DNA from: Escherichia phage ECD7 | Reading direction: 5' to 3' (one strand) | Length of the DNA: 64,000 bases | Sequence record: NC_041936.1 | Part shown: positions 1-64,000 of the stretch, one piece after another | Layout: the number at the start of each line of letters is the position of its first letter | How positions within the stretch are numbered: position 1 is the stretch's first letter | Notes under the pieces: generated by a model | The model's database searches: none | Seen by the model: only the letters and a program-made list of their open reading frames with translations | Told to the model about the DNA's origin: nothing | Program-made: the position numbers and the translations under genes

Positions 1-92
1 TGACAGTTTAAAGTAAAGCCTTTTGTTAGTTGACCATCTGGAATATTGATCTGCCAGTTGCTAGGGTTAGCATAGTTAAAGAGATTAGACAT
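1..92 (-). CDS. hypothetical protein, 5' end only (first 30 codons; continues beyond window start); possibly tail completion protein gp3 by position
   Basis: ATG at 92..90 with GAGGA Shine-Dalgarno 8 nt upstream; frame open to position 1. Confidence 0.3.
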   Translation of the reverse strand, partial: MSNLFNYANPSNWQINIPDGQLTKGFTLNC

Positions 93-168
93 TACTGATT
101 CCTCAAATGAAAATATTTATTAACAATTGTCGCTTTGCGACGTGCCGGAGGCACTGACTACTTTTTAA

Positions 169-214
169 CCGAAACAAATTTTCTATTATTCTAAAGATCT
201 TTCTTCGTTTTGGT
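169..214. repeat. intergenic repeat copy A (exact 24-mer ttctaaagatctttcttcgttttg at 189..212 shared with copy C)
   Basis: Direct sequence comparison with 37544..37603 and 37703..37752. Confidence 0.7.
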
Positions 215-282
215 TATGTTTTAACCAATAACTATATTTTTATACAGTAATAAATAAAACGGGTACTATACGAGGACTTCTT

Positions 283-537
283 ATGACAGAAGACATTTTG
301 TTAAAACTCTATGATCGTCTGGATAACGAATTGGCAACATTGCGGGGTGAAGTTCTCTATTTGTCTAAATGCAATACAGATCTGCTTAAGCAGATTGCAG
401 AAAGGGATGATCAAATAAAATCCCTTTCAGGTGCATTACGTGATCGCGACAAGGCATTAGAGATTTTACAGCGTGTTACCAATAAGGAAGAATTAAAAGA
501 CTTCTTACATGGTTATGCTCATGCCATCGATCTATAA
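283..537 (+). CDS. hypothetical small protein (84 aa, predicted coiled coil)
   Basis: ORF with heptad-like charged/leucine pattern; followed by hairpin 544..562. Confidence 0.45.
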   Translation: MTEDILLKLYDRLDNELATLRGEVLYLSKCNTDLLKQIAERDDQIKSLSGALRDRDKALEILQRVTNKEELKDFLHGYAHAIDL

Positions 538-543
538 TAAAAA

Positions 544-562
544 AGCCCGTCAATGACGGGCT
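544..562. terminator. bidirectional hairpin terminator (agcccgtca-a-tgacgggct) flanked by A-run and T-rich tract
   Basis: Perfect 9-bp inverted repeat between convergent ORFs 283..537 and 568..1602; similar hairpin at 43141..43159. Confidence 0.5.
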
Positions 563-567
563 TAATT

Positions 568-1602
568 TTAATATGTATCAGCTAATTTAATTATGTTATC
601 AAGTTCCGTGATTGGTAAAGTTTCTGTGTATCCATCTTTCAACATGGATTTATCAACAACGCCACAATGATAAGTTCTCTTTATTTCCTTTTCAAGTTCC
701 CACGGAATCCAGCCATCAACACTTTGTTTGACGTAAACAAGTTTGTGAACAAACTTAGATTTCTGCATATGTTGTTTCATTCTGGTTTCCGGTAATTCAT
801 TGGTTACACCAAACTTTATAAATTTATCATCTAACGTCTGGATATAAAAATATCCCATCTCAGATGGACGATAGCCAGAAGAACTACATTTCGGACACCC
901 TTTAGCATTTCTGTTGAACGTACAATATCTTACAGAAAATTCTGCGTCATGTTTTGTACATTTAAGTTTTATCCATGAATTTGCAGTACCTATCCATTCA
1001 CCATCGACACCTATATATTCATACCCTAACTTTTTACATTTATCTTCTATTCTAGATAGTGCATCTTCCACGGGAACGACATATTCCGTCTTAAATTGTT
1101 CAGCCGCACATTTCTTACAACCACATGTACCATGATTTTTAAAATCAAAGAACTTTGTATTCTTCCAAATGTGGTCATGTTTCTTGCATCTAAGAATCAT
1201 CTTAGTAATTTGTGATTTCCAGCCACCAACAAATCCCAAAAATTCATAATCAAGATCTTTACATTTTTCTTCAATGAATTTGGTTGCTTCCTCTTCTGTC
1301 ATAACTCCCCTACATTGAGGGCAACCAACAATAACCTTTTTAGCATAGAAACTATTACTGGAAACATCATAGACAGTTCCATGCTTATTGCATTGGATAA
1401 CAGATCTAGTCAATTTTCCTTTCCATTCTCCAGAAAATCCTAAGAATGTATGGTCGACAAGTTTACATCTTTCAATAACTTTATCCGCAAATTCTCTAGG
1501 AGATTTTGTTACCTTGTTTACTCTGTATTCTATTTCTTCCGGTTGACGAAGATAATAAACGTGGGGATTGCTCCCCACGGAATTAATATTAATATTAAGC
1601 AT
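568..1602 (-). CDS. protein with three tandem Cys-rich (putative zinc-ribbon) repeats and a C-terminal GIY-YIG-like domain (344 aa from ATG 1602)
   Basis: Three ~60-aa repeats each with conserved W, C-x-KH and GCPxC/CGCxxC motifs; C-terminus GYFYIQ...KFGVT...R..H...E resembles GIY-YIG/T5orf172-type domain; start at 1602 has AGGAAGG SD and overlaps gene 2 stop; longer track ORF to 1704 overlaps gene 2 by 110 nt. Confidence 0.55.
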   Translation of the reverse strand: MLNININSVGSNPHVYYLRQPEEIEYRVNKVTKSPREFADKVIERCKLVDHTFLGFSGEWKGKLTRSVIQCNKHGTVYDVSSNSFYAKKVIVGCPQCRGVMTEEEATKFIEEKCKDLDYEFLGFVGGWKSQITKMILRCKKHDHIWKNTKFFDFKNHGTCGCKKCAAEQFKTEYVVPVEDALSRIEDKCKKLGYEYIGVDGEWIGTANSWIKLKCTKHDAEFSVRYCTFNRNAKGCPKCSSSGYRPSEMGYFYIQTLDDKFIKFGVTNELPETRMKQHMQKSKFVHKLVYVKQSVDGWIPWELEKEIKRTYHCGVVDKSMLKDGYTETLPITELDNIIKLADTY

Positions 1603-2416
1603 CCTTCCACACCTTCCTTGCATCATAGTTTTTACCTTTAGAAACAAATTTATATGTGTTAAGGTAGATAATATTGCTCCAGTCTTTCGGGCTAATCTCA
1701 ACAAGTTTTGTTTTAATGTGTCCAGGTAGATATGCTTTGATCATGTGGTCACTACCACGCATACCTTTTACATCGCTCCATTTGATTTTTAAGCGTGTTT
1801 TATTGCTCAAGGTAGGAGTAGATGCATATTGCTTTAAAAGTGCCTCTAAAAACTGCTGACGGGCTTTAGGCGTTACATAGTGTAAGTTAAGACCCAGCAT
1901 TACAGTATTACCCGCCTTTGTCTTAGAATCACCCAGACAAATGATCAGCGGGAAAACATCCCAATATGGCAAAGTGTCTTTATACTTCGCATCATACATA
2001 AAGGTATAGATTCGCCCTACTTGCGGTTTTACAATCTGGTGTCCCTTTATTCCCGCTTTTATTGTTTTAGTAAACCACTCCTGTGATTTTTCTTTAGGGC
2101 GACTCTTTGATACAGCACGCATAGACGCACGAAAATCATTAATCATCATCATTGCGCGTTGCTGCTTATTGAGACCCTTTGCGCCTTTCCCTTTTAGTTT
2201 TTCAACTTCTATTGCTGTTTTAATTTCGCTGGCATAACGAGACATACTTTTAGTGAAAGTCGCATAGGCTATTCCCTTAGAATCTGCAAATGCTTTAGCT
2301 GTCATTCCTTTGGCTTTTGCTTTCGCAAATTCTACACCCAATTCGACCCACTGTTTAGACTTTCTTTTTTGGGGAGACGGCTTTTCGTCTTCTGTGATTA
2401 TTTCAAATACGCTCAT
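1595..2416 (-). CDS. 2: DNA end protector protein gp2
   Basis: 273 aa, length and position (between 4 and downstream genes) as in T4; basic protein. Confidence 0.7.
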   Translation of the reverse strand: MSVFEIITEDEKPSPQKRKSKQWVELGVEFAKAKAKGMTAKAFADSKGIAYATFTKSMSRYASEIKTAIEVEKLKGKGAKGLNKQQRAMMMINDFRASMRAVSKSRPKEKSQEWFTKTIKAGIKGHQIVKPQVGRIYTFMYDAKYKDTLPYWDVFPLIICLGDSKTKAGNTVMLGLNLHYVTPKARQQFLEALLKQYASTPTLSNKTRLKIKWSDVKGMRGSDHMIKAYLPGHIKTKLVEISPKDWSNIIYLNTYKFVSKGKNYDARKVWKDA

Positions 2417-2427
2417 AATATTATCCT

Positions 2428-2901
2428 CTATTTGTTAAGCCCTTTAAAGCCAAACACTTTCTTTAATGCATGTTCGGTTATGATCTTAAACTCCATGTTA
2501 TGCTTTTGGCATAATTTCACGGCAGCTAACCATTTTTCAGTATTTTTTGTGTACGTCCATACTTCATGCATATATCGTTGCTTTGTCTTCGCGGTCATTC
2601 TTTTTGGCTTTTCCGGTGGCCTTGTCTCTTTAGCTGGTTTAACTTCCCATAAATGCTCCTTGCCATCATCAAACTTAACGTAAAAATCCATAAAGTATCT
2701 GTGTCTTTTCCCGTCTGTTGATGACTCATAAGGAATTACTACGGTCTCAGATCCCCATTTTGCAACTCTAGGATTGCGGTCTAGCCACTGCATGATCCAT
2801 CTTTCCCAGCTTGAACGGTATGTGATCTTACGTATATCCCCTTTATACTTTTCCTTATTCTCAGGAACATACTTGCCCTTATAAGTGTTAGATCCTCCCA
2901 T
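2428..2901 (-). CDS. 4: head completion protein gp4
   Basis: 157 aa, divergent from gene 53 as in T4. Confidence 0.65.
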   Translation of the reverse strand: MGGSNTYKGKYVPENKEKYKGDIRKITYRSSWERWIMQWLDRNPRVAKWGSETVVIPYESSTDGKRHRYFMDFYVKFDDGKEHLWEVKPAKETRPPEKPKRMTAKTKQRYMHEVWTYTKNTEKWLAAVKLCQKHNMEFKIITEHALKKVFGFKGLNK

Positions 2902-2916
2902 TTTAGCACCCTTTAT

Positions 2917-2924
2917 TATAAATA
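2917..2924 (+). promoter_or_regulatory. T4-type late promoter TATAAATA upstream of gene 53
   Basis: Exact TATAAATA 33 nt upstream of ATG 2957. Confidence 0.55.
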
Positions 2925-2956
2925 CATAATACTATTTATCAATTGAGGGTGATAAA

Positions 2957-3511
2957 ATGCTCTTTTCTTTCTTCCCTGCCATTGAATACAACGGCAAGAT
3001 GATTACTGACATTGTGCGCAATTACCGCGCATATTTCAACGCAATAATTTCTGATTATAACATACAAACATATTACATTCAAGGTAGTCCACGACCGGAA
3101 CAAGTTGCATATGAAGTATACGGAAACCAACAACTTTATTGGATCTTGCTGATGCTTAATGACGTATACGATCCGTTCCATGACTGGATCACCGATCAAG
3201 AGACAGCATATGAATCAGCCGAACAACGATATGCAAATGTAGGAGGAAATCAAGTATTATACCACGTTGATATTGACGGAAACAAGTATTGGAATCTTAC
3301 CGAATATCCGAAAGGATCAAGCAATTGGTATGATAAAGGGGATATTCATCACCGTCATTTGCAGTTTCAGGGTGCATTATCGGCAGTAGACACACTGGAA
3401 GATGCGATCCTCCGTAATGAGGAACGACGCAAGATCAAGATCATAGATCCTACACAAATTAAACAATTTATTAACGCATTCATTCGAGAAATGGAAAAGG
3501 CTGATGTGTAA
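2957..3511 (+). CDS. 53: baseplate wedge protein gp53
   Basis: 184 aa, synteny immediately upstream of gene 5. Confidence 0.75.
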   Translation: MLFSFFPAIEYNGKMITDIVRNYRAYFNAIISDYNIQTYYIQGSPRPEQVAYEVYGNQQLYWILLMLNDVYDPFHDWITDQETAYESAEQRYANVGGNQVLYHVDIDGNKYWNLTEYPKGSSNWYDKGDIHHRHLQFQGALSAVDTLEDAILRNEERRKIKIIDPTQIKQFINAFIREMEKADV

Positions 3512-3522
3512 GGTGATTAATT

Positions 3523-5322
3523 ATGCTAATGTTTAATAACTCCGTTAAATGGTTTACCGGAATTGTAGAAAACAGGGAAGACCCATTAATGCTGGGGCGT
3601 GTTCAGGTTAGGATTCATGGTATACATCCCTCGCTATCCGCACACGGTGACATTCAAGGTCTTCCAACCGAAGATCTATTATGGATTACGCCAGTACAAG
3701 ATATTACAAGCGCGGCGATCTCCGGTATAGGTCAAAGCCCTACTGGTATTGTTGAAGGTTCAATGGTATTTGGTTTGGCTTTAGATGAACGCTATTTAAA
3801 CTGCGTTATTCTGGGTACTATTGCCGGACAATATACAGAGAAACCACTCACTACAGAGGGTTTTTGCGACCCTTCTGGTGCATATCCTCGTTATATTGGT
3901 AATGATGTTAATATTCTTGCTCGTGGCGGTATTAACCCAGAAACCGGACAAACAACAAAACCTGATAGTGTCTATATTCGAGATGAAAACACTGGAGTTG
4001 CAGTAAATCCAGACGACGAGCCATTAGACCAAATTCCGGTTGATGATAATCCTGATTTTACAATCGAAAAAATGCTGCGGGGCGATGAGGGATATCGCGA
4101 GAAATGGTATCTTGATTCAGAAGGATATCCGACAATAGGCATCGGGCATTTGATCATTTATAAGAAAACCAGTGATCTGGGTATTATCAATAATGAACTT
4201 TCTAAGCTGGTAGGGCGTGAAGTTACAAACGGAAGACTTACCGCCGAAGAAGTTAGTAAAGTATTTGCCGACGATATAGAAAAGACTCGTCGTGATATGC
4301 GCAAGCATCCACGAATTGCACCTGTCTATAATAAATGTAATGCCTCACGTCGTATGGCATTAGAAAATATGGCGTTTCAAATGGGTGTTGGTGGATTGGG
4401 TAAATTTAAGAATAGTCTTGCTGCGATGTTAGCGGAAGAATGGAAACAAGCCTATGATGGATTACGTCAATCTGTATGGGCTAACCAAACTCCAGGACGA
4501 TCCAGCCGTGTTTCTAAAATTATTCTGACTGGTAACTTAGAATCATATGGCGTAATTGCTCCAAAGAAAGAGGAATCAATTTCGGATGACCCGCGAGCAC
4601 GTTTGAGAAATGCCCGTATTGCTGCCTATAAGACGCAGAGAGCAGAAGAAGACCCAGAAGCACCGTTTACCCCACAAGACACACGAATCATGTTTAAAGA
4701 GCCTAAGAGTTCGTATTCTGCGAGGTATCCTTATAACCATGTTTACGAGTCAGAGAGCGGTCATATTATCGAGATTGATGATACTCCTTCTCATGAGCGT
4801 TATCACCGCAAACATCCTTCTGGTACATTTGAAGAAACCAGACCGGACGGAACGAGGGTAGAAAAGATTGAAGGCGATGATTATCTGATCGTTAAACAAG
4901 GCCGGAAAGTAAACGTTAAGGGTAATTTGCAAGTTGTTGTTGAAGGTGACGCGCAAGTTTATTATATGGGTAATGTGATGCAAACCGTTGATGGTAACGT
5001 CACGGAATTTATTCGTGGCAATGTTAATCAGACCGTTGAAGGCACTGCTAACATGCATGTTGTAGGTGATGTTACCGCTCAGCTTGACGCTAATTTGACG
5101 GCTAATGTCAAGGGTAATGCTGAATTAATGATCGAGGGTAACACTACAGAGACAATTAAAGGTAACTATGATTTAACCGTTGAGGGTAATTTTAATATGA
5201 CCGTCAATGGCACTAAATCAGATCAGGTTAATGGTGATTGGTCCCGTAATTGTGGTGCAAGCGTTAAAGATATTGCATCTGGTACAGTTAAAATTGATGG
5301 TAGCCGTATTGATCTTGGGTGA
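3523..5322 (+). CDS. 5: baseplate hub/central spike protein gp5 with lysozyme domain
   Basis: 599 aa; N-terminal OB-like region, T4-lysozyme-like segment (DEGYREKWYLDSEGYPTIGIGH), C-terminal VxGxxxxxx beta-helix repeats. Confidence 0.9.
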   Translation: MLMFNNSVKWFTGIVENREDPLMLGRVQVRIHGIHPSLSAHGDIQGLPTEDLLWITPVQDITSAAISGIGQSPTGIVEGSMVFGLALDERYLNCVILGTIAGQYTEKPLTTEGFCDPSGAYPRYIGNDVNILARGGINPETGQTTKPDSVYIRDENTGVAVNPDDEPLDQIPVDDNPDFTIEKMLRGDEGYREKWYLDSEGYPTIGIGHLIIYKKTSDLGIINNELSKLVGREVTNGRLTAEEVSKVFADDIEKTRRDMRKHPRIAPVYNKCNASRRMALENMAFQMGVGGLGKFKNSLAAMLAEEWKQAYDGLRQSVWANQTPGRSSRVSKIILTGNLESYGVIAPKKEESISDDPRARLRNARIAAYKTQRAEEDPEAPFTPQDTRIMFKEPKSSYSARYPYNHVYESESGHIIEIDDTPSHERYHRKHPSGTFEETRPDGTRVEKIEGDDYLIVKQGRKVNVKGNLQVVVEGDAQVYYMGNVMQTVDGNVTEFIRGNVNQTVEGTANMHVVGDVTAQLDANLTANVKGNAELMIEGNTTETIKGNYDLTVEGNFNMTVNGTKSDQVNGDWSRNCGASVKDIASGTVKIDGSRIDLG

Positions 5323-5330
5323 GGTAACTA

Positions 5331-5897
5331 ATGGTTGAAATTCTTCCGATGAGTTCAAAATTGGAGGATATCAGCGAGCGAGAAATCTTTGAGGTGGTGT
5401 TCTCTTATAAAGCAACGCCACCGGATGCAAATACCACATACACGATTAAAGAGTTTAAGATCAGCGAGTATCGCCCTAATAAGGGCGTTACCGTTGAAGA
5501 AACTAAAATATCTGGTGAGTATCTGGATAGTTTTTCGCTTGGCGCGGATTCTCTTAAATATATAACGAAAGATCGAATTAAAAAATCTGCCGGAAGTTTT
5601 GATGATTTACCAGATCCAACTACCGCAGATCTATATTATTTTAACGCTCCTACACATCTACAGGAGGTTTATACTTATAAAGTAACCCTAACCTATATCC
5701 AATCTGTTTCAGAGTCTTCTGGGGGGTCTGGTGAAGGAAATAGTGGTGGTTCCAATAGCCGAGAGGGTGCTGGTGAAACTAATCCGCCTCCGGTAGTAAC
5801 CGAGCACACAATAGAGAAAGTTTATACTCAAACCGTTTTTGGAAATTGGGATGTGTGGAGTAAACAGTTAAGAGATTATGTACATAGGGGTGTTTAA
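5331..5897 (+). CDS. hypothetical protein gp5.1-like
   Basis: 188-aa ORF between genes 5 and 5.4; position only. Confidence 0.5.
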
Positions 5898-6190
5898 TGG
5901 CTGGATTATCCTACGATAAAGCTAAAACTACAGGGCACGGAAACTACCCACCTACGGTAATTAATGCAACTCAATCTAAGGTATTTGTTGAGGGTATCCC
6001 TGTATTAGTCGAAGGAGACCCAATTACACCACACACAAAAACAACAAAGCCTTATGATACACACGGGGGAACTACGGTCGCCAGTACCCCGAAAGTATTT
6101 GTTACCGGAAAGAAAGCAATTCAAATGGCAGATCGTATTAGCTGTGGCGATACCGTCGCTATGGCATCACCGAAGGTATTCATAAAATGA
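5897..6190 (+). CDS. 5.4: PAAR-repeat spike tip protein gp5.4
   Basis: 97 aa, PAAR-like composition, coupled to flanking genes (TAATG/ATGA overlaps). Confidence 0.75.
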
Positions 6191-8091
6191 CAAAGCAAAA
6201 GATTACACAAATTCCTGATATTTTTAATGCTGCTACATTCGATGAAATTAAAAGCGCATTAACAGACTGGATGAGAAACCAGGAAGAATTTAAAGATTTT
6301 GATTTTAATGGTGCTGGTATTAACGTATTGATGGACTTGCTCGCATATAATACCCTTTATATTCAGCAATTCGCCAACGCCGCGCTATATGAATCTTTTA
6401 TCAGAACGGCAATTAAGCGTAGTTCAGTTGTTCAAGCCGCGCAAGATTTAGGATATTTGCCAGCGAGCAAAACGAGTGCATCGACTACAATTATGTTGCA
6501 TGTATCACATCCGCGAAATCCGGCAAGTATTCGAATCCCACGAGGAACTAAATTTATTGCAAGTGTGGATCGCCAGACGTCTTATCCGTTTGTGACTACA
6601 GAAGACGTTGTGAGCGTTTTAGGTTCAAATGGTTTATATACGCCTATGCTTAAAGTCGCACAAGGTCGTATTGTTCGTACAGAAATGTTATTTGATCCGA
6701 AGAAACAAATTCTGATCCGTGATCCTGATATTGACCGCGCTCAGGTTAAGTTGTGGGTAGACGGTGCTGAATGGAAAGACTGGACGCGAGAAAGTATTGT
6801 TAATGCAACTGGCGCTAGTAATATTTTCTATCTGCGTGAAACCGTAGACGGACATACTGAAATTTTCTTTGGTGAGGGTGAATCAACTTTATCTGCTGCT
6901 GGCGGTGCACTGGAAGCAAATTATATTGGTGGACTTAAGCCGTCAACTGGCGCTAATATTGTTATTGAATATATCAGCACTAAGGGCGCGGAAGCAAACG
7001 GTTCAGTTAATTTCACATACGCGGATACCCTTGCATCTATCTCTATTGTTAAAATTATTGAGAATCCGACAAATGATCGTGATTATGTCGGTGCAGATGG
7101 TGGTGGTGATCCTGAATCAATCGAACGTATTCGTGAACTTGCTCCGGTAATGCGTGAATCTCAGCGTCGTTGTGTAACTGCGTCCGACTATGAGGCTTTT
7201 GTATCTAGCCGTTTTGGTAGTATTGTTCAGGCGGTACAATGTTTCACCGACCGAGAAAAACCGGGTTATGCTTTTGTTGCTGTTAAGCCTAAATCTGGCT
7301 TGCGCTTGACAACTGTTCAAAAAGAAGATATGCGGGATTATCTGGCAAAATATAATCTTGCCCCTATCACTCCGAGCATCATTGACCCTAACTATCTGTA
7401 TATTAAACAGAATATTAAAGTTTCCTATTCAATCAATGACTTGTCAGAATCAGAGCAGTGGTTGCGCGGTGCGGTTATTGATCAGATTGATGCATATTAT
7501 ACCGACGAAGTGGAAATTTTTAACCAGACCTTTAGTAAGTCTAAAATGCTTGCGCGTATTGACAAAGCTGATGTATCTGTGATAGGTTCTAGTGCAGAAA
7601 TAGAGATGGTGCGAGAGATCGACAACTTCTATAAAGCACCGATGGCTGGAATCAAGTTTTTAAACCAGTATAAGAGCGGAATCAAGTCTAGTTCATTCAA
7701 CTTCGAAAAGGACGACAAGCAATATCCAATCCATTATGTAAGTACAGAAATGAACAAAGAATCCGGTTTAGCTAAATTGCTGGTTGGACCTTTCCCTGTT
7801 GATTCTACAATCGCTTTACCGCACTATTCCGGCACTGATTTTGATAAAGAGGTTATCGACGGTGCGGACCTATACTTTGAGGTTGGAGAGGTTCAGCATT
7901 ATGACGACCTTATTTCATGGGATCTGGGTAAACTGAATATCAATAGCGATCGCTTTACTGGTTCATATATTGAGTTGACAGCTAAACCGATTGCTGATAA
8001 CATCTTTACTAAAGACGGTTCTTTGATCGTGTTTGAAAACGATCTCCGTCCTCAGTACACAACTATTAGTCTGGAGGCAATTGCTCAATGA
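6187..8091 (+). CDS. 6: baseplate wedge protein gp6
   Basis: 634 aa, synteny 5-6-7-8. Confidence 0.85.
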
Positions 8092-11000
8092 TTAAAGCGC
8101 CTAGTGTAACTAGCTTGACAATAGAAAAATTGTCTGCTAATCAGGCGTATATCACATGGGATGACGTAGGCGAAAACTTCTTTTATTTTGTGGAGTTAGC
8201 CGAAACCAGAACGCGAGACGGGGAGATCATCCCCGTCGATGAGTTAAGCTGGGTAAACCTGGGATATACTGCCGATCAAAACTGGTTTGAGGATAAAAAC
8301 CTTTTTCCAGAATATTATTACAAGTTTCGTGTAGCAGTAGCCGCAGAAGGATTTGAACAAAGTAAATGGGTTGAGACAGAAGAGTTTCAGACATTTAAAA
8401 CAAACGCATATAATTTTTCTATGATGCGAGAGTTCAACCTTGCAAACGAGTTTATAAAGGAAAAATTTACATACGATAATCGAGAGTATGTCAAGTTTAA
8501 TACTGACCTGATTCAAGCATCATTGATGAAGGAAGATTTTGTCTTTAGTCCTGAATATGCAAACATGACAAATATCTCAAACTACATTGTAGTTGATGAG
8601 AACTTTCATGAAATACAGGATCACATAGAAAAAGTTTGTACTGATATAAACCGCACAATGTTAGCGGAAATGAACGGTGTTTTGTACCTTTTCGAACGGT
8701 TCCAGCCGATCGTGAAAGTGTCAAATGATAAAGGTCAATCATGGAAAGCATACAAGGCTTTTAATGATCGTGTAGGCAATCCGGTTTCCCGCACATGCGT
8801 TTATCAGTCTAAAACCACTACTTACGTTTTAGGATATGACCGAATCTTTTACGGACGACAAGCTAGCGATACTCGATGGAGCGCGGACGATGTTCGATTT
8901 AGTGATGATACGATCACTTTTGCAAAGGTTGGTGACGAGAACGATTTAGGCTTTGATGTTGAGGTCTTTGGTGTATTTTCCAGATTAACAGGTGATACCA
9001 CAAAATACGCCGAAGCTATGGCGTGCAGTGATGACTATTTGTGGGTTGGTGCTAAAGATGTTATTCGCCGGATTCGTCTTAAGAATACTCCTGTTGATAC
9101 CGTACAGGGTTCGCCTACGTTTGGAGAAAAAATATTCGATCCTGATGTTATACGAGTAACAGGAAATGATAAAGCTGTCATTCAGAAAATGGATGTGATC
9201 GACGGTAAATTGCTTGTATTTGTTACGGGTGAAGTTAAACAGCGTTATCAAGATCCAACTAAACCAGAAAACGTTGTTCCGTCAGATGATGCGGGTGTAT
9301 ACTTAATAGGGAGTGATGGTCTGTCTTTTCAGAGAGTATTTGGCAACACTCCGCAGGAAAGGGAATATATTCAGCACGGGTTCAGTAATATGTCAACCAA
9401 TGGTGATGAGGTGTTCATAAGCCATTATAATCATCACTTCGAAAGCATTTTACCTGATCCAGAAACTGCCGCAAAATATGAATTAGGCGAAGCTGTAAAA
9501 TATTCTCAGGAGCCAACTTATCTAACTGATAAGAAAATACATCAAACTACTTTCAGAGCAAGTTATGATGATTTGCGTATTTGGGAGTTAGGACCGCAAG
9601 CGTATTATAACGAGGCTGATTATACATGGATGCGTCGAAACGGTGTCCGTGTGTGGATCACAAATGATAATCGCCCGTTGGTTGTTTATCCAGAGGTTGT
9701 CTATACTCAAGAAGTTGATACATCTGGCATTCTTGACCAAAATAGGGTTAACCGAGAAGTTTATGATAAAGGGACCGTGACCTGTTATCTTAACAATGTT
9801 AAATTTGAAGGATTCAAACAATATGCATCCGGTGTAATGTTCCATAAAAACACAGGAGAGATCATTGGATTCTATCAATTTAATTATCGTGTTCGTGATC
9901 AGGTTGGTGTATATTGGAAACCTACAAATGTAGCATTTGTTGCTGAATTGCAAAATCAGGTTAGAGAGGTTCCCTGGGTTCCGGTTCACTACGATCGAGA
10001 GCAAGATCCAGATTTGCGGCCTTTACTGAATAAGATGACCCCTGATAGCTTTTTACTTGAGAACGAAAATTTCAGAAAATTCTCTGAATATTATCTGCAA
10101 TTCTTAAGCGATGGTTCAGGAACATATTATAATAAACTAAAAAATCTGATTAAAAACAAATATCCACGCGAGAAAGATGCATATGAGTATCTTTGGTCAG
10201 AGATGAACAAACGAAACATCTATGCAGATAAAAACAAGCGAGATGCGGTAGTAAGATTCTTTGAATCCCGCAAATCAGATTTTTATTCCACTAAGGGCGT
10301 GGAGGCTTCTTATAAGTTCTTGTTTAAGTTACTTTATAATGAAGATGTGGAAATTGAGGTTGAATCACAAGCCGGACTAGAGTATGATATTGTTGTTAGT
10401 TCAACGAACATTGACGAGGATATCGTAGGTCGCACGATTTATACTCCAACCGGACGGGCTAACGTGACGTATCTTGAAAGGGAATATGAAGGTGGTCGCC
10501 TACGCTGGCGAGTAACCATTCATAACCTGATCGGGCGGTTCGAAGAAGGTCAAGTGATCAAATCAGAGAAAACAGCGTTTGAAGGGATGATCCTTGTTGG
10601 TGTACGTGGTAAAGAGTTGTTGAGTAGTTCAATCGACTATATCAACCGCTCACGAAGCCAATACACCATGAAGATTAAAAGTGCATTGCCAGTTTCGCGC
10701 TATGCAAATGATGTAATGCGATTCGTTCATCCTGTCGGCTTTGGGTTTATCGGTGTTACCCTGCTTACAATGTTCATTAACAGCGGGTTAAGCATGAAGC
10801 ACACCGAGACTATAATTCAATCTCTGAAAAATTATAAGTTTGACAGCGGATTGCCTAGCGTGTATCCTGATCGGGTGGCAGACCTTGACGTTGACGGAAA
10901 CATTAAGAAAGACCCGCTTACCGGAAAAGCATTATATTTGACTTCACCTTTAATTGGTGAAGAATTTCCGGTTCCTCCTGAATATGATCAGGAGAACAGC

Positions 11001-11174
11001 GAATTGTTCCACGGACTTAAAGCAAGCGAACGAAGATTTGCAATGAGTCCACTGTTTGACCAGTCGGCGGTAACATTCTCTATGTTCCGTGAACTTGTAG
11101 ATAAACGGTTGAAGGATAATATAGGGAATCCACGCGATCCGAAGAATCCGACACAGAGGAAAATTAATGGCTAA
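8088..11174 (+). CDS. 7: baseplate wedge protein gp7
   Basis: 1028 aa (T4 gp7 ~1032 aa), synteny. Confidence 0.85.
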   Translation: MIKAPSVTSLTIEKLSANQAYITWDDVGENFFYFVELAETRTRDGEIIPVDELSWVNLGYTADQNWFEDKNLFPEYYYKFRVAVAAEGFEQSKWVETEEFQTFKTNAYNFSMMREFNLANEFIKEKFTYDNREYVKFNTDLIQASLMKEDFVFSPEYANMTNISNYIVVDENFHEIQDHIEKVCTDINRTMLAEMNGVLYLFERFQPIVKVSNDKGQSWKAYKAFNDRVGNPVSRTCVYQSKTTTYVLGYDRIFYGRQASDTRWSADDVRFSDDTITFAKVGDENDLGFDVEVFGVFSRLTGDTTKYAEAMACSDDYLWVGAKDVIRRIRLKNTPVDTVQGSPTFGEKIFDPDVIRVTGNDKAVIQKMDVIDGKLLVFVTGEVKQRYQDPTKPENVVPSDDAGVYLIGSDGLSFQRVFGNTPQEREYIQHGFSNMSTNGDEVFISHYNHHFESILPDPETAAKYELGEAVKYSQEPTYLTDKKIHQTTFRASYDDLRIWELGPQAYYNEADYTWMRRNGVRVWITNDNRPLVVYPEVVYTQEVDTSGILDQNRVNREVYDKGTVTCYLNNVKFEGFKQYASGVMFHKNTGEIIGFYQFNYRVRDQVGVYWKPTNVAFVAELQNQVREVPWVPVHYDREQDPDLRPLLNKMTPDSFLLENENFRKFSEYYLQFLSDGSGTYYNKLKNLIKNKYPREKDAYEYLWSEMNKRNIYADKNKRDAVVRFFESRKSDFYSTKGVEASYKFLFKLLYNEDVEIEVESQAGLEYDIVVSSTNIDEDIVGRTIYTPTGRANVTYLEREYEGGRLRWRVTIHNLIGRFEEGQVIKSEKTAFEGMILVGVRGKELLSSSIDYINRSRSQYTMKIKSALPVSRYANDVMRFVHPVGFGFIGVTLLTMFINSGLSMKHTETIIQSLKNYKFDSGLPSVYPDRVADLDVDGNIKKDPLTGKALYLTSPLIGEEFPVPPEYDQENSELFHGLKASERRFAMSPLFDQSAVTFSMFRELVDKRLKDNIGNPRDPKNPTQRKING

Positions 11175-12162
11175 TGAAAATAGTGTGATCTATCGCTCAA
11201 TCATTACTAGTAAATTCAGAACGGAAAAACTTCTGAATTTCTATAATTCTGTAGGCGATGAGGCAAATCAAATTACAATTTATGGAACGTTTGGACGTTC
11301 GGAGCCGTGGTCAGAAAACGAAAAAGAGGTGGGCTTTGCCCCACCTTATCCGACCGATTCAACGGCTGGTGTTGTTGACATGTGGACCCATATGATGGGG
11401 GCGGTTAAGATTAACAAATCACTTCTTGATGCGGTTATCCCTCGTAAAGATTGGGGTGATACCGGACAGGATAACCCGCGCACATTCTTTATCAATGACA
11501 TTGTTGTTGTCAACTCAGCACCATATAACAGAACTGATGTTGGTAGCGGCTGGATGGTGTATCGCGTAACCGATGTTCCTGATCGCGGTTACTGCTCGAT
11601 TTCAAGCATTGACGCTAAAGTGGAGTGTTTGAAGTTGGGCGGAAAGTGGACCCCCACTCATGAATCAATTGCGCCACCTGTAGGAAAGGGCGATTCTATT
11701 GATATGGGTGATGGGTATCGTTGGGAATATCTGTACACAATTCCACCTGATGCGGCGATCAACCGTTGCACCAATGAACATATTGTTGTACCGTTCCCCG
11801 ATGAACTGCGACAAGATCCGGCGCGTTGGGGTTATGACAATGTGATCACCTGGTATAATGACTATAATCTGCTTTATCGGCTGAAAGTAGTAACTTTGCG
11901 TTTTCAGGCTTATATGGACTCTGCGCAATTCCCAACTACCGCGTTAGTGGGTAATACTGGTTTCCGTCAGTTAAGCATTATCCTTAACCCATTGGAAAAG
12001 AAAGCACGCCCTAGCGATCCAGACGTTAAAGCGGTCAAAGATAAGTACCGACCGCAAGACTTAGAGCCACACTCAGGCGAAATGATCTACATGGAAAACC
12101 GACAACCTATCGTTCGGTCATTAGATCAAACAGAACTTGTTTCTGTATTGTTTGAGTTCTAA
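11167..12162 (+). CDS. 8: baseplate wedge protein gp8
   Basis: 331 aa, synteny. Confidence 0.85.
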   Translation: MANENSVIYRSIITSKFRTEKLLNFYNSVGDEANQITIYGTFGRSEPWSENEKEVGFAPPYPTDSTAGVVDMWTHMMGAVKINKSLLDAVIPRKDWGDTGQDNPRTFFINDIVVVNSAPYNRTDVGSGWMVYRVTDVPDRGYCSISSIDAKVECLKLGGKWTPTHESIAPPVGKGDSIDMGDGYRWEYLYTIPPDAAINRCTNEHIVVPFPDELRQDPARWGYDNVITWYNDYNLLYRLKVVTLRFQAYMDSAQFPTTALVGNTGFRQLSIILNPLEKKARPSDPDVKAVKDKYRPQDLEPHSGEMIYMENRQPIVRSLDQTELVSVLFEF

Positions 12163-12173
12163 GTGTATGATTT

Positions 12174-12202
12174 AAAAGCCAATTCGAGAGAGTTGGCTTT
12201 TT
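12174..12202 (+). terminator. rho-independent terminator after gene 8
   Basis: Stem aaaagccaa/ttggctttt with 10-nt loop followed by T-run. Confidence 0.6.
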
Positions 12203-12214
12203 CTATTTTGGGTG

Positions 12215-12242
12215 TTGACAATCTTGTCTGATAAGGTATAAT
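12215..12242 (+). promoter_or_regulatory. sigma70-type promoter (TTGACA, 16-nt spacer, TATAAT) for the three-gene insert
   Basis: -35 TTGACA 12215..12220, -10 TATAAT 12237..12242, GAGGA SD 12261..12265, ATG 12272. Confidence 0.65.
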
Positions 12243-12271
12243 GATCACATCTAAACAACGGAGGATAAATT

Positions 12272-12529
12272 ATGGCACGTCGTAAATTTACAGATAATTG
12301 TGAAGCAATTCAGGTATCCCCTTGCGGTTGGGATGTGATCGCGAACGGTGAAAAGATCGGAGAGATCATCGATCATACTCATTCATCACTAGCCGATTAC
12401 ACCGATGAACTATTGGAGGGTATCAACTTCATGAATGACACTAAACGATTCAAGACTATCGACGAAGCTATCTATTTTGTGTATAATCCAACTTTCGGTA
12501 TGTGGGGTAATAGAAAATGGCACGCGTAA
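12272..12529 (+). CDS. hypothetical protein (85 aa), first gene of insert
   Basis: ORF with SD; overlaps next gene by 13 nt. Confidence 0.55.
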   Translation: MARRKFTDNCEAIQVSPCGWDVIANGEKIGEIIDHTHSSLADYTDELLEGINFMNDTKRFKTIDEAIYFVYNPTFGMWGNRKWHA

Positions 12530-12849
12530 ATATTAAATTGCATTACACAATGAATAAAGCTAAGTTCCCAATGCAAAAGCATTACTATGGTCTACGTGCA
12601 CAAGATCCTAAACTCTATGGTACTCATTGGTTTTGTAAACATGATAACCAATGGCACACATACGAAGAAATGCACGAGATGATGAAACAGGGTATTGAAT
12701 TTAGTTATTCTAATTATGACCATCGTATAACTTGCATTCGAAAATTGAAACGATGGATTCGTAAGAATCCGCAATTTAAAAACTTTGTGTTCTTTATGTC
12801 TCATGTTTATTTGGGACATAGCGTTACCGTCACAGCAAAGGTTAAATAA
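12517..12849 (+). CDS. hypothetical His/Trp-rich protein (110 aa), second gene of insert
   Basis: ORF; stop overlaps next start (TAATG). Confidence 0.55.
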   Translation: MARVNIKLHYTMNKAKFPMQKHYYGLRAQDPKLYGTHWFCKHDNQWHTYEEMHEMMKQGIEFSYSNYDHRITCIRKLKRWIRKNPQFKNFVFFMSHVYLGHSVTVTAKVK

Positions 12850-13688
12850 TGGCACGACTTTCTAAACAAGAACAAAAATTACACGATCGGGTGATGGAGT
12901 TGATTAATTCAGATCGCCCATTGACATATGAAGAAAAAGAATTTTGCTATAATAACTATCATGGCGATGGTCTAGGCGGTTCAGGTGCATTCTTTACCCC
13001 AGAAGGGCTTGCATGGGATTTTACCATCGATGCACATTGCACAGGAAAAGTATTAGATCTTTGTGCTGGGATCGGTCGCTTATCTTTTTGTATGTTACAT
13101 CGTTGTAAGCCAGAAAAGATCGTATGCGTCGAACTCAATCCAGAATTTGCGCGGATTGGCAAGAGACTATTACCGGAGGCAGAATGGATCACCAGCGATG
13201 TATTCGAATTTGAGTCAAACGAAAAATTCGATGTGGTGATCAGCAATCCACCTTTCGGGAAAATCAATACAACCAACACAAAGGATGTATTTGAGTACAC
13301 TGGCGGCGAATTTGAATTTAAGGTTATGACATTAGGCCAGAAGTTTGCCGATGTTGGCTATTTTATTGTTCCTGTGGGTTCCGCTGGTTTTGCTTATTCC
13401 GGCAGACCTTATTATGACGGGACCATGAAGTCTAATAAATATCTAAAATGGAGCAAACAAACTGGTTTGGTGACTTATGCCGGATGTGGTATCGATACAT
13501 CAATCTATCGCGATGAATGGCACAGTACCAACGTTTTAACAGAAGTGGTTGAGGTTCGGTATTACGAGAAAGAAGCCGTAGAAGCGCCTAAATCACGCCC
13601 TAACGAACAAATAGAAGAAAGTAAGGAGATTACCTTACCGAAACAGGAAAGCGAGTCTGGGACGCTCTCAGATTTGTTTGACATTTAA
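12849..13688 (+). CDS. SAM-dependent N6-adenine DNA methyltransferase, gamma-class motif order
   Basis: Motif X-like GAFFTPEG, motif I DLCAGIG, motif IV NPPF in that order; 279 aa. Confidence 0.7.
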   Translation: MARLSKQEQKLHDRVMELINSDRPLTYEEKEFCYNNYHGDGLGGSGAFFTPEGLAWDFTIDAHCTGKVLDLCAGIGRLSFCMLHRCKPEKIVCVELNPEFARIGKRLLPEAEWITSDVFEFESNEKFDVVISNPPFGKINTTNTKDVFEYTGGEFEFKVMTLGQKFADVGYFIVPVGSAGFAYSGRPYYDGTMKSNKYLKWSKQTGLVTYAGCGIDTSIYRDEWHSTNVLTEVVEVRYYEKEAVEAPKSRPNEQIEESKEITLPKQESESGTLSDLFDI

Positions 13689-13693
13689 TTATA

Positions 13694-13718
13694 AGCCGTC
13701 CTCGTGGGCGGCTTTTTT
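13694..13718 (+). terminator. rho-independent terminator after methyltransferase gene
   Basis: Stem agccgtcc/gggcggct (one G.U) with tcgt loop and T6 run. Confidence 0.6.
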
Positions 13719-13728
13719 GTATGTATTT

Positions 13729-13736
13729 TATAAATA
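13729..13736 (+). promoter_or_regulatory. T4-type late promoter TATAAATA upstream of gene 9
   Basis: Exact TATAAATA 28 nt upstream of ATG 13764. Confidence 0.55.
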
Positions 13737-13763
13737 ATACATCATAACATGAGGAATTAAACA

Positions 13764-14618
13764 ATGGCACAAGTTCCAAAGAAAAGAATAGACACAGGTA
13801 CTGTCGGCAATCCATCGACTGGCGATATCTTATATGATGGCGGTAATAAAATTAACGATAACTTTGATTCAATATATGACGCATTTGCTGATCAGCGGTT
13901 TAAAGACGTAGACCACGGCGTGGGAAGAATGGTTATTCATGCAACCGGATACTATCAGAAGCATCCACGTCAAAGCTACGCTGGTTCCGCTGTTGAGATT
14001 GGGAGTCTACACGATATCGATACAACTCAAGGCGCACTTATTGCTATTCTACCTAAAGCGAAGGTTGGTGAGGGTGTTGTATTCATAAATAGTAACGGTA
14101 GCCTTTCAACGACGACACCGCTCAATATTCGAACTCAAGCAGGTGATTCTATTAGCGGGTATTCCGGTGATGCTACAATAACACAACCATTTTCAAAAGT
14201 CACTGTTTGGTGTACTGCCGTTGAAGGTAGTCGCGTAACATGGCGATTGGGTATCGAAAGTATGTTTACCGATACAACAACGCCATTAGATAAAACAGTT
14301 AACGTAACTGGAGTAGCAACAAACGTTGCTATTGCCGCAAAAACAGAATACGTTTCCATCAAATTATTAACTACCGCTAGCAATACATCCGGTTCAAAAA
14401 TGCGTTCAAGTGAAACGCTACTAATGATTGATTCTAAAGCCGGAAAAGTTTATGCGACGGAATATGCAGTTTTGCAGAAGACAGAAGATGAACTATACAC
14501 GGTTCGTTATTTCATCGGTTCCGGCGATAAAGTATATGCAGAGTATAAGGCTACTGGCGAAAATATTCGTTTAGCAGTTAAAGCCGTAGACACTATTAAA
14601 ATCGGGGTTGCTACATGA
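13764..14618 (+). CDS. 9: baseplate wedge / long tail fiber socket protein gp9
   Basis: 284 aa; N-terminus similar to gp10 N-terminus; synteny. Confidence 0.85.
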   Translation: MAQVPKKRIDTGTVGNPSTGDILYDGGNKINDNFDSIYDAFADQRFKDVDHGVGRMVIHATGYYQKHPRQSYAGSAVEIGSLHDIDTTQGALIAILPKAKVGEGVVFINSNGSLSTTTPLNIRTQAGDSISGYSGDATITQPFSKVTVWCTAVEGSRVTWRLGIESMFTDTTTPLDKTVNVTGVATNVAIAAKTEYVSIKLLTTASNTSGSKMRSSETLLMIDSKAGKVYATEYAVLQKTEDELYTVRYFIGSGDKVYAEYKATGENIRLAVKAVDTIKIGVAT

Positions 14619-16417
14619 AACAATTAATTAATATCGGTAACGTTGTTGATGACGGTACAGGTGATTATCTAAGAAAAGGTGGTCAAAAGATTAATGACAA
14701 CTTTTCTGAACTTTACACTAAGCTGGGGGATGGTGATATCCCTCATGCATCCGGCGCGTGGAAAACTCACACACAACCAGTATTAAAACCAAATTTTGGT
14801 GATGCATGGGCGATTAATACAACGAACAACGCTGTTTCTGTTGAATTGCCTAAAGGAAGCGCGAGTGATTATAATAAAACAATTAAACTTCGTGATGTTT
14901 GGCGCTCATGGGCTGCACATAACGTAACGTTGAAGCCAGCACAAGGTGATACCATTAAGGGATCTCCAATCGACCGTGAGTTGTATAAAGATTTCATGGA
15001 TGTTGAATTGGTTTATTGTGCGCCTGGACGTTGGGAATATGTCGAAAATAAACGAGTAGATACTATCACCACTTCCGATTTAAGCACAGTCGCTAAGGAA
15101 GTTTATATTGCAACCGAAGGACAAACAGACTTCCCCAATGTGTTTGGTTCCAATACTTACAACATTCGAAATGTTGAAGTGTATTATCGCGGTAACTTGC
15201 TTTATTATGGCAAGGATTTAACCGATGATTCTAACTATGGTTCAATCGGTGAAAATGGTGATATTGTTCCGCTGGACGGTAAAAGCATTAAATTACGCTT
15301 CCCTTGTTCGGCGGGTGATACCATTCAAATCATCACTTATATGGACGGTATCGCATCCTTCCGGTCAAGCTATATTACTCATACAATCCGCGTTTATGAA
15401 ACAGGAATGACCACTTTGGAATCCATCCCAGGTGAAGTTTGGGTTGGTGAACTAGCTAATAAGAAAGAATTTACTAATGCTGAATTAGGCGTAAGTAAGC
15501 GAGATCTTATTAATCCAAATTCATTTGAATTGCTGATCAACGGCACACAAATGATTAAAGCGGGCGATGCGGATTTACCTTTCTTTATTTGTGAAGGTGC
15601 TGACGGTGAAACAGAAGAAACCTGCGTACTTGCTGGCGGTCAATGGGTGGAATCTGGCGAAGATTATTCATTGATGTTCGACGAAAACAGCGTGGTGACT
15701 GGTATTAAATTATCTAAAGCACTAGATAACCGAGACACTATCACAATTCGCTGGTTTAATAATGATATCGGAACATTAATGGAATGGGACGGTGTAGGTG
15801 GTATTAAAGAAAAAGCAGATAAAATCTATCTTAATAACGAAGATGAAGTTACTCTGACAAATCGAATTGAATATACCGATTTCCAGAATCCAAGCCAAGC
15901 GACTAAACGCCCAATGGAAGATTATACAGGTCGTGTGATGGATATCTATTCCATATTCGATATTTTCTATCCTATAGGCACAATTTATGAAAATGCGCAT
16001 AACCCAGCTAACCCAGCGACCTATATGGGATTTGGTACATGGGTACGTTATGCAGAAAAAGAATTTTTAGTTGGTTGGTCCTCTGACGCAAGCGATCAAA
16101 ACTTCGCACTAAACAACAACGATCTTGATACACATGGTCAACCTACACACACCGCAGGTGGTAACGGTGGTGATGTTGCATACCAGATCAAGAAAAATAT
16201 GATTCCTGAATTACAGAGCGACGATCGAGTTCTTGTAAAAGATGATAACGGAAATATTATTATCGGTGGTTGTCAGGTAGACCCTGATGCAGTAGGTCCA
16301 GCGTTTACCAAATATCGCGAAGATAATGTTAAAGTTAATCAGGGAAATACCGATCCATCAATGATTGGTATTCTTCCTCCATACAGAACTGTCTATCGTT
16401 GGCTAAGGGTAGGTTAA
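14615..16417 (+). CDS. 10: baseplate wedge protein gp10
   Basis: 600 aa, synteny. Confidence 0.85.
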   Translation: MKQLINIGNVVDDGTGDYLRKGGQKINDNFSELYTKLGDGDIPHASGAWKTHTQPVLKPNFGDAWAINTTNNAVSVELPKGSASDYNKTIKLRDVWRSWAAHNVTLKPAQGDTIKGSPIDRELYKDFMDVELVYCAPGRWEYVENKRVDTITTSDLSTVAKEVYIATEGQTDFPNVFGSNTYNIRNVEVYYRGNLLYYGKDLTDDSNYGSIGENGDIVPLDGKSIKLRFPCSAGDTIQIITYMDGIASFRSSYITHTIRVYETGMTTLESIPGEVWVGELANKKEFTNAELGVSKRDLINPNSFELLINGTQMIKAGDADLPFFICEGADGETEETCVLAGGQWVESGEDYSLMFDENSVVTGIKLSKALDNRDTITIRWFNNDIGTLMEWDGVGGIKEKADKIYLNNEDEVTLTNRIEYTDFQNPSQATKRPMEDYTGRVMDIYSIFDIFYPIGTIYENAHNPANPATYMGFGTWVRYAEKEFLVGWSSDASDQNFALNNNDLDTHGQPTHTAGGNGGDVAYQIKKNMIPELQSDDRVLVKDDNGNIIIGGCQVDPDAVGPAFTKYREDNVKVNQGNTDPSMIGILPPYRTVYRWLRVG

Positions 16418-16418
16418 T

Positions 16419-17063
16419 ATGATTTCGAAAACACGTTCAAAAGCTAGTGTATTTTCCAGCGATGCGGCGTTTATTTCATACGATCCAGGATCGAAAGATC
16501 CTGTTATCGGTGGTTCTCGTCCAATTGGTGGCGTTAATGTCGATCAATCAAGAAAAGGTTCCTATGTAAACAACGTTCAATCTGCAATTGATGACCTTTA
16601 TTCGTTGTCAATGATCCGAATTGGTGACGTTTTAGTAACAACAAATTCAACTGCACCACAATCGGCAGGGCAAATTGAAACATTAACATTTGCAGGAAGC
16701 GTTAATAATCAACATAACCCAGAAGCAAAGAAAGTATTAATTGATGTTTTGGGTTATCCATTTATTGTTGATGTTGGGTCTTCCGGCGTTTCTCTATGTG
16801 AGAAAGTAACGGAAAAATTTACCGAACTAATGAATAAAAACATTATGTTCAAAGAAGTAAAAAGAAAAGGAAGTAGCAACGACCAATTAGAAATTCATTA
16901 TATCGATTCTCTTGAACATCAACCAACCGATATTAACAAGTACGGAATTACAATCACAGGAAATGTTGATTCTCCTGCTCGTGTTGGTTATGGTTCATGG
17001 TCTCGCATGGGTACAGAAGAGAAATTTGGAACTACCCTATATTATTTCAAACGTATTGCATAA
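16419..17063 (+). CDS. 11: baseplate wedge protein gp11 (short tail fiber connector)
   Basis: 214 aa, synteny. Confidence 0.85.
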   Translation: MISKTRSKASVFSSDAAFISYDPGSKDPVIGGSRPIGGVNVDQSRKGSYVNNVQSAIDDLYSLSMIRIGDVLVTTNSTAPQSAGQIETLTFAGSVNNQHNPEAKKVLIDVLGYPFIVDVGSSGVSLCEKVTEKFTELMNKNIMFKEVKRKGSSNDQLEIHYIDSLEHQPTDINKYGITITGNVDSPARVGYGSWSRMGTEEKFGTTLYYFKRIA

Positions 17064-17074
17064 GGTGATGTATA

Positions 17075-18475
17075 ATGGCAAACAATACTATTAACCACGT
17101 AAAAGACGATGCTCAATACGTCAAGTTTAACCCTGTAAATGATTGGCCTCAAAACATTACCAACGTACAAGCGGCTTTAGCCGCTATTAACGGCTTTGCT
17201 GTAAATGGATTGCCGGACGCTACGGAAGATACAGCCGGGATCGCTGCAATCGCAACTCAGGAAGAAGTAAACGACGGTACTGTAGATAATAAGATCGTGA
17301 CTCCAAAAACACTGGCTGTTAAAATGTCACGTCCAGATGCTACAAAAGAAGTAAAGGGTATCACCCGATTTGCCACGATGGAAGAATCGCTGCAAGAGAG
17401 CAACGAGAACATGGCAATCGGTCCAGACACACTAAACCATTACTTCACCACTAAAAAGGCGTCAGAGAGCGTTCAGGGGACTATTAAGATATGTTCTCTT
17501 GAGGCAGCAAAGATTGGCAGTGATGACACAATGGCAGTAACACCGAAAAAGATGCACACTGCCATTGCACAGATTGTGCCGGGATTAATTCCAGATCAAA
17601 ACACAGCAACCGAAAGCGCACAGGGTTTAGTTCAGTTAGCAACTAATGCGCAGGTTTTACAAGGCCAGATTCGAGAAGGTTTTGCAATTAGCCCTTATGC
17701 ATTTGCAAATGCTCGCGCCAATGAGAATCAGGCGGGTACTGTTAAGATCGCCAGCCAGTCACAGATGAATGCTGGTTCAGATGATACTGTAGTTGTTTCT
17801 GCTAAGAAGTTTGCAAGCACTAAGGCAACAACGTCTCAATACGGCATTGTTAAACTACGAGACACCGTAGGAAGTGAGGCTAACGCTGCACTATCAGCAA
17901 ATGCTAAGGTTCTTCCTAGCACTGGCGGTACGGTAAGCGGAAACGTCTATAAAGGTTCAAACTCAGACGGCAACCAGTTTGTTACTAAAAATGAATTAGC
18001 GAATCACGCAATGCCAATTGGTGGTATTATCCTTTCTGGATTCAATGCCGATCGAGGTGACTTTCTGATCTGTAATGGTCGTTCACTGAATAAAAATCAA
18101 TATCCGCAATTATTTTCTGCGATTGGTTATACCTTTGGTGGTTCAGGTGACAATTTTAATATTCCTGATATGCGCGGTTTAGTTGCTCGTGGTTGCGATC
18201 ATGGAAGAAACCTTGATCCAGGTCGTCGATTTGGTTCTTATCAAGAAGATGCAATGCAGAGAATTACTGGTAAATTCCCTGTAGCTGACCGCTGGCGCGG
18301 TTGGTATGGTGGCGCATTTACTGCACAGCGCGGTCAATGGAGCACGAACTATAAAAACGGTGGTGGTGATGATTGGGGTTCTACTGTTAACTTTGATTCA
18401 GGAAGATCCGTAAGAACGGCTAACGAGACTCGCGTCAAGAGTCTGGCATTAAACTATATCATAAGGGTGCGCTAA
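17075..18475 (+). CDS. 12: short tail fiber protein gp12
   Basis: 466 aa, repetitive Gly/Ala/Thr-rich fibre with C-terminal globular region; synteny. Confidence 0.8.
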   Translation: MANNTINHVKDDAQYVKFNPVNDWPQNITNVQAALAAINGFAVNGLPDATEDTAGIAAIATQEEVNDGTVDNKIVTPKTLAVKMSRPDATKEVKGITRFATMEESLQESNENMAIGPDTLNHYFTTKKASESVQGTIKICSLEAAKIGSDDTMAVTPKKMHTAIAQIVPGLIPDQNTATESAQGLVQLATNAQVLQGQIREGFAISPYAFANARANENQAGTVKIASQSQMNAGSDDTVVVSAKKFASTKATTSQYGIVKLRDTVGSEANAALSANAKVLPSTGGTVSGNVYKGSNSDGNQFVTKNELANHAMPIGGIILSGFNADRGDFLICNGRSLNKNQYPQLFSAIGYTFGGSGDNFNIPDMRGLVARGCDHGRNLDPGRRFGSYQEDAMQRITGKFPVADRWRGWYGGAFTAQRGQWSTNYKNGGGDDWGSTVNFDSGRSVRTANETRVKSLALNYIIRVR

Positions 18476-20244
18476 TGATTGAACAATTAAACATCCACGA
18501 GATCCCACATGTTGACGGTGTACCAAGCGAAGGACAGCACCGTATTAACTGGATCAAGAATGGCGAATGTTTAAGCGCAGCAACGACACAGACGGGCAAT
18601 GACGGGACGCTTAACCGCGCCCCGGTTGCAATTCAAGAAAACGTTGCACGCGTAAACGAAAACGCAAAATCAACCGTCGCTAAAGTTAACGAGGTTGTAA
18701 CGGCGGTTAACGATATTAAAACAACTTTAGGGGTAATTTCTGACGGAAGTATCATTGATGTGGTTAACCAGACTGTCGCAAAAGTTGAATCCGTCGAAGA
18801 GAACTTAGGAGAAACAGCAAGAACTCTGCAAACAACGGTAGACGCTGTATCAGAACTTAACATCAAGATTGGTGATCGCCCCGCTGCCGATCCGAGCACA
18901 AGAACAATCTATGATGACATTTCTTTCATCAAACAAGAAATGGGTTCTTATCCTAACTTTAATATCAATGGTTCCCCTGATGCTGGCAGTTCCGGTTCTG
19001 GCATCAAATACCGAGTTATTCAGAATACCGCAGCATTAAATGACCACGGTCGCCGAATCATTCAGCTTGAAAACGACTGGCAAGATTCTGACGTAGGCGA
19101 GTTAACAAGACAAGTTAACAAAATGCGCAGTGAGATCGGCGACACGTCTCTTGCAACACAAGAAAATGTGTATGTTCGTCTCCGCACCAACGCAAGAAAC
19201 ATTGCTAACTTATCAAACGAAGTTCTAGAAGTCAAGAAAGCAATTTTGTTTGATTCAATCCCTGATATCGGGACTAAAGTCACTACGCTGGGAACTAATT
19301 ATGAACGTCTAAACAATGATGTTAATGGTGTAGATTCCGGTATTCGTCCTCGTCTTCTGGCTGTCGAGAATAAGATCGGAACGCCTCAATCGGCTGGAAG
19401 CATTGACTATCGATTAACCAACACAGAGCGAGAATTTTTAGATCTTAAACAGGTTGTTGGTGTAAGCGGTGCTGACGGTTTGCGCGGTGAAGTTGTTCGA
19501 CTTTCCAATGAGATTGGCACTGACAGCGATCGACATACTCTAGCCGGACGTATTAAAGTTGTAGAAAACACTCAGGGTCGGTTAGAAGCAAGCGTACAGG
19601 ACATGGAACAGATTGTAGGTGATCGCGAATCAGGTTTGACCGCTGGCGTTATTAAACTATCAAGTGATATCTATGGCGATGATGGTTCAGAAGATCCATT
19701 TACTCAGAAAGGCGTGATTAAAATCGTCAAAGAGCTACAAACATCTAACGGAAACAAAGTAGATGATGTACCTGATGACGGTTTCCATTATCTGCGTAAG
19801 CGCGGAGAATGGGTGCAAGTTGCATATGCTGCTGGAGCATTTAAAAATACCGCAGATATTACGGTTGAACTTGACGAACAGGATGTTTATAAACCGATTC
19901 CGCTAAACGATATGACCGAAGAAGTTCCTGCGCGTGGAATGGTTAAGAGCGAATCTCTTGTTACGGTTAACGACAAAGGATTATTCCGTTGTGATTTCCG
20001 TTGTTCTGTAAATGCGGCACATAACGCTACTTTCGTAGTCGGTATTGCTAAAAATGGTCTGATTGTACATGAGGTACGAAATGGTCATTATGGAGCTGAT
20101 GATTTAATTAGCTATTCTACCAGTGCTTTCCTAAATATTGAAAAGGGCGACCGGATCGATATTCGCATTAAGGGCGTATCCGAAGAAGCATTAGCGCAAC
20201 AGCTACAAATTAAAGAGTTCCTCTTTGGGATTTCTCCGGTATAA
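18475..20244 (+). CDS. wac: fibritin (neck whiskers) with foldon-like segment and extra C-terminal C1q-like domain
   Basis: N-terminus IPHVDGVPSEGQHRINWIKNGE, long coiled coil, foldon-like DDGFHYLRKRGEWVQV at aa ~431-450, then ~139 extra residues. Confidence 0.85.
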   Translation: MIEQLNIHEIPHVDGVPSEGQHRINWIKNGECLSAATTQTGNDGTLNRAPVAIQENVARVNENAKSTVAKVNEVVTAVNDIKTTLGVISDGSIIDVVNQTVAKVESVEENLGETARTLQTTVDAVSELNIKIGDRPAADPSTRTIYDDISFIKQEMGSYPNFNINGSPDAGSSGSGIKYRVIQNTAALNDHGRRIIQLENDWQDSDVGELTRQVNKMRSEIGDTSLATQENVYVRLRTNARNIANLSNEVLEVKKAILFDSIPDIGTKVTTLGTNYERLNNDVNGVDSGIRPRLLAVENKIGTPQSAGSIDYRLTNTEREFLDLKQVVGVSGADGLRGEVVRLSNEIGTDSDRHTLAGRIKVVENTQGRLEASVQDMEQIVGDRESGLTAGVIKLSSDIYGDDGSEDPFTQKGVIKIVKELQTSNGNKVDDVPDDGFHYLRKRGEWVQVAYAAGAFKNTADITVELDEQDVYKPIPLNDMTEEVPARGMVKSESLVTVNDKGLFRCDFRCSVNAAHNATFVVGIAKNGLIVHEVRNGHYGADDLISYSTSAFLNIEKGDRIDIRIKGVSEEALAQQLQIKEFLFGISPV

Positions 20245-20253
20245 GAAATTAAA

Positions 20254-20273
20254 GGGGCGTTAAGCCCCTTTTT
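20254..20273 (+). terminator. rho-independent terminator after wac
   Basis: ggggc-gttaa-gcccc hairpin followed by TTTTT. Confidence 0.6.
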
Positions 20274-20290
20274 CGTTTATAGGTGATATT

Positions 20291-21223
20291 ATGTCAGGAT
20301 ATGTAACAAATAACCCAAGAGAATTAAAAGACGCTATTCTGCGTCGTTTAGGCGCACCAGTAATTAACGTAGAAGTAACAGAAGACCAGATTTACGATTG
20401 TATTCAGAGAGCATTAGAACTCTATGGGGAATATCATTTCGATGGTGTGAATAAAGGATATAAAGTATTTCGTGTTAGTGCAGAGCAAGCTCAACACGGG
20501 GTATTTGATTTGAGCGATTCTGGAGTATTCGCAGTAACTAAAATAATTCGAACAAACGTAGGTAGCGCGGCTACGATGGATGGCACTGCCGTTTATCCGT
20601 GGTTTACTGACTTTCTGTTGGGTTTAGCTGGTGTAAATGGCGGTTTAGGATCTGGCTGTAGTAAATTTTATGGTCCAAATGCAATGGGCGGTGATCTAGG
20701 ATATTTCGAACAGCTTATGAGCTATCGAGCCACTATGCAAAATATGCTCAATCCGCTTCCAGACTATTGGTATAATAGCGCAAACGGACAACTTAAGATA
20801 ACAGGAAACTTCCGAGAAGGTGATCTCATTGTTGTTGAATTATATGTTAAAAGCTATGTAGACGTTCCTGATATGATCGGCGCGGTTGCTGGTTATGCTC
20901 ATGCTGGAGGATGTTCTACCGCTGGCGGGATTAGCGCCGTTTATGATAATCCAACTGCTGGTTTAAGCGGGATTGTTGCTGGCATGGGACCGATCAGTGA
21001 GAACAAGCAGGGCGCATATAATAACCGTTGGGTTAAAGACATGGCAACCGCTTTCACTAAGGAGGTGTGGGGGTCCATCATGGCTAAACATCAAGGTCTG
21101 CAATTACCCGGCGGTGTCACTGTTGATGGTATCCGAATCATTGAAGAAGCACGCGCCGACATTGAGAAATTGCGACAAGAACTAGAATTATTAGATCCTC
21201 CGTTCGGCATCCTCATGATTTGA
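20291..21223 (+). CDS. 13: neck protein gp13
   Basis: 310 aa, synteny. Confidence 0.85.
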
Positions 21224-21232
21224 TTAAATGTG

Positions 21233-21262
21233 TTGACTAATATGTTCTCGTTAGTGTATGAT
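21233..21262 (+). promoter_or_regulatory. sigma70-like promoter (TTGACT, 18-nt spacer, TATGAT) upstream of homing endonuclease gene
   Basis: -35 21233..21238, -10 21257..21262; overlaps a 9-bp inverted repeat 21242..21250 / 21267..21275. Confidence 0.45.
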
Positions 21263-21289
21263 CTGACGAGAACATAAAAGGAGAATCAT

Positions 21290-21874
21290 ATGGCATATTA
21301 TTATCTATATCAAATAACAAATAATTTAAATGGGATGGTCTATGTTGGTATGAGAACGTCCAAAAAACCAATAGAAAAGGATTCTTATTGGGGGAGCGGA
21401 AAACGAATTAAAAGAGCAATAAAAAAGTATGGAATAGAGAACTTCACAAAAACTATTCTTTCCACACACAACACGTTAGAAGAACTAGCTTTAGCAGAAA
21501 AAAAGATAGTGACTAAGGAATTTGTAGAAAGAGAAGATACATATAATATTGCTCTGGGTGGAGTGAATAGAGGTTCTTTGTGGGATGACATGGACGAAGA
21601 AACAAAAAATGAAGCAAGAAGAAAAATATCTGAAAAAGCATCCAGTCGAAAAAGAGAATCTCACTCAGACGAGACTAAAAATAAAATGAGTCAATCGGCA
21701 AAAAATAGAAAGAGAGATTGGGAAAATTTTAAAGGCGCAAGAAAAATTATGGCAGAAGGTGTTCTATACCTAACCACTCAAGAATGTTGTAGAAAGTATG
21801 GGATATCAGCCGCTTCTATGAGGAAACGAGTAAAGTCAACCGCAGAAAAATGGAAGGAGTTTTATTATGTTTGA
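21290..21874 (+). CDS. GIY-YIG homing endonuclease (Seg-like)
   Basis: N-terminal [17 protein letters not shown] (GIY...YIG), NUMOD3-like [12 protein letters not shown], basic C-terminus; inserted between genes 13 and 14; AT-rich. Confidence 0.8.
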
Positions 21875-22619
21875 CTCTACATTATTTGCCAGATTGGAGT
21901 CACAGAAGGATTATGAGAACACTAGACAAACAGAAATTCTCAATCCTTATGTGAATTTCAATTCACATACAAATACACAAACTCTAGCCGATATTATGGT
22001 TGCCGAGTCTATACAAATGCGCGGCGTCGAGATGTACTACATACCGAGAGAATTTGTTAAACCTGATATGATATTTGGGGAGGACGTACAAAGCAAATTC
22101 ACTAAGGCGTGGAAGTTTGCAGCGTACATAAATTCTTTCGATGGGTATGAGGGTGCTGGCAATTTCTTTCAATCTTTCGGTTATACCGCTAATGATGAAT
22201 TAACCATAACCATAAATCCAAATTTATTCAAACATCAAGTAGACAACCAAGAGCCTAAATCCGGCGATTTGTTTTACATTCCTATGAGCAACGATTTATT
22301 CGAAATCTCATACGTCGAGCCATATCAGCCGTTTTTTCAGGCTGGCAAAAATGCCATGCGTAAAATTATTGCAGAGAAATTCGTGTATAGCGGCGAGGAA
22401 TTGCGACCAGAATTACAACGCAATGATGGAATTAATGTTGATGAGTTTGCGGATCTGGATCTTGCACCGATCACTAATCTGGACGGGTTAACAGATATCA
22501 ACTTAGATCAGTACAAAGAAGATAAGCAATTCAGAAGCGAAGGACAAGATTTTATTGATCCGTTTGATCCTATTAATGCAAGGGTTCACCTTTCGCCGAT
22601 TTTTGATAAATACTCATAA
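21867..22619 (+). CDS. 14: neck protein gp14
   Basis: 250 aa, synteny. Confidence 0.85.
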
Positions 22620-22632
22620 ACAAGGGGGTCAA

Positions 22633-23466
22633 ATGTTCGGTTGGCACTATAATTCGTCAATTAGACGGTATATTGTATTGCTGGGTAATTTATTCTCCGG
22701 CGTACAAATTAAAAGGGTGCGTAGCGACGGTGAGCGTTTTATTAAAGTTCCTATCACCTACGCAAAGAAAGAAAAATTCATGATGAGTCTGGACAAATAT
22801 AACAACATCTCAAGTGAGGAAGACGTAGCAAAGGTAGAAACTATTTTACCGCGTATGTGTCTTTCTTTGATTGATATGACATACGCCCAGAACTTTAAAA
22901 CAAATATTGCAAATAAGACAGTACCAAAATATACGGCTGATGGAATCAGGAGCATAACACAATATAACCCTGTACCATATAAGTTTACTTTCGAGTTAGG
23001 GATTTATACGCGTAACGAAGATGATATGTTTCAGATAATTGAACAGATTCTTCCTTACTTCCAGCCTCATTTTAACTGTAAGATTAAAGAACTACACGGT
23101 AATGATGTATGGATTGATCGAGATATTCAGGTCACAATTAGTTCTATTACTCCAGATGAACAGGTAGGCGAAGATAAGTTTTCTCGTCGTCGTCTTGAGT
23201 GGACCATTATGTTCGAATTTATCGGGTTTATATATCCTCCAGCTACCGACGTTAAGGGGGAAATCAGAACGATTTATCTTGATTTTCATGCCAATTCTCG
23301 TGAATTGAATCCTAGCGGTAATTTTGAATCAGTGGATCACGAGGTCGTTAAACGTGACGTCGAGCAAGAAGAATGGGATGGAACAATCAAAGAATCATAT
23401 TCTAGTGATATTCCAATACCAGTTGCACCGACCCCACCGGGTCCACGTATTGTAAGAGAATTTTAA
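22633..23466 (+). CDS. 15: tail sheath stabilizer / tail completion protein gp15
   Basis: Start at ATG 22633 (AAGGGGGT SD) rather than track start 22555, which overlaps gene 14. Confidence 0.8.
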   Translation: MFGWHYNSSIRRYIVLLGNLFSGVQIKRVRSDGERFIKVPITYAKKEKFMMSLDKYNNISSEEDVAKVETILPRMCLSLIDMTYAQNFKTNIANKTVPKYTADGIRSITQYNPVPYKFTFELGIYTRNEDDMFQIIEQILPYFQPHFNCKIKELHGNDVWIDRDIQVTISSITPDEQVGEDKFSRRRLEWTIMFEFIGFIYPPATDVKGEIRTIYLDFHANSRELNPSGNFESVDHEVVKRDVEQEEWDGTIKESYSSDIPIPVAPTPPGPRIVREF

Positions 23467-23479
23467 GAGGTAATTTATT

Positions 23480-26790
<3,311 letters not shown>

Positions 26791-26824
26791 ATACGATAAT
26801 GCATAAAAAGATGAGGAAATTCTA

Positions 26825-28825
26825 ATGACTCTATTATCACCGGGTTTCGAAACGAAAGAAACTACTCTCTCCACTACCATTGTGCAATCTGCGACTGGTC
26901 GCGCGGCACTGGTAGGTAAATTCCAATGGGGTCCAGCTTTCCAGATTATTCAAGTAACTAATGAAGTTGAATTAGTTAATAAATTTGGTCAGCCGGATAA
27001 TAACACCGCAGACTATTTCATGAGCGGGGCTAACTTCCTCCAGTACGGTAATGATCTGCGTGTTGTTCGTGTATTGAATAAAGAAAAAGCGAAAAACGCA
27101 ACTGCCCTAGCTGGTAACGTCGAGTTTGAAATCACAAACGAAGGTTCAAACTATGAAGTAGGCGATACCATCAAGATTAAACATAACCGTCAAGATATTG
27201 AAACGGCAGGTAAAGTAACTAAAGTTGATGGTGATGGTAAAGTTAAGGGTGTATTTATCCCAACTGGTAAAATTATCGCTCACGCTAAAGCAATCGGTGT
27301 ATATCCAGAACTTGATGGCGATTGGACGGCAGAGTTCACTTCTTCGTCGGGTAACGGTAGTGCGGCGCTGTCAGTAACGAAAATTGTTACTGATTCCGGT
27401 CTTCTGTTAACGGATCTGGAAACTTCCCGCGCCAATATCACAAATCAAACTTTCTTGACTAAACTCAAGAAGTATGATATGCCAGCGGTAAGCGCGATCT
27501 ATGCTGGTGAGATTGGCAACTCGCTGGAAGTTGAAATTCTGGCGCGTAGTGCGTTTAAGAACACAGCACCGGAACTGACCATGTATCCTTATGGTGGCGA
27601 GCGCACCGCAGCACGCAACCTGATTCCATATGCACCGCAGAATGATAATCAATATGCATTTATTGTTCGTCGCGATGGTGTTGTGGTAGAATCCTATGTA
27701 CTGTCTACTCTGAAAGGGGATAAAGACGTATATGGCAATTCTATCTACATGGACGACTTCTTTGGTCGTGGTTCTAGCCAGTACATCTATGCAACCGCTC
27801 AAGGGTGGGTAGATGGTTTCAGTGGTATTATCTCTCTTGCCGGTGGTGTTTCTGCTAACGAAGCAACGACTGGTGGAGTTGGTGCTGATCCGTTCATCGG
27901 TGCGATGATGCAAGGTTGGGATCTGTTTGCTGAACGAGAATCTATTCACGTAAACCTGTTGATCGCTGGTGCATGTGCTGGCGAAGGCGATGCGTTCTCT
28001 ACCGTACAGAAACATGCTGTTTCCATCGGTGATGAGCGTCAGGATTGCTTAGTAATGGTTTCTCCGCCACGTAGCACTGTTGTTAATATTCCGGTGACTA
28101 CTGCAATTGATAACCTGATTGCATGGCGCGAAGGTTCAGGAAACTATAATGAAAACAACATGAACATTAATACCACTTACGCGGTTATTGATGGTAACTA
28201 CAAATATCAGTATGACAAATACAACGACGTAAACCGTTGGGTTCCGTTGGCTGCTGATATTGCTGGTTTGTGCGCTCGTACTGATGCTGTATCCCAGCCG
28301 TGGATGAGTCCGGCAGGTTATAACCGTGGTCAGATCATGAACGTGGTTAAACTGGCAATTGAGCCTCGCAAGGCGCACCGCGATCGTCTGTATCAGGCTG
28401 CAATTAACCCGGTGATCGGTGCTGGTGGTGAAGGGTTTATCCTGATGGGTGATAAAACCGCTACGACTGTTCCTAGCCCGTTTGACCGCATTAACGTTCG
28501 TCGTCTGTTTAACATGCTGAAAAAGAATATCGGTGATTCAAGCAAATACAAACTGTTTGAAAACAACGATAACTTTACTCGCGCTTCCTTCCGTATGGAG
28601 GTTTCGCAATATCTCAGCACGATTCGCTCTCTGGGTGGCATTTATGACTTCCGAGTACAATGCGACACCACGAATAACACGCCGGATGTAATTGATCGTA
28701 ACGAATTTGTTGCTAGTATGTTCATCAAACCAGCAAAATCGATCAACTATATCATGCTCAATTTCACTGCTGTTGCAACTGGTTCTGATTTTGACGAAAT
28801 TATCGGTCCAGTTAACCAGGCATAA
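26825..28825 (+). CDS. 18: tail sheath protein gp18
   Basis: 666 aa, synteny. Confidence 0.9.
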   Translation: MTLLSPGFETKETTLSTTIVQSATGRAALVGKFQWGPAFQIIQVTNEVELVNKFGQPDNNTADYFMSGANFLQYGNDLRVVRVLNKEKAKNATALAGNVEFEITNEGSNYEVGDTIKIKHNRQDIETAGKVTKVDGDGKVKGVFIPTGKIIAHAKAIGVYPELDGDWTAEFTSSSGNGSAALSVTKIVTDSGLLLTDLETSRANITNQTFLTKLKKYDMPAVSAIYAGEIGNSLEVEILARSAFKNTAPELTMYPYGGERTAARNLIPYAPQNDNQYAFIVRRDGVVVESYVLSTLKGDKDVYGNSIYMDDFFGRGSSQYIYATAQGWVDGFSGIISLAGGVSANEATTGGVGADPFIGAMMQGWDLFAERESIHVNLLIAGACAGEGDAFSTVQKHAVSIGDERQDCLVMVSPPRSTVVNIPVTTAIDNLIAWREGSGNYNENNMNINTTYAVIDGNYKYQYDKYNDVNRWVPLAADIAGLCARTDAVSQPWMSPAGYNRGQIMNVVKLAIEPRKAHRDRLYQAAINPVIGAGGEGFILMGDKTATTVPSPFDRINVRRLFNMLKKNIGDSSKYKLFENNDNFTRASFRMEVSQYLSTIRSLGGIYDFRVQCDTTNNTPDVIDRNEFVASMFIKPAKSINYIMLNFTAVATGSDFDEIIGPVNQA

Positions 28826-28858
28826 TCAGTAAATTAGCATAGATTAAAAGTTAAATCA

Positions 28859-28879
28859 AGCGGGGAGAAAATCCCCGCT
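28859..28879 (+). promoter_or_regulatory. conserved hairpin GCGGGGA-gaaaa-TCCCCGC between genes 18 and 19
   Basis: 7-bp stem, 5-nt loop, no strong T-run; paralogous hairpins at 29406..29424 and 51044..51070. Confidence 0.5.
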
Positions 28880-28898
28880 CTATTAAGGAATATCAATT

Positions 28899-29393
28899 AT
28901 GGCACTCGATTTGAATGATATTACACGCGGTTTCGAGTCTGGCGATTTTGCTCGTCCCAACCTGTTTGAAGTTGAGATCCCGTATCTGGGGCAAAACTTT
29001 AAGCTGATGTGTAAGGCTGCGACTGTCCCGGCTGCTACCGTAGAAAAAATTGCTATAGGCTATCAAAACCGTAAAATTAACATCGCTGGCGACCGTGTAT
29101 ACGACGACTGGACCATCACTGTATTCAACGATGACGCACACAAGATCCGTGATGCTATCGTTGCATGGAGCGATCAGACACACGGCACTGGTTCGGCGAT
29201 CACGGGTGCAACTCCTGCACAATATAAGAAACAAGCTATTGTTCGTCAACTTAACCGTAACACCGAATCAACTAGCGAAAAAACATTGTACGGTATTTTC
29301 CCGACCAACGTTGGTGAAGTAACCCTCGATTGGGAACAAAACAACGAAGTTGAAACGTTTGAAGTTACTTTTGCTATCGATTGGGTAGAATAA
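28899..29393 (+). CDS. 19: tail tube protein gp19
   Basis: 164 aa, synteny. Confidence 0.9.
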   Translation: MALDLNDITRGFESGDFARPNLFEVEIPYLGQNFKLMCKAATVPAATVEKIAIGYQNRKINIAGDRVYDDWTITVFNDDAHKIRDAIVAWSDQTHGTGSAITGATPAQYKKQAIVRQLNRNTESTSEKTLYGIFPTNVGEVTLDWEQNNEVETFEVTFAIDWVE

Positions 29394-29405
29394 ATATATT
29401 ATCAT

Positions 29406-29424
29406 GCGGGGAGAAGTTCCCCGC
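29406..29424 (+). promoter_or_regulatory. conserved hairpin GCGGGGA-gaagt-TCCCCGC between genes 19 and 20
   Basis: Same stem as 28859..28879. Confidence 0.5.
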
Positions 29425-29451
29425 CTAATTTCTCCCAATTCGAGGTGAATA

Positions 29452-31017
29452 ATGTTTAGTAGATTAAAAATGCTTGCGCGTTGGGCTGATTTTGACAACG
29501 ACAAATACGAAGAACAAATTAAAGATAAAGCAGAGTCTATCGCCGCACCTAAAAACAATGATGGTGCTACGGAAGTAGAAATTAATGATAATTTACCTGC
29601 TAGCGCGTGGAACTCTCTTACCCAGCAATTTTACAGCACCGACCAGAAAATCAGCACAACTAAGCAATTAGTTAACACATATCGCGGTTTGATGAATAAC
29701 CATGAAGTCGAAAACGCTGTACAAAATATCGTTAACGATGCGATTGTATTTGAAGAAGGTCATGAAGTTGTTTCATTAAATCTTGAGGCGACTGGCTTTA
29801 GTGAATCTGTAAAAGAGCGCATTCATGAAGAATTTAAAGATCTTTTAAACACTATCCAGTTTGATAGGCGCGGTCAGGATATGTTCCGTCGCTGGTATGT
29901 CGATTCGCGTATTTTCTTCCATAAAATAATCGGCAAAAATCCAAAAGATGGTATCGTAGAATTACGCCAGCTTGACCCACGTAATCTTGAATATGTTCGC
30001 GAGATCATTACAGAAGACACACCGGAAGGTAAAATTTATAAAGCAACGAAAGAATATTTCATTTACACTGTAGGCAATAGTTCTTATTGCGCGGGTGGTC
30101 AAGTATTCTCTCCTAATAGTCGCGTTAAAATCCCGCGTAGTGCTATTACATACGCTCACAGCGGCTTAATGGATTGCGATGATAAATATATCATTGGTTA
30201 TTTGCATCGGGCTGTTAAGCCAGCAAACCAGCTTAAATTGTTGGAAGACGCAATGGTCGTTTATCGTATCACGCGTGCACCGGAACGCCGAGTGTTCTTT
30301 ATTGATACCGGAAACATGAACAACCGCAAGGCTGCACAGCACATGAACTCAGTGGCACAGTCTTTTAAAAACCGCGTTGTTTATGATGCATCGACTGGTA
30401 AACTTAAAAACCAGCAAGCAAATCTATCAATGACAGAGGACTACTGGTTACAGCGTCGAGATGGTAAAGCAATCACCGACGTTACTACTTTACCAGGTGC
30501 ATCCGGTATGAGTGATATCGATGATATTCGCTACTTTAACCGTAAATTGTATGAAGCGTTACGCGTTCCATTGTCACGCAGCAATCTCTCCGATGCTAAT
30601 ATGGTGATCGGTGGTGATGGTTCAGAAATTACTCGCGATGAGTTGGAATTTTCGAAATTCATTAGAACTCTGCAATCACAGTTTTCGGAAGTATTGCGCG
30701 ATCCTCTGAAATATAATCTGATTCTCAAAAATGTAATTACGGAAGATGATTGGGATCGTGAAATAAATAATATCAAGGTGGTTTTCCATCGGGACTCTTA
30801 CTATACAGAAGTTAAAGACGCGGAAATTTTAGAACGTCGAATCGGTCTAATCGAACGTATTACACCTTACATTGGTAAGTATTTCTCTAACCAGACAGTG
30901 ATGCGTGACATTCTGAAATATACCGATGACCAGATGGACACCGAGAAGAAACAGATCGAAGAAGAAGCGAACGATCCGCGCTTTAAACAAACTCCCGATG
31001 AAATAGAGGATTTTTAA
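29452..31017 (+). CDS. 20: portal vertex protein gp20
   Basis: 521 aa, synteny. Confidence 0.9.
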   Translation: MFSRLKMLARWADFDNDKYEEQIKDKAESIAAPKNNDGATEVEINDNLPASAWNSLTQQFYSTDQKISTTKQLVNTYRGLMNNHEVENAVQNIVNDAIVFEEGHEVVSLNLEATGFSESVKERIHEEFKDLLNTIQFDRRGQDMFRRWYVDSRIFFHKIIGKNPKDGIVELRQLDPRNLEYVREIITEDTPEGKIYKATKEYFIYTVGNSSYCAGGQVFSPNSRVKIPRSAITYAHSGLMDCDDKYIIGYLHRAVKPANQLKLLEDAMVVYRITRAPERRVFFIDTGNMNNRKAAQHMNSVAQSFKNRVVYDASTGKLKNQQANLSMTEDYWLQRRDGKAITDVTTLPGASGMSDIDDIRYFNRKLYEALRVPLSRSNLSDANMVIGGDGSEITRDELEFSKFIRTLQSQFSEVLRDPLKYNLILKNVITEDDWDREINNIKVVFHRDSYYTEVKDAEILERRIGLIERITPYIGKYFSNQTVMRDILKYTDDQMDTEKKQIEEEANDPRFKQTPDEIEDF

Positions 31018-31260
31018 ATGAAACAATTTATCGAAGCAATTAAAACTCGCGATCTAACGCTGATCGAAAAAGAATTTGATAAGATCATGGAGGCTAAAAA
31101 AGCCAGATCATCGAATCCCAGCGTGTCGAAATCGCATCCAGTATCATGATCGAAGGTGAAGAAGAAAAAGACCGCGATGATGAAGAAGATATGGAAGATG
31201 AGGACGACGAAGACGAAGATCGCAAAGAAGATAAAAAAGACAAAGAAGACGACGAATAAT
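31018..31260 (+). CDS. 67: prohead core protein gp67, interrupted by a -1 frameshift at an A6 run (80 aa if corrected)
   Basis: N-terminal frame MKQFIEAIKTRDL...EAKK stops at 31147; acidic C-terminal frame ...IMIEGEEEKDRDDEED... runs 31098..31260; frames join at AAAAAA 31096..31101. Confidence 0.6.
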
Positions 31261-31271
31261 AGGAAGCCAAC

Positions 31272-31679
31272 ATGATTAAAGATTTTACTCCTAAAGCTGA
31301 CTTAGAAACTTTTCTGCCGGAAGCACAGGAAAAATTGGACATGTTGGCTATGTTTGAGTCAGAAGAACTATTGAAAATCGTTGAAGGTATCTCCGAGGAT
31401 GAGCCGGAACTGGCGGTAGCAATGCTGTCTATCATCGACGGAATTACTGTAAATGAAGCAATGGTTAAACATGTAAACGCACGCGGGGAAGTTGCACGTA
31501 AGAAAGATCGCAAAACCCGTGAGCGTAATGCTTACATGACTACTGGCCTAAGCAAAGCTAAACGCCGTCAAATTGCCCGTCGTGCTGCAAAAACCAAACG
31601 TGCAAATCCATCTATCGAACGTCATGCGGAACGTAAGCGCAAAAAAGCAATGCGTAAACGTAAGGCGTTAGGATTATAA
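31272..31679 (+). CDS. 68: prohead core protein gp68
   Basis: 135 aa, synteny. Confidence 0.8.
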   Translation: MIKDFTPKADLETFLPEAQEKLDMLAMFESEELLKIVEGISEDEPELAVAMLSIIDGITVNEAMVKHVNARGEVARKKDRKTRERNAYMTTGLSKAKRRQIARRAAKTKRANPSIERHAERKRKKAMRKRKALGL

Positions 31680-31690
31680 CAGGAAACAAC

Positions 31691-32386
31691 ATGGAAAAGA
31701 ACGAATTACTGATCGAACAATGGGGCGTTCCTTGTGCTCGCGGTAGTTCGTCATTGCTTGAATCATTTGATGATAAGGCTACAGGAAATCTCTATATTCA
31801 AGGGATTTTCCTGCAAGCCGAAACGGTAAACCGCAATAAACGCTGGTATCCTCGCAGTGTTCTAGAAAATGCGGTTACTAAATACATACATGAACAAGTT
31901 GAGACACATCAAGCTCTAGGCGAACTTAATCACCCAGCAAGAGCAATGCCAGATCCATCTAATGCTTGCATCATAATTGAAAAATTATGGTGGGAAGGTA
32001 ATAACGTGATGGGTAAAGCCCGTGTTATTGAAGGGGATAAAGGCGCAGGTGATAAACTTGCTGCACTGATTCGCGCTGGCTGGATTCCTGGCGTTTCATC
32101 CCGTGGATTGGGTCGTTTGAAAGACTCAGGTCGCGGATACAATATTGTACAGGAAGGTTTTGTGTTGACGGTTGGTGTTGATGTTGTATGGGGTCCGAGC
32201 GCACCAGATGCGTGGGTAACTCCGGTGGTTGAGTCAACGGATAGCGATTCTAGCGCGTCAGACGCACCAGAAAGCGATAAAACCGAAAAAGTGACTAACC
32301 CTACAGCCTCACAACAAAACATCGTAGAATCGAATAATAGCGCGTTTATGGCGCTCGCAGAAGCGTTATCTAAACGCTATAAATAA
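31691..32386 (+). CDS. 21: prohead core scaffold protein and protease gp21
   Basis: 231 aa, N-terminus LLIEQWGVP, synteny. Confidence 0.85.
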   Translation: MEKNELLIEQWGVPCARGSSSLLESFDDKATGNLYIQGIFLQAETVNRNKRWYPRSVLENAVTKYIHEQVETHQALGELNHPARAMPDPSNACIIIEKLWWEGNNVMGKARVIEGDKGAGDKLAALIRAGWIPGVSSRGLGRLKDSGRGYNIVQEGFVLTVGVDVVWGPSAPDAWVTPVVESTDSDSSASDAPESDKTEKVTNPTASQQNIVESNNSAFMALAEALSKRYK

Positions 32387-32417
32387 TAACGTCGTTATCA
32401 ACAAGAAGGTTATAACC

Positions 32418-33212
32418 ATGCTTAAAGAAATGCTGCTCGAAGAAGCAAAACAGATCACCGTAGACGTTGCTCTCGATGACCTGTTTGAATCCGTCGAACT
32501 GTCGCCGGAAGTAAAAGAAAATTTTGGTACTATCTACGCTCAGGCGGTAAAAGCTAATGCTGTTGCACTGGCAGAAAGCCACATTGAAAAAATCGCCGCT
32601 AAAGCCGATGAACTGGTAGAATCAAAGGTCGAAGAAGCACGCACCGAGATTGAAACCAAACTGTACGAAGATGCAGATAAATTCCTGAATCACTTAGGCG
32701 CTAAATGGCTGGCGGAAAATAAAGAAGCCGTTACCCGTAATATTAAAGCGGATCTGTGCGAATCCCTGATTGGTTCTCTGAAAGATGTTTTCGTTACTCA
32801 CAATGTTGTAGTACCGGAAGAATCTGTAGACGTTGTTTCTGAACTTGACGAAGCACTCAAAGAAGAAAAAGAAAAAACCTCCGAACTCTTTGATGCCAAA
32901 CTGCAACTTGAAAGCGAAATTCGTGGCATGAAGCGCGAACAAGCGATCAATGAAAGCACTCGTGATCTTTCCGATACTCAGAAAGAAAAAGTAACCGCGC
33001 TGATTGAAGGTCTGGAATATAGCGAAACTTTCGATAAGAAATTAACTGCAATTGTCGAAATGGTTGCTAAGAAAGAAGACAAACCAGCGAAGATTGAAGA
33101 ATCACTAAATACTGATGCCGACAAGCTGAATGTTATTGCAGAAGCTGTCGAAGAATCAGAGAAAAAGGCAACTGTAGATTCCGGCGTATCCCGCTACCTG
33201 AATTTCATCTAA
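32418..33212 (+). CDS. 22: prohead core scaffold protein gp22
   Basis: 264 aa, acidic coiled-coil protein, synteny. Confidence 0.85.
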   Translation: MLKEMLLEEAKQITVDVALDDLFESVELSPEVKENFGTIYAQAVKANAVALAESHIEKIAAKADELVESKVEEARTEIETKLYEDADKFLNHLGAKWLAENKEAVTRNIKADLCESLIGSLKDVFVTHNVVVPEESVDVVSELDEALKEEKEKTSELFDAKLQLESEIRGMKREQAINESTRDLSDTQKEKVTALIEGLEYSETFDKKLTAIVEMVAKKEDKPAKIEESLNTDADKLNVIAEAVEESEKKATVDSGVSRYLNFI

Positions 33213-33230
33213 TGTAATTCAAATCTACTT

Positions 33231-33238
33231 TATAAATA
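33231..33238 (+). promoter_or_regulatory. T4-type late promoter TATAAATA upstream of gene 23
   Basis: Exact TATAAATA 34 nt upstream of ATG 33272. Confidence 0.6.
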
Positions 33239-33271
33239 CTTTAGGTTAACAACAAACAAGGTTTAAAGAAC

Positions 33272-34858
33272 ATGAAAACTACCAAAGAACTGATGGAAAA
33301 ATGGTCCCCGCTGCTGGAGAACGAAAAACTGCCGGAAATCGCAACTGCGTCTAAGCAGAAACTGGTTGCTAAAATTCTGGAATCTCAGGAAGCGGATTTT
33401 GCTGTAGACCCGATCTATAAGGATGAAAAAGTTGTTGAAGCATTTGGTGGCTTTATCACCGAAGCAGAAGTTGCTGGCGACCACGGTTATGACGCATCTC
33501 AGATCGCGGCTGGTCAGACTACTGGTGCAATCACCAACGTAGGTCCGGCTGTTATCGGTATGGTTCGCCGTGCTATCCCTAACCTGATCGCATTTGATAT
33601 TTGTGGTGTTCAGCCGATGAGCACTCCGACTAGCCAGATCTTTGCAATCCGTTCTGTATACGGTCCTAACCCGCTGGCATCTCAGGCGAAAGAAGCATTC
33701 CATCCGATGTATGCGCCTGATGTGTTCCATAGCTCTCTGGCTGCTAAAGGTGCAACCACTGGTTCCCCGACTGGTACTCCGTTTGCTAAACTGGAAATCG
33801 GTACTCAGATTGCATCTGGTGATATTGTTCACCACACCTTCGCAGAAACTGGTATTGCATATCTGCAAAACGTTACCGCAGACGCAGTAACCCCTACCAA
33901 AGCAGGTCAAGAAACCGCAGACGAAACTGTTATGAAGCTGATGGAAGAAGGTAAATTGGCTGAAATCGCTTATGGTATGGCTACTTCCATTGCCGAAATT
34001 CAGGAAGGCTTTAACGGTTCCAGCAATAACCCGTGGGCTGAAATGTCAATGCGTATTGACAAACAGGTTGTTGAAGCGAAATCTCGCCAACTGAAAGCCC
34101 GTTACTCTATCGAAGTTGCGCAGGATCTGCGTGCTGTACACGGTATGGATGCTGACGCTGAACTGAATGCTATCCTGGCTAACGAAGTTCTGCTTGAAAT
34201 CAACCGTGAAATCGTTGACGTCATCAACTTTACCGCTCAGGTTGGTAAGACTGGTATGACTCAGACCGTTGGTTCTAAAGCTGGTGTATTTGACCTGCAA
34301 GACCCGATCGATACTCGCGGTGCTCGTTGGGCTGGTGAATCCTTCAAATCTCTGATCTACCAGATCGACAAAGAAGCTGCTGAAATCGCTCGTCAGACTG
34401 GTCGCGGTGCGGGTAACTTTGTTATCGCTTCCCGTAACGTTGTAAACATTCTGGCTTCTGCTGATCAGGGTATCAGTCTTGCTATGCAGGGTGCTGCAAA
34501 AGGTCTGAATACCGACACCACTAAAGCTGTTTTCGCTGGTGTTCTGGCTGGTAAGTACAAAGTGTTCATCGACCAGTATGCTCGTCAAGACTACTTCACC
34601 GTAGGTTACAAAGGCGACAACGAAATGGATGCTGGTATCTACTATGCTCCGTATGTTGCTCTGACTCCGCTGCGTGCAACTGACCCGCAGTCTTTCCACC
34701 CGGTTCTGGGCTTCAAGACTCGCTATGGCATCGGCATTAACCCGTTTGCAGACAGCAAATCCCAGGCACCGTCCGCTCGCATCACCTCCGGTATGTTGAG
34801 CAAAGACAGCGTAGGTAAAAACGCATACTTCCGTCGTGTATGGGTTAAAGGTTGCTAA
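33272..34858 (+). CDS. 23: major capsid protein gp23
   Basis: 528 aa; extended identity to remembered T4 gp23 (e.g. GPAVIGMVRRAIPNLIAFDICGVQPM, DAGIYYAPYVALTPLR). Confidence 0.95.
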   Translation: MKTTKELMEKWSPLLENEKLPEIATASKQKLVAKILESQEADFAVDPIYKDEKVVEAFGGFITEAEVAGDHGYDASQIAAGQTTGAITNVGPAVIGMVRRAIPNLIAFDICGVQPMSTPTSQIFAIRSVYGPNPLASQAKEAFHPMYAPDVFHSSLAAKGATTGSPTGTPFAKLEIGTQIASGDIVHHTFAETGIAYLQNVTADAVTPTKAGQETADETVMKLMEEGKLAEIAYGMATSIAEIQEGFNGSSNNPWAEMSMRIDKQVVEAKSRQLKARYSIEVAQDLRAVHGMDADAELNAILANEVLLEINREIVDVINFTAQVGKTGMTQTVGSKAGVFDLQDPIDTRGARWAGESFKSLIYQIDKEAAEIARQTGRGAGNFVIASRNVVNILASADQGISLAMQGAAKGLNTDTTKAVFAGVLAGKYKVFIDQYARQDYFTVGYKGDNEMDAGIYYAPYVALTPLRATDPQSFHPVLGFKTRYGIGINPFADSKSQAPSARITSGMLSKDSVGKNAYFRRVWVKGC

Positions 34859-34943
34859 TATAAGCCATTCCTGAAAAACTCCGGTCGGGTGCAATACCCG
34901 ACTTATCATAAACCTTATGACAGTGTAAAGTGTTAATTCCAAA

Positions 34944-34972
34944 GGGAAGACTCGAAAGGGTCTTCCCTTTTT
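34944..34972 (+). terminator. rho-independent terminator after gene 23 (GAAA tetraloop)
   Basis: gggaagactc/gggtcttccc stem, GAAA loop, TTTTT. Confidence 0.7.
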
Positions 34973-34988
34973 GCGTATTATATCCCGT

Positions 34989-34996
34989 TATAAATA
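34989..34996 (+). promoter_or_regulatory. T4-type late promoter TATAAATA in 23-24 intergenic region
   Basis: Exact TATAAATA immediately after the gene 23 terminator. Confidence 0.5.
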
Positions 34997-35186
34997 GGGT
35001 TGCAAGCTATATTCTATTGGGAGCGAAAATAGATACACACAACAAAGACAGGAAGATGCAGAACATCGGGGGTCGCGAGCCTAAATCCGGTGGCTATGAT
35101 ATGTGTAATTGCTTTTGATGCTGGATTTATTAAAACACAACAAACAATTCCACCAATTTTCGTAGTAACTGCATGGCAAAGGACCA

Positions 35187-35324
35187 ATGAATGAAATGAG
35201 CGTTCATGTTGATATTGGGTCGGATAGATTTGGTAGATATACAGATCTGGTGTATGTCGACCTTGTTATGGCATTCCAGCGTGACGCTAGCGGTAATTTT
35301 TGGTTTTGGTACGCTGTTCCCTGA
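35187..35324 (+). CDS. hypothetical small protein (45 aa)
   Basis: ORF with AAAGGA SD-like sequence; below ORF-track size cutoff. Confidence 0.3.
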   Translation: MNEMSVHVDIGSDRFGRYTDLVYVDLVMAFQRDASGNFWFWYAVP

Positions 35325-35356
35325 ATTAACCCAAAATTCTCCATAAGGAGGAATGC

Positions 35357-35509
35357 ATGAGTAAGAAAGAAAACAGCTATGTTATGACTCGTAAGGAATA
35401 CAACGAATTGATGTTAGCATTAGCTTATGCAATTATTCGTTCTGATCATGCAATTAATCTGGTAAACAAAGTTAACCGTAGCGTTGATAATGTTTCTAGG
35501 AAGAAGTAA
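35357..35509 (+). CDS. hypothetical small protein (50 aa)
   Basis: ORF with strong AAGGAGG SD; below ORF-track size cutoff. Confidence 0.45.
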   Translation: MSKKENSYVMTRKEYNELMLALAYAIIRSDHAINLVNKVNRSVDNVSRKK

Positions 35510-35594
35510 GTTTATTTTGGAATCCTTCGGATTCCTTTTTCTTTTTTTGTATAAATATGATATATCCATTAAGGCAAATACAGGATTCATAAAC

Positions 35595-36836
35595 ATGACT
35601 CATATTTTTACTGAACTGTTGCGGGAATCTACTTCCTCAGTAGCTAACCAGACAGCGCGACCGCAACTATTATCATTAACTCGCGCGGTAAACAACCTGA
35701 TTTTCTCTGATCTGGTAGCAATCCAGCCAACGGATCAACCAGTATCTGCATTGTACGGCCTACGTTATCTTAATCGTGATGGTCAGATGACTTTCCGAAC
35801 TGCTGCGACCTACGGTGGCGCGGCTGGTGATCGCACAGAGATTGAAGAGTTTTCAAAAGAAAAATCTTATGACGAAGGCGCACTGTTCAAATCAGGCGAT
35901 GTTGTATACGAAGTTGTGACCGCTGGTACAGTCGGTGAAGATGCCGAAACTCCAGAATCTGCAATCTTTAAAGGCGTAATGACAAACAAAATTCGTTTCT
36001 ATAGCGATTGTGCATCGGTAGAATACTTTGAAGATAAAAACACCGAAATTTCGTCTACCTCTATGCAGTTTGATAAATGGCAGGTTAATGTAGGTTCCCG
36101 TAAACTGAAAACCTCGTTCACCACTGAATTAATGCAGGATCTTGAGGCAAGCCAAATCAACTCTGAAAACTCTGTAATTGATCTTCTGGCTACTGTTGCT
36201 TCCGAAGAGATCAACAAAGATATTATTCAGAAGTTGATCACTGTATCATCTCGCTATAAAATTAAAGGGATCACCCCTGATGGCGTACTTTCTCTCGTTA
36301 GCGTTCAGGATGCACCAACACAAGCGCGTGAACTTTACCGCTATGCTTGCGAGATGAGCAATCAAATGTTGCGGACTTCCTCCTTTGCTGGTACATACGT
36401 TTTGGCGTCTTCTCGCGTGGTTGGCCTCCTGCAATCTACCGGATGGATGGAAGAAACCGACAATGCTCTAAGCGAAGGTCGTCTACGTTGCGGTCTGGAA
36501 GTGTACGCAGACACGACAACACCTTTCGATTATATGCTCGTTGGTTGTAAGCACATGATCGGTGATATGGAGAGTGTAGGTTCTTTGTTCTACTCCCCAT
36601 ATACAGAAGCCGACGGCGCTGGCGCGTATAAGAGTGTAATTGACCCTAATAGCTTCCAGCATCATGTAGCTATTATGAATCGTTATTCACTCTCTGTCAA
36701 CCCATACACATCAAAAGTTGATCAGGAAGAACACCAGGTCATCAAGGGTGACGATTGGGGTAAAATGGCTGGACGTTCAGAAATGTCCTACATTTTAGGA
36801 ATCGAACTGCCACCGCTTGAGATTGACAACGCTTAA
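35595..36836 (+). CDS. 24: head vertex protein gp24
   Basis: Start at ATG 35595 (N-terminus ELLRESTSS... aligns with T4 gp24); gp23-like fold motifs; track start 35484 gives an unsupported N-terminal extension. Confidence 0.85.
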   Translation: MTHIFTELLRESTSSVANQTARPQLLSLTRAVNNLIFSDLVAIQPTDQPVSALYGLRYLNRDGQMTFRTAATYGGAAGDRTEIEEFSKEKSYDEGALFKSGDVVYEVVTAGTVGEDAETPESAIFKGVMTNKIRFYSDCASVEYFEDKNTEISSTSMQFDKWQVNVGSRKLKTSFTTELMQDLEASQINSENSVIDLLATVASEEINKDIIQKLITVSSRYKIKGITPDGVLSLVSVQDAPTQARELYRYACEMSNQMLRTSSFAGTYVLASSRVVGLLQSTGWMEETDNALSEGRLRCGLEVYADTTTPFDYMLVGCKHMIGDMESVGSLFYSPYTEADGAGAYKSVIDPNSFQHHVAIMNRYSLSVNPYTSKVDQEEHQVIKGDDWGKMAGRSEMSYILGIELPPLEIDNA

Positions 36837-37424
36837 CTAAATATCTAACCAAGACAAGTCAGATCCGCCCAAGATTTTTTCGACGGCGGATCTATTTTCT
36901 TGATGATATAAGTTAAAACATGGTATCCCATGTCTACGGGCAACATAAACAGCAATTCGAGTTCCTCCCGAAACGATTCCATTAACTTCTTTCGCCCAAA
37001 ATATCACACAATCTACAGGGTCATCAAGTGTCTCACCTAAGACTTGAGCAACATTTCTAGAAAACAGATTTTGCATGTATAACGGTATAGAACGAGGATT
37101 ATCATAAACGTGTTCTAATTCATCCATCGCCAGATTTTTTTGTTCTAAGGTTTGCCATGCAATCACATCATGACCGTTATGCTTGTGGTCATAAAACTTC
37201 CAATTTGGAATGAAAATTTTTCTATAATCTGGATCGTAATACTTCATGAAAGCATTGTCCATACCGTAAGCCCCTCCAGAATGCGCTACAACGCGATTTT
37301 CTGACAATACCCTCCCAATGGTACTAGCCATTATCAAAATGTCGCTAGGCGCTTTTCTAGAGCCGATTAAAGCACATCTACGAAGTGGTTTTACTCCAAA
37401 TAGATCTTGTAACTGGTCAAACAT
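36837..37424 (-). CDS. DprA/Smf-like (SLOG-type Rossmann fold) protein
   Basis: ALIGSRKAPSDIL...VVAHSGGAYGMDNAF and later GGTRIAVYVARRHGIP resemble the DprA GSR / SGxAxGxD signature; 195 aa. Confidence 0.5.
   Translation of the reverse strand: MFDQLQDLFGVKPLRRCALIGSRKAPSDILIMASTIGRVLSENRVVAHSGGAYGMDNAFMKYYDPDYRKIFIPNWKFYDHKHNGHDVIAWQTLEQKNLAMDELEHVYDNPRSIPLYMQNLFSRNVAQVLGETLDDPVDCVIFWAKEVNGIVSGGTRIAVYVARRHGIPCFNLYHQENRSAVEKILGGSDLSWLDI
36861..36899 (+). terminator. terminator-like hairpin after gene 24
   Basis: 9-bp stem agatccgcc/ggcggatct with 15-nt loop then ATTTTCTT; overlaps 3' end of convergent gene. Confidence 0.4.
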
Positions 37425-37543
37425 AATATTTCCTCCATAGAAAGCAATATCATACTACAAGTTAATAACAAATACAAGTATCCGCGTAGCGGAAGCGAGC
37501 ACAGCGAGCAATAAAACACTTCCAGTAATTGATTAATAAATGT

Positions 37544-37603
37544 TCGAAACAAATTTTTATTATTCTATAAGATAAGTCTTCGTTTTGATCATAATTTAAT
37601 CAT
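37544..37603. repeat. intergenic repeat copy B
   Basis: cgaaacaaattttt-tattattcta-aaga...tcttcgttttgatcataatttaatca shared with copies A and C. Confidence 0.7.
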
Positions 37604-37702
37604 ACATGTAAAAACTACACAAAAGGATATCGCTTCGCGAACTCCTACGGAGTATAACATTTGTGTTACAATATGTAGTGATTAATAATTAACCAAAGAT
37701 AC

Positions 37703-37752
37703 ATTTTCTATGTTCTAAAGATCTTTCTTCGTTTTGATCATAATTTAATCAA
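37703..37752. repeat. intergenic repeat copy C (24-mer at 37713..37736 identical to copy A)
   Basis: Direct sequence comparison. Confidence 0.7.
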
Positions 37753-37804
37753 ACAGTATTAATATTGTGCACATGTAAACTAAAATTATGTTAATAACAG
37801 ATAC

Positions 37805-37829
37805 AAAAAAGCCGCCCCAAAGGACGGCT
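37805..37829 (-). terminator. rho-independent terminator (minus strand)
   Basis: On minus strand GCCGUCC-UUUG-GGGCGGC followed by T6. Confidence 0.6.
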
Positions 37830-37837
37830 AATGTTAA

Positions 37838-38275
37838 TTATTTGTTGATAACGATCTGATTTCGGCGAATGGTAACATTACTCTTAGAGATGATCAGATC
37901 ATCCGGCACTACGTTAGTTTTGTATGGTTGGAAGCGAACAAGCATCTGATTGCGTTTAGACCCTTCCTTAATCTTGATTTCCATCTGGATATTGTTGCCT
38001 ACGTGAGCAACCGCAATTTCACCTTTATTCTCATAGACCCACTTGCTGGTAACGTCTCCAGCAAAAGCCTTAATAACTTGCAATGCTTCGTCGTATGCGG
38101 TAGAGCTGTGAACTTTCAGAAGGCCAGCCGTAGCAAGACGTGAGCAGGTGATCGCCGGAGATTGCCAAACATCAACATTAATTTGCTCAATCAGAGTAAC
38201 ACCGCCCTGATCAACTGCTTTGAATGCTTCGAACATTGCCTTTTTCATTGCTACGTGGTTTTTACGGAATTTCAT
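37838..38275 (-). CDS. hypothetical protein (145 aa)
   Basis: ORF followed by terminator. Confidence 0.55.
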   Translation of the reverse strand: MKFRKNHVAMKKAMFEAFKAVDQGGVTLIEQINVDVWQSPAITCSRLATAGLLKVHSSTAYDEALQVIKAFAGDVTSKWVYENKGEIAVAHVGNNIQMEIKIKEGSKRNQMLVRFQPYKTNVVPDDLIISKSNVTIRRNQIVINK

Positions 38276-38321
38276 AATTAGTCACCTCTATTGATTAGTT
38301 ATTCAGAATATTAATTACAAA

Positions 38322-38597
38322 TCAGGACATTGCCCGTTTGAATGCGTCCATTATAACAGTGTTATTTGGCATGTCAACACGTTTTTGAACTTTATTTTTA
38401 AATTTTTTGTTGATGTGGTGTTTACGATAAACAACCTTTTCACGGTTGGCGTAAGCCTCGCGTGCGTCTTTTACCATCAACCATGCCTTAGCCGCATCTT
38501 GTCCGCTGATCCCGCCAATCTTCTTAGCAATATCAACAAAATTAAGACCGTGGTCTTCGCGTAGCATGTAAACCATTAACGCTGTTTTCTTGTCCAT
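38322..38597 (-). CDS. hypothetical protein, possible helix-turn-helix DNA-binding (91 aa from ATG 38597)
   Basis: Segment LNFVDIAKKIGGISGQDAAKAWLMV resembles an HTH; start overlaps stop of upstream gene (TGATG). Confidence 0.45.
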   Translation of the reverse strand: MDKKTALMVYMLREDHGLNFVDIAKKIGGISGQDAAKAWLMVKDAREAYANREKVVYRKHHINKKFKNKVQKRVDMPNNTVIMDAFKRAMS

Positions 38598-38794
38598 CAC
38601 TTCGCCCCATTGACGATTAACAGGATAGTGATTAGCACCGGAAACTGGATCATGATAGTGCCAATAAACCGGATAAATGCATTTTCTGACTTCCACACAT
38701 GACATGCGACTAGCTGATAGACCATTGTTGAAACCAGAACTAGGATATAAACCGAAAGCGGTGTAACTTCGATTAGTCGGGAAATCTCATTCAT
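38597..38794 (-). CDS. small hydrophobic protein, predicted membrane (65 aa)
   Basis: Two hydrophobic stretches; GAGGTGA SD before ATG 38794. Confidence 0.45.
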   Translation of the reverse strand: MNEISRLIEVTPLSVYILVLVSTMVYQLVACHVWKSENAFIRFIGTIMIQFPVLITILLIVNGAK

Positions 38795-38959
38795 ACTTCA
38801 CCTCATACATTCATAAACACAACAACGAATAATACAGTAACAGTTATCAACGCCATTTTCAACCCCATATTCATAATATGTTCTTCGCCTCACTATGGAC
38901 AGTAGCATGTCGATGCGTGCCATTATAGACATCTAAATCGCTCTGTCAAGCACAAAAAC

Positions 38960-38984
38960 AAAAAAGCCACCCCGAAGGATGGCT
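38960..38984 (-). terminator. rho-independent terminator after hoc (UUCG tetraloop)
   Basis: On minus strand GCCAUCC-UUCG-GGGUGGC followed by T6. Confidence 0.65.
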
Positions 38985-38995
38985 GATAGATTTCA

Positions 38996-40210
38996 TTAAG
39001 CAGGATGCGTTTCACGAATGCGTAGAACTCGCTCTAACGTATCTCGGTCCAGTTTATGTAACTCTTTGGAATGATACATGAAACCATTGCGAGATTCCAT
39101 GCAAGTGCAATCACTATATTTTTCTTCCGCTGCCGCGATTGTCTCCAGATCTTTGGCGTACTTGCTGGTTGAATAAACTTCTCGATCACGCCACTCTAAC
39201 CCAGACTCATTGAATTTAACAATCTCGTCAAATACCCACCATCCAATGTAGATAAATGAAGTTTTGCGCCACGGGATCGGGTGTACGTAACGAAACATTT
39301 TAACAACTTCCATTGAACATTTTCGGCTTGTACTTGCTGCAACTTCTACTGTTTCATCTTCGATCTGTTGATATAGTTTAGCAACACACCAGAATTTGGC
39401 TGTGTCATCGTAAGTAGCACTCTCTTTGAACAGATGACCGTCTGGAGTGATAGAAAATCCTTCCAGTGCTTCGCCGACCTCACTACCGATCAGAGTCGGT
39501 GACATTTGCCCTTCGCGCTGCAAATACCAGTTATATTTGATCGTCAAATTAGGCATACCGCTAGAATCGCCTACAATGTCCTCTGACACAACATAATTAA
39601 GTGATATCTCATTACCTAGTGCCACGGTCTTTGATTCCACCACATCCTGATCTACGTTCATTGTTGCCAGCATTATTTTAGTCGATGCGCTAGCGGCTGA
39701 ATCTTCCGACTCGCCCCACACTTTTACAGTATACACGCCGTTTTTATCTGCTGTAAATTCTTGGATCGTAATATCCTTTTTTGTGTCTATAACGTCATCG
39801 CCCTTACTCCAACTATAATGTAGTTCATAGTTGTCTGCTGGAGTCTTCCCACCAGAAAAATTTACTGTTGCATGTAATTCTACGTCTTTTTGTGATGATA
39901 CGTAGAAATGCTGCGGTTCGGTGATATTTACGATTAATTCAGCTTCTTCCATGAGGAAAACTTCAGATTCTACTGATGTCATCGTATCGGTATCTTGTAC
40001 CGTTACTTTATAGCTACCCGCATTTTCACTTGTTGCGTCTGCTACAGTTAGCGTAGCTGTGCTATTTTCATGCGGTTGGTCGTCTTTTGTCCATGTATAT
40101 GTCAAATTGCTGGGTAATGGTTCGTCACCCGCTACAGTCGCCGTTAAGGTGAAACCATCTCCAGCAAGAAAACATCTTTTGTTAGATTGTATTGATACTG
40201 TGAAAGCCAT
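38996..40210 (-). CDS. hoc: Hoc-like outer capsid decoration protein with Ig-like domains
   Basis: Repeated Ig-like modules (YTWTKDDQ...GSYKVTV; YSWSKGDD...GVYTVKV), ~404 aa; position between 24 and uvsW. Confidence 0.75.
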   Translation of the reverse strand: MAFTVSIQSNKRCFLAGDGFTLTATVAGDEPLPSNLTYTWTKDDQPHENSTATLTVADATSENAGSYKVTVQDTDTMTSVESEVFLMEEAELIVNITEPQHFYVSSQKDVELHATVNFSGGKTPADNYELHYSWSKGDDVIDTKKDITIQEFTADKNGVYTVKVWGESEDSAASASTKIMLATMNVDQDVVESKTVALGNEISLNYVVSEDIVGDSSGMPNLTIKYNWYLQREGQMSPTLIGSEVGEALEGFSITPDGHLFKESATYDDTAKFWCVAKLYQQIEDETVEVAASTSRKCSMEVVKMFRYVHPIPWRKTSFIYIGWWVFDEIVKFNESGLEWRDREVYSTSKYAKDLETIAAAEEKYSDCTCMESRNGFMYHSKELHKLDRDTLERVLRIRETHPA

Positions 40211-40305
40211 ATAAAGCCACTCCCATCGAAAATCCGAATTTAATTAATTGAAATAGTTGATTGTCATCAACCAGATAACCATTGCGAGATTCCAATACAT
40301 GAGTA

Positions 40306-40470
40306 TTAGAATAGTGATGCAACGAGGCCGAAATAATATCGATCTCGTCTGGGTATTTGTTCTGCTATAAAGTCTGCTGTACTAACAACAATCTTTAACA
40401 GAAGTGGATGACCAACGGAGCCATAAACCGGACCTTCTGTTTGATGTAATACATTGATTTTGTTAGACAT
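40306..40470 (-). CDS. hypothetical small protein (54 aa)
   Basis: ORF with AAAGGGAG SD; below ORF-track size cutoff. Confidence 0.35.
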   Translation of the reverse strand: MSNKINVLHQTEGPVYGSVGHPLLLKIVVSTADFIAEQIPRRDRYYFGLVASLF

Positions 40471-40549
40471 GTAGTCTCCCTTTTTAATTGCATAACGGAA
40501 CTACAATTAAAATTATAACAAATATTTCACAACTTTTATCACCCAAAAA

Positions 40550-41275
40550 TTACTTGAGTGTGTGGAATTGGCTATGTTTAGTCTCTCGCACCTTGACAGA
40601 CCCATCGCGTTTGATATAATAGATCAGTGACTTGAGGGTGTCGTGTACATACGCGTGCGGGAAACGCTCTGGATACTTCTTCCAATCTGGAGTATTAACG
40701 ATCCAGTCGAAAATCCACCACGGGCAGGAGTAGTAACCACGACCGCCACCGATCAAGCAAATGGTCGGACGGAAGCCAGTAAGATCGCAAAATGAATCAG
40801 TGTCATTTGCTGGGGAACGATGTTCTGCTTCGTCAGAGAAAATGTTTGCTACCGGAGATTCCACTTTAACTTCCGGTGCTTCTTCAACATCTGACTTAAC
40901 TTCTTCGACCACTGGTTCAACTGCTGGAGATTCTTCTTTTGTTTCTTCAATGACGATCTCAGGTTCTTTCATTGCTTCAACCAGAGACGGGTCAACTTCG
41001 TCGAATACCACTTTATCATCTGCGGTGTCTGCTGCCAGAATAAGATCGTTAATACTGGTTCCTTCTGCCGGAGTTTCTTCTTCCATTTCGGAAGCCAGTT
41101 TAGTTAATTCGGTTTCTACGAACTCGATCATGTTCTCTAGTGATAAAGTCTTTTTGACCTTAATATCAAATTGTTTTGCGTAGTCAGCTAATTCTGTTTT
41201 AGCTGTTTTCTGTGCTTCTTTGTCGTCGGACGCCGCAATAGCGCGGAGTTCTTCGAAATATTCTTTATCAAACAT
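40550..41275 (-). CDS. acidic hypothetical protein, Inh-like by position
   Basis: 241 aa, acidic central region; adjacent to hoc as T4 inh is; no motif support. Confidence 0.4.
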   Translation of the reverse strand: MFDKEYFEELRAIAASDDKEAQKTAKTELADYAKQFDIKVKKTLSLENMIEFVETELTKLASEMEEETPAEGTSINDLILAADTADDKVVFDEVDPSLVEAMKEPEIVIEETKEESPAVEPVVEEVKSDVEEAPEVKVESPVANIFSDEAEHRSPANDTDSFCDLTGFRPTICLIGGGRGYYSCPWWIFDWIVNTPDWKKYPERFPHAYVHDTLKSLIYYIKRDGSVKVRETKHSQFHTLK

Positions 41276-41301
41276 GTTATTCTCCTGATTGGGGGTGTTT
41301 G

Positions 41302-41309
41302 TATAAATA
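41302..41309 (+). promoter_or_regulatory. T4-type late promoter TATAAATA upstream of uvsW
   Basis: Exact TATAAATA 36 nt upstream of ATG 41346. Confidence 0.55.
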
Positions 41310-41345
41310 TTTGTATACTGTATTTATTGAGTGAGGCTATTCGCT

Positions 41346-42848
41346 ATGCAAGATATTAAAATTCACTTTCTGAACTATTCCCATGTTCAAATTGAATGTA
41401 GCGATTCAATTTTATTAGAAATGCGAGATTATTTTAGTTTTGAAGTCGAGGGAGCGCGGTTTCAAAAAAGATTTAAGTATGGTGGATGGGATGGGCGTAT
41501 TCGTCTTTTAGATTACAACGGAAAGCTGCCAATCGGCCTAACTAAAACCGTGGGAATCTTCGCTAAAAATATGGGCTATAGCGTATGGGTAGATCCTCGC
41601 TTATTCGAAAAAGAACAAGTTACAGAAGAAGAAATTACAAAATGGTGTAATGACTTAGAATTATATTCCGGTGCTAACAGGATCACCCCGCATTGGTATC
41701 AATCAAAGGCTGTCTTTGAAGGTATTCATCATAAACGCCGTATGTTAGTTTTGCCTACGTCCGCTGGTAAATCTGCGATTGCTTGTATGTTGTCTCGCTG
41801 GTACTTAGAGAACTACGAAGGGAAAGTGTTGATCATCGTTCCTACCACGTCGCTAGTGCTGCAAATGCGTGATGATTTTGTTGATTATCGCCAGTTTCCT
41901 TATGAAGCAATTCATACTATCATGAGCGGTACTAGTAAACACGTAGGTGATCGCCTGATCGTTGTTAGTACGTGGCAATCTGCATGTAAACAACCTCGTG
42001 AGTGGTTCCAGCAATTTGGGATGGTTATTGTTGACGAATGTCACAAAGCCACTGCTAAAAACCTGCTAAACATCGTTACTGATATGGATCATTGCCAATT
42101 TAAGATCGGCATGACTGGTTCCCCTCGTGACGGGAAAGCTAACATGATGCAGTATGTCGGGCTTTTCGGTGACATTTCCAAGATCGTGAGTATTGACCGC
42201 CTGATGGAAGAAGGCCAGGTGACAAAACTGAAAATTAACTGTCTTTTCCTTCGTTATACCGATGAGGAATGTAGCGCGGTTAAGGGTAGAGAATATGCGG
42301 AAGAGATCAAGTATATTACGTCTAACCCACGACGTAATAAGTTTGCTTGTAATTTGGCGCTAAAACTCGCTAAGAAGGGCGAAAACGTATTCCTGATGTT
42401 CCGCAATACTAAGCACGGAAAACTTATGTATGACGCGTTACAGAAGGTACACGACAAGGTTTATTATATTGACGGTGGAGTTAAGACAGAAGAACGTGAT
42501 GAATTTAAGAAATTAGCGGAAGGGGAAACCGGGATCATTTGTGTTGCGTCTTATGGTGTGTTCTCTACTGGTGTTTCAATTAAGAATTTGCACCATGTTA
42601 TTTTCGGTCATCCAGTGAAGGAATCAACTATCGTTCGTCAGAGTATCGGTCGTGCATTGCGTAAACATGGTTCGAAAGACATTGCAACGGTCTGGGATCT
42701 TATAGATCATCTGGCGGTGAAGACAAAGAGCAAGAATGCTAAGAAACAGTTTAGTCACCTTAATTATGCTCTTAAACATGCCCTTGAAAGAATAAAAATT
42801 TACAACACCGACCGATTCGAATATGTCACGAAAACCATCGAGATTTAA
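41346..42848 (+). CDS. uvsW: UvsW SF2 DNA/RNA helicase
   Basis: Start at ATG 41346 (MQDIKIHF...); Walker A PTSAGKS, DECH box VIVDECHKA; ~500 aa. Confidence 0.9.
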   Translation: MQDIKIHFLNYSHVQIECSDSILLEMRDYFSFEVEGARFQKRFKYGGWDGRIRLLDYNGKLPIGLTKTVGIFAKNMGYSVWVDPRLFEKEQVTEEEITKWCNDLELYSGANRITPHWYQSKAVFEGIHHKRRMLVLPTSAGKSAIACMLSRWYLENYEGKVLIIVPTTSLVLQMRDDFVDYRQFPYEAIHTIMSGTSKHVGDRLIVVSTWQSACKQPREWFQQFGMVIVDECHKATAKNLLNIVTDMDHCQFKIGMTGSPRDGKANMMQYVGLFGDISKIVSIDRLMEEGQVTKLKINCLFLRYTDEECSAVKGREYAEEIKYITSNPRRNKFACNLALKLAKKGENVFLMFRNTKHGKLMYDALQKVHDKVYYIDGGVKTEERDEFKKLAEGETGIICVASYGVFSTGVSIKNLHHVIFGHPVKESTIVRQSIGRALRKHGSKDIATVWDLIDHLAVKTKSKNAKKQFSHLNYALKHALERIKIYNTDRFEYVTKTIEI

Positions 42849-42854
42849 TAAATA

Positions 42855-42877
42855 GGGGCTTTAATGCCCCTTTATTT
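42855..42877 (+). terminator. rho-independent terminator after uvsW
   Basis: ggggc-tttaat-gcccc followed by TTTATTT. Confidence 0.55.
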
Positions 42878-42892
42878 CTACGGAGATTAAAA

Positions 42893-43129
42893 ATGATTAG
42901 CTTTAAACGTTTTTTGGTTGAGGCCGCTATTGACGGTTTCATGCGTAAGATTTATTCTTGTAATACTATCGAGGGATTAAATGAACTTGAGGAATATTAT
43001 GAGAAGCGCAAGAAAGAAACAGAATTGAAACCTGCTGATGATATTTCGATCCGTGATGCCATCGCTGGACGCCGTAAGCAATTGGAAGCGGACAACGAGC
43101 CAGAAGAGGAGCCGGAAGAGGATTTTTAA
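42893..43129 (+). CDS. uvsW.1: UvsW.1-like small protein
   Basis: 78 aa, directly after uvsW. Confidence 0.65.
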   Translation: MISFKRFLVEAAIDGFMRKIYSCNTIEGLNELEEYYEKRKKETELKPADDISIRDAIAGRRKQLEADNEPEEEPEEDF

Positions 43130-43140
43130 GATATAAAAAA

Positions 43141-43159
43141 GCCCCATCAATGATGGGGC
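43141..43159. terminator. bidirectional hairpin terminator (gccccatca-a-tgatggggc)
   Basis: Perfect 9-bp inverted repeat flanked by A-runs; nearly the same hairpin as 544..562. Confidence 0.5.
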
Positions 43160-43192
43160 AAAATAAACCAATTAAAATCGGTTATCAACAAA

Positions 43193-43369
43193 TTACATTA
43201 ACAGCATTGTTTGCTCTACGAGTTGTTCTTGTTCTTCGCCGTTCGCATCTTCACTAATCGAACGTTCTGTTACTAGCTGTAAGCAGTAGCCAGTGTGAAC
43301 AACGCCGTTTTCTGTCTGGACTGCTAACGCATCCTCGACAGGTTGTTTACAACAAATACAGATTTTCAT
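43193..43369 (-). CDS. small Cys-rich protein (58 aa), uvsY.-2-like by position
   Basis: GGAGG SD 7 nt before ATG 43369; CICCK motif; below ORF-track size cutoff. Confidence 0.5.
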   Translation of the reverse strand: MKICICCKQPVEDALAVQTENGVVHTGYCLQLVTERSISEDANGEEQEQLVEQTMLLM

Positions 43370-43390
43370 AAAAATTCCTCCTGCATGTAT

Positions 43391-43798
43391 TTAGCGACCA
43401 GATTCCAGCATACGCAATTCTATAGCATTCTTGATCGCAAATCCACGAGATTTAACGATATCAAGTGCGCGACCAGCAAAATCCATTACCATCTGGTAAT
43501 ATGCAATTTTCGTATCAAGCGGTAAGATCTCGTCGTCTGCTGCCATGACAACTTTCAATTCTGATTTCTCATATTCAGCACGACACCAGTCATCACTACG
43601 GTTAGTGTAAAAGTCAAGACGATTTTTCATAGCCTTTTTCTTTTTAGCCTCAAGAGCAATCGTCTCTCTTTTCGCCTCGCTGTAAATCCTTAACCACTTT
43701 GAGTATACTACCGGATTATTCAGCGCCTCCCATTGCAACTTAGTCGCATCGATCTTCATGTCAGCTTCTAATTGTTCTTTCAAATCGTTTAGGTCCAT
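43391..43798 (-). CDS. uvsY: UvsY recombination mediator
   Basis: 135 aa; resembles T4 UvsY (KLQWEA.NN...YSKWL, KSRGFAIK). Confidence 0.9.
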   Translation of the reverse strand: MDLNDLKEQLEADMKIDATKLQWEALNNPVVYSKWLRIYSEAKRETIALEAKKKKAMKNRLDFYTNRSDDWCRAEYEKSELKVVMAADDEILPLDTKIAYYQMVMDFAGRALDIVKSRGFAIKNAIELRMLESGR

Positions 43799-43845
43799 AA
43801 TATCCCCTTATTCACACTAAGACCTATATCATATCACACACAAAA

Positions 43846-44244
43846 TCACTTTGCAAGTCTTATGCGTAGTTGTTCAAGATCATCTGGGTTATCTATTACT
43901 GAAAAGTAGATTGATACTATGATTGAGTTATCGTCGTACTGCGGAGTTACTTCTACTGTCAGGTTTCGGACCCGTGGTTCATAGTTTCGGATCGCCTCAT
44001 TGATGTTTTTTGATAAGGTATCCACTGTCAGTGGGTTCATGTTCTCAAACAGTGATTTATTGAGATCGCATCCAAACAGTGGATCAAATGGACGAGATCC
44101 CTTGCGAGTAGTCACGATCAGTAGAATAGAATCCTTAACCGCTTTAATCCCTATGTTCTTTTTAACGTCGTTATTCCACGATCTGGATATATTGAGATCC
44201 AAATCAGTATACATCTGATTAATAGTTGCCATGTTATACCTCAA
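43846..44244 (-). CDS. 25: baseplate wedge protein gp25
   Basis: 132 aa, same length as T4 gp25, synteny. Confidence 0.85.
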   Translation of the reverse strand: MRYNMATINQMYTDLDLNISRSWNNDVKKNIGIKAVKDSILLIVTTRKGSRPFDPLFGCDLNKSLFENMNPLTVDTLSKNINEAIRNYEPRVRNLTVEVTPQYDDNSIIVSIYFSVIDNPDDLEQLRIRLAK

Positions 44245-44870
44245 AGAATTTTAAGGAAACTGGATAGACCTGATAATGAATATACACCAGATTCCCCGCA
44301 TTCGCACTTGATCGGTACTGCCAGCGTGATTTGATTTCTTGTTAGCTCGTCGATCACTTCTTCCACTTTATCCGTGGTAAGCATATCCAGCACGCGGTCA
44401 AAGTCCTGTGCGTTCAGGTCGTCTATATTGAATTGCTGATCGCCGATCACGATATATTCGATACATGCAATTACCATCTGCATAATATCAACATCTTCTG
44501 TAAACTTAGGTTGACGAAATTTTATTTTTACTTGCCCTAAGTCCAGAATATACGGTTCAACTTCTGGTATCTGTGTGCGTGAAACATCAAGAGAGTATAC
44601 TTTCTCTTTATTGCATACACCACACACCCAAGTAGCATCAATTTTCATCTTATTGAGGCTGTGACACCATAAGAGAAGAAAAATATATTCTGCTTCGCAT
44701 TTCTCTAGCTCTAATGCATTGATCCCCGTACATTCATGTATGATCTCTATAACAACCTCTGACAGCTTGCCAGTCTCTTTTGCTGCTACCAGTTTTTGAA
44801 ATTCGCCGAAGGTGAAAGCACGGGCGTGTATCAACTTTTCGCCTAATTGGATCTTGAAAAAGTATTGCAT
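44241..44870 (-). CDS. 26: baseplate hub protein gp26
   Basis: 209 aa, synteny. Confidence 0.8.
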   Translation of the reverse strand: MQYFFKIQLGEKLIHARAFTFGEFQKLVAAKETGKLSEVVIEIIHECTGINALELEKCEAEYIFLLLWCHSLNKMKIDATWVCGVCNKEKVYSLDVSRTQIPEVEPYILDLGQVKIKFRQPKFTEDVDIMQMVIACIEYIVIGDQQFNIDDLNAQDFDRVLDMLTTDKVEEVIDELTRNQITLAVPIKCECGESGVYSLSGLSSFLKIL

Positions 44871-44912
44871 AATAAAACACCCTTTATAAACACATAGAAT
44901 TATTTAGTATTT

Positions 44913-44920
44913 TATAAATA
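44913..44920 (+). promoter_or_regulatory. T4-type late promoter TATAAATA upstream of gene 51
   Basis: Exact TATAAATA 20 nt upstream of ATG 44941. Confidence 0.55.
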
Positions 44921-44940
44921 CCCGAAAGGGGGATTATACC

Positions 44941-45711
44941 ATGAATATTATCAGAATAAAACTACCGGAAGGTGTGCAGAGATTTAAACCATTCACGGTA
45001 AAAGATTATAGAGATTTCCTTCTGGTGTCAACTGAAATTAAGATGAATCCAGAAGAAGAACAAACGATTCTTGATGAGCTATTAGAAGAAATATATCCAG
45101 AAGTAGATCCGGCATTTCGTGAATATATTTTCCTGAATGTCTTTACTAGTTCAATTGGTAAAACTAAAATACCGCTTTGTTTTACTTGCCCGACTTGCAA
45201 CAAAGAAAGAAAAATGTTGCTTAACTTACAGGTTGAAGCACTAAAACCAATCGTTCTAGAGGCCGCAGGGCTTAAAATAACTTTCCGGTATGTTAAACCA
45301 TCAACCGACTATGCAAAAACGTTTCTGGATGCGATAGAGCGTGTATCTGATGGTATTAATGATTATCTATGGACTGAATTACCGGAAGAAGTTAGAGAAC
45401 AGGTTATCGATTCAATCTCATTTGCTGAATTTGAAGAAGTTGTTAAGCAGATGCACACAATCAAGATCGAACAAAAGATATCTTGTTGTGAAAGTCATGA
45501 CCTGAAATACATAGGTCTTCTTCCATTATTCAAATTGTTGTTGAATCCAGATGAGTTATTCATCTTTTATCGAATAAACCATCTATTGGCAAAATCAAAT
45601 TATTCTATCAGTGATCTTATGGATATGTTACCGGTCGAGAGAAACATTGCACTGACACTGGTCGAGAAAGACGTAAAAGAGGCAAATAATGCAAAGAACG
45701 GGGTTTCCTAA
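44941..45711 (+). CDS. 51: baseplate hub assembly protein gp51
   Basis: 256 aa, synteny. Confidence 0.75.
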   Translation: MNIIRIKLPEGVQRFKPFTVKDYRDFLLVSTEIKMNPEEEQTILDELLEEIYPEVDPAFREYIFLNVFTSSIGKTKIPLCFTCPTCNKERKMLLNLQVEALKPIVLEAAGLKITFRYVKPSTDYAKTFLDAIERVSDGINDYLWTELPEEVREQVIDSISFAEFEEVVKQMHTIKIEQKISCCESHDLKYIGLLPLFKLLLNPDELFIFYRINHLLAKSNYSISDLMDMLPVERNIALTLVEKDVKEANNAKNGVS

Positions 45712-46798
45712 TGTCTCAATAAAACTTTATCAGGATTATGAGGCATTTCTAAATCATCGCTTTATAGAATTGGGTGCTACCTTTGTTACAATGACTCTGC
45801 GTGATTCTATTCGTGGGGTGAACGAAGGATTGTTGCAATTCTATGATAATAAGGCGATGCATACAAAATTAAACGGGAGAGAGATCATTCAGATTTCGCT
45901 ATCAACTGCTAATACAGATGAAGTGTTTAACCGAATCTATGGGATCTCTCATAGTAATGTAACAATTGACCAAAAATCCGACAACATTTTAACATTCCAG
46001 TTAAAGAGCTATCACGAAACACTAAACCTTAAATTTTCCCGCTCATTGACAAATAACGCTGTTAATAACGTAACTAGCATGATTGATGCCATCTATAAGG
46101 AAGTTCCTTTATGGAAACCTACTATAAAGGGTGATAACGTTGTTATTCCTCGTTGTCCGTGGGTTAGTACCATAAATGACTATATGGATTTTGTGAGGGC
46201 ATACGGGCAAAGCGTAGAAACCGAGTCTTTCGTGTATTGCTGGGAAGATTTTGATGGTATAACGATCGCTGGACACGATACAATATTAAAAAATGAGCCA
46301 ATACCAGCTATAATCTGTGAGCCTAGACTCATGGGGCAATTTATTGATATGTCGCCTAATCTGATGGTTTTTAATTTCGAGTGGCAGACTAAGAGCAATG
46401 CTAAAGTTAAAAATTCATTTAGCAATGTGACATACACAACTATTGATTTTGTTACTAAGCAGTATAATAAAATTATTGTTGGTAATGGGGATAATATTGC
46501 ACACTTTGCTCATGGTGGAGCTTATGGTGATTTAACTTATAAGAATGCGTTTTTGGAAGGGTCTAAACTCGCCACAATAGAACAATATGATTCATATGCT
46601 ACCGCCGTGTGTCACGGTAATTTTTCGTTGCGCCCCGGTATGGTTATTCGATTCTTTGATGAGAAGCAACAAGCACGCAATGATTTTATTGTTGACGAAG
46701 TGGTGCATGAAATTAGCCGAGAGCAATCATTAACTCACCTGTATATGATCGGTAACAGCGAAGAATTACAGGAAGTCAAATTTGAAGGTAAGATATAA
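45689..46798 (+). CDS. 27: baseplate hub protein gp27
   Basis: 369 aa; N-terminus MQRTGFPNVSIKL similar to T4 gp27. Confidence 0.85.
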   Translation: MQRTGFPNVSIKLYQDYEAFLNHRFIELGATFVTMTLRDSIRGVNEGLLQFYDNKAMHTKLNGREIIQISLSTANTDEVFNRIYGISHSNVTIDQKSDNILTFQLKSYHETLNLKFSRSLTNNAVNNVTSMIDAIYKEVPLWKPTIKGDNVVIPRCPWVSTINDYMDFVRAYGQSVETESFVYCWEDFDGITIAGHDTILKNEPIPAIICEPRLMGQFIDMSPNLMVFNFEWQTKSNAKVKNSFSNVTYTTIDFVTKQYNKIIVGNGDNIAHFAHGGAYGDLTYKNAFLEGSKLATIEQYDSYATAVCHGNFSLRPGMVIRFFDEKQQARNDFIVDEVVHEISREQSLTHLYMIGNSEELQEVKFEGKI

Positions 46799-47316
46799 TG
46801 ACAGAAACTAAACCTATGTTAAAATTTGTTGTTCCTGTAAAAAAATTAGAGATAAACGGGAAACATATCAAGATCCCAAAAATGGGGATTAAGCAACATC
46901 GATTATTAAAAGATGTTCGTAGCTGTGATGAAACATTAAAGATTCTTCTTGATTCAATCTGTCCTGGGTTAAACGCTGCCGAGTCTGAATTGGTTATGCT
47001 TAACCTTTGTGCGTTTAATGGTAAGTGTCTGGAAGAAAAAGACGGTCTTAAGCTGTCTGATGTGTATATTTGTACAGAGACTGAATTTACTTTAAATGGT
47101 AAAGTCTTTAAATTTAAAAATCCAATGTATACTTCTGACCCCATTATCGATGACGCTGATTTCTTGAGTCATCATTATCACGATCCTAGTGTAGACTTCC
47201 ATGATTTCCCAGCTTTTATTATGGATTGGGCTACAGGATTAAGAAAAACTATTGCACTGGATACACCGGAAGGTACTATCTATGGTGGAATTAACATATT
47301 GGATCGCCTATCATGA
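46798..47316 (+). CDS. 28: baseplate hub distal subunit gp28
   Basis: 172 aa, synteny. Confidence 0.8.
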   Translation: MTETKPMLKFVVPVKKLEINGKHIKIPKMGIKQHRLLKDVRSCDETLKILLDSICPGLNAAESELVMLNLCAFNGKCLEEKDGLKLSDVYICTETEFTLNGKVFKFKNPMYTSDPIIDDADFLSHHYHDPSVDFHDFPAFIMDWATGLRKTIALDTPEGTIYGGINILDRLS

Positions 47317-49046
47317 ATGACGCATTAACATCATTTCGCGGGATGCGCAAGGAAGCGGAAGAAAACCCGATTGATAAACTTAACAAATTAGATAAACTTG
47401 ATTCTATTGATAATTTGCAAGCCGCTACCGAATTGGTGGCGGAGACAGTAGAACAAAAATCTAATGAAGTTGTTGGTGCGGTAGAGGATAACACCGCAGC
47501 CAATGAATTGACGGCAGAAAATACACAATCTACCGCTGGCAATACCAAAAAAACTTATGAAGAATTGCAAAAACTCAATAATTTCTCTTCTCAGATGAAT
47601 GAGAAATTACGTGGTTTTGGTGTTATGATGGAACGTAGATTTGGTGTTGTCAGTAAAATGGCTAGCGGTATTGGTGCGATTGAAGAAGCACTGAAAAAAC
47701 CGGAACAACCGCAAACAATGCCATCACCTCAGCCAGTTTTGCCTACTGTACCGGAACAGCCTAATAATGACAACTATCAAGGTCTTCCAAAGAAAAAACC
47801 AGATGTTGAGGAACGGAAGAAAAAGAACGCCACAGATAAGCGTAATGCCGATTCTATGGAAAATCTTCTTAAAGTTGTTCGTGGAGGATTTAAAGAAACC
47901 ATAGGTATCTCTAATAAGGTCTTAGGGATGTTATTTAAGATCACCTTGACCGCTATGGCAGAAGCCGCAAAATGGGGTGCTATTTTGATGGGTATTGTTT
48001 TTGTCATTGATACCCTGATGGTTCATTTCAGATATTGGAGCGATTTATTCGAGACAAAATTCAGTGAATTTATGGATAAAGCCGGAGAATGGGCTGGACC
48101 AATTAGTGATATTCTAACAACTATTCGTCAAGTTCGAGATTATTGGTCTAAAGGCGAATATGGAGAGTTAATTAAATCTCTTGTTATGGGTATTGGTGAT
48201 GCATTCTATAAAACCTTTATCCAACTTGATCGAATTATCACTACTGGTATTGCTAAAATTCTTCGCATGATCCCTGGTATGGGTGATTATGCCGATAAGT
48301 TAGAATACGGTGCTTTAAAGTCTGCTGTCGCTCAAGGCTATACGCCAAATGAAAGAGAACTCGAATTAATGGATAAGGTCGAGTCTGAACATGAAGAAGA
48401 CAAATATGGAGAGCGTACTGGTTGGACCGGAAAAGCCCGTGATATTGGCGAAGCTATTGGGGATTCTATTAAGGATAAAGTTAACGAAGGTCTTGTTAGT
48501 CTGGGCTGGCGAGATCAAAAGGATGTTGACGCAGAGAAACGACAAGAAGAATTAAAACGCGGGGAATATAAGTCTGTTTCTGCTGAACAACGATCTGCTA
48601 GTCGTAAACTTAGAATTAAAAGCGAGGGCGCGATCAATAATATTAATGAAGTTATGGAGAATTTGAGCGGTGACTATGACAAAGAAAGAATGGGAGAGTT
48701 GAAAAAGGATATTGATGTTTACCGTGAGCAAGTTCAAGATCCTACATTAGTTGAAAGTGATCGTTCTCAGTTAGAGCGTCTTATTGAAAAATTTGATGAG
48801 ATGTATGCTGATAAAACTAAGGGTGCGGTTCCAGCTAATCCTGTTCCTGCAACTGAAACGGAAACAGCAAAACAAGCGGAACGTACTGAACAAATGCAGA
48901 AACAAGCTGCAATCCAGCAACAAACGACAAATCAGACCTCAAACGTAAATAATACACAAATTGTAACAAACAATAGAACTGTTAAACAGGGTGCACCAAC
49001 AACTAGAATTGATGCCCCCGGTACAATTAATATGGGGAACTTTTAA
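47313..49046 (+). CDS. 29: tail tape measure / baseplate hub protein gp29
   Basis: 577 aa, synteny. Confidence 0.85.
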   Translation: MNDALTSFRGMRKEAEENPIDKLNKLDKLDSIDNLQAATELVAETVEQKSNEVVGAVEDNTAANELTAENTQSTAGNTKKTYEELQKLNNFSSQMNEKLRGFGVMMERRFGVVSKMASGIGAIEEALKKPEQPQTMPSPQPVLPTVPEQPNNDNYQGLPKKKPDVEERKKKNATDKRNADSMENLLKVVRGGFKETIGISNKVLGMLFKITLTAMAEAAKWGAILMGIVFVIDTLMVHFRYWSDLFETKFSEFMDKAGEWAGPISDILTTIRQVRDYWSKGEYGELIKSLVMGIGDAFYKTFIQLDRIITTGIAKILRMIPGMGDYADKLEYGALKSAVAQGYTPNERELELMDKVESEHEEDKYGERTGWTGKARDIGEAIGDSIKDKVNEGLVSLGWRDQKDVDAEKRQEELKRGEYKSVSAEQRSASRKLRIKSEGAINNINEVMENLSGDYDKERMGELKKDIDVYREQVQDPTLVESDRSQLERLIEKFDEMYADKTKGAVPANPVPATETETAKQAERTEQMQKQAAIQQQTTNQTSNVNNTQIVTNNRTVKQGAPTTRIDAPGTINMGNF

Positions 49047-50104
49047 TGAAAATTAGTGTTATCAATGATGCCGTTGATAGCTTTAAAGCGGGGGTTAAAA
49101 CCTCCGCTGGTTTTACCTCAAAAAATAAAGGGAAAACATTAACCGCTCAATTCCCCGCTGAACGTGCTAGCGGTAATGATGCTAGCGGTTATTATATCAA
49201 CGACTTATATAATAATGGTCTGTTATTCACTGCATACGATTATACATCTCGTACTACTGGATCGTTGCGTGATTTCAGGAAAAAGAAAAATGTTGCTAGC
49301 GGTTTTGGCGGTAGCGTTAATATCGCTGGTTTTGATTTAAATTTGGGAGGGAGAAATGCTGCATTTGACCGCGAGGCAATTGCTAATATTCTTCTTCCTC
49401 GTAGTCAATCTGACGTTGACGCTGCTAGCCATAAGTTTAATGATGTTGGTGAATCTGTCATTTCTCGCGGCGGTGGTACTTTAGGCGGTGCTCTTTCTAA
49501 TATGGCATCTACTGCCGTTTTTGGTGGTATCGAAAGTATTACTGGTGGATACCTTGCCGATCACGGTGAACAGATTTATAATACTGCGCGAAGCATGTAT
49601 GCTGGTGCTGACGCACGAACTAAAAACTACGTATGGCATTTAACCCCACGTAGTATTGAAGACCTTCGCAATATTCTGATCATATACGAAACGTTTTTAG
49701 AATTGTCTTATGGATCTAGTGGTATTTCCAGCACCGCAAAAGAATTAAAAGCGGAAGTTGATGCGTGGTATAAAAATACACTATTGAGAAAATCCACCCC
49801 AGAGGAAGCGAAGAGAAATGATACTCTGTTTGAAGGGATCACCGATTTTCTATCAAACGCAATTACTGTATCTAACCCGACAATATGGATGATCTCTAAC
49901 TTCGGTAAGCGTACATCGTTTGAAGGGCGTAGCGATGCATTTGGTCCCGCTCAGATCTCAAGTGTACGTCTGGACAAGTCGCCGGATGGTAAGTTTAATG
50001 GCCTTGCTATTTCTCCTAACTTGCCGAGTACCTTTGTTCTGGAAGTATCATTTAGAGAGATCTTGACACTTTCCCGTGGTACTATATTTGGGAGTGCGGT
50101 ATAA
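49046..50104 (+). CDS. 48: baseplate tail tube cap protein gp48
   Basis: 352 aa, synteny. Confidence 0.85.
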   Translation: MKISVINDAVDSFKAGVKTSAGFTSKNKGKTLTAQFPAERASGNDASGYYINDLYNNGLLFTAYDYTSRTTGSLRDFRKKKNVASGFGGSVNIAGFDLNLGGRNAAFDREAIANILLPRSQSDVDAASHKFNDVGESVISRGGGTLGGALSNMASTAVFGGIESITGGYLADHGEQIYNTARSMYAGADARTKNYVWHLTPRSIEDLRNILIIYETFLELSYGSSGISSTAKELKAEVDAWYKNTLLRKSTPEEAKRNDTLFEGITDFLSNAITVSNPTIWMISNFGKRTSFEGRSDAFGPAQISSVRLDKSPDGKFNGLAISPNLPSTFVLEVSFREILTLSRGTIFGSAV

Positions 50105-51036
50105 TGTTTGATTTAAATGATTTTAACGAACAAGCCGCTAACCTTGACTTTCAGCGATCCAACTTATTCAGCGTGGCATTTGCCACCACTCCAAGTAATA
50201 AGACACAAGCGATCCTAGAAAGTATGGGCGGTGCGGTATATGATATTATACCAAATGCATTAAATGACTATTTCGGGATTACTCGTGGTGATTATACTGA
50301 CGCATTAACAAATCTTGCTGTACAGGGTGTTAGGCGTGCTGTTGATTCATCCGGTGTCAAAAAGTATCTTTTAGGTGCAATGTCATCCCGCGTAGTTCAA
50401 TCTCTTCTGGGGCAATTTGATGTTGGTACATATGCGCTTGACTGGTTCAATATGGCATATAAGACAAGCGGTCTTCTGGTGTATGCTGTTAAGGTTCCAG
50501 AAAACAGATTGAATTATGAAATGGACCGTAACCACAATGCACCAAACATTCGAATTACCGGACGTGATTTTGATCCGCTTGTGTTGAGCTTTAGAATGGA
50601 CTCTAGCGCATCAAACTATAGAGCAATGCAAGATTGGGTTAACTCAGTAGAAGACCCCGTCACAGGGCTTCGTGCGCTTCCTGTTGACGTTGAAGCGGAT
50701 ATTCAGGTCAACTTACATAACCGAATGGGAGTCCCTCACACGATCATGATGTTTAATGGTTGTGTTCCTGTTGGTGTGAGTGCACCGGAATTAACCTATG
50801 AAAACAACAACGAAATTACAACATTCGATGTTACTTTTGCGTATAGGACTATGCAAACTGGTGCTGTAGGAGAGCAAGCCGCGCGAGAATGGATTGAGGA
50901 TAAGGCAATAAACGCAATAACAAACACTTTCGGCAATAATTTACTTGATAGTGGGTTATCTGCTGCTGGTAATGCTTTATCGCGTCTAAATGGCGTTGGT
51001 GGGCGTGTGGTGAATACTGTCACCAACTGGTTCTAA
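50104..51036 (+). CDS. 54: baseplate tail tube initiator gp54
   Basis: 310 aa, synteny. Confidence 0.85.
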   Translation: MFDLNDFNEQAANLDFQRSNLFSVAFATTPSNKTQAILESMGGAVYDIIPNALNDYFGITRGDYTDALTNLAVQGVRRAVDSSGVKKYLLGAMSSRVVQSLLGQFDVGTYALDWFNMAYKTSGLLVYAVKVPENRLNYEMDRNHNAPNIRITGRDFDPLVLSFRMDSSASNYRAMQDWVNSVEDPVTGLRALPVDVEADIQVNLHNRMGVPHTIMMFNGCVPVGVSAPELTYENNNEITTFDVTFAYRTMQTGAVGEQAAREWIEDKAINAITNTFGNNLLDSGLSAAGNALSRLNGVGGRVVNTVTNWF

Positions 51037-51043
51037 TAAGCGA

Positions 51044-51070
51044 AAGGCGGGGATAATCCCCGCCTTTTTA
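51044..51070 (+). terminator. rho-independent terminator after gene 54 (core GCGGGGA...TCCCCGC)
   Basis: 10-bp stem aaggcgggga/tccccgcctt, 3-nt loop, TTTTTA. Confidence 0.65.
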
Positions 51071-51553
51071 TTTTGCTAAATCATTGCAATATTTTAGTGC
51101 CTTAGTTTGAAATTCTGCGCTGTTAAGTTCTTCATAACGGTCATAATCACCGTTTAATGCTGCCTTTCTTGCTTCTTGCTCTATCTGCATGTCAGACATG
51201 ATAATACAGCGATCCCGCGCTTTCATCTTCTCAAGTTGTATAGACTCTTCTTTCTGCTTGCGCAATTCTTCTTGACGCTTCTTTTCTTCTTGTGCTTTCT
51301 CTTCCCGCGCTTCTTTGATTGCATCCTTGAACATCTGCGTTTGTGGTGCTAAACCAACTTTAACGCGATCCACGTCTCGACGTTCCATTTTAGAAATAAA
51401 GCATGATTCGATCTGATCATCACTTGCATATGCTGCTTTACATTCACGAAGCAAGAAAACCGGATCTGATTTAGCATTCATCATAGCTTCCATGTTGGCA
51501 CAACCAGTAAGCATGAATGCAGCCGCAAGACCAATCAGTTTAATCATTTTCAT
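51068..51553 (-). CDS. lipoprotein (signal peptide with lipobox LTGC), coiled-coil body
   Basis: N-terminus MKMIKLIGLAAAFMLTGC; start overlaps stop of upstream ADP-ribosyltransferase gene (ATGA). Confidence 0.65.
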   Translation of the reverse strand: MKMIKLIGLAAAFMLTGCANMEAMMNAKSDPVFLLRECKAAYASDDQIESCFISKMERRDVDRVKVGLAPQTQMFKDAIKEAREEKAQEEKKRQEELRKQKEESIQLEKMKARDRCIIMSDMQIEQEARKAALNGDYDRYEELNSAEFQTKALKYCNDLAK

Positions 51554-52374
51554 TTAGTCACCTCACCGAAAATTGTAAATTGTCTACGATTCTCATCGCC
51601 GAAAGATTCTACTACGTCGTTTACCTTGACGCAAGTCCCGCGCGGTAAAATTACTTCACATTCGCAAGGGTTCCATGCAATTGACCCAACAACAAAACCT
51701 TTATGATCTTTTACGTCAATTACCCATGATACATTACAAGAATGTTGCATCTTTCCGGTCATTGATTCATATCGATTCTCGCAATAAAGGCTAGTGCTGT
51801 TTGATAGCCATCCTCCAAAGATGATTGGTGTCATGCTGGTTGACACAAAGTTTTTAAAGGTAAATTCCTTATCTTCAATAATACGCTCTATTGTCTGAAT
51901 GTCAAGATGTTGACCGCGATAAAGAGTACCGTTTAACTTTTCGGTTTTATCCATGACACAATCCATCAAATCAACAATCTCTGATATCTCATCGGTCATG
52001 TCTTCTTCCCCTAAGAGAGCACCATTTACCCATTCGTATTGTTCGGACACATAATCACAGATTGCATTATATTCTGCTGGGGTTATGTTGTTATGTTTGT
52101 AATGTTTGAATACATTATCTCCAAAGTCTTCGGAGTGTACTTCATACATCACATTAATGATTTTCTTGACAAATCCATAATCTTGTGTCTCACGCTCAAG
52201 GAAGCGGATAACCTTCACATAATCATCAAAGTTAATCTGATCGCTGATCATCTCAGTGATCATGTAACCATTAATCCCCTCAATGTCATATGTTTCGATG
52301 TAATTATCCATACGTTCCATCATTGATTCGCGTGATTCTTCTGAAAGACGAAAATCCTGTAATTTCTTGAACAT
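51550..52374 (-). CDS. ADP-ribosyltransferase, Alt/Mod-like paralogue (274 aa)
   Basis: R-S-E triad: LYRGQ, FVSTS, CECEVILPRG; closely resembles the C-terminal domain of the adjacent Alt. Confidence 0.7.
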   Translation of the reverse strand: MFKKLQDFRLSEESRESMMERMDNYIETYDIEGINGYMITEMISDQINFDDYVKVIRFLERETQDYGFVKKIINVMYEVHSEDFGDNVFKHYKHNNITPAEYNAICDYVSEQYEWVNGALLGEEDMTDEISEIVDLMDCVMDKTEKLNGTLYRGQHLDIQTIERIIEDKEFTFKNFVSTSMTPIIFGGWLSNSTSLYCENRYESMTGKMQHSCNVSWVIDVKDHKGFVVGSIAWNPCECEVILPRGTCVKVNDVVESFGDENRRQFTIFGEVTK

Positions 52375-52452
52375 TTTAAACCTCCCATATAACAGAAAAC
52401 GGGGCTAGTATAAAACTAGTCCCCGTTTGAGTCAACCATTATTTCTTAAAAA

Positions 52453-54504
52453 TTACATTTTAAATTTATCTGGCATTGCGTCTACAGATACCAGATCAGC
52501 GATAAGCTGACGTAGAGTTGCCTTATCTGCTTTCTTACGTTCGGTTTTAGCTTCGCTAATGAAGCTGGAGAAAGACAGGTCAGAAGCAGGTTTAACAACA
52601 CCCTCACGGATGAATGCATCACCGTCCGCGATCATCTCACCAGATTCTTGTAATGCTGCCAGTTCACTTTTGTTCATAATATGTGCCTCAATGTAATAAG
52701 TTTCTTGTGAATCCGTCGATGCCGTAGCACGAGTTACCGTATCAAAGGATAACACAACACCGCGAGGAAGTAAAATCTCGCATTCTTTGTAAGCAAATGC
52801 TTTGTTACCTACTGGCAATACAGGGATGTTTTCCGCGCCAGCGATAGAGAAAGCAACATTAGCGCCACCTTCACCGCGAGAGCCAGCCATAGAATCAACA
52901 CCAGCAACGGCACTAGCCACGTTTGCATTCCAGCCACCAAAAATATTAGGCGCAAGGGAAGTGCTCACATAGTTTTTAAAGTAAAACGCTTTTTGCTTAC
53001 GTGCAGTTTCCCACATTTGCGACCGGAAGTCCATACCACGATACAGAATAGTACCCGGATCAAGTTTAACACCATAGTTAGAGAAGGCATTATCCAGTGC
53101 ATCGCACATCTTGACCAATTCTTCTGGATCTGCGATTCCCTCAAACTCTTCCAGCTTGCGATCAGTTAGGAAGTTGTTCATATTGATGTATGCTGCATCG
53201 GCATATTCGCTCAACACAAAACCTTCCGCGCCCGGCAGATCAAGATCAATATCTGCCATCATTTCACCCATGTTGCTAGCAATTGCTTCAAACATACCGG
53301 ACGCAACATTACGAAGGGCATCGGTTTTAATCTGGGTGATATGACTACGCAGCATTTCAGCTTTTACATCTGCTGGCATAGACTGGTCTACTCGATCCAT
53401 TGCCAGGGCGGTGATCTTGTTTTCGAATACTTCCTCGCTCATGATTTCTTTTAAGCGTTTGATTGAGGCTGCGATAACTTCCGCAGACAACGGATCATAT
53501 TGATCCTGAACTTTTACCAGTTCGCTTACTGCGTATTTTGCATCGGCTTCGCTTTCAAAAATAGTACGCATGAAACCATAGCGAGTGATAATATCACTTG
53601 TCCAGTCATTCAGAGAACGGGCGGTTGAACGTTCTAAGGCTTGACGGTCAATCAGAGTATTAAACTGTTTCTTAGGTTCGGCTTCGGTGATATCTTCTTC
53701 CGGTTTAAGATTAATTTTTTCTGGATGATTCACGTAGTCGCTGTTATAGGTCGCTTGAGTTTTCAGCATTTCTTCTTTAGTCAAACGAGATTTAGCCGCT
53801 ACGCGTTGTTCTGCTTCCGCGTTTCGTTCTTCTTCTGACACAAGACTAGCCGCATACGCCTCATCTTTAGTCAGAGATTCACCAGTAGCCTTAGATACCC
53901 AGCGATCACCTAAATCACTTTCTACTTTAGTGAACAAGGATTCATCAAGTTTAATCCCTTTAATCTTATCAATCGCCATCCCGCGACGTTTGACAACAAC
54001 TAAAGCGATCTTTTTGCTGGTCATTACTTCCTGCTGGAATACTTCAAACTTCGGTGTACGACGCACCAAACGCTCTATAACGCGCTTAACCAGTTCGGTC
54101 TTACCTTTCATGCGGGATACGTTAAAACGGAACATAACAGCGTCTAATTGCGCTTTACGGGCTGTTTCCATAACCACATCAAAAGCACTTGCCATAACTG
54201 CAATCGGGTTATCACCTAGACCATTTTTAAGCTGTACAATACGACCGCTTTTGTTCATTTCACACAGTACAACGTGTGCGGTCTTGTCACCCATACGAAT
54301 AATTTTAGGTGTTTTGTTGGTGAAGTTGCAAAGACGGACAATCACATCTTTATCGCGTGTCTGTACTGCAAAAAGCTGTTTAGGATTCTGCTTAGGCTTT
54401 AAGCATTGTACCGGAGCAATACTGCCAAAGTTTTCTTCCTCTTCCGTCAACAGCCATTTCTCGAAAGATTCAATCATTAGATCGTCGATTTCTAAGTTAA
54501 ACAT
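52453..54504 (-). CDS. alt: Alt ADP-ribosyltransferase (head-packaged)
   Basis: 683 aa (T4 Alt ~682); C-terminal ILYRGMDF...YVSTSLAP...ECEILLPRG. Confidence 0.85.
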   Translation of the reverse strand: MFNLEIDDLMIESFEKWLLTEEEENFGSIAPVQCLKPKQNPKQLFAVQTRDKDVIVRLCNFTNKTPKIIRMGDKTAHVVLCEMNKSGRIVQLKNGLGDNPIAVMASAFDVVMETARKAQLDAVMFRFNVSRMKGKTELVKRVIERLVRRTPKFEVFQQEVMTSKKIALVVVKRRGMAIDKIKGIKLDESLFTKVESDLGDRWVSKATGESLTKDEAYAASLVSEEERNAEAEQRVAAKSRLTKEEMLKTQATYNSDYVNHPEKINLKPEEDITEAEPKKQFNTLIDRQALERSTARSLNDWTSDIITRYGFMRTIFESEADAKYAVSELVKVQDQYDPLSAEVIAASIKRLKEIMSEEVFENKITALAMDRVDQSMPADVKAEMLRSHITQIKTDALRNVASGMFEAIASNMGEMMADIDLDLPGAEGFVLSEYADAAYINMNNFLTDRKLEEFEGIADPEELVKMCDALDNAFSNYGVKLDPGTILYRGMDFRSQMWETARKQKAFYFKNYVSTSLAPNIFGGWNANVASAVAGVDSMAGSRGEGGANVAFSIAGAENIPVLPVGNKAFAYKECEILLPRGVVLSFDTVTRATASTDSQETYYIEAHIMNKSELAALQESGEMIADGDAFIREGVVKPASDLSFSSFISEAKTERKKADKATLRQLIADLVSVDAMPDKFKM

Positions 54505-54537
54505 TTTATATCCTCTAGTTGATAACCTATAAACCTA

Positions 54538-54545
54538 TATTTATG
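54538..54545 (-). promoter_or_regulatory. late-promoter-like CATAAATA upstream of alt
   Basis: 7/8 match to TATAAATA on minus strand, 34 nt upstream of alt ATG. Confidence 0.3.
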
Positions 54546-54570
54546 AAAAAGGGGCTTAACGCCCCCTTTT
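54546..54570 (-). terminator. hairpin terminator (aaaaaggggc-ttaac-gcccccttttt)
   Basis: GC stem flanked by A5 and T5; follows gene 54572..54784. Confidence 0.55.
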
Positions 54571-54571
54571 A

Positions 54572-54784
54572 TTATAATGCACCATCAAGCAATTGCTCTA
54601 AGGTGTATCCTGAATAGTCTTTTTCAATCAGGATATATTTTCCTACTCGTTTAATCCAACCGCGCATTTCAACGTATTCTGCGTAGTTGATGGTGCGAGT
54701 TGTTCCATCTTCCAGTAATGCAGTACCGATTTCGTTGATGCGGTCATAAGTTACGTCGGTAATGATGATTTCGATGTTAGCCAT
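54572..54784 (-). CDS. hypothetical small protein (70 aa from ATG 54784)
   Basis: Begins MANIE like the product of 56662..56913; track ORF has 17-codon extension from a GTG. Confidence 0.5.
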   Translation of the reverse strand: MANIEIIITDVTYDRINEIGTALLEDGTTRTINYAEYVEMRGWIKRVGKYILIEKDYSGYTLEQLLDGAL

Positions 54785-54820
54785 TTGATACTCATTAGTA
54801 GTTCGTTTCGGTATGTGTGC

Positions 54821-54849
54821 ATTATAGGGGATCACCGATCCCTTGTCAA
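54821..54849 (-). promoter_or_regulatory. promoter-leader cassette copy a (TTGACA, 17-nt spacer ggggatcggtgatcccc-like, TATAAT)
   Basis: Minus-strand -35 at 54844..54849, -10 at 54821..54826. Confidence 0.6.
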
Positions 54850-54857
54850 CAACTTTT

Positions 54858-55376
54858 TTAGTTATTTTTTAATTGCTCATCTTGCAATAGGGCAATCACA
54901 TGCTGGCGATGTTCTTCCGATTGAGGCACACCGAAAAAGTTTGTTTTGTAGAAATACTCTAATCGGTCTTCTCGTGTGCTCTCTTCCATCATGATCGCGG
55001 GTAGTCCGAGATTTCGGAAACGTCGCTTTTCTGCTGGCGTAAAATCACTGTAATACAGCATATAATCATCATTACCAGCAATGCTAAACTCATCCTTCAT
55101 GAAAGAGAATATTGCGTTTAAACGCTGTTTACCGTCCACGATTTCGATTTCATAGCGAGAGCCATCATCAATCTTAGCCATTGCGATAGCACCAACCGGA
55201 AAATCATTAATCAGGTTTTCGATAAACATACGTTTGTTTTCTGTGTCCCATACCAAAGGACGCTGATAATCTGGGTTCATGTTGATATAGCCATCTTCTA
55301 ACCATGCTTCGTAAACAGAGATGACAAAGTTTTTAGTATTGGTATAGTAACGGCGTTTAGGCGTTAAACGGTTCAT
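54858..55376 (-). CDS. DUF262/ParB-like nuclease-superfamily protein (172 aa from ATG 55376)
   Basis: Motifs DYQRPLVW and IVDGKQRLNAI; start has GGAG SD and abuts upstream stop. Confidence 0.55.
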   Translation of the reverse strand: MNRLTPKRRYYTNTKNFVISVYEAWLEDGYINMNPDYQRPLVWDTENKRMFIENLINDFPVGAIAMAKIDDGSRYEIEIVDGKQRLNAIFSFMKDEFSIAGNDDYMLYYSDFTPAEKRRFRNLGLPAIMMEESTREDRLEYFYKTNFFGVPQSEEHRQHVIALLQDEQLKNN

Positions 55377-55377
55377 A

Positions 55378-55707
55378 TTATAGTCTCCTGAATGGATCAT
55401 CACGTAAATCAATATCTTTTAAGAACTCATCCCATGAATGGCGGATATTGTTCTTAATTCTCCAGATAAGCGCAGGGATTGAACGCTCTCCCATCTGGAA
55501 GTAAGGATCATATGATCCGTATGCCCAATATGCTACTACAATTCCACAATCAGCGCAATAGTATTCTATTTCACTTGCTGGCGACCAAAGTCCATCAATA
55601 TGATCAGTGATCTTGCTTTCGATGTTATGGCTATGACAATCAGGGCAACGGATGCAATGACCTTGTTTATCGTAATTTGACGTTAGAGAATACTTAAACA
55701 ATCTCAT
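55378..55707 (-). CDS. small zinc-ribbon protein (109 aa)
   Basis: CIRCPDCH ... CADCG Cys pairs. Confidence 0.55.
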   Translation of the reverse strand: MRLFKYSLTSNYDKQGHCIRCPDCHSHNIESKITDHIDGLWSPASEIEYYCADCGIVVAYWAYGSYDPYFQMGERSIPALIWRIKNNIRHSWDEFLKDIDLRDDPFRRL

Positions 55708-56423
55708 TATAGATCCTTATTGGCTTCAAATACTGCCTTTGCGAATCCTCGCGGCGTAAGTGACCTGATAGTCTTTGTTCTGGTTCCTTTCCCGCCTAGC
55801 TTAGAATGCTGTTTGCTGTACCCTTTATTAATCTGCAACGGTTTCTTTTCTGGCATTATAAAGCCTTGTCCGGTCCATAAGCAAGTCTTTTTCGGGTACA
55901 TATCACGGGCGGCAATATACTCAGGAAACGTAGGATGCTTATCATCTTCCGGCAAATAACCGCCATATTCCCACGGATGGAACATGTAATCAGGCTTACG
56001 CCACATACTAGAGATAACGCTTACAGGATTCTCTATCATATAGGGAACTCCTAGCCATTCACCCAAATAAGCGGTTATTTTAGCTGCCCGTACATCATGA
56101 ACTTGAATCAATGGTCCTTGTTCTCGTTTCTTTCGTTCAAAGTGTGCAGCGCCACTAACAGCTAAATTGGTGCACGGTGGGAATGCAAATATAATATCCG
56201 GTTTCCCCCATTCAAGGTCCATTGCTCTTTCCAGCCAGTTCAAATCAATCCAGGTGTTTACATAGGTAATGTTTGGATGTTCAAATCTGGTATTATACTT
56301 TTTGTATGTACCGTGGTCGGCGTCATCCGCATTAAAGCAGACTACCTTATGACCTGCTTTAGCCCATTCTAGCCCCATTATCCCCGATCCGTCAAAGTTG
56401 CAGAATATTAATTTTTGTTTCAT
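55707..56423 (-). CDS. C5-cytosine methyltransferase-like protein (238 aa)
   Basis: FDGSGIMG (motif I-like), FAFPPCTNLAVSG (PC motif IV-like), MIENPVS (ENV motif VI-like); shorter than typical C5-MTases. Confidence 0.5.
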   Translation of the reverse strand: MKQKLIFCNFDGSGIMGLEWAKAGHKVVCFNADDADHGTYKKYNTRFEHPNITYVNTWIDLNWLERAMDLEWGKPDIIFAFPPCTNLAVSGAAHFERKKREQGPLIQVHDVRAAKITAYLGEWLGVPYMIENPVSVISSMWRKPDYMFHPWEYGGYLPEDDKHPTFPEYIAARDMYPKKTCLWTGQGFIMPEKKPLQINKGYSKQHSKLGGKGTRTKTIRSLTPRGFAKAVFEANKDL

Positions 56424-56665
56424 ATACGACCCTTTAACCCAGCACAGATTTTAGTCGGTTCTTTACCGTGCCACATTAAGTAAAGTCCGTTAGTGCGGCC
56501 TTGTTTTGTATATGATTCTTTTCTGATCTTCTTATAGTATCGTGCTTCCTCAGCCGATTGTTTAGAATGCCGATCATAAAGGAAGAGGAACAAAGGCCAA
56601 CCATTAGCGGCCTTAATGCAGTTATTAAGAAATTCCTTATTGCGTTTAATTAATTTTCTTTTCAC
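56420..56665 (-). CDS. hypothetical basic protein (81 aa)
   Basis: ORF coupled to flanking genes by 4-nt overlaps. Confidence 0.5.
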   Translation of the reverse strand: MKRKLIKRNKEFLNNCIKAANGWPLFLFLYDRHSKQSAEEARYYKKIRKESYTKQGRTNGLYLMWHGKEPTKICAGLKGRI

Positions 56666-56913
56666 GCTGCCCCCATTGGTTTGATAGTAACAGAATCTAA
56701 AAGACCTTTGTTAGCCAGTTCGCGGCAAGTTTTCAGATCCGTAACTTCCCAGCCAGCCGCAATCAGGTTATCAATGAGGCTGTTAGCAACTTCCTCGCTC
56801 ATGAAAGAGCACTGTTTGCCGATGGTGTAGCGCACACGCTGTAATTTCAGTTTACGGAAGCCTTTAACGTTCAGGTCTTTAGCGATTTTCTTTGCGGTTT
56901 CGATGTTAGCCAT
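56662..56913 (-). CDS. hypothetical protein (83 aa)
   Basis: ORF with GGAGAATC SD, downstream of promoter copy b. Confidence 0.55.
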   Translation of the reverse strand: MANIETAKKIAKDLNVKGFRKLKLQRVRYTIGKQCSFMSEEVANSLIDNLIAAGWEVTDLKTCRELANKGLLDSVTIKPMGAA

Positions 56914-56953
56914 TGTTTGATTCTCCTAAGTGGTATCTCGTCTTGATGGTTGT

Positions 56954-56982
56954 ATTGTAGGGGAGTTATCCTCCCCTGTCAA
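56954..56982 (-). promoter_or_regulatory. promoter-leader cassette copy b (TTGACA, palindromic spacer ggggaggataactcccc, TACAAT)
   Basis: -35 at 56977..56982, -10 at 56954..56959. Confidence 0.6.
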
Positions 56983-56996
56983 CACTTTTTATAAAA

Positions 56997-57164
56997 TTAT
57001 TTGTTAATTTCTGGTGCGTTGCTCGGATAGTAACCTTCTTTAACGCCCAGGTATTTCGCAACCATCCCTACAATCTTCTGTGCTACTACAATGTCAAATT
57101 TCAGATAATCTTCGCCGTGGGTTTCAATGATATATGCTTCACATGCTGCTTTAGTCTCGAACAT
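56997..57164 (-). CDS. hypothetical small protein (55 aa), paralogue of 60255..60422
   Basis: MFETKAACEAYIIETHGEDYLKFDIVVAQKIVGMVAKYLGVKEGYYPSNAPEINK; below ORF-track size cutoff. Confidence 0.6.
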   Translation of the reverse strand: MFETKAACEAYIIETHGEDYLKFDIVVAQKIVGMVAKYLGVKEGYYPSNAPEINK

Positions 57165-57197
57165 TTTGATTCTCCTATTTCGTTTCGGTATGGGTGT

Positions 57198-57226
57198 ATT
57201 ATAGGGGATCTCCCGATCCCCGTCAA
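57198..57226 (-). promoter_or_regulatory. promoter-leader cassette copy c (TTGACG, spacer ggggatcgggagatccc, TATAAT)
   Basis: -35 at 57221..57226, -10 at 57198..57203. Confidence 0.6.
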
Positions 57227-57240
57227 CAACTTTTTTAAAA

Positions 57241-57522
57241 TTATTCGTGATTAGTTTCGATGTTGTGCATTTTGCACCAGTTCAGCCAATCGCCCAGATC
57301 TTGATAGTTGATGCTTTTATCTGCTGCCATCGTTTTTGTCTTGATACCCATATGTGCGTTATGAGTAAGCATTTTTACAGTGAACTCAATTTTATCGCCT
57401 TTAGCTTTAACATCAACCAGTTTGGTCCACTGGCTACCAGCGCCGCGAATGTTCATGCCAACGATGTTTCCGATGTATGCTTCTTTGTTTTTCAGGATTT
57501 CGGTTGCTTTGATGAATTTCAT
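57241..57522 (-). CDS. hypothetical protein (93 aa)
   Basis: ORF downstream of cassette copy d. Confidence 0.55.
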   Translation of the reverse strand: MKFIKATEILKNKEAYIGNIVGMNIRGAGSQWTKLVDVKAKGDKIEFTVKMLTHNAHMGIKTKTMAADKSINYQDLGDWLNWCKMHNIETNHE

Positions 57523-57565
57523 TTTTGATTCTCCAGTTCGTTTCGGTATGGGTGTATTATGCTAT

Positions 57566-57594
57566 GTTCTTACTTTGGTGTCAACAACTTTTTA
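57566..57594 (-). promoter_or_regulatory. promoter-leader cassette copy d (TTGACA, 17 nt, CATAAT; non-palindromic spacer)
   Basis: -35 at 57589..57594, -10 at 57566..57571. Confidence 0.55.
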
Positions 57595-57861
57595 GATATT
57601 TTCAGAAATAAATTTTAAAACTTGACGTAAATGTTTCTCATCTTTGATAGTCGCCGGAAGTTCTTCTTTTACTTCCTGTGCAAGATAGATATTTCCGTTC
57701 CAAGTGAAAGATCCGTCTTCGTTTACGCGATAGCTGAACATCCACTCGCAATCATTTTCGATTTCATATACACACAGAAGGGTGTAATCGTTAAAGCTAT
57801 TGATTTCAAGGTCGAAGCCGTGACGTTTTGCAAAGTTGGTAGTGGTTTTAGTCAGTGCCAT
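57592..57861 (-). CDS. hypothetical protein (89 aa)
   Basis: ORF downstream of cassette copy e. Confidence 0.55.
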   Translation of the reverse strand: MALTKTTTNFAKRHGFDLEINSFNDYTLLCVYEIENDCEWMFSYRVNEDGSFTWNGNIYLAQEVKEELPATIKDEKHLRQVLKFISENI

Positions 57862-57901
57862 TGTTTGATTCTCCTAAGTGGTATCTAGTTTCGATGGGTG
57901 T

Positions 57902-57930
57902 ATTATGCTATACACAGGATCTGGTGTCAA
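57902..57930 (-). promoter_or_regulatory. promoter-leader cassette copy e (TTGACA, 17 nt, CATAAT)
   Basis: -35 at 57925..57930, -10 at 57902..57907. Confidence 0.55.
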
Positions 57931-57954
57931 TGCCTTTTTTAAAATTTTATGCAA

Positions 57955-57980
57955 TAAAAAAGCCGACGCTATGGTCGGCT
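57955..57980 (-). terminator. rho-independent terminator (agccgac-gctatg-gtcggct, T6 on minus strand)
   Basis: Follows gene 57988..58296. Confidence 0.6.
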
Positions 57981-57987
57981 AATAAAA

Positions 57988-58296
57988 TCATTTAGACAAA
58001 TAATCATTCTGTGCAATCCGGTCGGCGTATGCTGGTGTTATGTCAATCGCCAGCACTTTAACGCGTGCTTTCTTGCGACCTGGGTTTTCTCGTAACCAGT
58101 GCTCATGACCGTGAATATTTTTATACTGCGATGCTTCTTCGAAGGTACGGATCGGACCTGGGTAATCAGCGTAAAGGATCTCTAGATCTTCGGTGATGTA
58201 AAAATATACATCGTAATTGCTGTTCTCTAGCTTAAGCAGAGACTTTCGGAACATTGGGAGATTTTCGCGGGTAAATTCAAAGATATTATCTTTCAT
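57988..58296 (-). CDS. HxHW-family small protein, member 1 (102 aa)
   Basis: HGHEHWLRENPGRKKARVKVLAIDI. Confidence 0.6.
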   Translation of the reverse strand: MKDNIFEFTRENLPMFRKSLLKLENSNYDVYFYITEDLEILYADYPGPIRTFEEASQYKNIHGHEHWLRENPGRKKARVKVLAIDITPAYADRIAQNDYLSK

Positions 58297-58320
58297 AGTA
58301 TTATCCTCAATAGTTGGATG

Positions 58321-58340
58321 AAAAGGGGCGTTAACGCCCC
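58321..58340 (-). terminator. rho-independent terminator (ggggcg-ttaa-cgcccc, TTTT on minus strand)
   Basis: Follows gene 58347..58634. Confidence 0.6.
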
Positions 58341-58346
58341 CATATA

Positions 58347-58634
58347 TTAAAACAGTCCTTCCTGTACACCGTAGTAGAGTTCGTCGCTGATAATTTCATT
58401 AATGCGACGGTGTGCATATTCCTGATTTGCGAAGTTGTCAGCAAGTTCTACTTTAGTTTCGCCGTCATGAGTCCATTTAGTGATAACTTTACCATCTGCA
58501 AATTTGAAGTTGAACTCTTTAGCTACTGCATCGCGTACCAGACGTGCAAACTTATTGTTGCGGATTGCATTGTCGGTTTCGTGTGCAGCGTGAGCAAATT
58601 TGTTAACTTTCAGAGTGATAGTGATGTATGCCAT
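58347..58634 (-). CDS. hypothetical protein (95 aa), AKEFN-family with 61640..61951
   Basis: RLVRDAVAKEFNFKF vs LIREVRKALAKEFNTKI. Confidence 0.55.
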   Translation of the reverse strand: MAYITITLKVNKFAHAAHETDNAIRNNKFARLVRDAVAKEFNFKFADGKVITKWTHDGETKVELADNFANQEYAHRRINEIISDELYYGVQEGLF

Positions 58635-58680
58635 AATTTGATTCTCCTAGTTAGAAAGTGTATCTCGTTTCGATGGGGAT

Positions 58681-58709
58681 ATTATGCTATACCCCCGATC
58701 TGGTGTCAA
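58681..58709 (-). promoter_or_regulatory. promoter-leader cassette copy f (TTGACA, 17 nt, CATAAT)
   Basis: -35 at 58704..58709, -10 at 58681..58686. Confidence 0.55.
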
Positions 58710-58715
58710 CACTTT

Positions 58716-59009
58716 TTATAAAATAATTTTTTGATATTTTTCTATGATGTTCGTGTAAGTCACATCAACCGCTAGCACCGTTGCTTCGAATCCACCGTTT
58801 AGCCAATGGCTATGATCATGGTCGTGAAAGAAACCTAGTCCAGTACGAAGACCTTCTTTATATTCTGCGCGTACATTCAGTTTGTCGTCGATAAACAGAT
58901 AAAACCATGAATTTTTACTAGGATTGATGATACAACCTTTCAGATTAGGGAGAATATCACGACTAAGAATAAATTTATCACCTACTTTGAACATAATATT
59001 AGTCCTCAC
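58716..59009 (-). CDS. HxHW-family small protein, member 2 (97 aa)
   Basis: HDHDHSHWLNGGFEATVLAVDV. Confidence 0.6.
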   Translation of the reverse strand: MRTNIMFKVGDKFILSRDILPNLKGCIINPSKNSWFYLFIDDKLNVRAEYKEGLRTGLGFFHDHDHSHWLNGGFEATVLAVDVTYTNIIEKYQKIIL

Positions 59010-59319
59010 TTATAAGGTCAAACCAATTGTTTTTCGCATAATGCTTAATGCGTGCTTGATCTGCTTCCGCTGGTGATAGATTCCATGCAACCACTACAAC
59101 TTCTGACGCATCGTCATCAGTTTCTGATACCCAATGATTGTGATTCATACAGTTATTTGCTATCGAGTGAGCAAATGATTTCATCACTGGAGACGTATAA
59201 TCATAGTAACGGATTTTCAGATTTTCATCAACATACAAATAGATCGTATAAGGTTTATATTCAGTAACCAGTAACAGACAGTTACGCAATTCTGGGAAAA
59301 TCTTTTTAGTTAATTTCAT
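58999..59319 (-). CDS. HxHW-family small protein, member 3 (106 aa)
   Basis: MNHNHWVSETDDDASEVVVVAWNL. Confidence 0.6.
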   Translation of the reverse strand: MKLTKKIFPELRNCLLLVTEYKPYTIYLYVDENLKIRYYDYTSPVMKSFAHSIANNCMNHNHWVSETDDDASEVVVVAWNLSPAEADQARIKHYAKNNWFDLISED

Positions 59320-59521
59320 ATTCTAGTTCTCCGTAATACACAGTAATCCATTTTTCTTCATACTTTGTATCTTTCCAGCACACAACCCCGTTTACTGTGC
59401 AATCTTTGGAATTGACGAATGATTCATATTGTTCTGCATCTTCCATCATTTCATGAGCGGTCTTTTCATCGAATATATCGCAGATCGCTTTATATGCTCG
59501 ATAATCTTTAAATTTGCTCAT
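59306..59521 (-). CDS. hypothetical small protein (71 aa from MSKFKDYRAY), tandem paralogue 1
   Basis: N-terminus and MMEDA motif shared with 59524..59733. Confidence 0.55.
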   Translation of the reverse strand: MSKFKDYRAYKAICDIFDEKTAHEMMEDAEQYESFVNSKDCTVNGVVCWKDTKYEEKWITVYYGELEYEIN

Positions 59522-59523
59522 AA

Positions 59524-59733
59524 TTAACACCACTCAAGAGTTTTTGAAAACACATCTATCCATTGTTGAGTATATGCGGTTTCTTTCCATGATACAATAC
59601 CAGTCGAATAATGGTTTTTGTTTCCAGAAAAGGACGGGCATTTTGATGCATCTTCCATCATCTTTTCGGCGAACTCTGGTGCGTATACTCGCAAGATCTG
59701 TTGATATGCTTTGTAGTCTTTAAATTTGCTCAT
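59524..59733 (-). CDS. hypothetical small protein (69 aa), tandem paralogue 2
   Basis: MSKFKDYKAY...EKMMEDASK. Confidence 0.55.
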   Translation of the reverse strand: MSKFKDYKAYQQILRVYAPEFAEKMMEDASKCPSFSGNKNHYSTGIVSWKETAYTQQWIDVFSKTLEWC

Positions 59734-59998
59734 AATCGTTAACTACCTTATCAGCTTCTTTTATTGTTTTTACATCAACTGCGATAATACGTAAAGGTTC
59801 GTCGAAGGTCCACCAATGATCGTGAATATCAGCTTGTGATTTATCACCAAAGGAATCACGAATATCATTTTTACATTTATAGCTAATGTGACCGTTATAG
59901 TCAACATAAAGGTAATTATCGAAAATCGGCGTTTTTAAGATCATACCGAAAAATCTTTCTTTGTGTGTCTTATCCAGCGTTGCAGTAATTCGCATCAT
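59720..59998 (-). CDS. HxHW-family small protein, member 4 (92 aa)
   Basis: ADIHDHWWTFDEPLRIIAVDV. Confidence 0.6.
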   Translation of the reverse strand: MMRITATLDKTHKERFFGMILKTPIFDNYLYVDYNGHISYKCKNDIRDSFGDKSQADIHDHWWTFDEPLRIIAVDVKTIKEADKVVNDYEQI

Positions 59999-60010
59999 AA
60001 TATATTCCTC

Positions 60011-60190
60011 TTAGAAAGGGATGGTCATTTCTTGAGCTTGTACATTCTCGTTAGGATTAAACTTCATCCAACCGATATTGTCTACCAGCATATACACATT
60101 TTTATCATATCCTACGTGAGTAGTCAACACTAAATGTGCTTTACCTTCAACGATGATTTCCATGTACTTCTGAACTTCGATAGCTTTCAT
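60011..60190 (-). CDS. hypothetical small protein (59 aa)
   Basis: ORF with GGAGAATC SD; below ORF-track size cutoff. Confidence 0.5.
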   Translation of the reverse strand: MKAIEVQKYMEIIVEGKAHLVLTTHVGYDKNVYMLVDNIGWMKFNPNENVQAQEMTIPF

Positions 60191-60222
60191 TTTGATTCTC
60201 CGTTTGTTGTCTTGATGGGAGT

Positions 60223-60251
60223 ATCTTACTACTCCCTTTAATCATTGTCAA
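60223..60251 (-). promoter_or_regulatory. promoter-leader cassette copy g (TTGACA, spacer with palindrome gggagta-n6-tactccc, TAAGAT)
   Basis: -35 at 60246..60251, -10 at 60223..60228. Confidence 0.5.
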
Positions 60252-60254
60252 CGA

Positions 60255-60422
60255 TTATTTGTTAATTTCCGGTGCGTTGCTTGGATAGTAACCTTCTTTA
60301 ACACCCAGATATTTTGCAACCATTCCGGTGATCTTCTGTGCCACTACGATATCGAATTTCAGGTAGTCTTCACCGTGGGTTGCTACAATGTATGCTTCGC
60401 ATTCTGCTTTAGTCTGGAACAT
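60255..60422 (-). CDS. hypothetical small protein (55 aa), paralogue of 56997..57164
   Basis: MFQTKAECEAYIVATHGEDYLKFDIVVAQKITGMVAKYLGVKEGYYPSNAPEINK. Confidence 0.6.
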   Translation of the reverse strand: MFQTKAECEAYIVATHGEDYLKFDIVVAQKITGMVAKYLGVKEGYYPSNAPEINK

Positions 60423-60455
60423 TTTGATTCTCCTTTATCTCGTTGGTATGTGTGC

Positions 60456-60484
60456 ATTATAGGGGATCACCGATCCCCTGTCAA
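60456..60484 (-). promoter_or_regulatory. promoter-leader cassette copy h (consensus TTGACA, 17-nt perfect palindrome ggggatcggtgatcccc, TATAAT)
   Basis: -35 at 60479..60484, -10 at 60456..60461; two GATC sites in spacer. Confidence 0.65.
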
Positions 60485-60489
60485 CAACT

Positions 60490-60783
60490 TTATAATGCTT
60501 TATATGCGTATTTCATAAATTTGTCTGCCACTTCATTGGCATGTTCAGATTCTACGCCTGATTCGAGAACAATAGCTAGGTCGGTTTCGTCATTCCCGCC
60601 GTACCAATGATTTGATGTTCGATTTTTTTCAATTGGAAATTGGTCACTTTTATCTGTGCGACAAAATACATCTAAATGCTCGTCGATGTAAAAGATCCAA
60701 TCTTCATAAAGAATAACGGTATTAGCCAGATTTTTATTGCCTTCAACGAAAGGTTCGGCTACAAACAAATTAGTATGTTCCAT
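60490..60783 (-). CDS. HxHW-family small protein, member 5 (start likely ATG 60783)
   Basis: TSNHWYGGNDETDLAIVLESG; track ORF extends to 60840, overlapping upstream ORF. Confidence 0.5.
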   Translation of the reverse strand: MEHTNLFVAEPFVEGNKNLANTVILYEDWIFYIDEHLDVFCRTDKSDQFPIEKNRTSNHWYGGNDETDLAIVLESGVESEHANEVADKFMKYAYKAL

Positions 60784-60799
60784 AGTAATTTCCTCAAAA

Positions 60800-60991
60800 T
60801 TATACAGCTTCGTAAACTTCCCAATGTCCAACACCAGCACGCTTAACGAAAAGGTTTTCTTTGATGTTATTCATAAACGTCTGGATGGATTTAATGCGGT
60901 TTGAAGGTTTCCATTCTTCGTTGGCATTGCGTCGATACATCATAACATTACCAGTTCGCTTATATTCAGCAACCATTTTAAGACCACACAT
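60800..60991 (-). CDS. hypothetical small protein (63 aa), ends with GHW motif
   Basis: GAGGA SD before ATG 60991; C-terminal GVGHWEVYEAV may be a truncated family member. Confidence 0.4.
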   Translation of the reverse strand: MCGLKMVAEYKRTGNVMMYRRNANEEWKPSNRIKSIQTFMNNIKENLFVKRAGVGHWEVYEAV

Positions 60992-61048
60992 AATATTATC
61001 CTCAATTTGCGGGAGAGTATTACCCCTCCCAATGATTGTTATGTTATA

Positions 61049-61369
61049 TCACACAAAATGGCGTGTCAATGCTTCTTTTGCGGTTCCGCTAAGACTTTCG
61101 ATCTCGCCTGGCATAACATCAACCGCCAGAACTTCTACAACATCCTCGGACCCTAACCAGTGAGTATGGCCTTTGTAGAACTTGATAACCAGACTACCTT
61201 CCTCGTCCCATTTAACGCTATCGCTAGCCCACCACACATCACCGTCGATAAAGTTGATGTAAAGCACACTACGCAACATTGAATTAATTACTTTCAATAC
61301 TGCGCCTTTCATCTCTTCCACGGTATGGTCTTCCATTTTGAAGACCATACCTACCTGAACTTTTGCCAT
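61049..61369 (-). CDS. HxHW-family small protein, member 6 (106 aa)
   Basis: KGHTHWLGSEDVVEVLAVDV. Confidence 0.6.
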   Translation of the reverse strand: MAKVQVGMVFKMEDHTVEEMKGAVLKVINSMLRSVLYINFIDGDVWWASDSVKWDEEGSLVIKFYKGHTHWLGSEDVVEVLAVDVMPGEIESLSGTAKEALTRHFV

Positions 61370-61386
61370 TTAGTCACCTCTCTTTA

Positions 61387-61566
61387 TTACATAACAATCA
61401 CGCCAGCCGTTGAAAGTTGATGTTTCAACTGAGCATTTTCTGCTACCGTCAAATCAATGATTTCTTGTGACGCTGCAATCATATATCCATTGGTGATATT
61501 GTTTTGCATCAGTTCAATGGTTTCTTCGTTGTAGCGGATTTTAGCGATGATTTCGTTGAAGTTCAT
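61387..61566 (-). CDS. hypothetical small protein (59 aa)
   Basis: ORF directly downstream of cassette copy i; below ORF-track size cutoff. Confidence 0.5.
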   Translation of the reverse strand: MNFNEIIAKIRYNEETIELMQNNITNGYMIAASQEIIDLTVAENAQLKHQLSTAGVIVM

Positions 61567-61600
61567 GATTGATTCTCCTAGTTCGTTTCGGTATGTGTGT

Positions 61601-61630
61601 AGTATAGGGGATCTCCCGATCCCCTGTCAA
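61601..61630 (-). promoter_or_regulatory. promoter-leader cassette copy i (TTGACA, 18-nt palindromic spacer ggggatcgggagatcccc, TATACT)
   Basis: -35 at 61625..61630, -10 at 61601..61606. Confidence 0.6.
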
Positions 61631-61639
61631 CAACTTTTT

Positions 61640-61951
61640 TTAAAGTTTTTCCATGATAACGGTCATAATTACATCTTCTGCGCGAGCGGTCAGATTATCA
61701 GCGTCAGCATGTGGGCGGTTGGTTGTTACAGAGATAACACCGTTGCGCACTGGTTTGATATTGATATCAAGATGATCCGCGAAACGTTCGCCAGTTACAG
61801 AATGAATTTTGGTGTTAAATTCTTTTGCCAGTGCCTTGCGAACTTCACGAATCAGGGTAGCGTTTTTCAGTTGGTTCTCCGCGCTCATGGTCTTCTGGGT
61901 GTTCATGGTTCCGTCGAAGTCAATCATTGGCAGCGTTACGATGTATTTCAT
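61640..61951 (-). CDS. hypothetical protein (103 aa), AKEFN-family with 58347..58634
   Basis: Shared AKEFN motif. Confidence 0.55.
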   Translation of the reverse strand: MKYIVTLPMIDFDGTMNTQKTMSAENQLKNATLIREVRKALAKEFNTKIHSVTGERFADHLDINIKPVRNGVISVTTNRPHADADNLTARAEDVIMTVIMEKL

Positions 61952-61996
61952 TTTTGATTCTCCGTTTAAGAAAGTGTGTTTCGTTTTGATGTGTGT

Positions 61997-62025
61997 AGTA
62001 TAGGGGATACGTGATCCCCTGTCAA
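61997..62025 (-). promoter_or_regulatory. promoter-leader cassette copy j (TTGACA, spacer ggggatcacgtatcccc, TATACT)
   Basis: -35 at 62020..62025, -10 at 61997..62002. Confidence 0.6.
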
Positions 62026-62038
62026 CAACTTTTTTGAA

Positions 62039-62515
62039 TTATTTTTCTTGATGCTCGCGCTCGTACTTTTCGAAATAAAATTCTACTGGCTGGTCATGAA
62101 TTGACAGCAAGCCAAAGCGTTTAGCCGCTCGCAATCCCATATTGCGCTGAATGTACTTCTGGAAGTTCTCGCGTATACACTTACGCCAGTATTCTAAGCC
62201 CATACAGCTTTTATAAAGATTGCATTGTACACACGCCGGATTCATGTTATCAAGTATATCATGTTCCGGTTTATGCATTCCTACAACCTTATACTTCCAC
62301 GACCCATCATCATTACGGGCAATTCGTCCATTTTCATCATAGACTACCTTTGAGCGTCGCAATACTGGTTTGATATGGTCTGCGTGCCAGCGATCCCCTA
62401 GTTCCTCGCCACAATAGGCACAACGCCCACCGTATTTCATTTTCAGGATCTGGCGTTGCTCTTTCTTTGACAATTTTTTAGGTTTAGGGGCTTTCGCCCC
62501 TTCATTATCACACAT
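62039..62515 (-). CDS. HNH endonuclease
   Basis: CAYCGEEL...WHADHIKP...NMNPACVQCN; 158 aa; start overlaps ligase stop by 8 nt. Confidence 0.7.
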   Translation of the reverse strand: MCDNEGAKAPKPKKLSKKEQRQILKMKYGGRCAYCGEELGDRWHADHIKPVLRRSKVVYDENGRIARNDDGSWKYKVVGMHKPEHDILDNMNPACVQCNLYKSCMGLEYWRKCIRENFQKYIQRNMGLRAAKRFGLLSIHDQPVEFYFEKYEREHQEK

Positions 62516-64000
62516 CGAATACCTCTTTTACTGTATTTGCAGTGGTCTTGTCGTAGCGAATACGTTTGATGATTGGGAGAAATAAAGAGAACTCCGGTTC
62601 ATCTTCTTTACGTGATTTGCTGCGGATATACCCGTTGCATGTCATCTCAATGACTTTTCCAATCAGGTTATGACGGTCAGTCCATAACATTTCTCGGTCG
62701 AGTTCATTTCGACGATCGAACGGAATTACACGTTCAGTACCATCATCACCTTTTTCGGTTGTAGTGTCGGTTAATCCCGATCCGGTGTTAGTCATCATTC
62801 GTCCGCACGCACTACGGACAGTAAAACCGCCTACCTTATTGGGGTCTTTACTATGCGGATATACATCAACAATTTCCGCGTCGAAGTCAATCACTTCTTT
62901 AAATTTAACCTGATCTTTACTACGGCGATCTTCAAATACACCATGTAAATTTTTAAGGATAATACCTTCTAAGCCCATGTTTACATAGCGATGATATACT
63001 TCGCGAGCTTCATCGATATTGTTAACTACAGTGTTTTCGATTATCTGAACACGAGGATCGTTAAGTTCTTCAACAATCTGTTTTAGCTCTTCGAATCGAT
63101 CTTTATATTGCTTCGTTGCTTTCTCGTTTCCGTAATACACATCACGGTCGATAACATCCCAGACAGTGTAAACAATACATTGGGCTTCTTCTTTTGGAAT
63201 AGTTCCTTTCAGTGATTTGTTGAGGATACCATTTCCGGTCTGACGATCTGCAACAACGGATTCTTTCACCGCTTCCGCTACTGGCGTTAATGGCATTTCC
63301 TCTTCTTCAAATATCCATGACAGAGTACCATCATAAACGCTCTCAACGAAGTTCTGCGCTGGTGTTTGCGAAAGGGTAGGCATATATACCAATTCGCCAT
63401 CTAGAACAATTCCACGGCCTCGTAGACTCTCTAAAACCGCAAACAAATCATCAAGCCCTTGATAGGTATTACCTGAACGGGTATAGATTGCTAATGTTTC
63501 CCCGTCAATATCAGCCATACCACGAGCGCCATCGCTTTTAAGTTGTGCATACGCCGGATATTTGATATTGGCAATGGTCTTATCAGAACATGACGATGCA
63601 AGGTGGCACGGCTGCTGGGGGATCAGTTTCTTCCATACCTTGTTTGCAGTGGTAGCGGAACAACCGCATTCCAGGTCACGATTCAGGACCATCATTGCAA
63701 CTTTAGCATCATCTTCTGACAAGCAAGTCAGAGTATCGGTAACTAGCTGTAATGCTGCATTACCAGTTACTTGACGTGTGGCAAGTTTATTTTTAAAGAC
63801 TTGTAATGCACCGGATAAAGACAATACAGACGAATAGCGCGATGGTTTATCGTATTTCTTTACGCCAAACGTAACCTGTTTGCAATATGCCAGATAAAAG
63901 CATTCTTTCAGTGTTTCATTGCTTGCAGATTCTTTCAGGATCTTTTCTTTCAGCGATGTTTTGTCTGTTGCTGCAAGCTGATTAATGATATTAAGAATTG
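62508..64000 (-). CDS. 30: ATP-dependent DNA ligase gp30, 5'-truncated by window end
   Basis: KxDGxR adenylation motif in QLKSDGARG; resembles T4 ligase (TGNAA, RDLECG, ASS); minus-strand frame open from 63825 to 64000 with no stop. Confidence 0.85.
   Translation of the reverse strand, partial: ILNIINQLAATDKTSLKEKILKESASNETLKECFYLAYCKQVTFGVKKYDKPSRYSSVLSLSGALQVFKNKLATRQVTGNAALQLVTDTLTCLSEDDAKVAMMVLNRDLECGCSATTANKVWKKLIPQQPCHLASSCSDKTIANIKYPAYAQLKSDGARGMADIDGETLAIYTRSGNTYQGLDDLFAVLESLRGRGIVLDGELVYMPTLSQTPAQNFVESVYDGTLSWIFEEEEMPLTPVAEAVKESVVADRQTGNGILNKSLKGTIPKEEAQCIVYTVWDVIDRDVYYGNEKATKQYKDRFEELKQIVEELNDPRVQIIENTVVNNIDEAREVYHRYVNMGLEGIILKNLHGVFEDRRSKDQVKFKEVIDFDAEIVDVYPHSKDPNKVGGFTVRSACGRMMTNTGSGLTDTTTEKGDDGTERVIPFDRRNELDREMLWTDRHNLIGKVIEMTCNGYIRSKSRKEDEPEFSLFLPIIKRIRYDKTTANTVKEVFDV

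Follow-up and report, generated by a model that had tools for sequence, protein, structure and literature searches.

In bacteriophage T4, gene 67 was reportedly described as essential by Volker et al. in 1982, and what is known of this essentiality has T4, not Krischvirus, as its scope. The T4 product (gp67) is present in about 340 copies per prohead core and is absent from the listed core proteins that are dispensable for assembly (PMC9958956). The prohead protease of T4, gp21, cuts after an L/I-x-E motif (PMC9026906). The phage considered here, Escherichia phage ECD7 (KY683735.1), is a viable lytic phage that has been applied therapeutically at 4x10^10 pfu/mL (PMC7277081; PMC10223927). We analysed a stretch of 64,000 nucleotides of its genome (sequence record NC_041936.1; hereafter, the window). 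Compared with 57 RB49-like phages (genus Krischvirus, Straboviridae), identity in the region is 98-99.6%, and none of them matches it at 100%.

In the window, gene 67 is split into two reading frames, and this split is genuinely present in the sequence as given. The features of the locus are the following:

31018..31149, + strand: 5' fragment of gene 67, an open reading frame (ORF) of 43 aa, with ATG at 31018 and TGA stop at 31147-31149
31096..31101, + strand: run of six A (A6) forming the Lys27-Lys28 codons, the same in every relative and in frame there
31103..31104, + strand: CC where all relatives have CCC, the site of a one-base deletion that shifts the frame
31104..31259, + strand: 3' part of gene 67 in the -1 frame, from CAG (Gln30) through Glu80, plus TAA
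31143..31154, + strand: codons I-M-I-E of the -1 frame, which fit the L/I-x-E cleavage motif of gp21
31146..31149, + strand: ATGA overlap, in which the Met46 ATG of the -1 frame lies over the TGA of the 43-aa ORF, an accidental product of the frameshift

The 43-aa ORF was annotated by the depositors as 'prohead' of Escherichia phage ECD7 (ASJ80248.1 / YP_009602120.1). Its product, translated from the ATG at 31018, is MKQFIEAIKTRDLTLIEKEFDKIMEAKKARSSNPSVSKSHPVS; native gp67 accounts for residues 1-29, through Ala29 (GCC at 31102-31104), and residues 30-43 are out-of-frame junk (RSSNPSVSKSHPVS) terminating at the TGA. In the -1 frame, an open stretch begins at 31098 and ends with the TAA at 31257-31259; its translation is KSQIIESQRVEIASSIMIEGEEEKDRDDEEDMEDEDDEDEDRKEDKKDKEDDE. 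The -1 frame lacks an upstream start of its own because a TAA occurs in it at 31095-31097. The 3' part of gene 67 carried by this frame encodes QIIESQRVEIASSIMIE↓GEEEKD... (the arrow marks the putative cleavage point discussed below) plus the acidic tail, contains no stop codons and is near-identical to the relatives. A first-pass annotation of the same DNA, made from the letters alone, had described a gene 67 split in two, with an N-terminal frame stopping at 31147, an acidic C-terminus in the -1 frame without a start, AAAAAA at 31096..31101, and a continuous product of 80 aa after a single-base repair. All of this is borne out by direct reading of the sequence. Of the gene extent that it gave (31018-31260), the start stands and the end has to be moved to 31259, stop codon included.

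The position of the lesion was obtained from the comparison with relatives. In the alignment with E26, Phi1, JSE, and Whisky, all four phages read GCT AAA AAA GCC CAG ATC, while the window reads GCT AAA AAA GCC AGA TC. Thus, at the level of gene 67 codons, GCC CAG ATC of the relatives corresponds to GCC AGA TC, and the run that follows the A6 is contained in GCCCAG in the relatives and in GCCAG in the window. We extended the comparison to a census of run lengths in 21 fetched relative loci (GenBank phages; Logan, ENA, and NCBI contigs with an identical portal protein; one IMG/VR contig; and one metagenome contig). The A-run had a length of 6 and the C-run a length of 3 in 21/21 loci, against 6 and 2 in the window. 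Since the relatives have A6 and then C3, and the window A6 and then C2, what the window lacks is a C (at 31103-31104) and not an A, and the deleted position lies two bases 3' of the A6 run. Judging from these aligned sequences, A6 is the ancestral, in-frame state in all the relatives, and the lesion is the adjoining C3 to C2 deletion.

A lesion within the A-run, as proposed by the first-pass annotation, is ruled out by the alignment and by the census, A6 being found in all relatives. Indeed, the frames had been said to meet at the A6 run, and an indel of this homopolymer or a -1 slip on its Lys codons had been offered as the mechanism; the relatives keep the A6 unchanged and in frame, and the difference is at C3 versus C2. 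The two repairs also give different proteins: residues 29-30 of the truly repaired product are Ala-Gln (KKAQII), whereas Ser-Gln (KKSQII) would result from adding an A or from slippage at the Lys codons. More generally, a homopolymer beside a frame break need not be the site of the break, and here only the comparison with relatives placed the lesion in the CCC.

With the C restored, the product is a protein of 80 aa (...MEAKKAQIIESQRVEIASSIMIEGEEE...). It matched Pfam PF17634 GP67 with 44.9 bits (cut-off 27) over positions 1-80 of 80, and PHROG 1064 'prohead' over 1-80 of 81, so the earlier identification of the gene as gene 67 is upheld by both families. The 43-aa ORF as written gave no Pfam match, and PHROG 1064 'prohead' matched it over residues 1-30 only; the -1-frame part taken alone scored 22.1 bits against Pfam GP67, at profile positions 31-80 (cut-off 27). 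In a tblastn search with the repaired protein, run with a low-complexity filter that masked the acidic tail, the stretch across the junction (residues 1-45) was 100% identical in one frame in 41 records, and an identity of about 49%, still in one frame, was found in T4-like phages of Edwardsiella, Serratia, and Klebsiella. The length of gp67 varies within the genus from 74 to 81 aa, owing to in-frame codon indels in the acidic tail. A length of exactly 80 aa, as given in the first-pass annotation, is therefore rejected as a hallmark of the protein and is not diagnostic: it is that of one sub-group.

The head-gene cluster around gene 67 has the order 20 (portal) - 67 - 68 - 21 - 22 - 23, and the same order is annotated in the relatives. 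The coordinates of the neighbours in the window are:

29452..31017: portal (gene 20)
31272..31679: gp68
31691..32386: gp21 protease
32418..33212: gp22

On the basis of the motif, cleavage by gp21 at the putative site I-M-I-E↓G would release an acidic C-terminal peptide from the repaired protein.

The comparison with relatives also bears on the possibility that the frame break is used by the phage. In this explanation the deletion would be real, and full-length gp67 would be obtained through a -1 slip of tRNA-Lys on the A-run (from AAA at 31099-31101 to 31098-31100, followed by AGC) or through transcriptional slippage adding an A; the recoding product would read ...KKSQIIE.... We regard it as extremely improbable. 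The A6 run is immediately 5' of the lesion, a -1 shift at that point restores the frame to 80 aa, and the tRNA-Lys of E. coli is slippery on A-runs, which counts in favour of recoding. However, the zero-frame codons GCU AAA AAA GCC produce the heptamer U AAA AAA, which is not the canonical X XXY YYZ, and the A AAA AAG string is out of phase. A6 is too short for efficient transcriptional slippage, which counts against the second route. A GGAGG sequence is present at 31089-31093, only 2 nt 5' of the A-run and far closer than the spacing of 10-14 nt at which such sequences stimulate -1 shifts. The 99 nt after the run (31102-31200) fold at -19.1 kcal/mol, with a z-score of -0.85 against shuffles, which is not significant, and downstream RNA structure as a frameshift stimulator is rejected on this value.

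Furthermore, there is no selection for a shift site, because all relatives hold the same A6 in one continuous frame. This is also the outcome of a check set beforehand, according to which relatives with the same A6 and both frames conserved would speak for programmed slippage: the A6 is kept, but in a single continuous frame, and the check goes against slippage. Finally, the need for about 340 copies per prohead, as determined for T4 (PMC9958956), makes gp67 a poor candidate for slippage at a percent level. Looking at gene 67 for the elements of a programmed -1 site, we found no slippery heptamer, no stimulatory structure, and no conserved two-frame arrangement; programmed frameshifting in this gene is very unlikely.

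Then, we evaluated if the deletion is shared by other genomes. An 86-nt query centred on the site was compared to the phage collection, where 57/57 related records span one base more than the window, and the extra base is also carried by 10/10 Logan, ENA, and NCBI contigs encoding the identical portal protein. Searched as an exact string of 22 or 29 nt, the deleted variant had 0 matches in IMG/VR and JGI metagenome contigs, and the intact variant had 1 match in IMG/VR and 1 in JGI metagenome contigs. A search of about 15 billion public proteins for the exact 43-aa product led to one contig only, which is the ECD7 record itself (164,706 bp). No other carrier of the gene 67 deletion was found in the phage collection, IMG/VR, the JGI metagenome contigs, or the identical-portal contigs, and its occurrence in another genome is ruled out across these collections and the roughly 15 billion proteins. 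In all the relatives examined (57 records and 12 contigs), gene 67 is a single continuous frame. Apart from the deletion, the gene 67 of the window has a single private substitution in 243 nt, GAC to GAA (Asp to Glu) in the tail; the frame downstream of the lesion shows no decay, with 0 stop codons and this one private substitution, as for a deletion that is either very recent or an artefact.

These data can be set against a second explanation, namely that the ECD7 stock used for sequencing truly has the C deletion, as a recent spontaneous frameshift mutation of gene 67, which we consider unlikely. In its favour, the deletion is present in the sequence as given, the 43-aa ORF was annotated in the deposited record, and a downstream frame that is still intact agrees with a very recent event. 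On the other hand, no other natural isolate or metagenomic contig has the deletion, ECD7 reaches high titres, and gene 67 of T4 is not among the dispensable core components (PMC9958956). The survival of such a mutant would imply that gp67 is dispensable, or partly so, in RB49-like phages, that the two pieces of the protein are still functional, or that a mutant subpopulation was sequenced. In the two-piece option, the 43-aa N-terminal fragment would be accompanied by an acidic peptide of 37 aa, whose translation would restart at the ATGA (31146-31149) that the frameshift created by chance. ATGA is a classic termination-reinitiation overlap, and the TGA lying over the Met46 ATG would permit coupled reinitiation of the acidic tail; the predicted reinitiated peptide, MIEGEEEKD..., starts four residues before the putative I-x-E↓G motif. 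Against this option, no Shine-Dalgarno sequence was found upstream of the ATG at 31146.

If the deletion is real, both halves of gp67 could thus conceivably be made, as far as the reading frames indicate. That the deletion is real and that heads are assembled with a two-piece gp67 derived from ATGA reinitiation, or with enough full-length protein from a -1 slip of Lys-tRNA on the A6, seems to us very improbable; if true, either would be a freshly arisen, unselected rescue of a frameshift in a structural gene. A real deletion would also be informative on the dispensability of gp67 outside T4, and nothing in the analysis supports that.

Further evidence on the origin of the deletion comes from the rest of the window. 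We compared it to five relatives (kvi, Phi1, GEC-3S, FL15, and RB49) over about 37 kb of shared sequence. Five private 1-nt indels, each isolated, were found in the window: one is an insertion and four are deletions. Conserved late structural genes are hit twice, gene 14 at 22578 and gene 67 at 31103. The indels outside gene 67 are:

22577..22578, + strand: private one-base deletion, GG to G, in gene 14 (neck protein, Pfam T4_neck-protein; 21867..22619)
35007, intergenic: private indel CC to C (GCC to GC), between genes 23 and 24
40480, intergenic: private 1-nt indel between hoc and inh, where a small ORF has its ribosome-binding region
42875, intergenic: private insertion of T just 5' of uvsW.1

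The gene 14 deletion (ATGGCA to ATGCA at about 22578) is uncompensated: in place of the conserved C-terminal 9 aa, GKGSPFADF, the protein ends in 13 out-of-frame aa and has 250 aa instead of 246. The extra G is present at this site in 56/56 relatives, and the 250-aa form of gp14 occurs only in the ECD7 record (ASJ80241.1). Besides gene 14 and gene 67, the scan against the five relatives revealed no further broken genes in the window. Among the relatives themselves, the private 1-nt indels of kvi, Phi1, and GEC-3S number 1-2 per genome and are intergenic in every case; the private indels of FL15 and RB49, not each mapped to a gene, are mostly clustered in divergent segments, which are the short tail fibre and fibritin for FL15 and the inh region for RB49.

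For the hypothesis of a real mutation, the change in gene 14 is confined to the last 9 residues and could be tolerated; against it, the presence of this other private frameshift in the same record suggests a technical cause. In addition, three private deletions of the window, at 22578, 31103, and 35007, are all GCC to GC on one strand or the other, a shared context which looks systematic and suggests a technical cause.

Taken together with the viability of the phage, the comparative data indicate that the split of gene 67 is most likely a base-calling or assembly error in the ECD7 record, and we hold this explanation with good confidence. The indel has the characteristics of an artefact: it is private to one record, it falls in a mononucleotide run, it is uncompensated, the downstream frame is undecayed, and other such lesions occur in the record. 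Against a record error, it is long homopolymers, more than a run such as C3 or G2, that typically give rise to errors in a consensus. The papers citing KY683735 give no sequencing method for ECD7. A homopolymer sequencing error had been one of the three options listed by the first-pass annotation; among them, sequencing error is the best supported, though at the C run and not at the A6.

According to this explanation, the deposited sequence would lack one C of the CCC run at 31103-31104, and gene 67 would appear split for this reason. The real ECD7, an RB49-like Krischvirus, would carry GCC CAG and make a normal 80-aa gp67; as in T4, this protein would become part of the prohead core and be broken down by the gp21 protease. 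The A6 nearby would be an ordinary pair of Lys codons, with no role in the frame break.

The value of the result is mainly curatorial: in the GenBank/RefSeq records of a therapeutic phage (KY683735 / YP_009602120.1), the 'prohead' protein is cut short at 43 aa and the C-terminus of gp14 is altered, and the ECD7 annotations of gene 67 and gene 14 probably need correction.

Other features of the window were observed outside gene 67. A gene for a 194-aa GIY-YIG homing endonuclease of the Seg type (Pfam SegE_GIY-YIG, with an I-TevI DNA-binding domain) is located at 21290..21874, between genes 13 and 14, and has an 8-nt overlap with the gene 14 start; kvi and Phi1 have this gene too (annotated segC), and RB49, GEC-3S, and FL15 lack it. 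The large terminase gene 17 (23974..26790) encodes 938 aa, versus about 607, and its product matches Pfam Terminase_6N, Terminase_6C, and LAGLIDADG_3. The insert, of about 331 aa with LAGLIDADG motifs, breaks the Walker A motif (SRQLGK/ALDV...IPTHN/TTAV) and, from its sequence, looks like an intein. It occurs also in kvi and FL15, and is absent in Phi1, GEC-3S, and RB49 (alignment gap at 24465-25456). For Krischvirus genomes, the intergenic region between genes 23 and 24 (34860..35560) is a hot spot of indels: run lengths differ by 1-4 nt at many places, Phi1 shows a 21-nt difference, and the small ORFs of the region are inconsistently annotated between records.

Compared to known systems, the locus shares with programmed -1 frameshifting, such as that of E. 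coli dnaX (A AAA AAG) and of IS element transposases, only an A-run near the frame change. Unlike those sites, the ECD7 heptamer is in the wrong phase, without structure or two conserved frames, and the change of frame comes from a private deletion. The resemblance to gp67 of T4 (pip, the prohead core protein and internal-peptide precursor) is much broader: the repaired ECD7 product is a full-length match to GP67 and PHROG 1064, its gene lies within the T4 gene order 20-67-68-21-22-23, and the N-terminal half of the protein is helical, its tail is highly acidic, and an I-x-E motif is present. Unlike T4 gp67 and every other member examined, the gene of the window is broken by a 1-nt deletion, and its annotated ORF holds only residues 1-29. 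With respect to the gp67 of Krischvirus, the window differs in having C2 instead of C3 at 31103-31104 and GAC to GAA (Asp to Glu) in the tail. It has the same A6 as these phages (RB49, Phi1, JSE, GEC-3S, kvi, E26, and others) and 99-100% identity to them on both sides of the lesion, and the repaired length of 80 aa is shared with the gp67 of E26, JSE, Whisky, GEC-3S, FL15, and MIZ6.

Follow-up and report, generated by a model that had tools for sequence, protein, structure and literature searches.

The window, i.e., the whole stretch of 64,000 nucleotides of Escherichia phage ECD7 (NC_041936.1) that was analysed, comes from a Krischvirus, a T4-like coliphage of the RB49/GEC-3S type; between positions 35000 and 39000 its identity is 99.3% to GEC-3S and 98.4-98.5% to RB49. 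The gene under study encodes a DprA-like protein and lies between gene 24 and an ORFan:

36837..37424, minus strand: coding sequence of the DprA-like protein (SLOG, PHROG 768), 195 amino acids, ATG start, stop codon TAG at 36837-36839
35595..36836, plus strand: gene 24 (gp24, head vertex protein), the convergent neighbour, given for context only
35187..35509, plus strand: two small ORFs between genes 23 and 24, taken from the ORF list, of 45 amino acids (35187-35324) and 50 amino acids (35357-35509)
37425..37809, minus strand: untranslated leader of 385 nt, 5' of the DprA-like gene, containing GGAGG
37838-38275: ORF call of 145 amino acids, an ORFan that in Krischvirus occupies the place of rnlB

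The stop codons of the two convergent genes abut (TAA of gene 24 at 36834-36836 on the plus strand, TAG of the DprA-like gene at 36837-36839 on the minus strand), and a GGAGG ribosome-binding site at 37432-37436 lies 8 nt 5' of the start of the DprA-like gene. Its leader carries an exact 25-nt direct repeat (copies at 37577-37601 and 37726-37750); a structured RNA in the leader was considered and rejected, the Rfam match being at chance level (Ysr49, 23.9 bits vs 95, E=0.13). No late promoter motif for the gene was found on the minus strand, and the sigma-70 scan returned just weak 9/12 matches, located inside the ORF. The gene is conserved at no less than 95% amino acid identity in 57 Krischvirus records; its dN/dS is 0.12 when compared with a metagenomic relative of 87% identity and 0.02 with one of 99% identity, and no paralog of the protein was found in the genome. 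The ORF is a real working gene under purifying selection, and the initial annotation of a 195-residue frame convergent with gene 24 and bearing a GSR...SGGAxGMD signature was accurate, the signature falling at G21-S22-R23 and S49-D56.

We take T4 to carry rnlB and segD at the corresponding positions of its map. The expectation that ECD7 has no homing endonuclease between genes 23 and 24 was borne out: besides the 45- and 50-residue ORFs, the interval holds a third small ORF of 32-34 residues (about 33), annotated in GEC-3S, and none of the three has a Pfam match, to a nuclease domain or otherwise, even at E<=1, so that no nuclease remnants were detected there. The sole matches of the 45- and 50-residue ORFs, the two covered by the PHROG scan, were PHROGs of unknown function. 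Late-promoter motifs lie in this region at 34989 and 35550, and the GEC-3S annotation puts terminators at about 34944-34967 and 35520-35536.

The Rossmann/DprA-like profile match on which the initial annotation depended is present. The protein matches PHROG 768 ("DprA-like DNA recombination-mediator protein") at E=1.2e-60, its residues 15-187 aligning to positions 4-181 of the 191-position profile. Since the gene is already named DprA-like in the RefSeq records of GEC-3S, RB49 and Phi1, this identification is correct but not new. The match to the Pfam DprA family (PF02481) reached 22.3 bits, below the cut-off of 29.6, and covered residues 15-60 only, while the TIGR00732 equivalog scored 14.4 bits, below its cut-off of 191. 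Alignment to E. coli Smf with hhalign covered 51 columns at a probability of 22.7%, and a profile search of the PDB aligned residues 5-69; full-length homology to DprA is thus not demonstrated by sequence, the similarity to the bacterial protein being confined to the first ~50 residues.

The AlphaFold model (pLDDT 95.7) together with the secondary structure gives a single domain with the three-layer alpha/beta Rossmann-like fold common to DprA, LOG, YpsA, MCP and ThsA-SLOG, which places the protein in the SLOG superfamily. In the comparison with known proteins the scores were 13.2 for DprA (3maj), 12.7 for DprA (4ljk), 11.9 for the Moco carrier protein, 11.8 for TM1055, 11.3 for ShosA, 11.2 for YpsA, about 9-11 for LOG enzymes and 9.7 for the ThsA SLOG domain, so that these scores support the superfamily, with DprA nearest by a margin that is not wide. 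A Foldseek search of the viral structure library BFVD returned the protein's own family at TM 0.7-0.8 and the YspA/DUF2493 viral SLOGs at TM ~0.41-0.46 (typically ~0.43), which sets it in a clade separate from those viral SLOGs. Moreover, no Pfam match to a YspA/YpsA-type viral SLOG (PF10686 and relatives) or to other SLOG clades was obtained.

With bacterial DprA/Smf (PF02481; 3maj, 4ljk/4ljr, 3uqz) the phage protein has in common five collinear motifs, including both base-holding motifs of HpDprA. It differs in having additional stretches of ~16 and ~9 residues that separate motifs, in its scores below the Pfam and TIGRFAM cut-offs and in a clamp-binding-type tail; unlike the three-domain DprAs, it is a single domain with neither the N-terminal SAM nor the C-terminal winged helix, accessory domains that are not universal in DprA (PMC3950713). 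The setting also differs, as bacterial dprA belongs to the competence regulon whereas the phage gene is carried by a virulent phage with UvsX. The LOG phosphoribohydrolases, YpsA, YspA/DUF2493, the ThsA SLOG domain and the Moco carrier protein are set apart from it by the absence of PGGxGTxxE and of any Pfam match.

Of 1.84 billion cluster representatives searched with a profile, 4,319 were relatives, 2,731 of them at E<=1e-10; the best 150 of the 4,319 are mostly free-standing proteins of 170-200 amino acids. By tblastn, 1,433 of 50,697 phage records have a member of the family, and its main carriers are large virulent phages infecting Klebsiella, Pseudomonas, Escherichia, Vibrio, Aeromonas and Acinetobacter. 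Conservation among 134 representatives is concentrated at these sites:

37356..37364, minus strand: motif 1, G21-S22-R23 (G-S/T/A-R), in 128 of 134 representatives, with R in 132
37257..37280, minus strand: glycine-rich loop S49-G-G-A-Y-G-M-D56 (DprA SGxAxGxD), aligned to SGGALGVD of HpDprA
37053..37067, minus strand: motif 2, L120-F-S-R123-N124 (F/L/Y-x-x-R-N/D), strict motif in 119 of 134, R123 in all 134 and N124 in 129
36960..36968, minus strand: G153-G154-T155, an invariant loop, by alignment the equivalent of the DprA G-S loop (HpDprA G164)

Within the glycine-rich loop G50 and D56 are invariant, and S49, A52 and G54 are kept in at least 96% of representatives. The five motifs (GSR, SGxAxGxD, P, [FL]xxRN and G-[GS]-[ST]) are collinear with those of E. 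coli Smf, motif 2 following the order of Smf F208-R211-N212. The crystal study of HpDprA with ssDNA named G-S/T/A-R and F/L/Y-x-x-R-N/D as the ssDNA-binding signatures of DprA, in contrast to the LOG motif, and placed motif 1 (G50-R52) in the loop that follows strand 1 and motif 2 (F140-N144) on the pocket helix, where R52 gates the ssDNA base pocket and F140, R143 and N144 orient and stack the inserted base (PMC3950713). R23 of the phage protein corresponds to R52 of HpDprA and R139 of ShosA, and mutation of the two corresponding arginines abolished ssDNA binding in HpDprA (PMC3950713) and in ShosA (PMC12961424). The catalytic motif P-G-G-x-G-T-x-x-E of LOG and lysine-decarboxylase-like proteins (PF03641) is found in none of the 134 representatives; the query reads S-G-G-T-R-I-A-V-Y, and as no glutamate follows G153-G154-T155, this loop is not the LOG motif. 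The residues of the ssDNA-binding pocket of DprA have been retained, and most likely the protein binds single-stranded nucleic acid. Two functions had been offered at the outset, one in recombination and one in the sensing of nucleotide signals; the DprA pocket residues and the clamp-type tail favour a role on DNA and weaken the latter.

The C-terminus adds a second element, on the minus strand as well:

36840..36860, minus strand: tail D189-L-S-W-L-D-I195, a putative peptide for binding gp45, the sliding clamp of the phage, on a flexible linker, as judged by sequence likeness and pLDDT

In the AlphaFold model the last ~10-15 residues, which read …GGSDLSWLDI, are flexible, with pLDDT falling to 80 and then 58. 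The C-termini by which T4 gp43 (the DNA polymerase), gp33 and gp55 bind gp45 are hydrophobic-acidic motifs that can be interchanged (PMC2988020). The DprA-like protein resembles them in carrying such a peptide at its extreme C-terminus after a flexible linker, and, like gp43 and gp33 of its own phage, it ends in …[LF]-D-I. The tails compared were:

Krischvirus (GEC-3S): gp43 …SLTDLFDI; gp33 …TNTLDI; gp55 …SLDQFYEIEN; DprA-like …DLSWLDI
Jiaodavirus (PP209575): gp43 …SLLDMFDF; gp33 …NSLDFLL; gp55 …NLEFLYEAED; DprA-like …GFDIFSL
Slopekvirus / RB16-type: gp43 …LFGDW or …LFGDDW; DprA-like …TLDFLW(C)
Marfavirus-type: gp43 …MFDF; DprA-like …FDIFAL/SL
T4-type: gp43 …KASLDFLFG; no DprA-like homolog found in those loci

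Judged from these sequences, the tail of the DprA-like protein covaries with that of gp43 across T4-like genera; its final residue tracks gp43 in two groups, as I in Krischvirus and as W in the Slopekvirus/RB16-type phages. The hydrophobic-D-I ending is rare: among 925 ORFs of at least 40 amino acids in the RB49 genome it occurs in four, namely gp43, gp33, the DprA-like protein and a DNA-methyltransferase-like protein, the last being a 279-residue SAM-methyltransferase (window 12849-13688) with the tail …SGTLSDLFDI. In keeping with a clamp function in T4-like phages, homologs beyond the T4-like subfamily, judged by eye, largely have no comparable tail. The acidic position of the tail is variable in the closest relatives (…MFGI, …LGI), which counts against clamp binding, and a DprA-like protein is not among the gp45 partners listed in one T4 review. 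We consider that there is good sequence-level evidence that the T4-like subfamily of the protein would dock on the clamp; gp43, gp33 and gp55 are known gp45 binders, whereas for the DprA-like protein the binding is inferred from its sequence only.

The genomic neighbourhood suggests a partner. A tblastn search with three Rnl2 proteins found no rnlB, the gene of RNA ligase 2 (Rnl2), in either the window or the complete RB49 genome, nor any remnant of it 5' of the DprA-like gene; Krischvirus keeps rnlA and pseT. Marfavirus EI and Gelderlandvirus Melville both have hoc … rnlB followed by the DprA-like gene, which converges on gene 24. The pairing of rnlB with the DprA-like gene persists even where the pair is not beside gene 24: in Slopekvirus KP27 it is flanked by srd and nampt, and an inserted homing endonuclease separates its two members. 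We sampled 80 IMG/VR loci, giving 54 groups after dereplication at 80% identity, and rnlB lay 5' on the same strand in 14 of the 54, all T4-like; as the loci were picked by one peptide pattern, this sample leans to T4-like relatives. Gene calling in the 80 loci was simple, and the rnlB of locus L015, which sits under an antisense ORF, was detected by tblastn. At eight of nine directly adjacent junctions (IMG/VR loci and phage EI) the rnlB stop and the DprA-like start overlap as TAATG or ATGA…TAA, which suggests that the two genes may be translationally coupled.

Where rnlB would stand, Krischvirus has the 145-residue ORFan, which lies between a sigma-70 promoter of consensus type (38377-38350) and a terminator rich in GC (37829-37810). 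With its own promoter and terminator it resembles the PeSL cassettes, which shuffle ORFans in RB49 and phi1 (PMC2839356). The simplest history would be an ancestral rnlB-dprA-like pair beside gene 24, of which the T4 lineage lost the second gene and Krischvirus the first. T4 itself presumably has no DprA-like homolog. The initial annotation, which had the DprA-like gene here rather than RNA ligase 2, thus stands as to the absence of rnlB, established by tblastn, but not as to a substitution, since in most other T4-like lineages that have the homolog it directly follows rnlB, and here it was retained after rnlB was lost. Because Krischvirus has lost rnlB, the DprA-like protein must work there without Rnl2. 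A paper linking Rnl2 with DprA was not found in the literature searched.

Taken at roughly even odds, our main reading is that the protein is a clamp-tethered, DprA-type single-strand nucleic-acid binder that assists sealing, repair or recombination enzymes. One base of ssDNA or ssRNA would be inserted into a small basic pocket in the DprA fashion, with R23 as the gate, L120, R123 and N124 lining the pocket and the G153-G154-T155 loop closing it. The hydrophobic-acidic tail would probably hold the protein on DNA via gp45; so tethered, it would be located at sites such as primer ends, nicks or gaps, where the clamp is loaded and where it could protect ssDNA or hand it to sealing, repair or recombination enzymes, and in relatives it would be co-expressed with Rnl2. 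Besides the short stretch of sequence similarity to bacterial DprA, other observations count against this reading: the third arginine of HpDprA and ShosA (R170/R261) aligns with Y160, and the protein is mildly acidic, with a pI of 6.4, although the family median is 8.5.

Outside T4-like phages, a PhoH-like ATPase lies near the gene in eight groups, and directly 5' of it in roughly half of the loci concerned; further neighbours include ribonucleotide reductase, primase-helicase and DNA polymerase; a split NAD-dependent DNA ligase lies directly 3' of the homolog in three loci. Fusions also occur: NADAR is present in 5 of the 10 long proteins examined, fusions to DUF4326 and to RecJ were seen as well, and two proteins of ~1,480 residues combine three SLOG-type domains with NADAR. 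Homologs on 23 plasmids, 12 of them typed as conjugative, include Macro fusions. The RecJ, NADAR and Macro fusions, the adjacent DNA ligase and the plasmid copies also speak for the main reading. NADAR and DUF4326 were rejected as regular neighbours: of 80 loci, two have NADAR within 5 kb and none has DUF4326. The DprA-like protein of ECD7 shares with NADAR (AdfN, T4 gp30.3) and DarG-type Macro proteins the fusion of its relatives to these domains; it has no NADAR or Macro domain itself and none is encoded adjacent to it, while Krischvirus encodes a separate gp30.3 homolog just past the end of the window.

These fusions bear on a rival explanation, in which the protein is a nucleotide-derivative binder or hydrolase acting in counter-defence, its SLOG pocket binding or cleaving ADP-ribose-derived signals or toxins (cADPR isomers, Thoeris-type). 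DarG-type Macro enzymes act on ADP-ribosylated DNA. The phage NADAR protein (T4 gp30.3, AdfN) has been shown experimentally to counter DarT1, which ADP-ribosylates DNA (PMC11825919). As both domains act on ADP-ribosylated DNA, the NADAR and Macro fusions fit a DNA-binding module equally well. Iyer and colleagues read the fusions to NADAR, Macro and DUF4326 as a sign that viral SLOGs process ADP-ribose derivatives, a function predicted for these domains by Iyer, Burroughs and Aravind (PMC9503650), with which the giant multi-SLOG proteins and the homologs among accessory genes on conjugative plasmids would also agree; elsewhere the same group proposed for DprA copies in phages a role as additional binders of ssDNA. 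We regard an ADP-ribose function as improbable here, given that the LOG catalytic motif is missing in 134 of 134 representatives, that the conserved residues are exactly the ssDNA-binding motifs of DprA, that the structure stands apart from the YspA/DUF2493 viral SLOGs (TM ~0.43 vs 0.75 within the family) and that a clamp-binding-type tail makes little sense for an enzyme of soluble nucleotides.

The DprA-type fold and ssDNA motifs would suit a classical recombination mediator that loads UvsX or host RecA onto SSB-coated ssDNA for recombination-dependent replication: binding to RecA is known for DprA and for ShosA, this phage depends on UvsX, and a clamp tether would position the protein at 3' ends. 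This, however, is a narrower form of the main reading with no specific support of its own, and it seems doubtful to us, as the protein has neither the SAM nor the C-terminal domain of three-domain DprAs and falls short of the TIGR00732 cut-off (14 bits vs 191), and as its conserved partner gene encodes an RNA ligase, not a recombinase. Moreover, T4-type phages have UvsY as the dedicated mediator of UvsX. That the protein is an antitoxin mimic, a free-standing ShosA/PsyrA-like copy silencing abortive infection of the ShosTA/PsyrTA type, is very improbable: ShosT neutralisation by ShosA (the ShosTA antitoxin, PDB 8zva) does require ssDNA binding (PMC12961424), but the weak PADLOC matches to PsyrA (E=4e-5) and ShosA (E=3.5e-4) span residues 15-61 only, the generic GSR...GGAxGxD region, the similarity to ShosA extends over ~45 residues, the SAM domain and helix alpha14 that ShosA needs for stability and dimerisation are absent, and there is no neighbouring PRTase toxin here and no link to one in the 80 phage loci.

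Returning to the clamp-tethered single-strand binder, we did not find described before the pairing of the gene with rnlB, its persistence in Krischvirus after the loss of rnlB, the tail of clamp-binding type and its covariation, or the NADAR, Macro and RecJ fusions taken as ssDNA targeting. The family is large (1,433 phage records, 4,319 cluster representatives), and the literature searched held no experiment on any of its members. A DprA ssDNA pocket together with, in T4-like phages, an apparent clamp-docking peptide argues against the published view that viral SLOGs process soluble molecules derived from ADP-ribose. To our knowledge, no cellular substrate of T4-type Rnl2 has been established since 2002, and the tight rnlB operon suggests a partner for this ligase. 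Possibly, and this is a speculation that we hold with little confidence, the DprA-like protein may be a clamp-tethered adaptor that brings Rnl2 to RNA 3' ends on DNA templates (primers, ribonucleotide nicks, R-loops at forks), with the fused forms targeting NADAR, Macro or RecJ to damaged ssDNA. If true, this would give T4-type Rnl2 its first physiological context, and would define a module of general use by which phages and plasmids direct counter-defence and repair functions to ssDNA.

In Klebsiella phage KP27 (locus L004) rnlB and the DprA-like gene, a pair that otherwise overlaps, are separated by a homing endonuclease gene at 3469-3987, inserted precisely at their junction. In three IMG/VR contigs of 104-122 kb (L068, L070 and L081) the DprA-like gene is immediately followed downstream by a split NAD-dependent DNA ligase, with the adenylation and OB domains in one ORF and the Zn-HhH-BRCT portion in the ORF after it, which makes a second association with a ligase, independent of the one with rnlB.

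In ECD7 the slot that rnlB occupies in relatives is filled by an ORFan, and this part of the window holds the following features:

37838-38275, minus strand: ORFan of 145 aa, matching PHROG 15652
38377-38350, minus strand: promoter of the ORFan cassette, a perfect TTGACA-16-TATAAT with TG
37829-37810, minus strand: GC-rich terminator of the ORFan cassette
37577-37601 and 37726-37750, minus strand: exact 25-nt direct repeat, GATTAAATTATGATCAAAACGAAGA, copies 149 nt apart

The ORFan, for which no Pfam match was found, is flanked by the promoter on one side and the terminator on the other, an arrangement resembling the PeSL shuffling cassettes of RB49 and phi1 (PMC2839356). Both copies of the repeat lie within the untranslated leader (385 nt) that precedes the DprA-like coding sequence; no such exact repeat is expected by chance.

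On the opposite strand, the interval between genes 23 and 24 has the appearance of a short transcription unit of the late class. After TATAAATA at 34989 come three very small ORFs of about 33, 45 and 50 aa, a terminator, a second TATAAATA at 35550 and then gene 24:

34859-35594, plus strand: 23-24 interval
about 35520-35536: terminator, from the GEC-3S annotation

A possible clamp-binding protein lies elsewhere in the window:

12849-13688, plus strand: SAM-dependent methyltransferase of 279 aa, with an NPPF motif and Pfam matches to MTS, Eco57I and N6_Mtase

It has a long acidic linker and ends in ...SGTLSDLFDI, which differs little from the clamp-binding tail of the DNA polymerase, ...SLTDLFDI; the protein may be a DNA methyltransferase tethered to the clamp.

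Homologs of the DprA-like gene also occur in other neighbourhoods. In Aeromonas-phage-like genomes (Aeh1-like contigs L024 and L041) a 112-aa RyR-domain protein is encoded downstream of it, before gene 24. On the large plasmids L090 and L091, from Novosphingobium (typed conjugative) and Erythrobacter (typed non-mobilizable), the homologs lie amid accessory genes, near those for an SOS-response-associated peptidase, DUF736, ImmA/IrrE, SocA and RNase H, and in one case the homolog bears a fused C-terminal Macro domain.

Krischvirus also encodes a NADAR protein:

L006 (Krischvirus locus) 39996-40475, minus strand, just past the window's end: gp30.3-family NADAR protein, GEC-3S BN201_0216 (Pfam PF08010, E=1.8e-38)

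The GEC-3S annotation still lists it as a hypothetical protein; AdfN, the homolog in T4, has been proven to counter DarTG1 (PMC11825919). A C-terminal NADAR domain is also found in the giant proteins P0017 (1475 aa) and P0019 (1488 aa), in which a domain of the DprA-like SLOG family is joined to two further SLOG types, YAcAr and LDcluster4. Their make-up is similar to that of polyvalent counter-defence proteins from phages and conjugative elements.

Follow-up and report, generated by a model that had tools for sequence, protein, structure and literature searches.

A structured intergenic repeat, distinct from the PeSLs, at four sites in RB49-like phages and in an Escherichia coli prophage

Introduction

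The T4-type coliphages RB49 and Phi1 carry intergenic cassettes, the PeSLs, in which a near-consensus early promoter (GTTGACA-17-TATAAT) is coupled to a stem-loop with G/C tracts (Arbiol et al. 2010, PMC2839356), and these cassettes occupy hyperplastic regions upstream of ORFans (PMC2839356). The origins of T4 itself are units of ~100 bp with an AT-rich unwinding element, found in late-gene regions near strand switches, and one of them, oriE, has iterons (PMC3016281). The oriF and oriG origins need a promoter that reads into the unwinding element, giving an R-loop, and no sequence motif is common to the T4 origins (Kreuzer and Brister 2010, PMC3016281). The d(GNA) mini-hairpin, unusually stable as DNA and far weaker as RNA, is found at the priming origins of G4, St-1 and alpha3 and at RSF1010 ssiA, and also in the promoters of the N4 virion RNA polymerase (PMC13037366).

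The DNA analyzed here, referred to as the window, is a 64,000-nt stretch of Escherichia phage ECD7 (NC_041936.1). The window phage belongs to Krischvirus, the RB49/Phi1-like T4-type coliphages, and the window shares 99-99.9% identity with Escherichia phage Phi1 and others of the genus. RB49-like phages serve in phage therapy and, to our knowledge, T4 is essentially the only T4-like phage in which replication origins and further cis-acting DNA sites have been mapped.

The module described below is like the PeSLs in being a ~100-bp repeated intergenic motif of the same phages, in having stem-loops and, perhaps, in being a substrate for homologous exchange between its copies. Unlike the PeSLs, it is without such a promoter, it is made up of an AT-rich palindrome and mini-hairpins with GNA triloops, and its loci are in virion-gene regions (gene 3/ORF130, ORF165/ORF164 by gene 24, and gene 35/36). 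It is a new variant among intergenic structured repeats, distinct from the PeSLs, and an earlier sequence-only reading of the window had rightly set the family apart from the promoter cassettes of the alt-to-30 region, which are PeSLs.

Results

Four copies of one module

The 24-mer TTCTAAAGATCTTTCTTCGTTTTG is found exactly, on the plus strand, at 189-212 and 37713-37736, as first reported. It has no further match in the window at three or fewer mismatches, and 100 dinucleotide-preserving shuffles gave 0 matches versus the 2 observed. The sequence-only reading had assigned the 24-mer to a ~50-bp element with three copies, one of them diverged. The diverged copy, copy B, is real: its palindrome spans 37530-37602, it has an exact 26-mer in common with copy C (37577-37602 = 37726-37751) and it agrees with copy A at 39 of 44 bases. 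Both the size and the count had been set too low, as the actual unit is 75-110 bp long, an imperfect palindrome with adjoining GC mini-hairpins, and the genome has four copies; a genome-wide motif search run on Phi1 found the element to recur elsewhere, at a fourth copy, copy D, outside the window. Judged from the sequence, the 24-mer is the best-kept part of a ~100-bp non-coding module with the following features (window coordinates, except for copy D).

Copy A: spacer between gene 3 (minus strand, start 92) and the small ORF130 (plus strand, 283-537)
114..121, minus strand: late-promoter-like AATAAATA for gene 3, just beyond module A
129..141: GC mini-hairpin 2, GTCGC TTT GCGAC; perfect 5-bp stem, 3-nt loop; terminator-like on the minus strand
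142..154: GC mini-hairpin 1, GTGCC GGA GGCAC; the loop is GTA in Phi1 and RB49
166..216: palindrome, TAACCGAAACAAA ... TTCGTTTTGGTTA; 74.5% AT; folds on both strands, z ~ -2.1
189..212, plus strand: 24-mer, 3' part of the loop and right arm
210..228: small 19-bp dyad, TTGGTTA-N5-TAACCAA, overlapping the right arm
249..256, plus strand: late-promoter-like AATAAATA for ORF130 (283-537), beyond the opposite edge of module A
Copies C and B: 413-bp spacer between ORF165 (minus strand, ends 37838) and the DprA-like ORF164 (minus strand, start 37424), adjoining gene 24
37481..37493: copy B GC mini-hairpin, TCCGC GTA GCGGA; C-GNA-G triloop; terminator-like on the minus strand
37530..37602: copy B palindrome, inner arms ATGTTCGAAACAAA/TTCGTTTTGATCAT; 81% AT; RNAfold z -2.6 (plus), -1.3 (minus)
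37630..37653: two copy C GC mini-hairpins, TCGC TTC GCGA and ACTCC TAC GGAGT; minus-strand loops GAA and GTA
37679..37752: copy C palindrome; includes the 24-mer (37713-37736) and, at 37726-37751, the 26-mer in common with B
37805..37829, minus strand: intrinsic terminator of ORF165, 8-bp stem then TTTTTT; marks the upstream edge of the spacer, outside the repeat
Copy D: Phi1 149926-150014, inverted, spacer between gene 35 and gene 36; outside the window, found by short-word blastn of the whole of Phi1

Read on the minus strand, the unit consists of an AT-rich imperfect palindrome, a spacer of 10-60 nt and, with loops of 3 nt, either a single GC mini-hairpin or a pair of them. After these, a T-rich stretch precedes the next gene's promoter region. 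Each palindrome is 51-74 bp long, and the modules are 74-81% AT. Palindrome arms of ~13-22 bp (inner arms ~13 bp) enclose a loop of ~21-25 nt that keeps AAGAT, and the 24-mer comprises the 3' part of this loop together with the right arm. The outer arms of B and C are TGATTAA/TTAATCA, and the small dyad of copy A has a counterpart, TTGAT-N9-ATCAA, in B, C and the prophage variants described below. The stems are weak (-9 to -16 kcal/mol, with z only -0.4 to -2.6), and the arms of copy C pair worse than those of A or B (z ~ -0.5).

All three window copies are 5' of minus-strand genes, as the sequence-only reading had noted (gene 3, start 92, and the DprA-like ORF164, start 37424). The minus strand faces the local downstream gene in each case, gene 3 for copy A and ORF164 for copies C and B, and likewise gene 36 for copy D. 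Copies C and D are each 3' of a strong terminator, copy B is 3' of the hairpins of copy C, and copy A is between two divergent late-type promoters. Because C, B and D lie between a terminator and the next promoter and A between divergent late promoters, all Krischvirus copies are expected to occupy spacers with little transcription. The late-promoter-like site of gene 3 (121-114) is one of only two minus-strand WATAAATA sites in the whole 64-kb window; in RB49 late promoters, position -13 can be A or T (PMC1524935). A perfect TATAAATA is found ~15 nt after module D, ahead of gene 36. The repeat itself has no T4-type late promoter (TATAAATA or AATAAATA) within it, all of these sites being outside the module.

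Copies A and D are 95.5% identical over 89 bp in unrelated flanks, and B and C form a tandem, 169 bp apart. Copy C has a chimeric look, with a left arm like that of A (TAACC) and a right arm like that of B (GATCATAATTTAATCA). A profile HMM of the family gave exactly four matches in Phi1 and in RB49, each with E <= 2e-11, the next having E = 0.25. When 50,697 phage records were searched with blastn, the element was found only in 57 Krischvirus records and nearly always at four places per record; all four copies are present in essentially all of the 57, with no empty site among them. By-eye inspection of the module flanks revealed no target-site duplications, and no indel polymorphism was seen at module copies between Krischvirus genomes. 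The module had no match in a plasmid collection, and among GTDB species genomes a 20-base pattern matched nothing and a scan seeded with the prophage terminase protein gave no confirmed match. In a comparison of JSE with the window, the spacers are conserved no better than the neighboring genes. A short ORF across the core was considered and rejected, as indels between copies break its frame.

The coordinate offset between the window and Phi1 shifts by ~1 kb between the two loci (62359 versus 61341), from which the window phage would be without ~1 kb of Phi1, somewhere in the baseplate-to-head region (700-37000).

Pairing of the palindrome arms

In an alignment of 12 variants, five from Krischvirus and seven from prophages, the proposed structure has 79.9% of its cells paired versus 28-46% when partners are slid, and 12 of 22 pairs show two-sided changes versus 0-5 in the slid controls, statistics that are inflated by the kinship of the variants and by the use of one set of sequences both to derive the structure and to count its pairs. 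None of 500 shuffles reached the observed pairing values. Individual substitutions restore pairing: in copy D of JSE a G.T becomes G-C, and in copy C of a metagenomic Krischvirus genome from IMG/VR a C.A becomes T-A. Within one genome, copies A and D differ from B at paired positions and pairing is retained, which argues for intrastrand pairing over recognition by one sequence-specific protein. Ten diverse prophage variants were fetched, and among them the arm sequences differ while complementarity stays; variant L089 has a perfect 13-bp arm pair (TACATCAAAAGAG/CTCTTTTGATGTA) and L087 pairs CAAACGTA with TACGTTTG. Wobble pairs in the inner helix number 13 versus 10 on the two strands, with no strand bias. 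The well-kept half is on the opposite side in prophage variant L090, and the orientation of the module relative to its flanking genes differs between Krischvirus and the prophage.

GC mini-hairpins and their loops

About 16 of the 19 distinct mini-hairpins read C-GNA-G on one strand, versus 1 of 9 elsewhere in Phi1 (Fisher p = 4e-4). The perfect GC triloop hairpins of Phi1 are also concentrated here, 4 of 13 being located at the modules, which amount to ~0.5% of the genome (P ~4e-7). All three loop substitutions seen (GGA/GTA, GAA/GTA and GAA/GCA) affect only N, the first of them being the between-genome change in mini-hairpin 1 of copy A. Mini-hairpin 2 of copy A, with its TTT loop, is the sole Krischvirus mini-hairpin without GNA. 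The ssiA heptamer of RSF1010, CCGAAGG, is also the heptamer of the prophage hairpins. Two of the mini-hairpins are terminator-like on the minus strand, a GC stem followed by a T-rich tract; the AT-rich palindrome is without terminator features and the prophage hairpins are without a U tract. Taken at the level of sequence comparison, the compensatory changes and the preservation of the loops indicate that selection maintains both arm pairing and GNA loops.

A homologous module in E. coli prophages

When IMG/VR was scanned with CAAAACGAAGANNNATCTT, a single Krischvirus contig came up beside ~24 prophage-like contigs of ~35 kb, the latter with a 41-nt core 90% identical to copy C. The module match covers 75 bp (E = 8e-9), and the GC triloop hairpins of the prophage module, two in number, flank the palindrome on the side on which Krischvirus has its own. 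The prophage, which is unrelated to these phages, was found in 58 of the 5,426 complete E. coli genomes examined, each prophage having one module copy, and in strain DEC5A it is inserted in hicB. Its genes include a lambda-type portal, a GpA-type terminase and a Rha/Ant-like gene; PHROGs and Pfam scans of the prophage neighbors recognized terminase subunits, portal and Rha/Ant only, and no replication initiator. In the DEC5A prophage (locus L078) the module is in a 1.27-kb non-coding region without annotation (8049-9322), together with six AAACCTACACTA iterons (8614-8740) and several more GC triloop hairpins, a layout that may be ori-like or regulatory. The same region has a perfect palindrome, TTGACAGTTGTCAA, at ~8405.

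The prophage and Phi1 also have in common an LprI-family (lysozyme-inhibitor-like) gene, found at 4100-4885 of L078 and as ORF262 (157890-158690) in Phi1. The two are 67.6% identical at the protein level, and their DNA is 94.8% identical over 385 bp at the 5' end. This shared gene indicates that the virulent T4-like phage and prophage lineages exchange DNA, and have done so recently. When proteins of the prophage region were compared by tblastn with Phi1, RB49 and the window, only the LprI-like protein was shared and no DNA-binding protein was; tblastn of ORF164, ORF165 and gp24.3 against the prophage loci gave nothing.

Promoter and RNA signals

The sequence-only reading had suggested a second class of early or middle promoter. 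A 51-nt weight matrix was made from 41 of the 51 RB49 early promoters of Nolan et al., extracted from the RB49 genome. At the three window loci its best scores on either strand are -10 to -18 bits, versus 9.4-58 for the training sites, and as a positive control it recovers ten PeSL promoters at 52-62 kb of the window. These scores argue that the loci are not PeSL early promoters, and no early promoter at these loci is in the Nolan et al. list or annotated in the RB49 record, so that the early-promoter suggestion is left without support. A middle promoter is unlikely, as neither motA nor asiA is annotated in Phi1 or RB49.

Copy C had also been credited with a plausible plus-strand promoter, TTGATC-17-TATTAAT, directed toward the hairpin at 37805-37829 and able in principle to give a short antisense RNA. 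The string is present (37734-37763) but is a poor promoter match: its -10 is without the last T, the corresponding hexamer is GTAAAA in copy B and TGAAGG in the prophage homologs, and it is not called by the consensus scanner (sigma-70 criteria of at least 9 of 12 hexamer matches, the -10 having A second and T sixth). The hairpin is actually the minus-strand terminator of ORF165. Consensus promoter and terminator scans called only the neighboring terminators and two mini-hairpins. Rfam searches of the window and prophage loci gave none at the gathering threshold, and only chance-level or terminator matches at E <= 10. A by-eye check for IHF, FNR, Fur, DnaA and H-NS consensus sequences gave no convincing match.

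Elsewhere in the window, an early-promoter-like GTTGACA-17-CATAAT is found on the minus strand at 36714-36664, its 13.2 bits being above the weakest training site. It is inside the 3' end of late gene 24, in antisense orientation, and could give an anti-late RNA or be a chance match.

Discussion

The reading we prefer, and propose tentatively, is that the module may be a DNA-level structural landmark of an origin- or priming-like kind. In this proposal an AT-rich imperfect palindrome beside one or two GC mini-hairpins with C-GNA-G triloops would form a composite that acts as folded DNA, either single-stranded or extruded from an underwound duplex. Once folded, it could mark where DNA transactions such as priming, or the loading of replication or recombination proteins, are to start, a role in which resemblance to ssi signals or to the unwinding part of an origin would be expected. 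Being repeated, it would also lend itself to recombination, both among its own copies and with prophages in the same cell.

A role in DNA is favored over one in RNA by the wobble pairs, which show no strand bias, by the varied orientation of the module, including that in L090, by the clustering of triloops and by the enrichment of C-GNA-G. The little-transcribed spacers, the iterons beside the prophage module and the AT-rich composition and late-gene-region position also count in its favor. Against it are the weak stems, the poor pairing of copy C, the inflation of the covariation statistics, the spacers that are conserved no better than nearby genes and the lack of a detectable promoter that could feed an R-loop, and the two terminator-like mini-hairpins with their T-rich tracts fit a role in RNA.

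The comparison with known DNA signals is similarly two-sided. Like ssi sites and other priming origins and the N4 hairpin promoters, the module has short GC stems with a C-G-closed GNA triloop in non-coding DNA; unlike them, it shows no wider sequence homology to these signals, and no cognate primase or virion RNA polymerase gene is evident. The oriV of RSF1010 combines iterons, an AT-rich stretch and inverted ssi sites. As with oriF and oriG of T4, the modules are ~100-bp AT-rich units, several per genome, in late-gene regions, and the iterons near the prophage copy recall oriE. They differ from oriF and oriG in that no promoter is detectable, the four copies are homologous and no motA is annotated. 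A literature search for RB49 origins or palindromes returned nothing relevant.

A more specific form of this proposal, which we consider unlikely as it stands, is that RB49-like phages, being without the MotA-dependent origins known from T4, initiate replication or priming at the four modules. The AT-rich dyad would unwind or extrude, and d(GNA) mini-hairpins resistant to SSB/gp32 would mark the point of engagement for a primase or helicase loader. The E. coli prophage with which these phages exchange DNA would use this device as well, in its ori-like region with the iterons.

Whatever its role, a structured module under selection gives three precise loci at which questions of origin, priming, recombination and insulation can be asked. 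The module is fixed at four sites genus-wide and is common to a prophage of the same host, and it testifies to DNA exchange that still goes on between virulent phages of T4 type and E. coli prophages. Even as only a structured spacer, it would be a second repeat family besides the PeSLs in a model of genome shuffling.

That the module works instead as an RNA boundary element is also improbable in our estimation. Read-through transcripts would fold into an AU-rich hairpin and GC mini-hairpins. By backing up terminators, blocking exonucleases or being processed by RNase, these would insulate the promoters and genes downstream, most of them late. The same strand follows local transcription in all four Krischvirus copies, U-rich tracts come after the mini-hairpins on that strand, where two are called terminator-like, and the ~22-bp stem with internal loops would be of a size for an RNase III substrate. 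Stable intercistronic hairpins are, by the 1988 account of Tuerk et al., reportedly a feature of T4. However, little RNA should cross modules A, C and D, since C and D come after strong terminators and A is between divergent promoters. The prophage copy is in the opposite order relative to its downstream gene and has hairpins without a U tract, GNA triloops stabilize RNA little and the wobble pairs are without strand bias. A terminator role would also leave the conserved loop sequence unexplained.

Still lower is the chance that the module is a double-stranded site for a dimeric or architectural protein of host or phage, for example an operator or an upstream element of the adjacent promoters, with arms that co-vary because both half-sites must fit the same protein. 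The sequence-only reading had offered binding by a phage regulator; copies within a genome differ in arm sequence and yet pair, which weakens the idea, and we keep it as a rival. In its favor, the module has dyad symmetry, including the conserved 19-bp dyad (TTGAT-N9-ATCAA or TTGGTTA-N5-TAACCAA), and is 15-140 bp upstream of promoters; the factor could come from the shared E. coli host, and the arms of the prophages vary like immunity types. The different arm sequences of A/D and B in one Krischvirus genome are difficult to reconcile with it, as is the lack of a DNA-binding protein common to the prophage region and Phi1, RB49 and the window in the tblastn comparison. By eye, IHF, FNR and Fur consensus matches appear to be absent, and half-sites 35-40 bp apart would be unusual.

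We regard it as similarly doubtful that the repeat is selfish or neutral, either a palindromic element of MITE type or a scar of recombination, spread by homologous exchange as PeSLs are and with no dedicated function. Like REP/BIME, ERIC/IRU and Correia-type MITEs, the modules are hairpin-forming imperfect palindromes in intergenic spacers, in either orientation; unlike these, they are four fixed copies with no target duplications and no presence/absence polymorphism. No sequence similarity to the ERIC consensus was noted in an informal comparison. The 95% identity of A and D over 89 bp in unrelated flanks, the chimeric copy C, the B/C tandem and the recent exchange seen in the 385 bp at 94.8% between the prophage and ORF262 all suit a repeat of this kind, as does a homing-endonuclease gene whose insertion point, in one metagenomic genome, coincides with the edge of module A. 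The presence of four copies in essentially all 57 Krischvirus records, with no empty sites and, by eye, no target-site duplications, does not, and the compensatory changes and kept GNA loops indicate purifying selection on structure. The related suggestion that the copies are recombination hotspots gains from the chimeric copy C, from the near-identity of A and D and from the module and a nearby gene being common to the prophage, and we retain it in part.

A sigma-70 promoter on either strand (including the short antisense RNA of copy C), or a small RNA gene ending at the mini-hairpins, is very improbable: there are weak plus-strand strings in A (TTGGTT-17-TATATT, upstream of ORF130), C (TTGATC-17-TATTAA) and D (TTGGTT-16-TATAAA), and a TAGAAT on the minus strand in A, B and D, but the matrix scores are -10 to -18 bits, the consensus scan misses the strings, the hexamers are unconserved in copy B and the prophage variants, the best-conserved bases would be in the spacer or upstream of the -35, and Rfam gives no match.

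The surroundings of module A are variable in another respect. In the metagenomic Krischvirus genome IMGVR_UViG_3300045988_033703, an HNH/AP2-type endonuclease gene (L038 2148-2681) is inserted between module A and gene 3, its junction being the exact edge of module A (CAATTG), and in Phi1 and the window another endonuclease gene is found on the other side of ORF130. These differing insertions around module A and ORF130 mark the locus as a homing-endonuclease insertion hotspot. At 543-563 of the window, between ORF130 and the convergent endonuclease/gene 2 block, AAGCCCGTCAATGACGGGCTT is a hairpin that resembles a terminator in both directions, each strand having a T tract.

The prophage also has a motif seen in T4-type phages. 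The sequence TTATAAATA, identical to the T4-type late-promoter core, is found in L078 at ~9262 (plus), 10057 (plus) and 8121 (minus), and at least three prophage genes have it 45-90 nt ahead of them. Upstream of a variable gene of 111-150 aa, all 11 prophage variants compared (including L082-L091) keep it unchanged. It may be a promoter motif of the prophage's own, or an infecting T4-like phage may turn these genes on.

Follow-up and report, generated by a model that had tools for sequence, protein, structure and literature searches.

Alt of phage T4 is a packaged ADP-ribosyltransferase that is made late, and the T4 enzymes ModA and ModB (approximately 200 aa) are small, stand-alone, early members of the R-S-E class. 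Between alt and gene 54 lies a slot that T4 fills with alt.-1 and alt.-2, annotated as duplication remnants of the first part of alt; in other T4-like genera (MX01, Riv-10) it holds tandem arrays of two or three complete alt paralogues. The short gene that RB49 carries in this slot, RB49ORF183c, was described in 2006 as a paralogue arisen by duplication of alt (PMC1524935). Described superinfection-exclusion proteins of phages include the lipoproteins T5 Llp and Cor of phi80 and N15, as well as T4 Sp and Imm. Here the alt-gene 54 slot is described for Escherichia phage ECD7 (NC_041936.1), of which a stretch of 64,000 nucleotides, the window, was analyzed. Our main reading, to which we assign a probability of about 0.6, is that the slot holds a two-gene unit composed of an early truncated Alt paralogue and an exported, cassette-like lipoprotein; the two products would work in separate compartments, and what links them is transcription and not a joint function. 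Both genes had been annotated before this analysis; the swapping of the lipoprotein cassette among related phages and the promoter inside the terminator that follows alt are new observations. Functional work on either ORF or on exclusion by Krischvirus was not found in the literature searched, in which only the 2006 genome comparison mentions the two ORFs.

Organization of the locus

The window represents an RB49-like (Krischvirus) T4-type phage and is 99% identical to Cognac, Phi1 and RB49. The features of the locus are listed in Table 1. The full-length alt, so annotated in Phi1, RB49 and GEC-3S, is the parent paralogue of the 274-aa gene. A sequence-only reading of this DNA had placed a 274-aa ORF directly 3' of alt, followed by a 161-aa ORF whose start overlaps the preceding stop, and this anatomy was found as described. 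Both genes are retained in every related contig examined, with a junction that varies between an overlap of 8 nt and a gap of 1 nt; scans of IMG/VR yielded one Krischvirus contig, and one further scan gave no confirmed match. Because dN/dS is low (transferase, 0.054; lipoprotein, 0.12) and both genes are retained in all these contigs, they are regarded as real genes and not as chance ORFs.

Table 1. Features of the alt-gene 54 slot, in coordinates of the window
Feature	Position	Strand	Remarks
alt, 683 aa	52453..54504	minus	full-length Alt ADP-ribosyltransferase; ORF call, PHROG 802 E=6e-180
Sigma-70-type promoter TTGACT-17-TATACT	52407..52435	minus	-35 at 52435..52430; -10 at 52412..52407
Hairpin followed by UUUUC, read as intrinsic terminator of alt	52397..52428	minus	-18.9 kcal/mol, z=-5.1 vs shuffles
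Shine-Dalgarno GGGAGG of transferase	52381..52386	minus	6 nt 5' of start codon
Transferase, 274 aa (RB49ORF183c / phi1p183)	51550..52374	minus	truncated Alt paralogue
Catalytic codons of transferase	R153 51918..51916; S178-S180 51843..51835; E238-E240 51663..51655	minus	
Promoter-like motif TTGACA-16-TATTAT in transferase ORF	51878..51905	minus	status uncertain
Shine-Dalgarno GAGGTG of lipoprotein	51564..51559	minus	within 3' end of transferase gene
ATGA stop/start overlap, transferase/lipoprotein	51550..51553	minus	read from sequence
Lipoprotein precursor, 161 aa (RB49ORF182c / phi1p182)	51068..51553	minus	directly 3' of transferase
Lipid Cys18 codon of lipoprotein	51502..51500	minus	
Bidirectional intrinsic terminator, lipoprotein gene and convergent gene 54	51042..51068	.	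Nolan 2006 lists '54-><-RB49ORF182c'
Gene 54 (baseplate tail-tube initiator)	50104..51036	plus	convergent neighbour, slot boundary

The transferase

The 274-aa protein matches the Pfam family PF03496 (ADPrib_exo_Tox) over residues 82-266 with 59.3 bits (cut-off 23.4) and E=4.3e-16. Its catalytic motifs are LYRGQ (R153), FVSTS (S178-T179-S180) and CECEVILPRG (E238, E240), the complete R-S-E triad named in the sequence-only reading, and these residues are invariant across nine aligned sequences, among them the Alt of the window. An E-x-E motif in the ARTT loop marks arginine specificity in the R-S-E class. The R, S-T-S and E-x-E residues are intact, from which the protein is predicted to act as a mono-ADP-ribosyltransferase with specificity for arginine. 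A pseudogene or decaying remnant was considered and rejected in view of the dN/dS of 0.054 and the invariant catalytic residues.

The AlphaFold2 model of the transferase (pLDDT 82, pTM 0.78) was compared using Foldseek and matched Certhrax, Vis, C3 and iota/CDTa with E=1.7e-10 to 1e-8 (of the order of 1e-10 for Vis, C3 and Certhrax) and a probability of 1.0. The ADP-ribosyltransferase fold that the sequence-only reading had expected is thus also predicted by the model, and it is of the C3/Vis type. The resemblance to these bacterial toxins lies in the predicted fold (TM approximately 0.6, target-normalised) and the catalytic motifs, whereas sequence identity is only 13-20%. The transferase further differs from them in being a phage protein without a secretion or translocation partner and in carrying an additional N-terminal helical region of approximately 60 residues.

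Similarity to the catalytic domain of Alt, which had been called strong, is real but moderate: identity to the Alt of the window is 37% over 109 aa (E=1e-16), and to residues 413-593 of T4 Alt 31% over 181 aa (E=3e-23). The Alt profile PHROG 802 is matched with E=3e-45 at profile positions 330-602, and the homology is confined to the catalytic half of Alt. Among precomputed Pfam matches, PF26846, the N-terminal domain of Alt, occurs in the neighbouring Alts of 660-683 aa and never in the short proteins, which match PF03496 only; the C-terminal tail of Alt is likewise absent from the transferase in the alignment. Relative to Alt, the transferase has lost an N-terminal part of approximately 330 residues and a C-terminal tail of approximately 80 residues, and it has kept the central helical region and the catalytic domain.

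The transferase shares the alt-gene 54 slot, the origin by duplication of alt and the R, S-T-S and E-x-E set with T4 Alt and the tandem paralogues (alt.-1 and alt.-2, ORF187c and ORF188c of 44RR, the triple alt of MX01). The earlier statement that an ADP-ribosyltransferase is absent here in T4 is only half right, as the remnants alt.-1 and alt.-2 do lie there, without a catalytic domain; they keep the N-terminal part of Alt, whereas the transferase described here keeps the opposite part. The proposed alignment with ModA and ModB, for its part, gave no significant BLASTP match, and membership of the Mod family was rejected for lack of sequence similarity. Like ModA and ModB, the transferase is a small stand-alone R-S-E enzyme with an apparently early promoter; it differs from them in locus and in evolutionary origin. 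The ModB homologue of Phi1 is phi1p014, and modA was not found in Phi1. Counted together with Alt and the ModB homologue, the 274-aa protein would bring the phage to three transferases, as in T4.

Promoters and terminators

The -10 element of the promoter of the two-gene unit lies within the loop and the 3' arm of the hairpin that is read as the terminator of alt. Five lineages retain the hairpin, and two of its stem pairs show compensatory changes. Lineages with a transferase of only 29-62% identity retain a promoter of the form TTGACA-17-TATACT or TAGAAT, and the promoter-in-hairpin arrangement with compensatory stem changes is kept where that identity is only approximately 40-62%. The GEC-3S record annotates a promoter at the same site, as does the prediction of the RB49 early promoter Pe:112388, with a weak HMM score of 9.3 compared with approximately 30-39 for typical early promoters (Nolan 2006). 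The conserved terminator of alt thus contains a promoter that leads into the two-gene unit, and its timing is probably early, judging from the promoter type.

A late-promoter-like motif, CATAAATA, is found at 54545..54538, just 5' of alt, and is the sole one on the minus strand; a late motif resembling TATAAATA was not found 5' of the transferase/lipoprotein pair, where the sigma-70 promoter is present instead. In lineage L026 the promoter 5' of the transferase is absent, which makes read-through from alt possible there, and a leaky alt terminator could add late expression of the pair. The promoter-like motif within the transferase ORF is kept in L020 and L026 and missing from four other lineages; promoter-like matches in the region numbered 13, against 10.6 expected by shuffling. 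A 'late promoter' reported for RB49 inside the transferase ORF (Nolan 2006) is a 43-mer without TATAAATA and was not reproduced.

The lipoprotein

The N-terminus of the 161-aa precursor reads MKMIKLIGLAAAFM-LTG-C18, with the signal peptide at aa 1-17, and its signal MKMIKLIGLAAAFMLTGC satisfies a PROSITE-type lipobox rule (positively charged N-region, hydrophobic core and [LVI][ASTVI][GAS]C, with the Cys at 15-35). Of the 53 family members, 48 satisfy this rule; the exceptions are four proteins with Asn at -2 and one gene call that is truncated. Residues L15, G17 and C18 are invariant. With this LTGC lipobox of the signal-peptidase-II type, the assignment as a lipoprotein is borne out, and the protein is predicted to be exported and lipidated at Cys18. 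A SignalP signal peptide of residues 1-20 was given for RB49ORF182c (Nolan 2006), and the W115 record annotates the homologue as 'putative lipoprotein' using LipoP. Among 49 representatives, the +2 residue is always one of A, S, T and V, and since Asp is absent from this position the lipoprotein is probably sorted to the outer membrane under the +2 rule. In Phi1 with the window replacing its middle part, it is the only non-spanin ORF with a lipobox; PseT.2 has the other.

The AlphaFold2 model (pLDDT 87) is all-helical, with a continuous helix from residue 72 to residue 133. Four Cys are invariant: C38 and C51 in the N-terminal helical subdomain, and C116 and C156 in the C-terminal one. The central segment consists to 82% of E, K, R, Q, A and D and is 15% hydrophobic; the sequence-only reading had described a charged coiled coil, of which the charge is confirmed, and the segment looks like a Glu/Lys/Arg-rich (ER/K-type) single helix and not like a coiled coil. 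According to the model, the lipoprotein is predicted to consist of two disulfide-stabilised helical subdomains separated by this charged single helix.

The protein belongs to PHROG 16112, where it is listed without a function. A fold match was not found in the PDB, and in BFVD only its own family was matched; remote homologues were sought in Pfam, NCBIfam, PADLOC and a PDB sequence search, with nothing informative. When 1.84 billion proteins were searched exhaustively with a profile, the family was recovered as 11 clusters, and every context checked has the order alt, short transferase, lipoprotein and convergent gp54. The lipoprotein is an orphan family that was found only in the alt/gene 54 slot of RB49-like phages.

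Exchange of lipoprotein alleles

Phage E26 is identical to the window in the transferase, Alt and gp48 (100% each) and 99% identical in gp54, whereas its lipoprotein is only approximately 30% identical by BLAST local alignment. E26 and Whisky both carry a transferase that is essentially identical to that of the window (rounding to 100%), next to lipoproteins of 27-28% identity; the lipoproteins of RB49, E26 and Whisky represent alleles A, B and C. In the nucleotide alignment, the junctions of the E26 cassette are sharp and lie in the signal-peptide region and in the terminator shared with gene 54. The trees of transferase and lipoprotein are incongruent, and the lipoprotein gene is also mosaic internally. 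Its dS is 0.90, compared with 0.20 in the transferase gene next to it. The possibility that the lipoprotein is under strong positive selection was rejected, as its low dN/dS is accompanied by this high dS, a combination which indicates that its diversity consists of old alleles moved by recombination. The lipoprotein gene is exchanged as a cassette; it has several alleles that are mosaic, deeply divergent and subject to purifying selection.

Alternative explanations and proposed roles

The sequence-only reading had described the two genes, with their ATGA overlap, as translationally coupled. Overlaps are common in this genome (21 of the 68 co-directional neighbour pairs in the window, six of them by the same four bases), so that the overlap is not evidence of a functional pair, and a separate Shine-Dalgarno sequence precedes the lipoprotein gene. 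A functional module, in which translational coupling would set the stoichiometry and the lipoprotein would serve the transferase as substrate, chaperone, membrane-targeting partner or immunity (antidote) factor, draws on several observations: toxins of the ADP-ribosyltransferase class are frequently encoded together with a cognate immunity gene, the transferase has a weak sequence match to the Tre1 effector, and every lipoprotein found sits directly 3' of a short transferase at an always tight junction, a juxtaposition kept across deep divergence that could reflect a functional link. However, the family occurs in one syntenic clade only, so that co-occurrence is not independent evidence; the lipoprotein has an export signal, a lipobox and four Cys of the periplasmic type, and a signal peptide was not found in the transferase; and the divergent lipoproteins of E26 and Whisky beside a practically unchanged transferase argue against co-evolution. 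We regard such a module as very unlikely, and toxin-immunity or physical pairing was dropped as the leading idea in view of the compartments and the allele swaps. The pairing looks like shared transcription only. For the transferase itself, packaging and injection as a second enzyme like Alt, after late read-through from alt, would be consistent with its derivation from Alt, with the often leaky terminators of T4-type phages, with the L026 arrangement and with Leu-x-Glu-type sequences at its N-terminus (RLSE), which we take to resemble prohead-protease sites. This is nevertheless unlikely, as both the N-terminal domain and the C-terminal tail of Alt are missing and the gene has its own conserved sigma-70 promoter and no late-promoter motif. 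Under the main reading, the transferase differs from the packaged, late Alt of T4 in using that promoter and is probably not packaged; a sigma-70 promoter built into the alt-terminator hairpin suggests that it would be made in the cell early in infection, like ModA and ModB of T4, and would not be capsid-borne.

For the lipoprotein, the reading we consider most likely, by analogy with described envelope proteins, is that it would act in the periplasm early in infection, for example by keeping out superinfecting phages or by changing the envelope in some other way. A role as a superinfection-exclusion factor is plausible: homologues of imm and sp were not found by tblastn in Phi1 with the window replacing its middle part, so that the exclusion role may be vacant in the sequence searched. 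Like T5 Llp, phi80 and N15 Cor and T4 Sp and Imm, the lipoprotein comes from a virulent phage and appears to be of the early type and exported to the envelope; it is unrelated to all of these in sequence and fold, and compared with Llp and Cor it is much larger, all-helical with a charged spacer helix, and encoded away from receptor-binding genes. Masking of the phage's own outer-membrane receptor from its periplasmic face, which would block re-infection and spare the loss of progeny on debris, has precedents in T5 Llp, Cor and an Rtp factor that binds LptD, and would agree with a probably early, outer-membrane lipoprotein and with the allelic diversity expected of a factor that matches variable targets. 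It is quite unlikely here, since there is no similarity to Llp or Cor (the PHROG 'Cor' match with E=0.0074 is confined to the signal peptide, residues 1-45) and the gene lies approximately 67 kb from gene 38 in Phi1. Masking matched to gp38 was rejected: the two classes of gp38 adhesin (at least 95% and approximately 82% identical to Phi1) both carry all lipoprotein allele classes (non-A alleles, 3 vs 4; A alleles, approximately 9 vs 10), so that allele and adhesin do not co-vary. A part in lysis or envelope architecture (spanin-like, as a lysis-inhibition accessory, or as a mimic of Braun's lipoprotein with its C-terminal Lys cross-linked to peptidoglycan) is suggested by the outer-membrane-type anchor, the helix of approximately 60 residues and the C-terminal Lys, which 45 of 49 cluster representatives have, a count that is not phylogenetically independent, whereas four lineages end in Asn; the phage also has rI and t, and lysis inhibition therefore probably exists. 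We consider such a part highly improbable, given that the PseT.2/PseT.3 spanins are already present, the promoter is early-type, and the lipoprotein neither is rich in proline nor carries a membrane segment at its C-terminus; a spanin was rejected for this helical, charged protein without a C-terminal hydrophobic segment, in a phage with its own spanins elsewhere. More specific, and put forward as a tentative idea with the odds still against it, is an exclusion or envelope-remodelling factor in place of the Imm and Sp homologues that were not found in the sequence searched. It would sit in the outer membrane, with the conserved C-terminal subdomain held at the peptidoglycan on the rigid helix, perhaps cross-linked through its C-terminal Lys in the manner of Braun's lipoprotein, and with interchangeable N-terminal modules that would define exclusion groups among phages circulating together.

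Implications

The transferase in itself adds little, as one more Alt paralogue of a kind known since 2006; as a natural stand-alone catalytic module of Alt apart from the capsid, it could help to sort the targets of the Alt family. The lipoprotein is the more useful lead. A tiny orphan family with cassette exchange and deep allele classes is a pattern typical of genes in phage-phage or phage-host conflict. If it is an exclusion factor with an allele-specific range, this would matter for therapeutic cocktails of Krischvirus, as many among the 57 isolates that match are candidates for therapy, and an exclusion function would also bear on how lysis inhibition is triggered in T4-type phages without Imm and Sp. 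Should the more specific exclusion reading be true, the lipoprotein would represent a new class of exclusion proteins in T4-type phages, with allelic specificity.

Locus organization

Region 50900-54600 of the window shares 99.1% nucleotide identity with phage Cognac and 98.5-98.9% with Phi1, RB49 and 54 further records. Every matching record belongs to Krischvirus, the RB49-like ("pseudo-T-even") phages that infect E. coli and Shigella. The overlapping ORFs of 274 and 161 aa that the sequence-only reading had placed next to alt were recovered at the same positions.

Features of the alt-gene 54 region and its surroundings
Feature	Position	Strand	Remarks
DUF262/GmrSD_N-like ORF (~172-184 aa) and DNA methyltransferase	54858-55412 and 55707-56423	minus	just upstream of alt
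alt, 683 aa	52453..54504	minus	upstream of 274-aa ORF
Hairpin, then UUUUC	52397-52428		-18.9 kcal/mol, z=-5.1
Transferase, 274 aa	51550..52374	minus	ORF call
Near-consensus sigma-70 motif TTGACA-16-TATTAT	51878-51905	minus	inside 274-aa ORF, ~330 nt upstream of lipoprotein start
ATGA stop/start overlap, 4 bases	51550-51553	minus	sequence reading
Lipoprotein, 161 aa	51068..51553	minus	ORF call
Bidirectional terminator	51042-51068		between lipoprotein gene and gene 54
Gene 54	50104..51036	plus	downstream of lipoprotein gene, convergent

Both genes had been annotated before, as phi1p183 ("ADP-ribosyltransferase") and phi1p182 ("hypothetical protein") in Phi1; the RB49p183 record notes "similar to C-terminal part of T4 Alt", and in W115 the small ORF is a "putative lipoprotein". 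The transferase has been known as an alt paralogue since 2006, when Nolan et al. (2006, PMC1524935) described RB49ORF183c, 44RRORF188c and T4 alt.-1/alt.-2 as paralogous alt duplications. The claim that T4 has no ADP-ribosyltransferase at this position is right only in part, since the slot holds alt.-1 and alt.-2, annotated remnants of the first part of alt, and also alt.-3. Full-length alt paralogues stand in tandem in Dhakavirus MX01 (three) and Aeromonas phage Riv-10 (two). Outside the window, a single-copy ModB homologue adjoins srd in Phi1 (locus L027, 9096-9599, minus strand, 167 aa, 33% identity to T4 ModB), and Phi1, like Krischvirus, has no modA; with Alt and the 274-aa protein, the phage thus has three transferases. 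The GmrSD N-terminal-domain protein carried upstream of alt may have a bearing on DNA-modification or anti-restriction biology.

The transferase

The 274-aa protein matches Pfam ADPrib_exo_Tox far over the cut-off (E=4e-16) and PHROG 15144 ("ADP-ribosyltransferase") over its full length, and aligns to positions 330-602 of the 674 in the PHROG Alt profile. By BLASTP it is 37% identical to the window's own Alt over 109 aa and 31% identical to residues 413-593 of T4 Alt (181 aa, E=3e-23), with no match to T4 ModA or ModB. The proposed R-S-E triad of a second Alt-like enzyme was confirmed: R153 (LYRG), S178-T179-S180 and E238/E240 are invariant columns in an alignment of relatives down to 23% identity. 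The E-x-E form, a predictor of arginine specificity in this enzyme class, predicts that specificity here. The AlphaFold2 model (pLDDT 82, pTM 0.78) matches Certhrax, Vis, C3 and iota/CDTa at E ~1e-10, and dN/dS is 0.054 against a relative of 97% identity. On the profile match, invariant catalytic residues, fold model and dN/dS, the protein is a predicted functional enzyme comprising the central helices and catalytic domain of Alt, without its N-terminal 330 residues and C-terminal tail. Among precomputed Pfam hits, the Alt N-terminal domain PF26846 occurs only on the neighbouring 660-683-aa proteins.

The lipoprotein

Assignment of the 161-aa protein as a lipoprotein likewise held, with a charged N-region, a hydrophobic core and the lipobox L-T-G-C18; the PROSITE-type rule applies to the window protein and to 48 of 53 family members (the exceptions are four with Asn at -2 and one truncated gene call), and Asp never occurs at +2. 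Of 49 representatives, 47 have four Cys in the mature protein, the invariant C38, C51, C116 and C156 being consistent with periplasmic disulfides. The confident AlphaFold2 model (pLDDT 87) is all-helical, with a continuous helix at 72-133. The composition of the central stretch (82% E/K/R/Q/A/D, 15% hydrophobic) suggests an ER/K-type single helix, of differing length among alleles, and not the coiled coil previously proposed. The long helix and C-terminal Lys (codon 51068-51070) recall Braun's lipoprotein, a speculative lead, as the count (Lys in 45 of the 49 cluster representatives, Asn in the remaining 4) is not phylogenetically independent.

Searches against families, defence systems and solved structures gave no informative match, and the viral structure library BFVD returned only the protein's own family. 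A profile search run exhaustively over 1.84 billion representatives yielded 11 clusters, a very narrow distribution reported here for the first time; in every readable context the order is alt, short transferase, lipoprotein and convergent gene 54.

Transcription and the pairing of the two genes

The hairpin, which we read as a putative alt terminator, lies in the 78 nt that separate alt from the 274-aa gene. It is overlapped by TTGACT-17-TATACT, whose -10 element is made up from the loop and 3' arm. At the same site the GEC-3S record annotates a promoter, and an RB49 early promoter (Pe:112388) was predicted, its HMM score being low at 9.3 (Nolan 2006, PMC1524935). TTGACA-17-TATACT is kept in uncultured relatives with transferases only 29-62% identical (TAGAAT in locus L024), and the hairpin in all four relatives aligned (transferase ~40-62% identical), with compensatory changes at two stem pairs; the upstream promoter is absent from one lineage, L026. 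This conserved promoter-in-terminator arrangement is new here. The only late-promoter-like motif on the minus strand of 50900-54700 is CATAAATA, upstream of alt, and from sequence motifs we infer a two-gene early unit separate from the late, packaged Alt. The highest-scoring RB49 'late promoter' was placed inside the transferase ORF (RB49 112023-112065, window 52084-52126, minus strand; Nolan 2006, PMC1524935); nothing resembling TATAAATA occurs in its 43-mer, and the prediction was not reproducible.

The internal sigma-70 motif could give a transferase-independent lipoprotein transcript, or could simply follow from the L-D-I ... R-I-I codons. Two divergent lineages retain it, L020 (TTGACA-16-TATAAT) and L026 (TTGACG-16-TATTAT), the latter being the one that lacks the upstream promoter; four others do not.

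The pairing had been considered unexpected. The ATGA overlap is ordinary in the window, where overlaps occur in 21 of 68 co-directional neighbour pairs and span 4 bases in 6 of them, and a separate Shine-Dalgarno sequence serves the lipoprotein gene. Against a physical or immunity partnership argues that near-identical transferases stand beside lipoproteins 27% identical, which are destined for another compartment. The best reading is that two unrelated early functions share a transcript; what the sequence-only reading observed stands, and its interpretation is supported only in part.

Exchange of the lipoprotein gene

Phage E26 matches the window at 100% in transferase, Alt and gp48 and 99% in gp54, against ~30% in the lipoprotein (BLAST local alignment); in contig L013, gp48 and gp54 are 99% and the lipoprotein 30% identical. 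In the transferase tree all Krischvirus copies form one cluster (96-100%), and in the lipoprotein tree they fall into two deep clades with ~27% identity when aligned globally, one clade branching with a distant lineage. Nucleotide alignment places the junctions within the signal-peptide region and at the terminator. Signal peptides and bodies occur in new combinations: Whisky and JK32 share a body and differ in signal peptide, and the L014 lipoprotein joins a Whisky-like N-terminal part to an E26-like C-terminal subdomain. dS is 0.90 for the lipoprotein versus 0.20 for the adjacent transferase, and lipoprotein dN/dS is 0.12. Sequence comparison thus indicates a gene swapped as a cassette, its diversity consisting of long-standing alleles that recombination has transferred and that are under purifying selection; these mosaic allele classes are new here.

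Genes 48 and 54 (49046-51036) encode baseplate tube proteins. In Whisky and JK32, gp48 and gp54 are 75% and 87% identical to the window and the adjacent Alt and transferase 98-100%, which places a second mosaic boundary at the same convergent terminator.

Possible role of the lipoprotein

The Krischvirus gp38 adhesins fall into two classes, >=95% and ~82% identical to Phi1. The gp38 gene lies among early-region ORFs (Phi1 L027, 44989-45765, minus strand), ~100 kb from genes 34-37, whereas in T4 gene 38 adjoins gene 37. Lipoprotein alleles A (RB49 type), B (E26 type) and C (Whisky type) occur in both classes (non-A 3 versus 4, A ~9 versus 10), so that Llp/Cor-style masking of the phage's own receptor is unsupported.

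In the Phi1 genome with this window replacing its middle, the 161-aa protein is the only non-spanin lipobox ORF (spanins PseT.2/PseT.3 are encoded elsewhere), and tblastn detected no imm or sp homologues. Given this lack of detectable Imm or Sp, apparent early-type expression, a probable outer-membrane anchor and allelic diversity, our best guess is a periplasmic exclusion or envelope factor, and testing the protein for exclusion would be reasonable.
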